The position numbers and the translations under genes were made by a program. DNA of 64,000 nucleotides, from assembly GCF_000143415.4 (NCBI RefSeq), contig NW_003314392.1:341334-405333 (forward strand), read 5' to 3'. Below the pieces are notes generated by a model. That model saw nothing but the letters and a program-made list of their open reading frames with translations. It ran no database searches and was not told the origin of the DNA. Shown here piece after piece: positions 1-64,000 of the stretch. Source of the DNA: Selaginella moellendorffii (Eukaryota > Plantae > Lycopodiophyta). Position 1 is the first letter of the stretch. Each line of letters starts with the position of its first letter.

Positions 1-2
1 GT

Positions 3-1673
3 GTAGAACAGGTATGTGACAAGGACTATCTGAAAGAGATCCGTGATAGGGGAGGGCTCTTAGCAACCAGGAATGCATCCATAGCAGAGTATGAGTCCTC
101 CGAGCACGTCAAGGGTCTGGGAACCATGAAGATCACCATGTGGCTGCTGGCATTTGTCTGCCTGCAGGAAAACCAGCAGGCCGCATCTACAGCAGATGCC
201 GCCTGTGAACCAATTGCACCAGTTGTTCTGCGGGTTACTCCTCAAGATTATGATCAGGAAATCAGAAACTGGACAAGGTACTCACCAACATACTTCAGCT
301 TGTGGGAGGTAGTCAGTGACAACAGTAATGTCCAACAGGTCACAAACACGGTTCCCTCCAGGATACTGGAGTTTCCAACTGAGTACTATACAAACACACA
401 GTCAGAGTCAGGGTTTCAAGCTAGAACTCTAGCAAGGGAAAGCTACAAAAACTTACCAAACTGTGGCAACTTAGGATTTGACATCTTTGCTGATCGAGGT
501 GAGGTTGCGCTGACTGATAAAGGAGCCCGCTTACCATCTCCAAACGTGAGAAAAGCTCCTGAAGCAGGTGTGTACAACTATGGTGGAGCCGCGAAATGTT
601 ATAGAATGGATGAAGAGTTCAAGAACGCCACAGGCAGTGAGCTTCTCACTGTCCTGGGACCGGCCTTTCTTCCGGGCAAAATTGTTGGAGGCTGCCAAAG
701 CGAGTCACCCTTTCTGTTTTCCAACCAGTCGGGCTACTACGCTTGCTACAGTGAGGAGCTGAATGCTACTGGAACCACACTCAGCTCGTGGAGATTCCAC
801 TGCGTACACTTCGACTGTGGCGAGAAAGAAGTGAAAGCCAGTCTGGTGCCGTATTTCAAAGCCGTCTATGAAGCTTCCAGGAACGAGACCAATACACTGG
901 TGCCTTTGCAAAGACAGAGCTGCTCAGGACTTTCATCTATCTGGGTGCGAACGACGAACAGTCCGTCATCCAACTTTCCTCTCTATGATGCACCAGTATG
1001 TGAAAATAGAAGAGCAGCCAAGCCGGAAATGTGCTTGTGGGGCATAGATCCACCCCAGGATCTGCTGCAAACAAGTTCGGACATAGACATTCTTAGCTCG
1101 CTGCTCTCTCAAGTTAAAGCGTCGTACATTGCTGAGCATCTCTCGCTTTTGAACCTGGAGCAAGGTTCCCCGGCGGAGTTCTGGGTGGTGGCCATAACTC
1201 TCCCCAGTGCTTTCATCGCAGTTGTTGCGGGAGTGGTGCCATTGACAGATGCACAGTTGAAGCTGGTGCGAGGTGTGAGAGTCTCTTCACGCTTGAAACT
1301 AGGGCTTTTGTGCTGCTGCAACCTGGTCCTGGCCATTGTTTCCTACTCCGCTGTTGTGGCTTTGACGCCGACTGAGTTGCAAAGAGAGAAGAGTTTCAGG
1401 AGCTGGGCACTACACGCTGACCAAGTGCAGGTGACAAGCCATGGATTGCGAGTGCTGGTTGTTGCTCAGGGCGAATCGACTTACAAATCAAATAGTCTCC
1501 TGCTCGCATGGGTGTCCACAGCGGTTTTGATGCCAGTGGTCCTTTTGATCACCTTCCTGAGATGCAGGCAGGAGCTTAGAACTCTTCAAAGCCATAGGAG
1601 GAGCAGTTTGGGTGGGATGCAGCTTTCTTCACGAACGCCAAAGAGGTTTCTGAGATCCTATAGTCTAATATGA
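3..1673 (+). CDS. 5'-truncated intronless ORF of unknown function; Cys-rich, probably extracellular region with about 3 C-terminal TM helices
   Basis: The frame of ORF 126..1673 is already open at position 3 (VEQVCDKDYLKEIRDRGG...), so the true start may lie upstream of the window. It has many N-x-S/T sites and Cys. Hydrophobic segments: FWVVAITLPSAFIAVVAGVV, LGLLCCCNLVLAIVSYSAVVAL, LLLAWVSTAVLMPVVLLITFL. Confidence 0.7.
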   Translation, partial: VEQVCDKDYLKEIRDRGGLLATRNASIAEYESSEHVKGLGTMKITMWLLAFVCLQENQQAASTADAACEPIAPVVLRVTPQDYDQEIRNWTRYSPTYFSLWEVVSDNSNVQQVTNTVPSRILEFPTEYYTNTQSESGFQARTLARESYKNLPNCGNLGFDIFADRGEVALTDKGARLPSPNVRKAPEAGVYNYGGAAKCYRMDEEFKNATGSELLTVLGPAFLPGKIVGGCQSESPFLFSNQSGYYACYSEELNATGTTLSSWRFHCVHFDCGEKEVKASLVPYFKAVYEASRNETNTLVPLQRQSCSGLSSIWVRTTNSPSSNFPLYDAPVCENRRAAKPEMCLWGIDPPQDLLQTSSDIDILSSLLSQVKASYIAEHLSLLNLEQGSPAEFWVVAITLPSAFIAVVAGVVPLTDAQLKLVRGVRVSSRLKLGLLCCCNLVLAIVSYSAVVALTPTELQREKSFRSWALHADQVQVTSHGLRVLVVAQGESTYKSNSLLLAWVSTAVLMPVVLLITFLRCRQELRTLQSHRRSSLGGMQLSSRTPKRFLRSYSLI

Positions 1674-2500
1674 CCAGTTTTAATCTGAAAAGACAAATTG
1701 TCTGTCTAATTTTAAAAGACTTCTGCTTTCATCATGGAGCTAGATCTACCCTGAACCACGGTAACTTGAGATGACCAAAAATTGCACGGACCACATATTA
1801 TAAACGTCCATAGATTTTTTGATTGATGTTAAGTGAGTGGCTGAAAGAATTCACATATTAAACAGCCTGAAATGTGATCTCTGCTAGATCACTTATAATT
1901 ACCCATTCTCTTTCTGTTTGGTACATTTCACAAGAGGTGATAATAAAATCTAAATTTCTTATTATAATAATTCCATCATGGTTATGTTAGGTGAAATTTG
2001 CTATGTTATGCAGAAGCAATAGCACAATCTCATGTACAACAAGAACCACAGCCAAAGAGCATTATGCTATATCAATTCATCCTTTTGTGGAGGAAAACTA
2101 GATTTATTTATTTTATTAGAATATTTAATTGTATTATCTTTGAATCATGATATTTAGTTTTTTTTATTAGACTTATATGTTATTAAATTTATCGGATTCA
2201 AGATTGAAGTCCTGAAGATCAAGTTTTATATTTGGTGCATTATGTTGACTTCTGTTGGGTTGACTTGAGCTCATCGAATGAACTGAACTCAAAAACTACC
2301 TAGCCTCTTGAAGCCACGAGCCAGAGTTCCAGTTCGTCCATAAAAATCACATCTTCTTGTCAAATCCAAAGAAAAAAAAATGCAACAAACTTACCAGAAC
2401 GAAACAATCATGGAAGTGAACCCTGAGAATGTTGAAGCAGTTCTTGGATCTTTTTCCACAGCCTGCCCTTCACAGTGGACTCGGCAGCAGGGCACTTCTC

Positions 2501-3203
2501 CTAGTAGAAGCCAGGCCGCAACATAGCAATGCCCATGCAGAAGTAGCACCACCGGGAAATGGCCTGAGAATGGAAAACCCTGTCCCTGACGCCAGGCCCC
2601 GGTATCATGCCACTGGGAAGCAAACCCGGTATCACTGGAAACTTTGGAACTTTGGGGACCGGCTTCTTGAGCGGAACCTCGGGAACTACTAGATACTCCG
2701 GTACCTTTGGAACTTCGGGGACAGGCTTCTTGGGAGGAATCTCCGAAAGTACTGGATACTCCCGAACCCTTGGAACTGGAACTTCTGGCACTTTGGGAAG
2801 TTCCGGAACTTTGGGTATTTCTGAAGGAACCTCCGGTACCTTGGGAATGACTGGAACCTATGAAACTATGACCGGAACCTCCGGAACCTCTGGAACCTCA
2901 GGGATGACTGGAACCTCCGGAACCTCTGGAACTTCTGGAATGACTGGAACCTCTGGAACCTTTGGAACTTCTGGAACGACTGGAACTTCCTTCGGCCTTT
3001 GGAACGATCAGGATCTCTGGAATCCTGGGGATTTCCGGATATTAGGAATCGGAATGGTGATCTCTGGTATCTCTTGCGCGCCATCAGCTCCTGGAAAGAA
3101 TCCAGCACCAAGCTGTGGCGGGATAAATCCTGGGAACCCCGCAAATCCCCCTCATCCACTGCCCAAGGAAAAGAATGCGTAGCGGGGCGAGAAGACGATC
3201 CAT
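2501..3203 (-). pseudogene. Proline-rich PEVPK/PEVPVI-repeat protein (PELPK-like cell-wall protein), disrupted
   Basis: The minus strand reads ...[72 protein letters not shown]..., with an in-frame TAG near 2860 and frameshifts near 2990-3030. A TATA-like TATATAA lies at ~3240-3246 (minus), ahead of an ATG at 3203. Confidence 0.65.
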
Positions 3204-3364
3204 GGCTGGAGAAGAAATCTCGCACCAATCCTCTGGCGCTTATATAGCAGCTCCATTCTACCTGCTTGGATCGTAGAAATGCGAGAAGAAATCACCGCGG
3301 GAGATCCTTCTCCCCTACTAGCGAATAGCCAACCCTAACCTAATCGCGCCCGGAGAGGTGAGAG

Positions 3365-3841
3365 ATGATGTTCGTGCTTGCGCCATTGCTCTTCTTCCTG
3401 GCATCGCTGCCTCGATTGTCCCTCGCCGCTGACGCCATTCTCCCCAGCGCCGAGGTGTCGCGATTCTTGGAAGAGCATGGCCTTCCCGGCGGTCTTCTCC
3501 CCAATCTGGTCACCAGCTACTCGCTGCGCGACAACAATTCCACATTCGTCGTCCATCTCCAGCACGAATGCTACCACCGCTTCGAGAATCTGGTGTGGTA
3601 TGGCACTACCATCTCTGGGAAGCTGGGCTATGGCAAGATCGAGAATCTATCGGGGATCCAGGCCAAGGAGTTCTTCCTGTGGCTGGGAGTGACGGGAATT
3701 CGCGTGGATGAATCCAACCGAGACTATATCTACTTTGAGGTGGGGATTGTGTCTAAGAGGCTGCGCGCATCGCTCTTTCGAGATCCACCATCGTGCTCAA
3801 AGTCTAGTGGCTCTCTTGTGGATCTACACGAGGCAATCTAG
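3365..3841 (+). CDS. DUF538 family protein, secreted, intronless
   Basis: Signal peptide followed by LEEHGLPGGLLP..V.SY.L...F.V.L...C....V.Y...ISG.L.YGKI.NLSGI.AKEFFLW..V..I......IYF.VG..SK......F..PP.C, the typical DUF538 pattern. Telo-box AACCCTAA at ~3331. Confidence 0.92.
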   Translation: MMFVLAPLLFFLASLPRLSLAADAILPSAEVSRFLEEHGLPGGLLPNLVTSYSLRDNNSTFVVHLQHECYHRFENLVWYGTTISGKLGYGKIENLSGIQAKEFFLWLGVTGIRVDESNRDYIYFEVGIVSKRLRASLFRDPPSCSKSSGSLVDLHEAI

Positions 3842-3951
3842 AGTTTTAGTTCCTGTCTACGTATAAGCGCTCTTTCAAGAGCCTCCATCGTGCTCAAAGT
3901 CTAGTGGTTCTCTTGTGGATCTAGATAAGGCAATCTAGAGTTTTGGTTCCT
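3771..3951 (+). repeat. Tandem duplication (period 97 bp) of the last codons and stop of the DUF538 gene
   Basis: 3771-3854 cgctctttcgagatccaccatcgtgctcaaagtctagtgg...gcaatctagagttttagttcct recurs at 3868-3951 with a few substitutions. Confidence 0.9.
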
Positions 3952-4053
3952 CGTGTTCTTCGTGTTCTATGTATCTTTTTGTTATTAAGATAATTCGAAG
4001 TGTCACACTCCTGGTGTTCTTGGTGTCACTTCGATCCATCGAGAAGAAACGAA

Positions 4054-7000
4054 CTAGAAGATCGAGGATTGCTCCAGCCTCCGTCTCTCCTTTTGCCTCG
4101 CGCGTCGAGCTTTTCTCCTGAGCGTTGCCACCGACGGCGGCCTCACCTCCTCGTCCAGTTCCACGTAGTGTTTCTCTGGCATGAGACCACCATCCCACTC
4201 TATCACCGCTTGAGCTCCTCCATTTCTATCCCAGTGTTCTTGCTCGCTGAAAGTACGCTTCTTCTTCTTCCGCTTGGATTGGAGCTCCATTCTCTCCTCT
4301 TGCTTTTCCTTCTCCAGTCCTTGCTTCTCGTGATATGGCCGCTCCTCCTCGTGAACTTGCTGCTGCCCATCCTGGATCTGTTCTAGTGCTTGACGCTTCT
4401 TCTTCTTCTTCTTCTTCTTCGGGTTCTCGGAGAGCTCAGAATTTTTTTCCTCCGCAAAAACCAGCTGGTTCTTCTCTTTCCCCTCGGCCACCAAAGTTTC
4501 CTTCTCCACTCCATCCGGTTCAAGCTCCTTCCGCTTCTTCTTCCGTTTCTTAACGTGCTCTACATTCTCTTCTTCTGGTTGAGGCTGCTCTTGCCCCTGC
4601 TCCACCTGAGCTCCTCCATCTTGTTTTAGCTCCTTACGCTTCTTCTTCCGTTTCTTGACGGGCTCAGCTTGAAGCTGGTTTTCCTTTTGGTCCTCAATTT
4701 GCTGCTGCTCTTCCTGTTCGACTTCCTTCCGCGTCTCCTTCCGGTTCTTGACGACCTCAAGACTCGGTTGAAACGGATTTATCTCTTTTTCCGACAAAGT
4801 TTCCTTCTCCGAGCACTGTTCTTTCTGCTGCTGGTCCGTCTGAGTTCCTCCATCGTACTCCAAACTCTTTTGCTCCGCTTGACCCTGGATTTGTTTCTTC
4901 TTGCCTGCAAGCTTTACTTTCACTGGCCACTCCCGCTCTTCTTGCTGCTCCTGCTGCGCCTGAGCCCCTCCATCCTGGACTAGCTCTTGTTCTGTCTCCT
5001 GGCTTTCGGACTTCTTGCGTAAATATTTCTCGGCCTGAAGCTTCTCAGCCGCGAGAGTTTGGTTATCTTGGGCCTGCTCCTGTTTTAGCTCGACGAGATT
5101 GAGGGGTGCTTTCTCGTTGTTTATCCGGCAGACAGCTCCGGTAGATCCTGCCTCCAATTGCTGCTGTTCATCTGACACTTTCTGGAAGAGAGCTTCCGTA
5201 TGTGCTTGCTCGCAGTGCTCTCTACTTCTCTGCTGCTTATCGCCCATGGATTCATTGTTTGCCTGGTTATCGCCCGCCACCTTTTCTTTCTTTATCTGGC
5301 AGACACCCTCCATAGGTGCCTTCTCGCATAGCTCGTTTTGTCTCTGCGGCACCGCCGTGGACTCCTTGTTTGTCTGACACGAAGCCCCGGTGAGTACTTT
5401 CTCGCAGTTCTCGTTTCCTCGCTGCTGGTTCATTTCTGTGGCTTCGTGCTCGCCTCTTCTCTTCTGCAGCTTATTCTCCGCCACCTTTCCTGTGGACTCC
5501 TTACACGGAGCTTCTGAGGCTGTTCTCCCGCAGCGCTCGCTTTTAGGCTGCCGCATCACCGTCGACTCATTGTTTGTCTCGCAGCGCTGGCTACCCATTT
5601 CTCTTAATTCCTTGTCCTTCTGACAAGCAGCACTGGCTGCAGGAAAAGATGGACCATTTTCGAGCCCTTCACCACCACTATCCGGCTCCATCTTCACGCG
5701 AGTTGCAGCAGCTTGAGTAGCAACCCGTTTCTCGCTGGCTGCGTTTGCAGCATTCTCAATCTTCACTTCGGCTCGACTAACTTTCGCTTTTTGGAGCTCC
5801 TTCACGCCATCCACCGAACGGACACCCGGTTGTCGATCGCCATGGTGACGCTCTTTCTCCGCATCATGTCCGTCTCTCCGATCACCACCACGGTGACATT
5901 CTTTCTCCCCGTCATGTCGATTCCTCCTCGCTTCTTGATCATATATCTGGCTTGCACGAGCCTCCTCATGTCGGTGCTTCTCGTAGTTCCTGTTGTACTT
6001 AGAATCCTCCTGTCGGTGCCTCGCTACTTCGCTACTAGGACCTGCGAGCAAGTTTTACACATTTACATCAGGATACTATTTACACTTCGCTTACCCTCAG
6101 AGGTCACGTTTGGTGGCCTTTCCAGCAAGTAAGGAACCAGGCCAGCTTGCTCTAAGCGATGGAACAGACTTCTTCTATATGCACTACCTGGATATGAATC
6201 AGCATGAAGAGACAATTTGTGCCAAGAAACGATAGCTTCTACGTACATTTTCGGATTGAATCAGACAACAAAATGCAGCGGTCCCGAGCTTTTGCCAACG
6301 CGATCAGTATCTCCGCCTCTGCAATCTACAAGTACCAAGCATTATTTAGAAAGCATGGTGTGAAGCATCCTACCCCGGCTGCATCATCTGCAAACATAAA
6401 AAAATGGGTTACAACGAAAACAAAAACCAAAGGACGAAAGCATGAGAGCAAAGCATACCGATGAGCACCAGATCGAATTTGCAGTTCCATTTCTCCAGAT
6501 GGAAACTATCACTGCAGGAGAGGGTGGTGCAAACAACGGATGCGTTGCTCAGCACGTTTTCCTCGGCAATATAATACGAACTGTAGGCCCGCTGTTCACT
6601 GATAATGATGCCCTCGAGGGTCAAGCCATGGCAATGCCTGTCGATCTTTTCCATCGGACCAACACGAACGATTGCTCCCCGGCGAGGAACGTAGGCCTGG
6701 CCATCACTGTCCAAGAGTCTGCTTGAGAGACTCAACGCTATCTGGTCCACAGCATTGTTGTATGGTGCGCACACAAGTATCTTGGCACTAGAAACACAGA
6801 GAGACCCTCGCATATAAGATCACACAAAAGAAAAACTTACTATCGGGTCGCACACAATGCCGCAGACACAATTCCTGGAAAAATATAAGTAAGCAACAGA
6901 TCAATGCAAACGTAGTCGACTTACCAACAATTGTCTCTCTCTGTACAAGGCAGAACGAAGAAGAGTCAAGTGTTACTCCAGCGCAAAAACAAAAAGAGAA

Positions 7001-7841
7001 GAAACGAGCCCCTTACCCGTAAGTTCAGCCGTCCTTTGGAAAGCACAAAGATTAATAGCCTGGACTTCTCTAGCTGTAAAACAAACCTTGAGCAAGAAGA
7101 AATCCTTCCCGGAGATGCACCGAGGCCGCCACAACGCGGCCTTGTTCGTGGTTCAACCTTAAACCAGCGAGCCAAGCACCGAAGTGTACCGCTTCCGGCC
7201 TGATGGTATTCAGAGGGCGAACAAGTTGATCTCTTAGTCTTGGCGAGATATTCTCCGCTTTAGACACCGAGAGGAAGCACCGACGGAGTGTGGCCGTGGT
7301 ATCCAAAAGGAAGACATCATACTGGAAATGCAAAGAGAAAAAGAAGTTGTAGTTCCAAAGAACCGAAAGTTACCTTTCCTTTGACGGGTTTTGTGCCATG
7401 GTGTGCTCTCAAGATGGTCCGATCGTTGATGACCCCAGTGACAATGCCGATCGCCTTGAGCTCACCAGCGCGATCTTGCACAGCAACGATTTGCGACGGC
7501 TCAAACCGCGACTGGGAACCCAGCACCTCGATGTGGCAAAAGAGGCCGCGAGTTGGATGCACGGTCACCTCACAGTCGAGAGCATTCACTTGTTTCTCAC
7601 ACCCTGTAAATGGCGCATGAGCAAGTTTTCGTTTCTCTTCCCTGAAAGCCCCAGTACCTTTTTTGAGCAGGAGATCCGATACCCGTGAGTTGCATTCTCC
7701 GAAGATCCATTTCTTGTGCTGGTGCTTGTAATCTTCAATCCCCATAAATGACACGCGGTCGAGATCGGAGCTTGAGGAGACTGGCACCTTCCCTCCCAGA
7801 AATGCGAGAACCACGGCATCAAACTCGTCATCGGGATTCAT
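4054..7841 (-). CDS. Multi-exon gene: degenerate SEN1/UPF1-like (AAA_11) helicase region plus a long E/K/Q-rich disordered C-terminus
   Basis: Exons encode ETIVGIVSAAL, KILVCAPYNNAVDQIA, AIVRVG, NASVVCTTLSCS, FDLVLI-DDAAG, AEAEILIAL..CILLSD and YRRSLFHRLEQAG, which are SF1B helicase motifs in the expected order. GT-AG introns. The final ~2 kb exon carries KKRKKKRK clusters. Exon boundaries are approximate. Confidence 0.7.
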
Positions 7842-7936
7842 AAATCCCACTGCTGGAACCCTAAAAGCCAGGGTTTTTGCAGAACATCATTATTACTTTA
7901 AACATTCTGTTTATCACTAAATAAAAAAGGCAAAAT

Positions 7937-8008
7937 GGTTCTATGGTCTAGTGGTCAGGACACTGGACTCTGAATCCAGTAGCCCGAGTTCAAGTCTCGG
8001 TAGGACCT
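7937..8008 (+). tRNA. tRNA-Gln(CTG)
   Basis: GGTTCTATGGTCTAGTGGTCAGGACACTGGACT-CTG-AATCCAGTAGCCCGAGTTCAAGTCTCGGTAGGACCT; 72 nt, cloverleaf pairs, A and B boxes intact. Confidence 0.96.
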
Positions 8009-8504
8009 CGAAGAATATAACCTTTGTCGATGTTAAGATCGACTTAATTGCATGCAAAACCTAGATTCTTAACTATTTCCTTTTTTTCACATAATTAGTT
8101 CCGAGTGAGAGAGAGAAAATATCTTACCTGAAAGGCTAGTGTCCTCTAGCCTCTAAGGCCTGTTGCGGTTAACTTTTACTTCCTCCTTGCTTGCTACTCC
8201 TAGTTACTCAATATTTCTGAAAGGAGCAAGGATAGTTAGAAGTGTTCAGAAATTTCAAGAAAAATCAAGAAACTTCATTTTGGCTCGGGACATGCATAAG
8301 GTGCCGGTTTTTCATAGGTTCATTCCCAAACATGTAACAATGCAAGCAAGGGAAGACCCCTAAACCAGCCAGCCACTTGTGGGGCACCTTACCTCACAAG
8401 CGTAACCTGACACAAGTCTTTTAATGACATGACCTCCATTTTTAAAAAATAAATTTTCCCCACAGAATTTGCATCTTGCCCGTAATTGTCTCTCTGATAC
8501 CACA

Positions 8505-11500
8505 TGTAACAACCAACCACTAAGTCCGGTCATTTCAGCCCTGGGTGACTCCCAAGGCCATCTCTCGACAGTTCACTAAGTCAGGTCCTTGTACTTGGAC
8601 CCACTCGAGCCATCTTGAGGCTAAGTCCCCATGGGTGCCATCTTTGGGACCGCCGAAGATATGCACTTCTAAACAATTGAGTTTCAACTTATCCTTGGAC
8701 GACCTCAATATTAACTATGGCACTAGCTGTTGCGAATGTGACTTCGGGTATCGAAAATTACTTGTCAGCCAGTCCTTACAGACACTCTTACCTTATTGCC
8801 ACAATGGCAGGAGGTTGGTATTGTTGAACCTTTTATTAATCCCTCTTGTTCAAATGTTAGTAAACTGGACTTTGCATTTGCACTTGGCCGGACGAGTATA
8901 AAAAAGGAATTCCTAAGTGTCTATTTAGCCAAGCATACTTGGCCCGGCTTGTTAGTTTTCTTTTGCTCTGTCTTGCACTGGCTTGACAAAAACCCTCATG
9001 TATTGAGACTAGTCCCTTAATATCGCTAGATAATAGCTTACTATGTCTGCTAAACACCCTCACTATCATGCCCTTTGTGTTAGTCTCATTTCGGTCCCAA
9101 ATGCTTGCTCATTTGGCATATTTATGGAATGTAGAGATTAACTTGAACACAATAGTGTTAGTCCCATGTCCAAATTCGCAATCTAGTACCATTCCATATT
9201 TAGTAAGTTTAGAGCTTGTCCCAGAGACTAACTCCTGATACTAAGGGAGGCTTGGGGTGAAAGCCTAAAGCGTGTGTTCCTCAAGGGGGGTGTGGGGGGT
9301 TCCAAATGTATGGTAGGGATAGTGGGTAGGTCGGGCATAGCTGACTAACCTGAGGCATAATCTAACTCCTGCTTGCGTGTCTATCCTTGTTCTGCGTCCA
9401 GCTTGGGTCTAAACCCAAGTTTCATTCCATACTAGCTGGTGGAGTACCCATATCCTTGCGTTAGGCCACCGGTATGCTGAATTAACGCCAAACTTCATTT
9501 GGCTCCATTTTGTGTGCTGATCCGGGCATTGGGATGCTGGTTGCTCCAAAACTGTTCCAAGTCGCTCCGGGCTCCTGTCCCTTTGCTCCTTGGGCTGTAT
9601 GCTCAAGAGTTACTCTGTGGTCTGATTCTGTTACTCCTTGGCTTTATGCTTGAGAGTTTGGCACCATTCCTTCGTTCAGTGGCCCAAGGCACCACTGTCC
9701 ATTGGACACGTGGCATATGACACGTGGTAGGGTTTAGGTTCCACTTCATGGTGTTATCTTATGGTAAATCACCATAGGATAAAGGGTCAAAACCACATGC
9801 GCTACATTTGGTATTAGAGGATGAGTCTCGCGAGTATTATCCAATGAGATTGGGCAACTAGTCTCATTGCATACACAAAGATGAAAATGATGATCCGAGT
9901 GGGTACACATTTGGGTGCTAAGACTTTGCAATCATTCCTTGGGTATCGATTTGGTTACCTTGTCGTACCTTATGATGTGAGCTTGCTCTTGGGCTCATAG
10001 GATTGATTGAGTTGTTTCATTTTGCATGAGTTTTTGCTTAGGCTCATGAGTGAGGCATATTAGAAAAGAGAGTCATCGGGGACGAAGGATCAAACACATA
10101 AATCGTCTTCTCTTCTTGGAGAGATGATTTACAACAAAGTGTTAATTCATTGCTCATGTTCACATTATGCAATCAAGAGTTTCTACCTTGATGCATGTTG
10201 GAAATGATGGTCTTACAAGTGGTGAGTTATAGGATGGATGGCGTTGAAATGCTATACCATTTTGTCTAGGCTTGTTATTAAAGACTTGGGTTACAATGCT
10301 CAATTTTTTTCCGGAAAACTTTGCTATTGCTCCTTGAGTATCTTAGCGTTGGATTAGTTTGAGTTTGGTCGGAAAGAGAGTGGCATGAACTTGTCCATGT
10401 TGTAAACAAAAGTTAGTGGTTGGGTGTTGTAAGTCTCTATCGGTAGAGTGTGGCATTTATGTTGCATTTTATCGAATTGAGTTGACACGTGATATTCACA
10501 TAAACCTTTGAATTAATGACATTGGCATTGTTTGTTAATGTTGCTCAATTGATGATCAAGTCATTGTGATACTTATATCATATCTATGTGATAAGAGCAA
10601 TGTGTTTACTAAGTTGCTTGGTTAAAACGATGATCAACCCCAAAGTGGTTGATGGTGAAACTAGTCTACTTGCAAGTAGTAGCATTGTAGTAGCTTTGAC
10701 TGGATTCTCGTTGGTGGTCCATTATGCTAAGCTTAAGTTGGTTCCTTAGTTTCATGTGTTTGCCCATTGAGGTGTTGGAAAAAGGGTTGTAGCATTCATT
10801 TGCTATAACTCTTCAGTTGATCCGTTAGCACTTGGAGTAGATTGTTGGATAGTGAAAGTGTGTAGTTGAGGCATTGACATCGCTAGCACTTGTGTTAGTG
10901 GAAGTGGCATTTTTATTTCGAGTGATGAGGAATTTTTCTTAGAGCTTGATTTTCTATGTCATTTTTCTTGTTAGTGTTTTAGCTTCACATTGGATATTGA
11001 AAGTAGTTGAAGAAAAGTGTCACTACAATGTGGATATCCAAAGATATGGTCTTTGTGATCAAGCCTTGGATGTTCACTTTGCATTTTGTGGATATCGGTG
11101 TTAGATGTCAAAATATGGGCATGATGTTCAATGCTTAAGCATACAGTGGGTCATGAAAATTTGTGTTGAGGTGAACCTTTGTGAAGTTGTTAGTAGGAGG
11201 AAGTTGGTTGAGTCTTAAAAGTTTGCATTTCTAGATCGAAAGTTATTGTTTCTCTAGGATGGAAAATTTTCCACAAATTTTCTTAGGCTTTTCCAATGGC
11301 TAATCTGTTGATCACTTTGCTTGAAAACCATTCCGTTTTTGAAAGTTAGTACAAACTAGTGAAAGGGTTAGAGTTGACTTTGGTTGGGTTAAACCTTAGT
11401 AGGTAGTTTGTATGATGCACCTGAAAGGGATGTTGATTTTTGGAGCTAAGGCAATTGAGTTGGATAGAGTCTGGAGTTGGTGTAGAAAAGTGGTTGTTGT

Positions 11501-23639: not shown

Positions 23640-26600
23640 TGTGATGTGTCAGGACTCGCAGCAGCCGGTGGCTTTCTGCCGAAGTTGTGCTGACGTGTCA
23701 GGAACGAAATTGGAGACGAAAAGTCTAAGGGTTGCCTTGGCAAAGCAAACCCTGAGTTGGGTTGGCACCGATTTCAGGAAAGTCCCGCTGACGTGTCAGG
23801 AGTCCCAGGACTCCTGCACAGCCTCCACTCCCGGGAAAAAATGTGGAAGCCCGGATCGTGTGGACCGCAGAAGAGGGGGGGGGGGGGGGTGGGGGGGGTG
23901 TGTGTGTGTGTGTGTGTGTGGTGGAGGAGGAGGAGAATTCCTTCTGAGTCGGAGAAGGAGTTAACGTCCACCCAACTGTCGGAGATGGGAGTGGAGTTGG
24001 AGATGCTTGTGAGGTTTCTCCAGCTGCTGGTCCTGCTCAGGAAGTTGCTGCCGAGCACGCTGAGGAAATCAGCTCCGGAAATAAAACCTCTGTAGGAGCG
24101 AAAGACTGGCGGAGCCGGGCAAGTCATGAGGAGTGACTCCGGCTGAGATAATTAGAGCTCCATAGGAGCGAAAGACTGGGAGTCAGGCAAGCCATGAGAA
24201 GTGGCTCTGGCAAGTGAATGCTTGGTCGCCGAGAGGCGGCCAAGGTGTCGGTGTAGCTTTTGGCAAATCTACGCCGTGAATCTGGGCGAAGTGTGTGGGA
24301 ACTCTTGGTTCTCGGCTGTTGGCTCTAGCCATTAGGTGGATATAGCAACTAAGTGGTCAGATGCGCTGAGACTGGACGCCCGATACAAACCTTGTCGGGT
24401 AAGGTTCCTACTTCGAACTCGCTAGGTGGGGAGTTAATTCTGGTTGCTCAAGGTTGGGAGGTGCTGGAGCCTAAGGCCTTTGGTGGGGTGATTCCTCCAT
24501 GATTTCCGCCAAAGGTCAGCACCGCGGTTAAACTGAGCTCATTCTCGTCCCAAGTATCCGAAGTTCAGGGAGTGTCTAATTTCAGCTGACTGAATGAGGC
24601 ACCCATGGGCAACACCCCTTGGATCTGAACTCAGGATGGCGAAACTATGCCCGGGTACGGACACCTGACTGAGGATTTAGGCCTTGGGTGCACAAGGCTG
24701 GGGATTTACCTGGATCGTCCAAAGGGAAGCTGGAGCTCGGAGTCGCAACCGGCCCAAGGCTGCCAGAGCGGGCAGCTGTAATAAGGGTTACCAGATCTGG
24801 CACACGAGACACAGCTGGTATCAATGGGCCTCGTGGTGTCGGAGATGGTGCCCGCAATGCATCTGGTATCCGAGAAGGATACCCGTGTCACACGTAGTAT
24901 CAGAGATAAGTTGGCGGCCCGATTTCCATGATACGTAGTATCGAAGACAAGGAATTTTTTTTTTTCTTTAGTTCTTTTGAGCTGGGAAATGGGGCCCCAA
25001 CTCAAAAAATTATGCTGTGTGTTGCGGCTGTGAGCTATATGGAAATCCAGGTTCCTTGCTGGCTGCAAGTTGTTGTAAGCTGAGCAGTGGGAATACTTAT
25101 CTGTGGAGTGAGTTTTCGAAGAGTTTTTCTTCCAGAATAGCTGGAGAACTAGTTGCTGAAATCTTTGTCAGAGTAAGAACTAGTACTACCATAGGGAGAG
25201 CTCGGAGATCCAAAGAGAAGGCACGTAAAGGCGCTGGGAGAACCAGATGACCGTAAGTGTCTGAGCTCCACAATGCACAAATTGTGGAAGCGTGAAAATG
25301 CAGGCATAATCGGTAAGGCTCGAAAAGTGTGGGTGGAGTGCAACCACCCCATGTTTGGTAAGAACTTGTCTCTATGGATGGCGTGGATATTGAGTTGTCC
25401 GAGTTCTTCGGATAACAAGGACCAGTGACTTGTGAGGGTAACTAACTAGCCGTACGCTAGTGAAAATGCAAGTCACTGGGGCAGCTGAAACTCTGCTGGG
25501 TGGTTTTCACCAGAGAGTGTATAGTCACTTGGAGAGGGCCAAGTGAAAAAGTAATTGGACTTAAGAGAAATAGCGGGGACGAAGTTCTCCTCGGAAATTA
25601 CTAGCTGTTATCCATACCTGCGGAGAGTGAAAAGTACCAAAGACAAGAGTGCTTCTTGAGTGGGAGGTCTTGGACCTCCTAGGCAAGTTGTGAATGGCTG
25701 ATGGGAACAGCACTTGCAAAGACATGCGAGAGCATGTTGAACCGGAGAAGCCAAGTAAGGACCTTGAAGAGGAGCTCAGGTTGTGAGCGCGCCTCTTGAG
25801 TCCCTGAAAGATTAAGTTTGTGGGTGACACACTCGGCGGAAGCCTTGTGGTCACCACTAGAGCTGGTTATGTTTCGGGTAGCAGTTACCGCATGGGGTAA
25901 GATTTCCCCACTCGCAGGACGACGAGGTGGAACTGGCTAATCTCGGAAGTCTACAACCATAAGATACGTGGAGACATCTGCTGAGTATTGGCAAAGGGCT
26001 TATCAGAGCTCAAGGCAGTACTGGGATAATTTACCAGAGATAGAGTGGCTGGAGCAGGGGTTATGTATCCTGCTCGCCGTGGTTATCGTAGGCTTGGGTG
26101 TCTGTAAAGAGCTGGACAGACTGGAATTGATCGATAAGATGAGGTTATCTGAGTGCAGATGACTGAGTTGATACTTGGTGGGAAACGGGATTATGGTCAT
26201 GGACATGGTGGCTTAGAGAACTAGCTGGGGCTAGAGGCCTTAGGGTGGCGACCCTATGAGCCGAGTTACCTGAATGACTTTCCCTTAGTACTGGTAAGCA
26301 TGGTAATTCCAAGTTACCGTTCTGATCTGCTGGGATCAGAGGGCTAAGTTAGATAGAGGGAGCGATAGCTTGTATTTGATAGCTCTGTCGGACGCTTAGC
26401 CGGTTTACTCAGGTGTCGATCGGTGGATGGACCCAGGATGAGGTTAGTGCTCGCTCTCTCGATAGCTCAGCTGGACAAGCGGATAATCCTTATCCAACCT
26501 TTTTCAGGTCTTTTTGTCCAGCCCTCTTACTCGATGTGATGATGGCCCTTGACTGGGTGAATCCAGCAGTGAGGCTAGATCATTTGAACTTGCGATTTCT

Positions 26601-26930
26601 GCAAAAAGCCGCCAGCTGCCGCGAGTCCTGACACGTCAGCATTTCGGACAATGATGAATTTAACCAAACAGAGTTTGACCCAATTCAGGGTTCAGAGACT
26701 CCTGCCACGTCAGCATCTCTCGCGATTGGGGGAGACATGTCCAGCTTGCGGACCAAGCAAGTGAGTAAATAATAAAGACGCTGGTCAAGTAAAGGCAGCT
26801 GGGGGGATGGGGAATTAGTGGGGAACTGCCATAGGTTTGCACACAGACGTGCAATTATAGGGAAACGTGGTGTGTGTTACGTATATGTGTCTAGTTGGTC
26901 TGACTGGATCAGGTGGCAGCAGTAGCTGTG
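23640..26930 (+). mobile_element. LTR retroelement remnant: 5' LTR 23640-24892 (TGTGA...TCACA), PBS 24895-24905, non-coding or decayed internal region
   Basis: Inverted terminal pentamers; tagtatcagag (degenerate tRNA-Met PBS) follows the LTR; homologous to the split LTR at 8505-15849. No 3' LTR was found, so the right end is approximate. Confidence 0.7.
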
Positions 26931-26939
26931 ACATCACCT

Positions 26940-27365
26940 CAAACTCCCTGGACTCCTGCCACTTGGTGGTGGGAGTCTCGGGAGTTCTCGGACTCCGGTA
27001 GTCCGTGCACTCCTGGGACTCCGGGAGTTCTCAGACTCCCGGGACTCCTGGAGTTCTCGGACTCTGGGAAGTCCGAGAAGTTCTCGGACTCCCGAGAGTC
27101 CCAGGAGTTCTCTCCAGGAGTGCTTGGACTCTCCTGGGAGTCCGGGGGTTCTGGGAGTTCTTGGACTCCCGGGAGTGCTCGGACTCTCCTGGGAGTCCGG
27201 GGGTTCCGGGAGTTCTCGGACTCCCTAGAGTACTCGGACTCTGGGTAGTCCGGGAGTTCTTGGATTCCGAGGAGTCCGGGAGTGCTCGGACTCTCTTGGG
27301 AGTCCGGGAGTTCTCGGACTCCGAGGTGTTTGGGAGTGCTTGGACTCCCGGGAGCCCGGGGAGTG
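26940..27365. repeat. GC-rich minisatellite of GGACTCCC / GGGAGTCC / GGAGTTCTC units
   Basis: Directly visible; it generates spurious repetitive ORFs on both strands. Confidence 0.85.
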
Positions 27366-27499
27366 GTGGGAGGCCATGCTAGATTTCCTGGCTGTTTTCC
27401 ACGTACTTCTGGGGTGGGAGTGGTGGTGGGCCCCACACACCTCTGGAAGTTTGGGGGTGTATGTGCAAAGGTGGGCCACACAAAAGAAGGGTGGCTTTT

Positions 27500-27690
27500 T
27501 AAAAAATGGACGGTCCAGATTAAATCAATATTCTTGAACGGCCGAGATCCCTCCATAAATCAACGGACAGGAATGCGTCTTTATAAAAAATGGACGGTCG
27601 AGAGTAAATTAATATTCTTGAACGGTCCAGATCCCTCCATAAATCAACGCTCCATAAATCAATGACCAGGATCTCTCCATAAATGAACGG
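27500..27690 (+). repeat. Tandem repeat aaaaaatggacggtc..aatattcttgaacgg..agatccctccataaatcaac (2 full copies plus partials)
   Basis: Copies start at about 27501 and 27585. Resembles DNA-transposon subterminal repeats. Confidence 0.7.
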
Positions 27691-27746
27691 CTAGGAGCAT
27701 TCAAGAAGAGCGAGAAGCATTTCAAATACTTTAGCAAGTTTGATCT

Positions 27747-28039
27747 ATGGCAGCCATGCTTGTTTTGTTCATGACCATGGTCGCAGCAGCAGCGCTATGG
27801 AAAATATCTCTTCAAGACCAGGAATCCACAAAAACTTCAAGAGTGCCAGATGACCAATTCGCCTATGTCCTGTGCCTCATCGTGATCAGCCCCCTTGAAG
27901 GTTTGGATTCCGGAAGTGGGAAGCACGCGGCGTATGTTATGTGGCACGATCGACGTGGTGAGGATGGGCATCACAAACATCCCAGACAGCATTTCCGAGT
28001 TGCGAGAGTAGAATCCAGGATCTCAAGCATCTGGTGCTG
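27747..28039 (+). pseudogene. 5' part of an mpaB-like oxygenase paralog
   Basis: MAAMLVLFMTMVAAAALWK..., PDDQFAYVLCLIVISP, AAYVMWHD and nucleotide matches (gtgaggatgggcatcacaaacatcccagacagcatttccgag; caggatctcaagcatctggtgctg) to the intact gene at 51190-52233, with deletions. Confidence 0.88.
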
Positions 28040-29559
28040 TCTGAAAAAGTTGTGGCATGAAGAAAGTAGCTGCTTTTTGGAGATATTCCTGTCAGATGTA
28101 ATAAAAAAGAGAGTGAGTTTCTTGGACAACTGCAAACCGAAGTTAGAAATACCAGATTGCACCGTAGCCATCCATGTCACATCCAAGAACAAGGTGAGGT
28201 GCTTGAGGAACGATTTCTAGCTTTAAAATGCTCCAGAAAGTCTTGGGGTTATATCTTGCAGGAGGGAGATCTGCTTCATACAAAGAATGCCTGAATAGGA
28301 CGTGATTAATGCAAGGGAATACAAACGTGAAAAACGACTACCTCCAAGACGGATCCATGCGCCATTCTTTGATACAACCTTCATCTCCAGCAGCGACTAA
28401 AGAAAGAGCTCCTGTTATCAAAAGGCATCTCATTGCGGCAGTCGCAAAATGTTCGGCCTTCGGATCACGTTCGGCATTTGGAAGTAGCAGAGATATCATG
28501 CTGGCAAACAAGTCCGAGTTGTTTTGATTTTCTTCTGCGTTGGATCCCAGCAATGACTGCTGACTGGTGCCGATTGTTACTGGTAAAAGAAAAACATGAG
28601 ATTCTCACTTCATGAGGAAGCTATTTGTACTTACGCTCTAGATTTGGTGAATTATGTTCTTCCTCTCACGTGAAGTACCTCCAGAGTATCGGCCACAATC
28701 TTAGACTCCAGCTCCTCATGTGATGTTCCTCCAGAGTATCGGGCACAATCTTCGGTTCCAGCTCTGGTTCCGAATCCGAGACATAAACATTTTCTAGACC
28801 TACTATGTCCATAAAAGTTTGTCAAAAGAAGCAAAATCGAATAAAAAACTTACAAGAATCTTCTGCACTGTGACGCTCTTGCGAGTTCCTGTCTGTTTTC
28901 TGTCGTTGAGACGACCTCACACCCTTGTCTCCTGGCCGCAGAGATAACGCTTGCTTCTTATTTCCTTCCCGAATCACTGAAGAACGAAACAAGTCTGGAG
29001 AACGAGCGCTGGGCGAACTTTGCACATTGACTTCTGTCTCATCTTTTTTCGATGAAGCAGAAACTAGTTCACGTAGGAGATACTGCACAACAGGATCCGC
29101 AAGGCCAACCATCTGCCCAGATAGAACTTTTTTTTTTTGCCGCGGAGACAACGACAAGAAAAGAACAATTGCCTCCTCGCCATTGACTCCAAGAGAACGA
29201 GTTCCTGGATGCTGAATTTTCATCATCGCTTCCCACCCGTGCTTTCAATCTCCCCGCAGCGTACCTTGAAAGTTTCCATCAAGAAACGCGCAAGAAAAAC
29301 CGAAAAGAAAAAAACTCACCGCAAACAAAGGCCCCAGCTTATCCTCTCGGATTGCCATCGCGTATGCCTCGCCTCCCTTCCTCGCAGAGCTCTGCATCCC
29401 ACAGGAAAAGGGTACATTCTTCCCAAAATCAACAAAACAGCAGCTACATTCCAGAGAAAACCGTCACCCGAGAGCTACCTCTTCTCCCACGGGCCATGGA
29501 AAAGCGATCCAAGGGCCTCGATCTCCACCGCAGCCTAGAACCCTAACCCCGACCACAAA

Positions 29560-29990
29560 AATTCCCGCACGTTGGCGATGAGCACGTAAGTCGCAGCGTC
29601 GCCGGGATCCAACCCGGTCCGCGCGGATCACCTCCTCGTGTGCGTCACCCATGGGGCTCCAGCGGCATACTGCGGAGCAGCGCCTCCCCACACCGCCCGA
29701 GCAGCTCCACCACAAACCGGTAGTGCTCGCGGCTCAGCCACCCCGCGTAGAACATCCCCCGCTCGAGCAGTGGAGCTCCATTCGGGGAGATCCCCTCCAA
29801 CCACCGCATTCTAGATCCCTCTCGCGGTTCTTCTCGAACAGCATCCAGGCTCCCACACTTGGCGTGCAAGCTCGCGAGTGCGGACTCACCGCTGGAGTGG
29901 CGATTCCTAGCTCGGGTGTGGCCTTCCTCAAAATCCGCGAGAGCCGACAGTGCTGCGAGGGTCTGGGCGAGAGTTCATCTAGTGATGGCA
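29560..29990 (-). pseudogene. PPR (PLS/E-class) gene fragment
   Basis: MHAKCGSLDAVR and REHYRFVVELLGRCGEALLRSMPLEP; frameshifted. Confidence 0.7.
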
Positions 29991-30439
29991 TCTTTGGTTT
30001 TGAATTTTTCTCTCTTTATATACTGAATTTTATGGTGGAAGGCAACACAATAAACATTTTTCTGGAAGTTCAACAAAACTTTATCAACCCTCTTGCTTTT
30101 TTTTTTTTTTTTTTTAATTCTTTGTATACTGCACAGACTTCTTTAGTATTGTTGTTAATTATTCTAGAAAATTTGAAAGAAAACGATATGGTTACTAAAT
30201 TGTTTGCTTTCAAGCCCTAGGGAAGTCCTTTACCCTAACATGCCTTAATATACCCTTGAGCCTTCCTTTAACCGACGTTGACCATGTAGTCAAAGCTGGC
30301 GCCTTTCACAACTATCCCATTAAAATTTTTTTCATGATCAAGTCCCTACCGATGCCAGAAAATTTCTCTTTACTCCACAATGCCTCCTCTTATGTGGCAT
30401 TGCTATTAAGATCTCCCCACTACCACAATGCTTGACTGT

Positions 30440-31205
30440 CTAGGGATGTGCAAGCACAGCATCTAGACTCACCCTCTTGCTCTGCTCCACAACTAGCATT
30501 CCCTGGATGAGATCCTTTGCTTCACATGACGCAAAACCAATCAGGAATGCTCTGGCTCTCAGAAAATCAAATTCGACTCTCGATTGATACCCTCTCAGCA
30601 GCTCATAAGCAATGACTCCCAGCCCCCACACATCCATGGCTGCCGTGTAGCTTGCTCCATCACTCTTCACCGCTACCACCTCGGGTGCCATGTACTTCGC
30701 TGTTCCACAATACTGCTGCATATCCCATTGTTTGTCTGTGGCCATGCCAAAATCTCCAATCATCACTTCGTCCACTGCACTAGCGTTGAGCCTCTCAAAG
30801 ATGTTGTAAGGTTTGAGGTCGCTATGGACGACCCCTCTTGAGTGCATCTCACTTGAGTGTCTTTGCTAGTGACTTAATAGTCTTAACTACTTCTTCCTCA
30901 ATCAATGCCCCACCTTGGATCAATCACTCTGCCAAGCTAGGGCCACAAAGTTCCATAACAATGGTCCCATAGCACCCTGGCCTCTCTCTCCCTCACGAAA
31001 TCCTCAAAGGCAACGACTCCAGGGCAGACACAAAAGCTTGGACATGAGCCAAGCTTCGTTCTCGGCATTCCACATCGATTTCACTAATTTCCCTGCATAC
31101 TTCATGCCAGCCCTGCAATGAGAACTTAACAAATAGACCTGCCCTTTGCCGCCAGATCCCAGCTTCTCACCCCACCTGTACAGCTTGAGGAGCTCACCAC
31201 AGTCT
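30440..31205 (-). pseudogene. Intronless Ser/Thr protein kinase pseudogene
   Basis: EKLGSGGKGQVY, KYAGK, IVMELCGPSL, MHSRGVVHSDLKPYN, IGDFG, YCGTAKYMAPE, DVWGLGV, AKDLIQGML and LAHP. Frameshifts lie between the N- and C-lobes; catalytic-loop HRD is HSD. Confidence 0.85.
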
Positions 31206-32479
31206 CGCCAATTTTTTGACCTAGCTTCTCGCTAACGGGTACAAATCGACGGCTGGAATCGCGTTTGATCGACGGTGACGATCTTGTGAAAGACTAGCCT
31301 GAATTTATTTCAGGATATTCGTTATTTGAATCTGGATAGCCATGCTTCTCTACAAAATTGTATTACACGCTCTGATGTGCCCTGCTGAATCAATCGCCCT
31401 CAAAGCACCACCAGCACGATCAGAGCGTTCACAAGGGACCAGCAGGATCAGAGAGTTCACCATGTCTCCAATCGAAGGCCTGTAGCTTGGCTCCAACTAG
31501 ACGCATAGAACAGCAACAGCAGCGACCTACACACGGATCTTGCATTAAAATCATCAAGTCAGCCAGCACTGGCAACAAACAAACCAAAACCGAAAGAAGA
31601 AGAAGAGGAAGAGGAAGGGCACTTACTTGGAAGAGTTGCTTCATGCTCAAGAGGACGCCACAACTGAGCGACTGCACCAGGTTACCCTCATTGTTGCGAT
31701 CAAGGATACTGTCAACTTGTCAATGATGGTATGCAAACGATACGAGCCCAGCAGCAACGACAAAATATTTGAAGAGCGTCCACCACGAATAACCCGCTTT
31801 TCTGCCTTCCAAGCAGCCTTGCAATCCCTGGAGCACACACATTCTCACGTTTAACTTGTCAAGGAAATCAAAGCTTCTTGCAAGAGCAAACCTTGACACC
31901 GTCACGAAGAACACCGATGATAATCGCAGCCGAGCACTGCAGCACCCTGAGTTCCCGGTTGTTTGTCTCAGTCAATTCGGCGTTCTCATCTCTGGTATCC
32001 ACCAGCATCGCCACTCCTCTGGTCTCCTCTTCGTTGGTTGTGGGTGACATCCTGCCGATGTCACTTCGTGGTCGGACAGCGTTCCTTATTGGTGGTGGAG
32101 GTTCCTCTTGACGCTGTGCAGACACCAGGGCTCTGGTGCTGCTAGTGGTGCTGGTTTTGCTGTGATTCTTGGCGTTTTGTTCCTTGTTTGTCGTCTCTGT
32201 GCCTCTGCCTGGTGTCTGCTCTGCCATCTTTCCCGTTTTCTGCTGCAGCGGTCCCTTGCTGTTCCAAACTCGAGGGCCTTGCGAATTCCTTTGCCTTCAA
32301 ACTAACGGAAGGAAATCCCCACCTAGCTTTCCTGTCTTCGTGCTTCACTTGTTTCGTGCCATCTGGAGTCAAGAGCTTGGAGCGCCCGGCAGTGGCTCCT
32401 CACACTGAGCTCTTGCCTTCGTCGTGAAAAACACATGCCAGTAAATTCCGCGGCCAACAAGAAAGAAACAAAGAGTTAC

Positions 32480-33035
32480 CTGGCTTTCTGGAGGAGTTCC
32501 CAATCCACTGGTCCTGTAGTCATGTTGAAAGCTCCTGGATAGCAGATCATCACCAACATGAATTTTAATACTCAGCAGCTACATGTCGTGCTGCGTAAGT
32601 CATTGCCATCTAGCAAATACGAACACTGATTCGTCCAACATCTGTGTCAGTGAGCAATGTGAGTTATTTTGCTTGTCGTAATGCCTGCAGGACCTTACCC
32701 GAATCAACAACAGTATACTTATGTCCAGGCGCCAGTGTCCGATTCTTTGAACTGTATCTTTCCTAGTATATCGATGTCAAAAAAGTGAACCTGGTGTGAA
32801 AGAGGGCTGAGAAAAAACCATAGACGACACATCAGAAAAGCAAACCTTCCTATGTTTACCTTTTAGACAGCCATCTTTTCTATAGATGCAGCAAGTATTG
32901 TAGAGATGTCGTTCTGGTATGGAGCCACAGATGATGGCAACCTCCTTACTCTTTGCCATGTCCGAAAGCATTTTGGAAGAGGGCTACATAGATTGGAAAG
33001 CTTACGTTTGAGTATGGAAAATTCCCCATTTCCTG
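32480..33035 (-). pseudogene. Omega-amidase (nitrilase family, NIT2-like) internal fragment with introns
   Basis: EMGNFPYSNVSFPIY, MLSDMAKSKEVAIICGSIPE, LYNTCCI..KHRK, LFDIDILGKIQFKES, DVGRISVRIC* and [23 protein letters not shown]; contains deletions and a stop. Confidence 0.85.
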
Positions 33036-33406
33036 TAACACATTCCCCTTATGACTGAACAAACAACCATACTTACTGGAAAATACATTTGATTTGTAAA
33101 AACCATATTTGCAAACGGGCATTCGCATACAGGTTTGCGTTCCATTTGCAGAGGGTTGCCAAGTTAAATGAATATTACAAGTTAAACCAGAATCTTTTAC
33201 AATCTTTTATGTTTCTTTCTGTGGGTGGGAGGCAATTGTTGGTGCAATGGCTTGCTGAGCCACCTCTTCTGATCGTCTAGGGAAAAGACGAAACCCCTTG
33301 GAAGGCAGTTGGCATGAAGTATGCAGGGAAATTAGTGAAATCGATGTGGAATGCCGAGAACGAAGCTTGGCTCATGTCCAAGCTTTTGTGTCTGCCCTGG
33401 AGTCGT

Positions 33407-34255
33407 CGACAAGCAGTTGGATGTCTTATTTATCTAGCCATCAGTACCAGACCAGACTTGGGATTTGCAGTTGGAGCAGTCTCAAGATTTCTTGAGAATC
33501 CAGGAGAAGTTCATTGGAGCGCTGTTAAACGAATTTTCAGGTATTTGCGAGGAACAGCAGGATATCGACTGAGCTACAGCAGCAGTAGCAGCGTGTCTAG
33601 CAGCAGTGGGAGCTCCAGGAGTATGCAACTTGTCCGCTTTACAGACTCAGATTTGGCTGGCGACAAGGATACAAGAAGATCAACTTCAGGATATCTTTTC
33701 TTCCTGGAAGGTGGACTTGTCAGCTGGAGCAGCAAGCGACAAGCAATCACAGCACTTTCATCCACCGAGGCTGAATATATTGGTGCAACAACAGCAGCTC
33801 AAGAAGCGAGGTGGCTTGCAGATTTTCTGGAGCAGATTGGTGTTCCAGTGCAGCAGCCAGTGACTTTGTTTTGTGACAATCGAAGCGCGATCGAGTTGTT
33901 GAAAAATCCGAAGTTCCATGGCCACACCAAACACTTCGAGATAAAGGTACATTTTATTCAAGAGCAGGTTCTAGCGAACAGAGTGCAGCTGAGCTATGTT
34001 TCGACGAAGCAGATGACAGCAGACATTATGACAAAAGCTTTGAGCAAAGACAAGTTTCAACAACGTATGAGCGTTATAGACTATCACGGCTGAGTGGGAG
34101 TGTAGATAACCAGCCTGGAGTCTAATCCAAGGTGGCAAGAGATTTATGTGGATGCTGAAATGAGCGGACACAAGACTTGTATATATTTACATGGAGAAAA
34201 TGAAAAAGTAGTACGTTAGGGGAAACAGAGTATGTCGTTTAACTAGAAAACTATC
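33407..34255 (+). mobile_element. Ty1/copia RT-end and RNase H fragment with PPT and the start of the 3' LTR
   Basis: AVGCLIYLAISTRPDLGFAV, HWSAVKRIFRYLRGT, FTDSDLAGDKDTRRSTSGY, WSSKRQ..ALSSTEAEY, CDNRSAI, HTKH and ADIMTKAL; the stop is followed by gagtgggag|tgtag. Confidence 0.92.
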
Positions 34256-34364
34256 ATCTTTTACAATCTTTTACGTTTCTTTCTGTGGGTGGGAGGCAGT
34301 TGTTGGTGCAATGGCCTGCTGAGCCACCTCTTCTGATCGTCTAGGGAAAAGACAAAACCCCTTG

Positions 34365-36562
34365 TGGGATTGATTCATTATTTGCAGTGTAGCTTACGAA
34401 CAAGGCCACGGGCAAGGCCTTTGGACCTGCAAGTTCTACAATGAGTTGAAATCTAGTTCATTGGAGAGATTGATTGTGCATGTAGGGAGGGTACTGGGGG
34501 AAGAGATTAAGGTTTGCTGCAATCAAGTGCCCTTGAATGTGCTCAATGAGATGTGAATGAAGTTCTTCAGTGATTATCATCACTGTGAACCACCACAAAA
34601 AGATGATCTTGTTGTCTGCACTGCAAATGCTTAGTATGTGAACATCAACGGCGAAATTTTCAAGACTCCTTTCTAGAGATCAGCTTCTACTACCTGCCCA
34701 CCGATTGTGAGTCATGGAACATTTTCATTTCTACTGGGTAGTAATGCTCCAAGTCAACAATCCTTGGCTGTGACAATGGATTTTGCTGCTTCGAATGATA
34801 ATAATGCAGCAAATGCCTAGACAGGGCAAGCATTCTCTGGAGGACTTTCTGGCAGGCAACAACGGAGCAACATGTGAGGTCTTATGAATTTTAGTGGGGG
34901 GGACACAGCTGGGCCTAGGCATAGCTGCTGGCAGACAACAAAGTCTACATACAACATGGCAAAATCGGAGCTACATTGATGTAGATGTTGCTGTTCGTAG
35001 GTTCATTTATGAAACTACACAAACCTTCAATGTTGTGAATAGCTTGTACTGGAAAGAGATGCTCAGCACTGTAGGGAAAGCTGATCCAGACTACTTCTCG
35101 GTGTATGTAAAGTATGAAGCAATCCAGGTGAAATATTTGAATGAGTATGAAAGCTTGAACTCAAGGCTAGATGTTGTGTGTGAAGGTTGGAAGCAATTTG
35201 GCTGCATGATTGTTATTAATAGCTGGCAATGCTCAAGAAAACAAAGCATTGTGAATGTGATGGTGGTGAGCATTAATGGATCAGTCTCATGGAGGTTGGA
35301 GTATGTGGTTCAAATGATCACTAATAATGGCTCTAACTTTGTTTGCATGGGGGATTTCATGGAGGAGGAGTTTCTAAAGATTGTTCATGGCAAATGTGTT
35401 TGCCACTGCTTGAGCCTCCTTTTGAAGGATATCACTAACCTTGATTGGGTTCAACTTTGTGTGAGTGGTTGTGAGAAGATTGTCAGTTTTATGTTGAAGA
35501 AGCCAAGCCTAGTTATAACTGTAGCACACTCTATCTTTCTCCCCTTAAATCAATTGAAAAAAGGGCAATTGCTTGATGAGAGAGCCCTTAGTAGCTATTT
35601 TATCCCCATTTATCCCCAAGGTTCCAAAGATTCACAGTGACAGTATATCCAAATCTCATCTCATGATCACATGCGCTACACTCACCCCCCCTTGAGAGAT
35701 GTCAATGTCTTCATTGACTATTGATTAACAGCCTCTACTAAGCCAAGGGGAACCAACACCTCCATTTCTGCACTGAATTTATCAATCCTTCTATTGTGTA
35801 GATTAGCTATTCTATATGAGGCAACTAGTCATCCACCCATATTGCAGTCCCACAATGGATACTTTCGTTTGTGGATACTCCACACAAGAGGAAGAACATA
35901 TGCATGGATGCCTAATATGTACGATTTCAAATTTAGCGTACCCATGCCATTTGCTCTAATACTATATGTAGCACACTTTATCTCTCTCCCCTTAAGCGGG
36001 CAATTGCTTGATAAAAGAGCTTTTAGTGGCTATTTTATCCCCATTTATCCCCCAAGGTTCCAAGGATCCATGGTGACAGTATATCCAAATCTCATCCCAT
36101 GATCACATGTGCTACAATAGCATTCCAGAAAATCACCCCTCAAGAATTCATCAAACCAGTATCAATTAAATTTGTATACAACTTCATAGTGATGAGCTCC
36201 TTGACTAAACTGGATATGCTCAAAGCTTTGCAACAGTTTGTATTATCAGATGTATGGTACCAAAACTGGGATAAGTTGAGTGAAGCTTCAGTAGTGAAAG
36301 TCCTGATTCAGAATGGCAGTTTTTGGCATTGTTGTGTTGAGGTTTTGTTGGTGATCGAACCAATTTTGAAGGTTCTGAAGTTGGTGGATCGAGAAGGAGC
36401 AACCTCAGGGCTTCTATTTGAGGAGATGGATCGAGCTGAAGAGGCTCTTCAAGTTTTGGTTGTGAACAAGATGGTTGCTAAAAAAAGGATTAATGCCATC
36501 AAGCATTTCGTCTTTGAGTTGAGATTTCATGCTTCAATGTGTGATTCTCTCTTCAACAACCA
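34365..36562 (+). mobile_element. hAT-family (DUF659) transposase remnant, copy A, interrupted by a TRIM
   Basis: RFIYETTQTFNVVNSLYWKEML, WKQFGCMIV, IVNVMV, VVQMITNNGSN, CVCHCLSLLLKDI and PILKVLKLVD. Confidence 0.8.
35520..36116 (-). mobile_element. TRIM (terminal-repeat retrotransposon in miniature), complete, 597 bp
   Basis: Direct repeats 35520-35680 and 35967-36116, both tgtagcac...gctaca. Degenerate Met PBS (tagtattagagc, minus) at 35953-35964. PPT (ctcaagggggggtgag, minus) at 35681-35696. TSD ataac/atagc; the empty site gttatagcatt is present in the inverted hAT copy. Confidence 0.88.
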
Positions 36563-36685
36563 NNNNNNNNNNNNNNNNNNNNNNNNNNNNNNNNNNNNNN
36601 NNNNNNNNNNNNNNNNNNNNNNNNNNNNNNNNNNNNNNNNNNNNNNNNNNNNNNNNNNNNNNNNNNNNNNNNNNNNNNNNNNNNN
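36563..36685. other. Assembly gap (N run)
   Basis: Run of N characters. Confidence 0.99.
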
Positions 36686-38410
36686 TAGAAGCCTTGAGAT
36701 TGCTCCTTCTCGATCTACTAGCTTTAGAACTTTCAAAATTGATTCCATCACCAGCAAAACCTCAACACAACAATGCCAAAAACTGCCATTCTAAATCAAA
36801 ACTTTCACCACTAAAGCTTCGCTCAACTTATCCCAGTTTTGGTACCATATATCTAATACCACAAACTGTTGCAAAGCTTTGAGCATGTCTGATTTAGTCA
36901 AAGGGCTCATCACCATGATGTTGTACGCAAATCTAATTGATACTAGTTTGATGAAGTCTCAAGGGGTGATTTTCCAGAATGCTATAACCAAGTTTGGCTT
37001 CTTCAACATGAAACTGACAATCTTCTCACAGTTGCTCACACAAGGTTGAACCCAATCAAGGTTAGTGATATCCTTCAAGAGGAGGCTCAAGCAATGGCAA
37101 ACACATTTGCCATGAACAATCATTGGAAACTCCTCCTTCATAAAATCCCCTATGCCAACAAAGTTGGAGCCATTATCAATGATCATTTGAACCACATTCT
37201 TAACTCCAACCTCCATGAGAATAAGCCTCAACTTCGAGAGACTAGTTTTCTTCTCCTCCAATGGATCAAATAATTTCAGAAACACTGATCCATGAATGCT
37301 CACCACCATCACATTCACAATGCTTTGTTTCCTTGAGCATTGCTAGCTATCAATGACGATCATGCAGCCAAATTGCTTCCAGCCTCGAATTAAAGCTTTC
37401 ATACTCCTCATTCAAATGTTTCACCCAGATCGCTTCATACTTTAGAGACACCGAGAAGTAGCCCAGACTAGCTTTCCCCACAATGTTGAGCATCTCTTCT
37501 CAATATGAGTTGTTCATAACATTGAAGGCTTGTGCAGTTCAGTAGATGAATCTGCAAACAACAATATCCACATCAATGTAACTCTAGTTTTGCCATGTTG
37601 TATGCAAGTTTTGTTGTCTGCCAGCAGCCATGTCCAGACCCAGTTGCGTCCCCCCAATAGGACTTGACATGTTGCTCCGTTGTTGCCTACTGGAAAGTCC
37701 TCTAGAGAGTGCTTGCCCTGTCTGGGCATCTGCTGCATTATTATCATTCGAAGCAGCAAAATCTATTGTCATAGTGAAAGATTGTTGACTTGGAGCATTA
37801 CTACTTGGTGGAAATGAAAATGTTCCATGACTCAAAATTAGTGGGCAAGTAGTAAAAGCCAATCTCTGGAAAGGAGTCTTGAAAATTTCTCTGTTGATGT
37901 TCACATATTGGGCATTTGCAGTGCATATAGCAGGACCATCTTTTTGTGGTGGTTCACAGCGATGATAATCACTGAAGAACTTCGTTTGCATCTCATTGGG
38001 CACATTCAAGGGCACCTAGCTGCAGCAAACCTCAATCTCTTCCCCCGATACCCTCCCTACATACGCAATCAATCTCTTCAATGAACCAGATTTCAACTCA
38101 TTGCAGAACTTGCAAATCTAGGGGCCTTGCCCGTGGCCTTGTTCGTAAGCTACATTACAGATAGTGAATTGATCCCACAAGGAGTTTTGTCTTTTCCCTA
38201 AATGATCAGAAAAACTGGCCCAGCGAGCCATTGCACCAGCAATTACCTCCTGCCCTCTGAAAGAAATGTAAAAGATTGTAAAAGATTCTGATTTAACTTG
38301 GAATATTCGTTTAACTTGGCAACCCTCTGCAAACTGAACGTGAACGCGGATGGGAATGCCCATTTGCAAACGAGGTTTTACAAATCAAAGGTGTTTTCCA
38401 GTAAGTATGG
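36686..38410 (-). mobile_element. hAT-family (DUF659) transposase remnant, copy B, inverted relative to copy A
   Basis: Its reverse complement aligns with 33067-33300 and 34256-36420; VKNVVQMIIDNGSN, CVCHCLSLLLKDI. Confidence 0.82.
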
Positions 38411-38491
38411 TAGATACTTCTTGTTCGTTGATGGAACTAGACTTGTGGCCTGAAGCATTGTTGGAAGCACGCTTTTCTTGTTCGGTTGAAG

Positions 38492-38664
38492 TTCATGCCT
38501 TCCAGATGTGTGGAGGATTCAAAGGGCAGCATGGAGGTGGACTGGTGTCCCAATCCCGCTGCCAATCCAGAAGAGTACCGGGTGTATCGGCATTTGAGAA
38601 GGGAGATATACAAGCTGGTGGAGCTTGGAGCGACCGGGGGATTGCACTGCCCCTTTGCAGAATA
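38492..38664 (+). pseudogene. 3' part of the mpaB-like oxygenase paralog
   Basis: aagggcagcatggaggtggactggtgtcccaatcccgctgccaatccagaagagtaccg...gcatttgagaaggg..tacaagctg closely matches the C-terminal coding strand of 51190-52233. Confidence 0.88.
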
Positions 38665-39234
38665 GAAAAAGGAAGGAAGAATTTGCTGGGGGTCCAACCG
38701 GGGTCATTCGGAGTGTAAGCTTCAGCATCGTAGTTGTAAAACAATGTTAAAACTACACAAATTATAAGGTAATCGTTCAAAGTCTGAGCACCTGGAGTTC
38801 GAGTACTTAGCTATCACTAGCCAAGCATTGTCTTCTTAAATAGTGGTCAACCTGTGCAGGCTGCAAGAGAACACAGTTTGGATTTCCCTTCCATGCATCT
38901 GGAAATTCGGGTTGTCTGTGGAATCACTTGCTGGTCGTAAGAAACATCCAAACTTCCAAGTGATAGTCTTCCCAAGTTCCATGGTAGTTCACCCTTGAGT
39001 ACGGAGATCACCAGCGGCTGCAATTAGCGAGGAGATGCCAAAAATCAGTGATCCAACAAAGATCTCATTCAACCACGTGTCATGAACAGCCTACGTGGTC
39101 CCAAAATACGTACACAATTTTTCGTTTTGCATGCAGTTAACTACTTGTCTCTTTATCAAGCTTCTTTTATTTACGAAAGTTATTATCAAGTTATTACCCT
39201 GATGTTTGTGCATTCTATTTTGAATTGAGATCGG

Positions 39235-39292
39235 CTTGAACTCGGGCCACTGGGTTTAGAGTCCAGTGTCCAGACCACTAGACCATAGGCCT
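39235..39292 (-). pseudogene. 3'-truncated tRNA-Gln-derived pseudogene with CTA anticodon
   Basis: Minus strand aggcctatggtctagtggtctggacactggact-CTA-aacccagtggcccgagttcaag. Homology to 7937-8008 stops in the T loop, and the acceptor stem cannot form. Confidence 0.82.
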
Positions 39293-39571
39293 TAAGTATG
39301 TAAGGAAAACGTTGGACGGAATAAGAGATGTTATATAAGATTTTATGCTTAGACCACATATAAAAAACGTTAAAACATGTACTCTCACTGATTCAGCATT
39401 AGCTGCACCACCATTCAATCGATAAGATCGATCAGATCCAGCATTGGCCCAGTCACTGGATACCAGCTGTGCGAAGTATCTGTTGTAAGTTCTAAGAACA
39501 AGCAAATTGCGAGAGCTTACCCATTTTTATCTTTTGATTTTAGCTTCACTTGACCTTGGCTACGTGAGCGT

Positions 39572-41089
39572 TCACTGATCCGGGAAGAACACACTGGTGG
39601 AAAGATTAAAAAAACGTCTCGTAAGAGTATTTTGCAAAAAAATGCTTACCTGCATGTGTTCTTATACAATATCTCCGCGATGCCATTCGCGTCCTCGACT
39701 TTACGAAACCCAGCGATCACCTCAAAGACTTGCCTGCAAAGTTTTCAAAGAATTGAATCGAAGTAAACTGGAGCCAAGTACCTAATGTGGCATGGCTCGT
39801 TCCTCGATTTCACAGTCAAATGTTCTTCGTGACGCTCTTTCTTTTTTGACACCCAGTGTGTGATGACGTGCTCCACACCAGCGTGAGCTGCTTTGATCTC
39901 GCAGTATGGCGAATCCGTCTCGATCATCATTCTCTCCACAGGAATCCCAGCCATTACATCCAAATTTTCCTTCGTCTTTAGCGAGCATCCATTGATACCT
40001 TCGGTGAAACAGTGAGAACACGAAGTAATAGTTTGCTAGTCCGTCACCTATATAGAGCTTTTCAAATCCCAAAAGCCTGTCTCTCTCCTCGGCAGTGCCA
40101 GTGAATGAATGCACTACTCCTGCCGGAAACCTGTTAAGAATCTTAAACTTGTTCTACCTATAGATGAAATCTAGAAAAAAAAAAGGGAAGAAACTTGGTC
40201 ACATACCTTTGCTGATTAGCTTGCATTATTTCGCAGAAATCCGTGGCAGCAGCGCGCATGTGTAGAAACATTGGAAGCCCTGTTACTTCCGCCAAATAAA
40301 ACTGCTTCTCAAAGTACCTGAAAACCATAAGTGGCATTTCTGTTTTTCTAAAAAGGAAGACAAACCTGCGCTGAACATCAGCTGGACAAAATTTCAAGCG
40401 ATCGTAGTCGAGACCACACTCCCCAATCGCCACCACCTGAAAACACAGCCTCTAAGATAAATGTAATCGATATAAAAAAGCTAGCATACCTTTCCTAGGG
40501 AGCAGCCATGCCTTGCAAGTTCTAGTAGATCCTTTAAATGTTTTTCCGGTTCTCCCCGAGCCTCGAATTCCTATGCACCGAAAGGAAATCGATGAATCCG
40601 AAAAAGAAGTCCCATACCTTGCATCGCGTTGGATGAACTCCTACAGTGCAAAAGAGCCTGTCTGTAGAGAACAGCATCCAAGCTCGAGAGTTCGAAAGAA
40701 GAAAAGAACAAAGTACCATCTGTCTGAGCAATCTCCAAAGCTTGCTTCGATTCCTCAAGCGATCCTCCGGTCACCTAAAACATTTCTCGATTATATAGAC
40801 AAGAGAACTTCTCTCCGCTTACAATGATTCGATCGACACCAGCGTTCCAAGCTCGCGACAAAACCATTGGCAAGTCAGCTGGGTGATATTGCTTCCCATT
40901 GTACATCCCTTTAAACATATCATCTACGAGAGAAAACGAGGTCACTCTTCTCTCGGATTTTCACTAGCAAGTACCTGAGAGATTGGCGCCAATGTCTGCA
41001 TTGTAGCTAGATCCAAGGCTGAGATACTAGGATTTCGACAGCAAATCCAATGTCTTACCGATGAATCGCAAGCGCTGCGCCATCGCCAT
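39572..41089 (-). CDS. tatD: TatD-related DNase (TATDN1-like), multi-exon
   Basis: [75 protein letters not shown] and VFFPDQ*, with GT-AG introns. Confidence 0.93.
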
Positions 41090-41163
41090 CCTCGCTTCGT
41101 CCCAACTAGCCTAGGGCTTTGAGCATAGAAACTTCTTTAACGTTTAAAATTCTTTGCTCTTCG

Positions 41164-42321
<1,158 letters not shown>

Positions 42322-42681
42322 GATCTTGGCCTAGAAGTCTCGAACACAAATCGATCGCTTATAAAGCTTGCGCCGCTCAAACGTGTGGCATGGATTGCAT
42401 CACGAAAAGCGAGAAAGAACATCGCGGAAGACGGCTCGACAAGGAAAGACGATCGAAAGGAACGCGAGAGATGAAAAAAAAGGCGAACTTTGACACGATC
42501 TATCGATTTATTACAAAGCTGGCGCCAGTAGCTAAGTCACGAGCAAGCCAAGAAGAGCTTTTGTCGGCACGATAGATCAAAGAGACGAATTCCTCAAGAG
42601 AAAGAAAAGAGAGAGAGCTCACAACCCACACGCATCAATCAATCCCATCCCACCTATTTGATTCGCTCTTTGCCGCTGCTT

Positions 42682-43011
42682 TTAGCATTTGAATCCCGGC
42701 GGAGCTTTCATCTTGCACGTCTTGACGTAGTTCTTCACCGTCTGCTCGCTGGAAGCCCCCGTCGCGGACACGATCAAGCGGCACAAGCACTCGAGCGCCA
42801 TAGCGCGCACGGCGACGCAGCATTGCGAGCTCGGCGTGCTCATCACCGTGCCGCCCTTGACACAGGGCAGCGACTTGTAGAGAAAATCGGACTCTTCGCA
42901 GGACGAGGCCAGAGCTCCCACATTATGGGACGCGATCGCCGGCGCCGCCGCGAGGAGCGCAAGGATCACTGCCACTGCCACTGCCACTGCCACTCCAACA
43001 GCGTTGCCCAT
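42682..43011 (-). CDS. Non-specific lipid-transfer / prolamin-superfamily 8-Cys protein
   Basis: Signal peptide and the pattern C-X11-C-X13-CC-X9-CLC-X21-C-X9-C. Confidence 0.85.
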   Translation of the reverse strand: MGNAVGVAVAVAVAVILALLAAAPAIASHNVGALASSCEESDFLYKSLPCVKGGTVMSTPSSQCCVAVRAMALECLCRLIVSATGASSEQTVKNYVKTCKMKAPPGFKC

Positions 43012-43214
43012 CTTGCCCTAAAATAAATCCAACTGACACGTTTCTCACACGTGGCGCTCAAACGGGCGGCCCCGATCGAGCGTGGCGGATCCGGCGACTG
43101 GGACGACTAGATGTACGAACGTACGGCAAGGGCAATTCGAGAAAGGAAAATTAAAAAGCCTTCTTCGTTCGTCGGGGTAGCGCCTTGTTCTTCGATCGAT
43201 CGCGCGCTCCATCC

Positions 43215-44273
43215 ATGGCGACGACGGGGATGAATCACATGCAGGCCAAGCTTGTAAGTAGAATTGCTGTCGCGAATTCGATCCCTCCCGCGGAGGCGCC
43301 CTGGATCCATCGCGCTCTAGATTAGGGTTTCCACTGTTGGTCGTGCGCTGAGATTTTGCCATGGCGCTTCCAGGTGCTGCTAGGGGACATGGGAGCTGGG
43401 AAATCCAGCCTGGTTCTCAGATTTGTCAAGGGCCAGTTCTTCGATTACCAGGTGTGGAAAAGAGGATGTGAAATGGGTGATTTTATCGTGGTTTTTACGG
43501 CAGGAGTCGACGATTGGAGCGGCATTCTTGACACAGACGTTGGCCGTGAACGAGACGACTGTCAAGTTTGAGATTTGGGACACGGCGGGTCAAGAACGCT
43601 ACCATAGCTTAGCTCCAATGTACTACCGCGGTGCTGCCGCGGCCATTATTGTTTATGATATCACAAACGCGGTAAGTTTGCGTTGTAGCTAACTTCCATT
43701 CTCTTCCTCTTTGCTGATGAAACTTTGCTTTCTTGCCACCAGGAGTCCTTTGCGAGGGCCAAAAAATGGGTCCAGGAACTTCAGAGGCAAGGTGAGAACG
43801 ATCGACACGTATCTCTTTCTTTCTCTCGTGTTTATCTCGTTGGTGGTTTTCAGGAAATGCCAACCTCGTCATGGCTCTTGCTGGAAACAAAGCCGATTTG
43901 GCAGCAAAGCGTAAGATCGAGACGCAGGTAACGCGGCGTTTACTTATAACCGCAATTGACAATCTCGGTCGTGTCATACAGGAGGGACAATCCTACGCGG
44001 ATGAAAACGGGCTCTTCTTCATGGAAACCTCTGCAAAGACTGCCGAGAACGTCAACGAGCTCTTCTACGAGATTGGTAAGTAAGCTGTTTGCTTTCAAAG
44101 CTTGCATCGATCGCTGTTTGCTTTCAAGCTTCCGTCCCGCCTAACGCGTTGGTTCCTCTTCTCTCTCTTTTGCAGCCAGGAAATTGCCAAAAGCACAGCC
44201 GGCTCAACAAAACACTGGAATGGTTCTCACCGACAGACCGATAGAGACTAAAAAATCCGCTTGCTGCAACTAG
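43215..44273 (+). CDS. RABF2: Rab5-type small GTPase (RabF2 clade)
   Basis: [74 protein letters not shown] and a C-terminal SACCN prenylation motif. Confidence 0.95.
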
Positions 44274-44419
44274 AAATCATCGGAAATCTTATATATTTGT
44301 GTCCATTTGGTGGACTCCCTGCACTGTAAATAAAAGGAAGACAGGAGGAAACAATGGTGAAGTGCTTCATCCCAGTGATCCTTCCCTCTGGCCTATAAAA
44401 TGGAAGCGTGCGTACCTTT

Positions 44420-47400
44420 CTACCTGGTTCTAGTGTCCGAAATAATGGCCGACCCAAAACCATTTGCTGTCGGCTTGAAGCCGTTCACCCAGTTCGTGTT
44501 GTCCGAGTGGGTGCCGTCGGCCTGGTCGTCTCTAAGCCTAACGAGCGATGGTACAATTCCCTGACAATACCTTTGCCACAAGGTACGGTAGGCCGCTTCC
44601 AAGCCTTGGACGAAGCTCGGGCCATTGCAAAGTTGGGACTTGAGCATCCTGTCCCGGAGTCCAGTCCTCAATGCCGAGAGCTTTGAAACGTCCGAAGCTA
44701 AGTCCACAGCTTTCTTCACGTACTCGTCTTCCGTCCGGGCGATTAGATTACACAAGCCTGCAGCAAGACAAGACCAGCCAGAGTCAAGAGTGAAGAGAAT
44801 GGCAGCTTTGTTATGCACTTACCGACTTGGCTCAGTAACGTAACACCCACATTGTTTGCATGGACCTTGCCTGCCATTGTAACGCACGGTATCCCCATGT
44901 AGAGCGATTCGCAGGTGGTCGTGGTACCCGCGTATGGAAATGTATCGAGGCTGTAGATAGAACAGTGAGTTCGAGTGATGCAAGGGATATGAACTTGGAT
45001 ACCTGATATCCATGAACGAATACGCCTGCATGTGGTCGTGGTTTAACAGAATGAGAGGCAATAGATCAAGCCGCATCGGTTGCACGCCCAGCTCCTCGAA
45101 TTTGGCAAGAAACTTGTCCCTTATTCCGTCACAACAAAATGGCTTGCACTTGACAACTAGTCTGGCTGTCGGAACGGCACAGAGTATCCTGGCCCAAACA
45201 CGAACAACCCGAGGAGTTATCTGCTTAGACGAGGATAGTTTAGCACGGAATGACGAGGAATCCGAAGCTTAGTTACCTTCGCTAGATTATTAAAGCTTCC
45301 GAAAGTGACAAAACCGTTTGTCAAAGCCGGGGCTTGAACGATTGGGCCTGCTTCGGCAGAAGGTGTGTAGCATAAAAAGCATCCCGGCAGCCTAACAAGT
45401 TCCTCTACGTGCCTGCGAATCTCTCACGGTTTAGCGCATTTGAGATTTGCGAAGGAACTTACCTTTGTCTGGTATCTGGCGGATCAGCCAATGAATCTGT
45501 AAATCTGTAATCAATTGTGGCTAGCCCAGTTGTGTTTGGATATCCTATCCAGGTGGCCTGTGCACAGGAGTTAGCAGTTCTTCTGTCTACGAAGCGACAC
45601 GCTTACCTGAAGAGGAGCCGGACGACACGCCATAACCCCGAGCTTATTATTTGCCGTATGCCCAGTAAGTTCTACCAAGATATCCACGTTATCTTCTCTG
45701 ACAAGAGCTGCTACTTTCTTCTCGTCGATTCCATAAACTTCCTTCCACATACCACCGTTTTTCAACACAGCGTCCTTAAAGCGTTGTGTTTTAGCGTCTG
45801 CCTGGGAACATTGCGAATGTTAGCACTGGAGTATCAAATTATGCTTCAAAATTACCTTGACGACTGCAGAATACACGACAACCCGGTAGTTACTATAGTC
45901 ATGGTGCATAAGCGGGGCTTCTATAAAATAAGAGACAGAATGGGTGAAGTAATCGGGTGAGATGTATCCTATGGTTAGTGGTCTGTCAGGTTCCTTGGAA
46001 TTGCTCCAAGTTGTGTATGGAGAATATAGACGCAAAAACCGCTTGCCCCAGTCTCTGGAAAACATCAAAACGTGAAGGGACAAAATGTTCACGAAAGAAC
46101 CTCAAGCAATCACCTTACTCTACCTGTGAGCATGGTATAATTTATCTTCATCCTCATATATGTAGTTCATTGCCAATAAGCGGTTCTAAGCGGACATAGC
46201 AATGCCGTGTTAGTTGCAGCTTGTATAAAAAGTGATTGTGCAGACCTGCCCGGCGTTCCGAGAGTCCGAGTCTATACGCAAGCAACGTTCGTAAGCCTCA
46301 ATTGCAAGATAAATATTTCCGGCATCTCGATGCAACACACCTGCAGGAACACTCATTCTAGAAAAAAATTGCAAGCATTTAAATCAGCGCACCGAGATTG
46401 TTATAAGCCTCTGCATACGAAGGGTTTGCGAGGATCGCCTTTTCGATCATTGCCGACGCAGAGTCCATCTTTCCCTGAAACAGAGCACGTGAAACGACCT
46501 CCGGTGTCTGAAAGCCAAGATCAAGTACCTGGACGGTATAAACGACGCCAAGGTTGTTGAGAGACTGGGAAAAGTCGGGTTTTATTGTAAGAGCCATCTG
46601 CATGCACACGATTGTTTCAGCGGTTTCTTGTACAGAAAAAAACACGAAGGACCTGATAACATTCGACGGCTCTGTCCAAATTGTCCCTGTCCTTGTAAAT
46701 GACTCCTAAGTTATTACATGCTTCCGCACACTGAGGGTTGAAATGCAACGCCAGTTCGTACATCACGACTGCCTGCACGCGCCATACGTTAGCGTGATTG
46801 AAACAGAAATTACGCACGCGGGATTACCATGTCGAATTTCAGCATTTCCCCGTACGCAACACCGAGGTTGTACATCGCGTCGGCATAGTGCCAGTTATAG
46901 AGCAAGGCCTTTTTGTAATAAGCAACGCCTTGATGGATGTTTCCCTCAAGCTTCACCTGATGTGGTCACCATGTTTGACTTTCTGAAAGCAACTGGAAGT
47001 TTACCTTAGTGCCAAGATCTGTCAGCGCGATCGCCATATTGTTCTTTGCGATTTCAAAATTTGGAGAGACAGCCAAGCACCTGCACACAAACACGTGGAA
47101 AACTATATCAGCGAACTGTAGAAGCTTTTCAAAAGCAACACCTCTCGTAGCAAGCGATTGCCGCATCTAAATCTCCCCGGTTCTTATAGATGACGCCCAT
47201 GTTGCAGTATGCTTCGGCATACATGGGCCTGTGCGCCGCGGCCTTCTCGTAACAGTTCAAAGCTGTGTCATACTGGAGCATCTCCGAGTAAACGACACCC
47301 AGGTTGTAAAACGCCGGCTGCATGGCACGAGAATCTTCGCTTGCTTAGTTCCACACGCAAAAGGATGGAAGAGGATTTACCGCGTACGTAGCATCCGCTC

Positions 47401-48150
47401 GAAGCGCCTCAAAGTACTTTTGCATACCATCGTGGACGTTCCCAGACAACTTCAAGCTGGTGCCAATGTCAGTCAAGACAACCGCGAGGCTTTCCAAGGC
47501 TGGTTTGTACTTTGGGTCTGCCTGGAGCGCTTTTTGATAAGCCTGCGAAGATACAAGAGAGAAAATCCATCTAGTTTGCGAGCAAAACGAGCAAAGGATA
47601 CACTCACCTCGGATGCTTCGAGCAGATGGCCCTCTTCCTTGTAGAGAATGCCGCATTGCGTTAGGGCTCGAGCATTGGAAGGATCGAGCTTGAGCGCCGA
47701 CGCGAAGCATTCCAAGGCCTGGCGCGCATTACCTTGCATCTGGAGGCAAACGCCCTTGCTGACCAGCGCCTGGACGCAGCTCGGCTCCGCCTCGAGCACG
47801 CTCTTGTACAGCAGCTGGGCATCCGCGAACTTGCTCCTCGACAGCAATATTTCGGCATAGGCAAGGGAATCCTTAGCTGGAGCTGCCGCTGCCGCCGCCG
47901 CTGCTGCTGGAATCCTAGCACTTGGAGCGTCGTCCTCATCGATCGCGGGCGCTGGAGGCTGTCGTCGCTTACTCTGCTGATGATCCAAGGCGCTGGACGA
48001 AGAATCCCTATCTCGAATGAGACCTATGACCGCGGCGCCCGAGGAGGAAGAGGAGGAGCACGAGGAAGAAGCGCTAGGGCTGGAAGAAGCTCCTGCTAGT
48101 GCGGAAGAATGAGAAGGCGGCATGGCCATAGCCTTGCCTTGCCCGCCCAT
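44420..48150 (-). CDS. SPY: SPINDLY protein O-fucosyltransferase (TPR repeats plus GT41 domain), multi-exon
   Basis: TPR exons ([40 protein letters not shown]), [57 protein letters not shown] and [18 protein letters not shown]. Confidence 0.96.
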
Positions 48151-48363
48151 TAGAGCAAAGTAGCCTATTCCATGTTACTATACACATAACACGCGGAATC
48201 AAATAAACGATACTTATAGAAGATTCGCCCAAATGCCCAGCTCCGGCATTCTCCCAAGGGCTAGGGTTCTTGGATTGGATCGCTCTTGGAGCCGTGCAAT
48301 GGCGGCAAGGGCAAGAATCGCGGCCACCGCCTTCTTCCTCAGGTAGAATCAATCGCCAGGGCC

Positions 48364-50463
48364 ATGAAGAAGCTCGGATTCTTGGCGGAGACGCTCTGCT
48401 CGCAGCAATTCGTCAAGCTCGTCCTCGCCGCGGCTTTGCTCGCCTCCATCTTCCTCTATATTGGTTCTCTCGTCGGCGATGACAGCAGCAGCAGCGGCGC
48501 CGTCCAGCTCAGGCGGCCGCATTCTGGTAAATTTCGCTCTTGCCCGCCATAACTTCTCACTGATTTGATCGATCGCGATGGCAGATGATTTGTCACCCAA
48601 CACGGTTCGTCTGTCACTTCGATCCCAGCCACTCCAGATCCCTCCCGATGGAGTCAGCCTCTGCCCAAGCAACTTTACCGAGTACATCCCATGCCACGAT
48701 CCAAACTACATTGCTTCCATCTCCAGCAAGCTCAATCTCTCGAGAAGGGAGCACTTGGAGCGACAATGCCCCCCACCACATCAGCGTCCTTTCTGCCTTG
48801 TTCCTCCACCAAAGTCCTACAAGCTTCCCATCCGGTGGCCCCAGAGCCGAGACTATGTGTGGAGGAGCAACGTAAACCACACCCGGCTAGCCGAAGTGAA
48901 AGGTGGCCAGAACTGGGTCCACGTTAAAGGCTCCACGATGTGGTTTCCGGGAGGAGGGACGCATTTCAAGCATGGAGCTCCCGAGTACATCCAGAGGTAA
49001 CACTTTTCTTTTGATCCATTGATCCATCAGCTTCGTGTAGACAGGCTAGGAAACATGACCACGGATTGGAAGGGAGATTTACAGACTGCTGGAGTGGCTC
49101 GAGTTTTGGACGTTGGCTGCGGAGTTGCAAGCTTTGCAGCTTATCTCTTCAACCTCGACATCCAGACCATGTCGTTTGCGCCGCTTGACTCTCACGAGAA
49201 TCAGATCCAGTTCGCTCTGGAACGAGGAATACCGGCTCTTGTTGCGGCGCTTGGAACCAAGCGCTTGCCGTATCCTTCCAGATCCTTCGATGCTGTTCAC
49301 TGTTCCCGCTGTCGCGTCGATTGGCACGAAGATGGTAAGCATTAGTTGGAATCTCGTGCATGATATAAAAATGTTCCTTTCCGTGAATCTGCAGGAGGTA
49401 TTTTGCTCAGGGAAATGGACCGGATTTTAAGACCTGGTGGCTTCTTCATCTATTCTGCACCTCCAGCTTATCGCAAAGACAAGGATTTCCCTGAAGTTTG
49501 GAACATCCTGACCAACATTACAGAATCTCTTTGCTGGAAGCTGATCGCACGGCACGTCCAGACTGCGGTTTGGAGGAAGACCGCCGACAGGTCCTGTCAG
49601 CTCGCCAAGTCCAAGCTGTGCGCTAACCAAAGCAAGGAGTTTCTAGACAACTCGTGGAACAAGCCACTGGACGACTGCATTGCCTTGTCTGAGGACAATG
49701 ATGCCAATTTCGTCCAACTTCCTTCATGGCCGGAACGGCTTACAACTTACTCGAACCAGCTCGGTAACTTTGTTATATACTCCAGTATGTGGTAACGGGA
49801 TTTCTTTTGCACAGGGATCAGCTCATCTTCTTTCAAAGAAGACACATCTCTCTGGGAAGGCAAAGTTGGAAACTATTGGAAGCTGCTTAATGTATCCGAA
49901 AATTCCATTCGGAACGTTATGGATATGAATGCTGGATACGGAGGCTTTGCTGCTGCCTTGTTACTACAGAACAATCCCGTGTGGATCATGAACGTGGTTC
50001 CATCGGAATCTAGCAACACTCTCAACGTTGTCTATGGTCGAGGCCTCGTAGGCACCTTGCATAGCTGGTACGTAGGCTTGCTCATACTCACTTGGCTTTC
50101 TTCTCATTTCTTGCATCCACAGGTGCGAAAGCTTTTCGAGCTACCCGAGGAGCTACGACTTGTTGCACGCATATCGCGTGATGTCCCTCTATCCAGGGAG
50201 AAAAGGGTGCCAGATCGAAGATATAATGCTGGAAATGGATCGGCTGCTGAGACCGAATGTAAGTTTTCTCATTTGACTTCTAGGAGTTGATTCTAGCAAC
50301 TACGACGCAGGCTCTTGCGATCTTTCAAGATTCCTCACCTGCGGTGCAGCGCATACTGGAGTTGGCACCAAGGTTCCTGTGGGTTGCCAGAGTCCATCGC
50401 ATTCTTGAAAAAGACGAGCAGCTTCTTATATGCTCTAAGAAGTTCTGGATCGTCGACGTCTAA
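48364..50463 (+). CDS. Golgi type II membrane SAM methyltransferase (Methyltransf_29 / PMT family)
   Basis: N-terminal [86 protein letters not shown] and YPRSYDLLH. Confidence 0.94.
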
Positions 50464-51030
50464 GGTAGAGTATGGTGATGATTAGTCTTCGAAGTTTTCC
50501 ACGAGAATGCACTGTGGCGACAGTAATAACAGGGTTGTTAGTATTCTCAGGCAGACACAACGATTTGTTTAGGAGCTATTGTAGTCCAGCAAAGGTCCTA
50601 AGCGAGAGGCATGGCTTTCATATCTTGGTTAGTTTGTGCCAACATGATTCTCCAGGTGTGGTAATAGCTCCTACACCGATCAAAGCCAGCTTGCGCGAGG
50701 TAAAAGTTCGTTTTCGTTATTTCTTTTTACTCTGCTTTGTGCTACTTATGAGCTACTGCTGGAGGATATCCACGCGAAGATCATGTCAAGAGGCTGAGAC
50801 TTTGGAACTCACTCGGAGTTGGAGTTTTTGTCATCCCCAAGAGCTGTGCAGACATTTCCGGAGCCACCAATGGACATTCCATCGTGGATTCGTGAAATTT
50901 CATTAGGAGGACATAGAAAATCATTTAAACACATATTAAGTTGACGAAATCTCTATCAAGTATTAAAATGTCTATTCAGCAATTAAACAATGGCTTGATA
51001 CAAATTCTTCCTTTGTATTCGTTGTCTGAT

Positions 51031-51102
51031 GTCGTTGTAGTATAGTGGTGAGTATTTCCGCCTGTCACGCGGACGACCCGGGTTCGATCCCCGGCAACGG
51101 CG
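51031..51102 (+). tRNA. tRNA-Asp(GTC)
   Basis: GTCGTTGTAGTATAGTGGTGAGTATTTCCGCCT-GTC-ACGCGGACGACCCGGGTTCGATCCCCGGCAACGGCG; all stems pair. Confidence 0.96.
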
Positions 51103-51189
51103 AGATTACGAGCAAACATGCTTATAATTATAAACTTTATTTGATCAATTGGATTAATAAGTAATAACAAAACTTTACTTAAGGTATTT

Positions 51190-52233
51190 CTATGCATGCA
51201 TTTGCTGAAAGGGACAACGTAATCCTCCATCGTAGTATGGTCCAATCTTGCCGGATTTCAGCACTCCCAGCTCCGCCAGCTTGTATCCCTTCTCAAATGC
51301 TGGTGGCCGATACACATTCACGTTGAGCTGCCGGTACTCTTCCGGATTGGCAGCGGGATTGGGACACCAGTCCACCTCAATGCTGCCCTTCGCATCCTCC
51401 ACACGTCTGGGAGGCATAAATGCGGACACGCAGCTCCCGGCCAGCAGCTTGAACGCACCCAAGATGATCCACTCCACGATCACGGGGGGCTTTTCCAATC
51501 CAACAGCGCTCCTGATTGTGGGATCGATGAGCGCGCAGATCCCAGTCTCTACCAGCGGCTGCACGGGCTGAGGAAACGCGTCCAGCACCAGATGCTTGAG
51601 ATCCTGGACGATGCTCTTGTTCTTGTCCGTGAAGATGGCGTTCTTGGCCTCGTACTCGCGAATGTACTCTCGCATCTCGGAAATGCTGTCTGGGATGTTT
51701 GTGATGCCCATCCTCACGCCCACGTCGTGCCACACAACATACGCGGCCTCCTTCTCGTTGTCGGTCCACTTGCGGAATCCAAACTTCTCCGAGAAATCAA
51801 TGGGACTGATCACGTTGAGGCAGAGGACGTAGGCGAATTGGTCGTTTGGGATCTTGAATTTGTTGTGGATTCCATTCAATCTCCTCACCGCGTACGAGCC
51901 GCGATCGCTGTCGACGTGGTGGTGGATCATCTCGCTCACCAGAATGTTGGTCTCGGCGGCGCGCTTCTCGGGATCCTTGAGGCCGTACTTGGTCTTGAAG
52001 AGCAGATTTGTGATCCCGGGGATGCCCAGCGTGCGGATGGTGCCAAACTCGAGCGCCTTTTGTGAGAGGAAGGGGAATTCCACCGAGTACATATACCACA
52101 AGATCTTGTGGGCATCTCTCACGGGGTGGAGTGACGCTAGAAATCTCGCTCTCTCTTTTCTCTTGCCAATGCACACCATCTTCCATGCTGCAGCCATCAC
52201 GAGCAACACGATCATCAACAAGATTGCAGCCAT
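51190..52233 (-). CDS. ER-bound oxygenase MpaB / rubber-oxygenase-like (DUF2236) protein, intronless
   Basis: N-terminal TM anchor; EFPFLSQKALEFGTIRTLGIPGITNLL, KRAAETNILVSEM, AVRRLNGIHNKFKIPNDQFAYVL, FGFRKWTDNEKEAAY..W..VG.RMGI.NIP and EYE. This matches the MpaB-type pattern, including the conserved N..H. TATA (minus) at ~52329-52334. Confidence 0.85.
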   Translation of the reverse strand: MAAILLMIVLLVMAAAWKMVCIGKRKERARFLASLHPVRDAHKILWYMYSVEFPFLSQKALEFGTIRTLGIPGITNLLFKTKYGLKDPEKRAAETNILVSEMIHHHVDSDRGSYAVRRLNGIHNKFKIPNDQFAYVLCLNVISPIDFSEKFGFRKWTDNEKEAAYVVWHDVGVRMGITNIPDSISEMREYIREYEAKNAIFTDKNKSIVQDLKHLVLDAFPQPVQPLVETGICALIDPTIRSAVGLEKPPVIVEWIILGAFKLLAGSCVSAFMPPRRVEDAKGSIEVDWCPNPAANPEEYRQLNVNVYRPPAFEKGYKLAELGVLKSGKIGPYYDGGLRCPFQQMHA

Positions 52234-53189
52234 TCTGAAATGGTTGCGTTGTGAAAACAGTTTGATCTAAAATCTGTGCGTGCAAAAGAAAGAACTAGGT
52301 TGGTGAAACATGGGCAAGAGAAGGGGTATTTATACCAGTGATCCAACAGAGATCACATTTCACGTTTTTTATTCATGTAGCACTAACGTGCACGCTGTTT
52401 GATCCGTGCATTCTTTCAGCCACTCATTTAACATCAATAAAAAAATCTATAGTCCCCTTATTGTACGTTTACAACATGTGGTCTATGCGTCACAAGTACA
52501 CTTTATTTTATTGTGGTTCAGGGTAATGTTTACAATAATGAGATTATATTTGTCTACGCCATCCCATCTCTAGCTTTGATAGAGCTCCATGGATTGACAA
52601 GCAAGAGTATTTGAAAACTAGCCAGGAAATTAATGACTCCTACTCACCCAAGCGCTAATAATCAAGGCACTATGCACGGTTGAATGGCAGACTGTGAGCG
52701 GCTACCAAGGCAAGGCGTTGCAAGCATGCATGTGGAGCAGTGAACAACGACCGTCTCCTATCAAGCTTCGAGCTACAGCAGCACTAAACCTTGCTTCCCG
52801 TGAGAAGTTATAAGATGACGCGCTGTTCTTCCAAAACACGCACACAGTCATGTTTAGCAAAGTGTTGACTGAATTCAGTCAGCACGGTATGATCCCTTCT
52901 CCAATTCACTTTGAGTTGTCGGTATTACTCTTCGGATTTGCAGCGGAAGCAGCTTAAGATGATTTGAAGAACCGTTTACGGGTGATGTTTTGCAGGAAGA
53001 TGTTTTGTTTGGATCCCTTCTCCACTGAAGATCACAACTCATAACTTAGAAAGCTCGTCATTTCGAGATTTGTATTCATCCAGGAGCTTTTGCAAAGTTA
53101 TTTTTTTGCCACTTCTGCACTTAAGAATTCAGGTTGTGTAATGCGGAATAGTTAAGAGAAAGGGGAAAAAAATGTGTTCACGGGATCTG

Positions 53190-53590
53190 AACACACCCTC
53201 CGTCTCTCATCGCAGCCATCGGCCACCTTTACACCAAGATCCAAGCCGAATAAGATGTGCGGCGATCAAGGGGTTAAGCAGGGCTGTCCCTTGTCTCCAG
53301 CTTTGTTTGGAATTACATCGATGCCATTGAGGCACTTTTCCAGGAAGAAGAGCTGTCGGACGTCTGACAGCCCCGATGAGTCTGTTTCTCTAATTACTTC
53401 TCTACGCCGATGACTTGGTCCTGCTCACCAACTCCTATGGGCAAATGCAAAGACAGCTTGATGCGCTCGCGAGATTCTGCACACGAACACAGCTCTCAGT
53501 AAGACACAGAGCTGCTGGCTTTCGGGAAGGGACCCCCCCTGTTATATTCAGGCCATGATGTCACAAGAGCAACACAGTACAAGCATCACC
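53190..53590 (+). mobile_element. LINE (non-LTR) reverse transcriptase remnant
   Basis: GVKQGCPLSPALFG, then after a frameshift LLLYADDLVLL...MQRQLDALARFC. Confidence 0.85.
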
Positions 53591-53739
53591 CTGCATTAGC
53601 AACGTCCTTAGAAGGTAGGAGTGCACACCAACTCTGTATGTCTCCCAAAAGACTTTGAAAAGGATTTTTGGAAATTTTAGGGTTTTATATAGATTATTTA
53701 GCTGAAGATTATCTTTTAGGGTTATTTAGTAGATGCGCA

Positions 53740-55150
53740 ATGTGGAGGATGAATCGGCGAATCCGTTCATTCGCCAGCTCGGCGATCCTGGAAGGCCGAC
53801 TCGAGGAAGTGAGTGTGTTTAGATGAATGAATCTTTTAAGCTGGAATTTTTGTTAGAAGGAAGAAGAAAAGGAGATTGGATGAGCTCTGCGTGGAAAGAT
53901 ATCCCCAGTTCGCGCGGAATGTGGTGCAATCCTGGATCATACAAGGCAAGGCAACGCTCGTTTCTTCTTCTTCTTCTTTGTTTTTTCCGTGTGTGTGGGT
54001 GTGTGGTCTTTCTTATTCCAATGGAAGAGTGTTTCTGTGTGTCCAGGGAAAGTTTTCGTGGATGGCCAGGAACAAGTCTGGGATGCAAGTCGCAGGAACA
54101 TCAGCAATCGAGATCACAGCCCAGCCTCCAAAATACGTTTGCAGGCACGTCTTATTCCTCTTTTCTTCTGTTTTCTTTCTTCGTCACAAAGGAAATGACG
54201 ATCAATCCAGGGCTGGAGACAAGCTCGCAGCAGCGCTGGAGCGGTTTGGGTGTGATTTAAATGGTAAAGTGGTGCTCGACTCGGGGCTCTCCACCGGAGG
54301 CTTTACTGACTGCATGCTACAGCATGGTGCCACGCGAGTGTATGGAGTCGACGTTGGCTATGGCCAAGTAAGTCTTTGTGTTTCTTTGGAAGGGAAAAAG
54401 GAAAGCGCTAACTTGGATTGAAACTCTCTCAAGGTTGCCGAGAAAATTCGAACCGATAAAAGAGTTCGCGTCATGGAGAGGACAAACTTACGTCTCTTAA
54501 CTCGGCTACCCGAGATGGTAGACTTCGTCACTCTGGATTTGTGCTTTATCTCGGTTTTGTTGGTGAGATTCTCTCAGTTCCAGCAATTTAGAGGATTGAC
54601 ACGCTTGTTTTTTCTTTTTCCAATCTTAGGTGATGTCTGCCGTGTGCTCGGTGATGAAGCAGGATGCGAGCGGCATCATTCTCATCAAGCCACAGTTTGA
54701 AGCGGCCAGGTCTCAGGTAAGTCTCTCTTTTTTAAGTGTATGCAGGCGTATCATCGTTTTTTCTCGCAGGTTGGCGGTGGTGGGATCGTGAGAAAGCCCG
54801 AAGTTCACAGAGAGGTGTAGCAAAATAGAATATTTATATATTTTCTTGACCTCTTTTTCTCTTGCTTTTGTGTGTAGGTGCTTGAGAAGGTCATAGATGG
54901 TGTTGAGGAGTTTGGCTTCGCTTGCAAAGGCTGGATGGAATTCCCAATCAAAGGCACCGATGGCAACACAGAGTTCCTGGCATACTTCCACAGGATGACC
55001 AAACAAACACCATCGCAGGTTCTGGTATCTAACACTCGCTTGCTGATTATCTTTATTTTTTTCCTTCTTCTTGCGCAGGAAAAACGCGAATTTGTTGCAA
55101 ATAAGTCAAAGAGTTACTACTTGGATCTTCTTGAACGCAAGGGATCTTAA
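53740..55150 (+). CDS. tlyA: TlyA / hemolysin-A-like rRNA 2'-O-methyltransferase (S4 + FtsJ), probably organelle-targeted; possible frameshift
   Basis: [74 protein letters not shown] and [12 protein letters not shown]. The start is inferred ([14 protein letters not shown]). Confidence 0.88.
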
Positions 55151-56210
55151 AGTTCTCTTTATTTTCTCTTTGGAGCAACTGTACAAGAACTTTGTTTGAT
55201 CTTTGCAAAGTTTGGGTTTTGTTCTTCTGGAGATCCTAAATACTAGACGGGCAAAGCACCGGAATTTTGTCTCTTGGACGGTTCTAATGTTGGTGAACGA
55301 CAGAGTGATGGTCTTGCAGCTTCTCTCGAATGCAGTGCTTCGAAGGAGAGTCACAGATACGGAAGCTCTCAGGCTTCCGTAGCAGTGATCCAGCCTGCAG
55401 CGGACATGGCAGGGATAAAAAACTAAGGTTCCAATGGCCGGTAGAGACGAGTTTTTCCTTAATCAAGTCACAAATTTTAAAGCTTAATTTGGAGCTTCTC
55501 TTGTTTATAAAAGTCTGTCTTTCTTGCTATGCAAAGTAGAAAATAAAAAAGAGAAGAAAAAAGTGTTATTTTGCTAGAGGGCTGCAATATTTGTTGCATT
55601 ATTTGTGTTAAGCAGCTTTTCCACGATAAAATTATATGTTTTTCTGAATTACAGTTCGATTGGGGTCCATGAGCTAAGTTCCATGAAACAACTCTCAAGC
55701 AAATATAACTATGGTAACGAGCAGTACTAAAAGACCACTTTAGATGACCAGCGCCATTGGAATATTACATGCAAATTTTAGAAGCTCTTGATTCTTCTCC
55801 ACCTTTGCCTTGATGATAAGTTTCTTCTGCAAATTCAGAATTGATTTCTCCTCTTGCTTGATCATCTTACACTCTCCTAAAAAGTCCCACAATCATCTGC
55901 AAGCTAAACAAATTTGCGGTTGTGGCAAATGGTGCTGCTGTAATAGTCTTTTACGTGGCTGCCCCTTTGCCACGCTCACTCGCTTCTTCCGTGGTCCCAG
56001 CTCTGCACCCTAAATGTTTAACTACTAACTCTAAATTAGTAATATCATGATTTTAATTAGTAGATGTTATTAACGGATATGTTAGTTCCAGTGAATGAAC
56101 GGCTATAATTTATAAGTATATAACCTAGGCTTGGTTTAGGTTTTTCTTCAGTGTTTTATATTTGTGCTCCTTATATTTTCTTTCTTATTTTATTCATTCT
56201 CTTTAGTATT

Positions 56211-57171
56211 ATGGCTAGATTGGAATATGTAGATTATGCTCAAGATAGTATTCTTTCTTTTTCTGATCTTATTAAGAGAACTAATATTAAAGTGAATTCT
56301 TTTACTTTTTGTATTAGGGTGAGAATGTGAGAGATGCCATTGACTAATGAGATATCGATCTGATAATCAAGGTTGTAAAAATGGTTTGAAGTGGAATTGT
56401 AAAAATTGCAATACCACAAGATCTCTTAAAACTAGTACATGGTTTGTAAATAGTAATCTCACATTTGCTCAAATGCTTAGAGTGATATATTGTTGGTGCA
56501 TTAAAATGCCACAAGGTCAAGCTCGTATTAAAAGTAAGCATACGACAAAAAATTGGTACAATTTTTGTCATGATATTTGTGTTATCACATTACAACAAAA
56601 AAATTGGTAGTCCAAAAAGAATTGTGGAAATTGATAAAAGTAAGTTTGGTAGTGAAAATATAATTATGGTAGAAGAGTAAAAGGTCAATAGATTTTTGAA
56701 GGAATTGAGCATGATTCAGATCAAATGTTTATAGTTTTGGTGGCGAATCGTACTGCACAAACTTTAATTGATATATTATATACATATGTTAAACCAAGAA
56801 AATTCTATTTCTATTATTAAACTTAACTACTGCTAATAATTAATCTTTTAGGAACAGTTATATATAGTGATTTTTGGGCTAGTTATGATTCAGAGTGGTT
56901 GAATTAGTTGAACTTCACTTATTATACAATTAACCACTCCTATAATTTTATTGATTCCGTGATTGGAGTTCATATAAATCATATTGAATCAATATGGAAT
57001 GCAGTGAAAAGATCCATCCTTTGCTATGGTATAACAAAAGGATTATATAGCTCTTACTTTCAAGAACATATTTGGCAAAAACTATATATTGAAAGAAAGG
57101 AAGTTGCATTTAATATTCTATGTAGTTATATTATGCTATACAATCAAGATAATTTTTTTATAGCAGAATAA
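56211..57171 (+). mobile_element. Merlin / IS1016-IS1595-like (ISXO2-type) DDE transposase remnant
   Basis: WNC..C...RSL...TWF..SNL, VEIDKSKFG..KYNYGR.VKGQ*IF.GIE, VANRTAQTL....YVKP-GTVIYSDFWASY, INHS.NF.D...GVH.NHIESIWNAVKR and YFQE.IW; contains stops and frameshifts. Confidence 0.82.
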
Positions 57172-58025
57172 ATAGTATATTTGATTTTGTACTTTTAAAT
57201 ACTTAAAAAAATAATTGAAAATAATTTACTAGGACAATATTTAATTTATAGTAATGAGGTGGCATGCCTATGTAAGCAATGAGGTAGTGTGAAAATCCAA
57301 ATAAGCAAATGGGTCCCACCCTAAATAAAGGGGGGTGCTGTATTGTGCATTCTACCCATTTGTCTTTAGCTTTACTGTAAGACATTTAAGATTTGGTTTG
57401 GGTGGTGGTTCTCCAACTTATGGAAGTTATGGAACAATGTCATCCATCACCTGATGGAAGTATGCATGGAGTATCAGATTGCGGTGTTGCAAATAAGAAG
57501 AAGGCATAGGCTACTTCACCATATAAACAGCAACAATTCCATTTGATATGGCTTGCATATGTTTTTTATAATGGTAGTTATGTTGGTTGCTCACTAATAT
57601 TATTATAATTTTTCTGTTCATAAAGGATCACACTATTGCTTGAAAGTTGATAGGGGTTGAGGGGAGGTTATATTCGCAAGCAATCTACAAATGTTCCAAA
57701 CACATGATCTAAAAATAGTAAAGATTGAGCTGGATTAATTTGTTTGGTTGATAATGCATAACATCTTATCTAATTAACTAGCTACACAAAGAACATCTAA
57801 GAAGATCTTTTTTCTTTTATCAGAAGAAAATTTGAAGAAATAATAAATTTATATGATGCTCTTAGATGCTTGGGCCACACAATGCTAGTCAATGTAGTTA
57901 ATCATATGGTAATAGAATCAATTTTGTATATAAGTATTATAAAGGAAACACATGATAAAAGAATATAAGCCCTTGGTGAATCTTGAAATATTAAATTTAA
58001 TTTATTATCAGTTTTTTATTAACTT

Positions 58026-60227
58026 TATGAGTGCTTGGGATATAGGAATAGGTATATTAATTAGGGTTGAGACCCCTGCTTATATACAAGAATAGATGGA
58101 CCAAATTCAATCCCAAATAGACAGTCCATATGCTATAGTACTATAATTAGTGCATTACTTAGCTAGAGTAAAACATGTATATACATATATGTATTTACAA
58201 GCCTTACACCATCCTCCCCTCCAGAAGATGAAAAAATAATGATAATAAATTAGGTGGAATATCTAGAATTTCTGTTGGGCAATTATAAACTACCACAAGA
58301 ATCTTAAACTCCCATAAAAACACCAATAAAGTTGTTAATAACCATGACTGAAATAAAACCCAAAGCCATGGCATAAGCATGTCGACTATGGCACCTCGAT
58401 AAATCAATTACAACTTTGTATGCAACTCCCAAATGCTCAAAGCAAACACATAACCATAACTTTGAATAAAGGAGGTCAAATTCACTCCATTTGTCCTCTA
58501 TATTTTCCTTATCCCCTCTTGGAAGGAAAAAAAGTTTTGAAGCACTAGCTCCATTCAAATTTATTATACTCATCCTCACTCTACCATTTATATCTAGCCT
58601 CACTTCACTATTGCATCTGTTTGGCCTCATTACATCGGAGCCAAATGTTCTGTTTGGACTCGTTATACTCATCCTCACTCCACAATCCATATCATTCGTA
58701 CTCACTCCACTATTGTATTCACTTGTCCTCACTCCATTGTTGGGGTTGGACTCCCATTTATCCCCTTTACCCCCTCCTCCAAAGAAAAAAAAAGTTTGAA
58801 GTATCAAAGCAAAAAGGAGAAAACGAGAAAAATTAAGGAAAAATAATTGTGGAAGAAGAAAAAGCGGATAAAGAAGTATCAGAAAAGGAATTTACAGCAA
58901 TTGACAAGGCAGAAATAGGGAAATCAAAAGAATATGTGCTTAAGGATTTGACAATAGGGGATTTTCTATTATAAAATACTTCGGCCACCACAATATAAGC
59001 AAAAGATTCACACCACTCAACCTTCTCAACACACAACTCAACACTTGAGACAAGAAAATCAATAATAACATCTACACTCTCAAAGAAATATATAAATTCC
59101 TCAGCAGCAAACAGTAAAGCAAAAGTTCTCAGTGGCATTTAGAAGTGAGGATATACATTCAACCTGAAACTCTGGCCAAAGTGACTCAACCCTTGGAACA
59201 GGGGAATACTCAACACTAAAATTGATCAAAGACTCTGCTAATAAAACAAAAACAAGATTCTCAACTTTATAGACATGCTCAACATCTAAATTAGTATGAA
59301 GAAGACAAGAAACACTCAACTCAACACTGGATTGAAAATGAAAATCATGAGAGTCACAAATGATTGATGTGCCAGAAGAAGAAAACATTGTAGATGAGGA
59401 AGAAATACTAGAAACATGAAAAAATGGCTTAGGCCAAAAAATAAGAAAAGGTTGGGAAAATGCAGAAGGGAAAGAGAAAAGATCAGATGGCAAATTGAAA
59501 TATTGACATCTACCCCACAAAATCTCTACTTCATCTCCAAAGTTATCTCCATAATAATCAAGTTCATCATCACACTCTGGAATCCACTTTAGCTTGTACA
59601 CACCATCTTCCCATAAATTTGATCCTTGAACATTCTCCAAAAATTGGATTGCATTATCCATAGCTCGTCAATCAATATCACGATCATATTCCATATCAAT
59701 AGGAGATGGCAAAACATTATAAACAAGACAAGCCGTGTAATCACGTCCTACAAAAGCTGAAGACAGCAACACACCAAGGATGGGTGCAACACTAATATGA
59801 TTACACGCAACAACACCAAAAGTTTGATCCAACAGAGCAGCATTAGTAGCCTCAAGTGACATACTCCTTGATTGATGACGGCGTAGCATAGTAGAAAAAG
59901 AGAATGCAATAAAGATTAGAAGAAAAAGTAAATCTATTTAGAAGAGAATGAAGAAATAAAAATAAAAAAGCACGATCCCGAACATTAAAGCAAAGAACTA
60001 CTAAAAAGCTTTGCCCTTCAGAGACAAGCTACAATGTTCACCAATGTAAGTGCTCGGGGTATAAAAATAGGTATATTAATTAGGGTTTAGACCTTTACTT
60101 ATATATAAAAATGAATAAACCAAATTCAGTCCCAAATGGACGGTCCATATGCTATAGTACTATAATTAATGTATTACCTAGCTAAGGTAATATATGTATA
60201 TACATACATGTATTTACAAACCTTACA
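58026..60227 (-). mobile_element. Non-autonomous LTR retroelement with ~183-bp LTRs
   Basis: Direct repeats 58026-58208 and 60045-60227 (t[g/a]t[a/g]agtgct...ccttaca). PBS-like tggtgaacattgtag (minus) next to 60045. PPT ggaggggaggatgg (minus) next to 58208. ACTT flanks both ends. Confidence 0.78.
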
Positions 60228-60889
60228 ACTTGTATTATTTATGTGGTTTAAGTAAAATAACTTAATTTCTATTGTTTGTGTAATGTATAAAAAATAAAGT
60301 TAATCAAAATCACAATTGCTTTAGTTCTATGCTCTTGTAAATAATATTGTTGCTACTATGGTCACTTTCTTGCAAAGAAAAGCCACTTGTATTATGCATT
60401 GTTATTATGTTGAGAGTTTGAAATTAATTTATTGCAAAATGTCAAAGAATGAAAATTATAATAAATTTATTTATATTTTAATAAATAACATAAAATAACA
60501 TAACTATTTATGTTATCCATAAATAGTTATGGATAACTCTATAATAGTTAAAGAGTTGACTCAAGTTTCAATTGTAGTTTAATACAAACATAATAAAATT
60601 TAAAATATTAAGGTTATAGCAAACTTAATTGAATAAATAGTTGTCCATAACTATAAATAAACTACCATTATTATAGAAATTTATGACAATAATTGTTATC
60701 CTTTCATAATGGATTTGAGATCCAAATCACTCCAGGAACAAAACCAATGTAGTATAATAACAATGCTGCAACTTTTAATCTATAATGATCAAAATATAGC
60801 TACATATTAATAAAGTTCACAACATAGTACAACATATATAAGTTTTCTAGAAAATACTTATATATATATACACACACACATACATATGT

Positions 60890-64000: not shown

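What the first reader, a model, noticed from the sequence alone, without database searches (positions are those of the whole stretch)
51190..52233. Intronless fungal/bacterial-type MpaB-like heme oxygenase in a plant, next to a tRNA: HGT candidate
Seen: a 347-aa single-exon gene with GC-rich codons, among mostly intron-rich neighbours. It has a TM anchor and a TATA box and ends 88 bp from tRNA-Asp; a paralog remnant lies elsewhere in the window. Established: the MpaB/Lcp (DUF2236) family cleaves isoprenoid C=C bonds (the mycophenolate farnesyl side chain, rubber) and is known mainly from fungi and bacteria. Inference: a horizontally acquired, expanded family that could give this plant an undescribed prenyl-cleaving branch of specialised metabolism.
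Basis: partly seen in the sequence, partly recalled or inferred. Interest (0 to 1): 0.75.

Follow-up and report, generated by a model that had tools for sequence, protein, structure and literature searches.

The report
Spikemoss MpaB-type haem oxygenase gene
This is a real, intact Selaginella gene for a membrane-anchored MpaB/anethole-oxygenase-type (probably haem) enzyme that cuts carbon-carbon double bonds, but it belongs to an old gene family shared with ferns and is not a recent import from a fungus or bacterium.

Summary
Window 51190-52233 (-) is an intact 347-aa single-exon ORF in Selaginella moellendorffii (scaffold GL377696.1). It hits Pfam PF09995 (MpaB/Lcp catalytic domain). It has an N-terminal hydrophobic helix and an upstream TATAAATA, a tRNA-Asp lies 86 bp past its stop, and two decayed copies lie elsewhere in the window.

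The model is confident (pLDDT 94) and matches trans-anethole oxygenase and latex-clearing protein. The family's R/T/H triad is present (R91, T95, H123), and H123 is invariant in 104 relatives. Paralogues are under purifying selection (dN/dS about 0.1).

The recent-HGT reading is not supported.
- The nearest relatives outside Selaginella are fern genes (Adiantum, Ceratopteris). Together they form a 100/99-supported clade, and a species-tree-like arrangement is not rejected (AU p 0.65).
- Three other genes of that clade, including a Selaginella paralogue, share one phase-2 intron at the same codon. This gene's lack of introns is therefore a secondary loss.
- The tRNA travels only with the youngest duplicates.
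- More distant relatives include chytrids, amoebae, a diatom and a cryptophyte, not only fungi and bacteria.

An ancient transfer before the lycophyte-fern split cannot be excluded. The substrate is unknown. The scan had already noted this family on other DNA of this genome.

The parts
51190..52233 (-). Intact single-exon CDS, 347 aa, MpaB/TAO/Lcp-family putative haem-dependent alkene-cleaving oxygenase
   Evidence: ORF. Pfam PF09995 E 1e-10. AF2 model pLDDT 94.4 matching 8s1j and 5o1m. dN/dS 0.11-0.15 against paralogues.
52168..52230 (-). Codons for residues 2-22, an N-terminal hydrophobic membrane-anchor helix
   Evidence: Mean Kyte-Doolittle 2.6 over 19 residues. Modelled helix 2-34. MpaB' is ER-bound and predicted membrane-associated (10.1101/524025).
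51949..51963 (-). Codons R91-A-A-E94-T95. These correspond to the distal-side R..T pair of the DUF2236 triad. An acidic residue sits where Lcp has its distal Lys.
   Evidence: R91 and T95 are conserved in at least 90% of 104 relatives. KRxDDT aligns with TAO 8s1j. Lcp R164/T168 are active-site residues (PMC5522427; PMC6311187).
51865..51867 (-). Codon of His123 (in RRLNGIH), the probable proximal haem ligand
   Evidence: It is the only invariant column in 104 sequences. It aligns with the NKIH motif of TAO. Its spacing from R91 (32) and R118 (5) equals that of the essential R125/R152/H157 of PgMpaB (PMC6900556).
52327..52334 (-). TATAAATA, a candidate TATA box 101 nt upstream of the ATG
   Evidence: Read. 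It lies inside the 1.8-kb unit duplicated on GL377734.1. Not tested functionally.
51030..51103 (+). tRNA-Asp(GTC), a neighbour duplicated together with the gene; not an integration mark
   Evidence: ARAGORN. It is present beside both L002 copies and absent beside the L001 and L008 paralogues.
27747..28040 (+). Internally deleted, stop-containing mini-copy (pseudogene) of the same gene
   Evidence: tblastn and blastn. Sequence read.
38492..38662 (+). C-terminal remnant of a paralogue (aligns with residues 272-344)
   Evidence: tblastn E 4e-16, 58% identity. blastn 92% over 90 nt.

Best explanation
The gene encodes a membrane-anchored enzyme of the MpaB / trans-anethole-oxygenase / Lcp family, which has a globin-like, all-helical fold. 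Inferred mechanism: the N-terminal helix holds the enzyme on an endomembrane, probably the ER as for fungal MpaB'. His123 ligates a b-type haem on the proximal side. O2 binds on the distal side next to Arg91 and Thr95. The enzyme then cleaves a C=C bond of a lipophilic substrate (a prenyl chain or an aryl-propene) into two carbonyl products. In evolutionary terms it is a young, locally duplicated, intron-less member of a family that is amplified in Selaginella moellendorffii. That family forms one clade with fern genes, so it has been in vascular-plant genomes since at least the lycophyte-fern split. The intron was lost secondarily in this sub-lineage. It is not a recent transfer from a fungus or bacterium. 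Shown here: ORF, family, fold, conserved residues, purifying selection, the plant clade, the shared intron, the plant genomic context. Inferred: haem binding, ER location, reaction type. Unknown: the substrate.
For: Family and fold: Pfam PF09995 E 1e-10. Profile against PDB hits TAO 8s1j at E 6.7e-19 with KRxDDT and NxIH aligned. AF2 model pLDDT 94.4, pTM 0.92. Foldseek: 8s1j E 9e-8, TM 0.62/0.71; Lcp 5o1m and 5o1l probability 1.0. The ESM Atlas best shape match is a bacterial 'oxygenase MpaB family' cluster, TM 0.78/0.84.
Residues: H123 is invariant, and R91, T95 and N120 are at least 90% conserved in 104 sequences. They correspond to the R/T/H triad of DUF2236 and match the spacing of the essential residues of PgMpaB.
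Selection: dN/dS 0.11-0.15 at dS 0.23 against the L001 paralogues.
Plant context: the window is 100% identical to GL377696.1, and the gene is flanked by FtsJ, Methyltransf_29, a TPR/GT41 protein, Arf, LTP and peroxidase genes.
Family size: at least six further full-length ORFs and one truncated one on three other scaffolds. The 90% cluster of P0001 holds 22 sequences.
Phylogeny: an exhaustive HMMER search gave 1328 hits. After Selaginella the best are Adiantum and Ceratopteris. The careful IQ-TREE run gives the plant clade 100/99 support. AU test of fern monophyly: p 0.65, and the constrained tree is 12.5 lnL units better.
Intron: a phase-2 intron in the codon before [FY]G[FY]R is present in P0002/L008, L005 and L007. 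Chytrid introns lie elsewhere.
Against: No biochemical datum exists for any plant member. Two RNA-seq runs, sampled at about 12%, gave no read on this copy while the neighbouring gene was covered, so this copy may be silent or expressed only under some conditions. Transcription of paralogues rests only on Logan contigs whose RNA status is a guess. Only about 30 of the 150 best hits could be given an organism, and hits ranked below 150 were not seen, so the range of the family in green plants is incompletely known. The free tree nests Selaginella among the ferns (98/84), which could also reflect old paralogy or plant-to-plant transfer. The fern genes' DNA could not be fetched, so whether they share the intron is unknown. 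L005 and L007 have no organism label.
Confidence: 0.72

Rival explanations
1. Ancient horizontal transfer. An MpaB/TAO-type gene entered the common ancestor of vascular plants, or a somewhat earlier land-plant ancestor, from a microbial eukaryote or a bacterium. It then gained an intron, was inherited vertically by lycophytes and ferns, and was lost in seed plants. This would parallel the microbial-type terpene synthases of non-seed plants (from my own knowledge, not checked here).
For: Among the labelled hits, only lycophyte and fern sequences come from plants. The next relatives are microbial eukaryotes and bacteria at 26-33% identity. The plant clade sits on a long stem inside a microbial polytomy. 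The plant intron is not shared with the two chytrid genes examined. On the taxa seen, one gain plus one loss is more parsimonious than many losses.
Against: No donor clade is resolved. The only supported sister is one unlabelled contig, P0009 (94/93). Hits beyond rank 150 were not inspected and most were unlabelled, so bryophyte or algal members cannot be excluded.
Confidence: 0.35
2. Recent, lineage-specific transfer from a fungus or bacterium into Selaginella, integrated next to a tRNA gene.
For: The gene has one exon, GC3 of 0.74 and a tRNA-Asp 86 nt downstream. The family is best known from fungi and bacteria.
Against: Fern relatives form a 100/99 clade with it. The best non-plant identity is only about 33%. 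Paralogues and two other genes of the plant clade carry a shared intron, so the lack of introns is secondary. The tRNA accompanies only the copies that are 99.6% or more identical in the coding sequence. Paralogues differ by dS 0.23 and by up to 30% at the protein level, so diversification within Selaginella is old.
Confidence: 0.03
3. The copy in this window is a silent or decaying duplicate with no function of its own, and only other paralogues are active.
For: No read from two RNA-seq runs while the neighbouring gene is expressed. Two decayed copies lie in the same window.
Against: The ORF is intact, and an identical protein is encoded on a second scaffold. Every synonymous and non-synonymous comparison indicates constraint (dN/dS 0.09-0.15 in the comparisons with a non-synonymous change). 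The TATA-bearing promoter region is retained in the duplicates. Only two samples of unknown tissue were examined.
Confidence: 0.2

Closest known systems
Trans-anethole oxygenase (TAO; PDB 8s1j, Stenotrophomonas maltophilia; first described from Pseudomonas putida JYR-1, PMC3774712)
   Same: Best structural and sequence match among solved structures (Foldseek E 9e-8, TM 0.62/0.71; profile E 6.7e-19). The KRxDDT and NxIH motifs are shared. Soluble core of similar size.
   Different: About 19% identity. TAO is a soluble bacterial catabolic enzyme without the N-terminal membrane helix or the roughly 70-residue C-terminal extension. Its substrate, an aryl-propene, has not been shown for the plant protein.
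Fungal MpaB / MpaB' (mycophenolic acid pathway; 10.1101/524025, PMC6900556)
   Same: Same Pfam family. A eukaryotic, membrane-bound form. Arg/Arg/His spacing identical to the essential R125/R152/H157 of PgMpaB. NCBI names a Selaginella paralogue 'mycophenolic acid synthesis protein B-like'.
   Different: Not an orthologue: the plant clade does not group with the Ascomycota clade (Taphrina) in the tree. No prenyltransferase, PKS or other pathway gene lies beside any Selaginella copy. I had no MpaB sequence for a direct alignment.
Latex clearing protein Lcp (Streptomyces sp. K30; PDB 5o1l/5o1m; PMC5522427)
   Same: Same Pfam domain and globin-like core (Foldseek probability 1.0). The R/T/H triad is conserved.
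   Different: TM only about 0.5 and 14-16% identity. Lcp is a secreted bacterial enzyme with Lys167 as distal haem ligand, whereas this protein has Glu94 (Asp in most relatives) at that position and a membrane anchor in place of a secretion signal.
Fern homologues (Ceratopteris richardii KP509_24G042500/600/700; Adiantum nelumboides L7F22_010630 and L7F22_045800)
   Same: Nearest relatives outside Selaginella (35-38% identity, full length). Same N-terminal hydrophobic helix and C-terminal extension in the alignment. Tandem copies here too. One clade at 100/99.
   Different: Uncharacterised hypothetical proteins. The gene spans exceed the CDS length, which suggests introns, but their positions could not be read.

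Membership tests
Pfam PF09995 MPAB_Lcp_cat (DUF2236) | Score above the curated gathering threshold | tested here: met
   42.5 bits against a cut-off of 23, E 1e-10, residues 86-249.
Pfam PF09995 MPAB_Lcp_cat (DUF2236) | Conserved Arg/Thr/His triad (Lcp K30 R164/T168/H198) | tested here: met
   R91/T95/H123. The Arg-to-Thr spacing is 4, as in Lcp. H123 is invariant, and R91 and T95 are at least 90% conserved in 104 sequences. The motifs align with TAO. The triad is defined in PMC5522427 and PMC6311187.
Pfam PF09995 MPAB_Lcp_cat (DUF2236) | Globin-like all-helical fold of Lcp/TAO | tested here: met
   AF2 model pLDDT 94.4. Foldseek matches 8s1j and 5o1m/5o1l at probability 1.0.
Pfam PF09995 MPAB_Lcp_cat (DUF2236) | Binds b-type haem and cleaves C=C bonds with O2 | not testable with these tools
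   Needs expressed protein, UV/vis spectra and product analysis.
Fungal MpaB/MpaB' orthologue | Membrane (ER) association | tested here: inconclusive
   An N-terminal hydrophobic helix is present. Localisation was not tested.
Fungal MpaB/MpaB' orthologue | Groups with fungal MpaB in a tree and sits in a meroterpenoid gene cluster | tested here: not met
   The plant clade is separate from the Taphrina-containing clade. The neighbours are unrelated plant genes.
Lcp rubber oxygenase | Secreted protein with a distal Lys haem ligand | tested here: not met
   Glu94 stands where Lcp has Lys167 (sequence). The N-terminus is a membrane anchor with no twin-arginine motif. Lys167 is itself only 59% conserved among Lcps.
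Horizontally acquired gene (recent) | Absent from related plant lineages and nested in a donor clade | tested here: not met
   Fern relatives exist. No donor clade is resolved. Fern monophyly is not rejected.
Horizontally acquired gene (recent) | Lack of introns as the original state of the gene | tested here: not met
   A shared phase-2 intron occurs in P0002/L008, L005 and L007.
Horizontally acquired gene (ancient, before the lycophyte-fern split) | No orthologue in bryophytes, streptophyte algae or chlorophytes | tested here: inconclusive
   None was seen among the labelled top hits. Most hits are unlabelled and ranks below 150 were not shown.

The most novel reading that the evidence does not exclude
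Seed-free vascular plants (lycophytes and ferns) keep a haem-dependent, ER-anchored alkene-cleaving oxygenase lineage that was acquired once from a microbe before they diverged and was lost in seed plants. In Selaginella it was amplified to serve a prenyl- or propenyl-cleaving step of specialised metabolism, which seed plants carry out, if at all, with non-haem carotenoid-cleavage dioxygenases.
Probability: 0.25. Interest if true: 0.65.

Novelty: new member of a known kind. Interest (0 to 1): 0.4.

Why it matters
No paper in the searched library discusses plant members of the MpaB/Lcp/TAO family. The known enzymes of this family cut isoprenoid or aryl-alkene double bonds. A plant clade confined, as far as seen, to lycophytes and ferns, and amplified in Selaginella, is a reasonable candidate for an unstudied step of specialised metabolism. 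It would also be one more example of a gene family that seed plants lack. It does not provide a clean case of recent inter-kingdom gene transfer. It also shows that a single exon, high GC3 and a tRNA neighbour are poor HGT indicators in this genome.

Tried and rejected
- The word-index protein searches found few relatives beyond Selaginella and Adiantum. The 31-sequence profile was swamped by 8000 candidates.
- NCBIfam gave no hit.
- DNA of the Ceratopteris and Adiantum genes could not be fetched, so the fern intron positions stay unknown.
- The organisms behind contigs SRR4210093, ERZ1034413, SRR28082851 and DRR778189 could not be identified, and no paper names these accessions.
- A Pfam scan of other ORFs on L005 failed on coordinates and was not repeated.
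- The GC3 comparison with neighbouring genes used stop-free segments rather than true exons, so it is only indicative.
- The ARAGORN 'tRNA-Arg' at 27218-27306 was rejected as a false positive inside a tandem repeat.
- I did not search joined-exon models of L005 or L007. The tree used P0183, the product of its second exon, as called.
- No solved-structure or paper source for MpaB gave a sequence, so the match to the PgMpaB residues rests on spacing only.

Full report
**Observation**

The ORF at 51190-52233 (-) is real: 347 aa, ATG start, one exon. It matches Pfam PF09995, the catalytic domain of ER-bound oxygenase MpaB/B' and rubber oxygenase, at E 1e-10 and 42.5 bits against a cut-off of 23. 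NCBIfam has no model for it.

- A tRNA-Asp(GTC) lies at 51030-51103 (+), 86 nt past the stop codon.
- TATAAATA lies 101 nt upstream of the ATG.
- Residues 2-22 are strongly hydrophobic.
- The CDS has GC 0.55 and GC3 0.74, in a window of about 0.45 GC.
- Two decayed copies are present in the window: an internally deleted, stop-containing mini-copy at about 27747-28040 (+) and a C-terminal piece at 38492-38662 (+).

**Source and context**

The window is 100% identical to Selaginella moellendorffii GCA_000143415.2, scaffold GL377696.1. The flanking genes are ordinary plant genes: FtsJ, Methyltransf_29, a TPR/GT41 protein, Arf, LTP and a peroxidase. RNA reads show GT..AG joints in the neighbouring methyltransferase. 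The gene is therefore part of the plant genome and not a contaminant.

The same protein is encoded on GL377734.1, where two copies each carry the tRNA-Asp. Three copies lie in tandem on GL377605.1, one of them truncated. A 70%-identical paralogue (P0002) lies on GL377594.1. The 90% cluster of P0001 holds 22 sequences.

**What the protein is**

An alignment of 104 relatives has a single invariant column, His123. R91, T95, N120 and a few others are at least 90% conserved. The AlphaFold model built on that alignment is confident (pLDDT 94.4, pTM 0.92) and all-helical.

- Foldseek against the PDB finds trans-anethole oxygenase 8s1j (E 9e-8, TM 0.62/0.71), then latex clearing protein 5o1m and 5o1l (probability 1.0, TM about 0.5). 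Nothing else is credible.
- The profile hits 8s1j at E 6.7e-19, with the KRxDDT and NxIH motifs aligned.
- In Lcp K30, His198 is the proximal haem ligand and Arg164 and Thr168 are active-site residues. These three define DUF2236 (PMC5522427; PMC6311187).
- In PgMpaB, Arg125, Arg152 and His157 are essential (PMC6900556). The spacings 32 and 5 are exactly those of R91, R118 and H123 here.
- Where Lcp has its distal ligand Lys167, this protein has Glu94, and most relatives have Asp.
- MpaB' is ER-bound and predicted to be membrane-associated (10.1101/524025), which fits the N-terminal helix here.

I therefore infer a membrane-anchored, haem b-dependent dioxygenase that cleaves a C=C bond of a lipophilic substrate. 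The substrate is unknown. No prenyltransferase, terpene synthase or PKS gene lies beside any copy.

**Is it functional?**

Against the GL377605.1 paralogues, dS is 0.23 and dN/dS is 0.11-0.15, so the sequence is under constraint.

Two RNA-seq runs of the same species label, sampled at about 12%, gave no read on the gene, while the adjacent methyltransferase was covered at depth 5-27. Logan contigs of two other runs cover only the CDS and not the intergenic DNA, and they carry paralogue-like variants. Their RNA status is a guess. Expression of this particular copy is therefore unproven.

**Origin**

An exhaustive HMMER search of 1.84 billion representatives gave 1328 hits at E 0.001 or better. 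After Selaginella (775 bits) the scores drop to about 250 bits. Those next hits are ferns: two Adiantum nelumboides genes and three tandem genes on a Ceratopteris richardii chromosome.

Further relatives that could be labelled are:
- chytrids (Batrachochytrium, Polyrhizophydium, Spizellomyces);
- Basidiobolus and Taphrina;
- Phalansterium (Amoebozoa) and Pharyngomonas (Heterolobosea);
- the diatom Chaetoceros and the cryptophyte Hemiselmis;
- bacteria (Caldilineaceae, Myxococcota, Streptoalloteichus).

A careful IQ-TREE analysis (LG+C20+F+G4 by PMSF, 72 rows) unites Selaginella, the ferns and two unlabelled contigs at 100/99. One unlabelled contig is sister to them (94/93), and everything deeper is an unresolved polytomy. 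The free tree nests Selaginella among the ferns (98/84). However, the tree with the ferns held together has a higher likelihood by 12.5 units and is not rejected (AU p 0.65). The gene tree is thus compatible with the species tree for lycophytes and ferns.

**The intron**

I followed that lead with my own data.

- The S. moellendorffii paralogue P0002 has a 98-nt GT..AG intron in phase 2, inside the codon just before FGFR.
- A Selaginella-like genomic contig (L007, whose product is 65% identical) has an intron at the same codon and phase.
- So does L005, a distant member of the plant clade (31-35% identical).
- The chytrid genes have introns elsewhere (phase 0, at other codons), and the Basidiobolus gene has none.

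The ancestor of the plant clade therefore had this intron, and the window gene's sub-lineage lost it. The single exon says nothing about a microbial source.

**The tRNA**

The tRNA-Asp accompanies only the copies that share a unit of about 1.8 kb with the window. That unit is 96-98% identical, and the coding sequences are 99.6% or more identical. The older paralogues on GL377605.1 and GL377594.1 have no tRNA nearby. It is a passenger of recent segmental duplication.

**Verdict**

The recent-HGT interpretation is not supported.

What remains open is whether the family entered plants by an ancient transfer before the lycophyte-fern split, or descends from still older ancestors with many losses. 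I saw no bryophyte, algal or seed-plant member. However, only about 30 of the 150 listed hits could be labelled, and lower-ranked hits were not shown.

No paper in the searched library treats plant members of this family. The scan had already noted this family on other pieces of the same genome.

Noticed in passing
window 27150-27340: A tandem repeat of units like GGGAGTCCGGGAGTTCTCGGACTCC. ARAGORN calls an 89-nt 'tRNA-Arg(CCG)' inside it (27218-27306), which is almost certainly a false positive.
   Followed up: partly
window 27990-28062: A contig of run X2 reproduces the 56-nt deletion (with three other letters in its place) and the downstream flank of the internally deleted mini-copy, not of the intact gene. 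If that run is RNA, which is only a guess, the pseudogene is transcribed.
   Followed up: partly
window 50462-50549: RNA reads show two alternative GT..AG joints (skipping 59 or 86 nt) at or just past the annotated end of the Methyltransf_29 gene. Its transcript runs on to about 50,900, close to the tRNA-Asp.
   Followed up: no
window 56000-62000: An AT-rich stretch (GC 0.29-0.35), in contrast to about 0.45-0.52 elsewhere in the window. Not examined.
   Followed up: no
L001 (GL377605.1) 2738-8840: A strictosidine-synthase-like gene and an alpha/beta-hydrolase gene lie next to the three-copy MpaB-like tandem array. There is no evidence that they form a pathway.
   Followed up: no
Not examined.
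   Followed up: no
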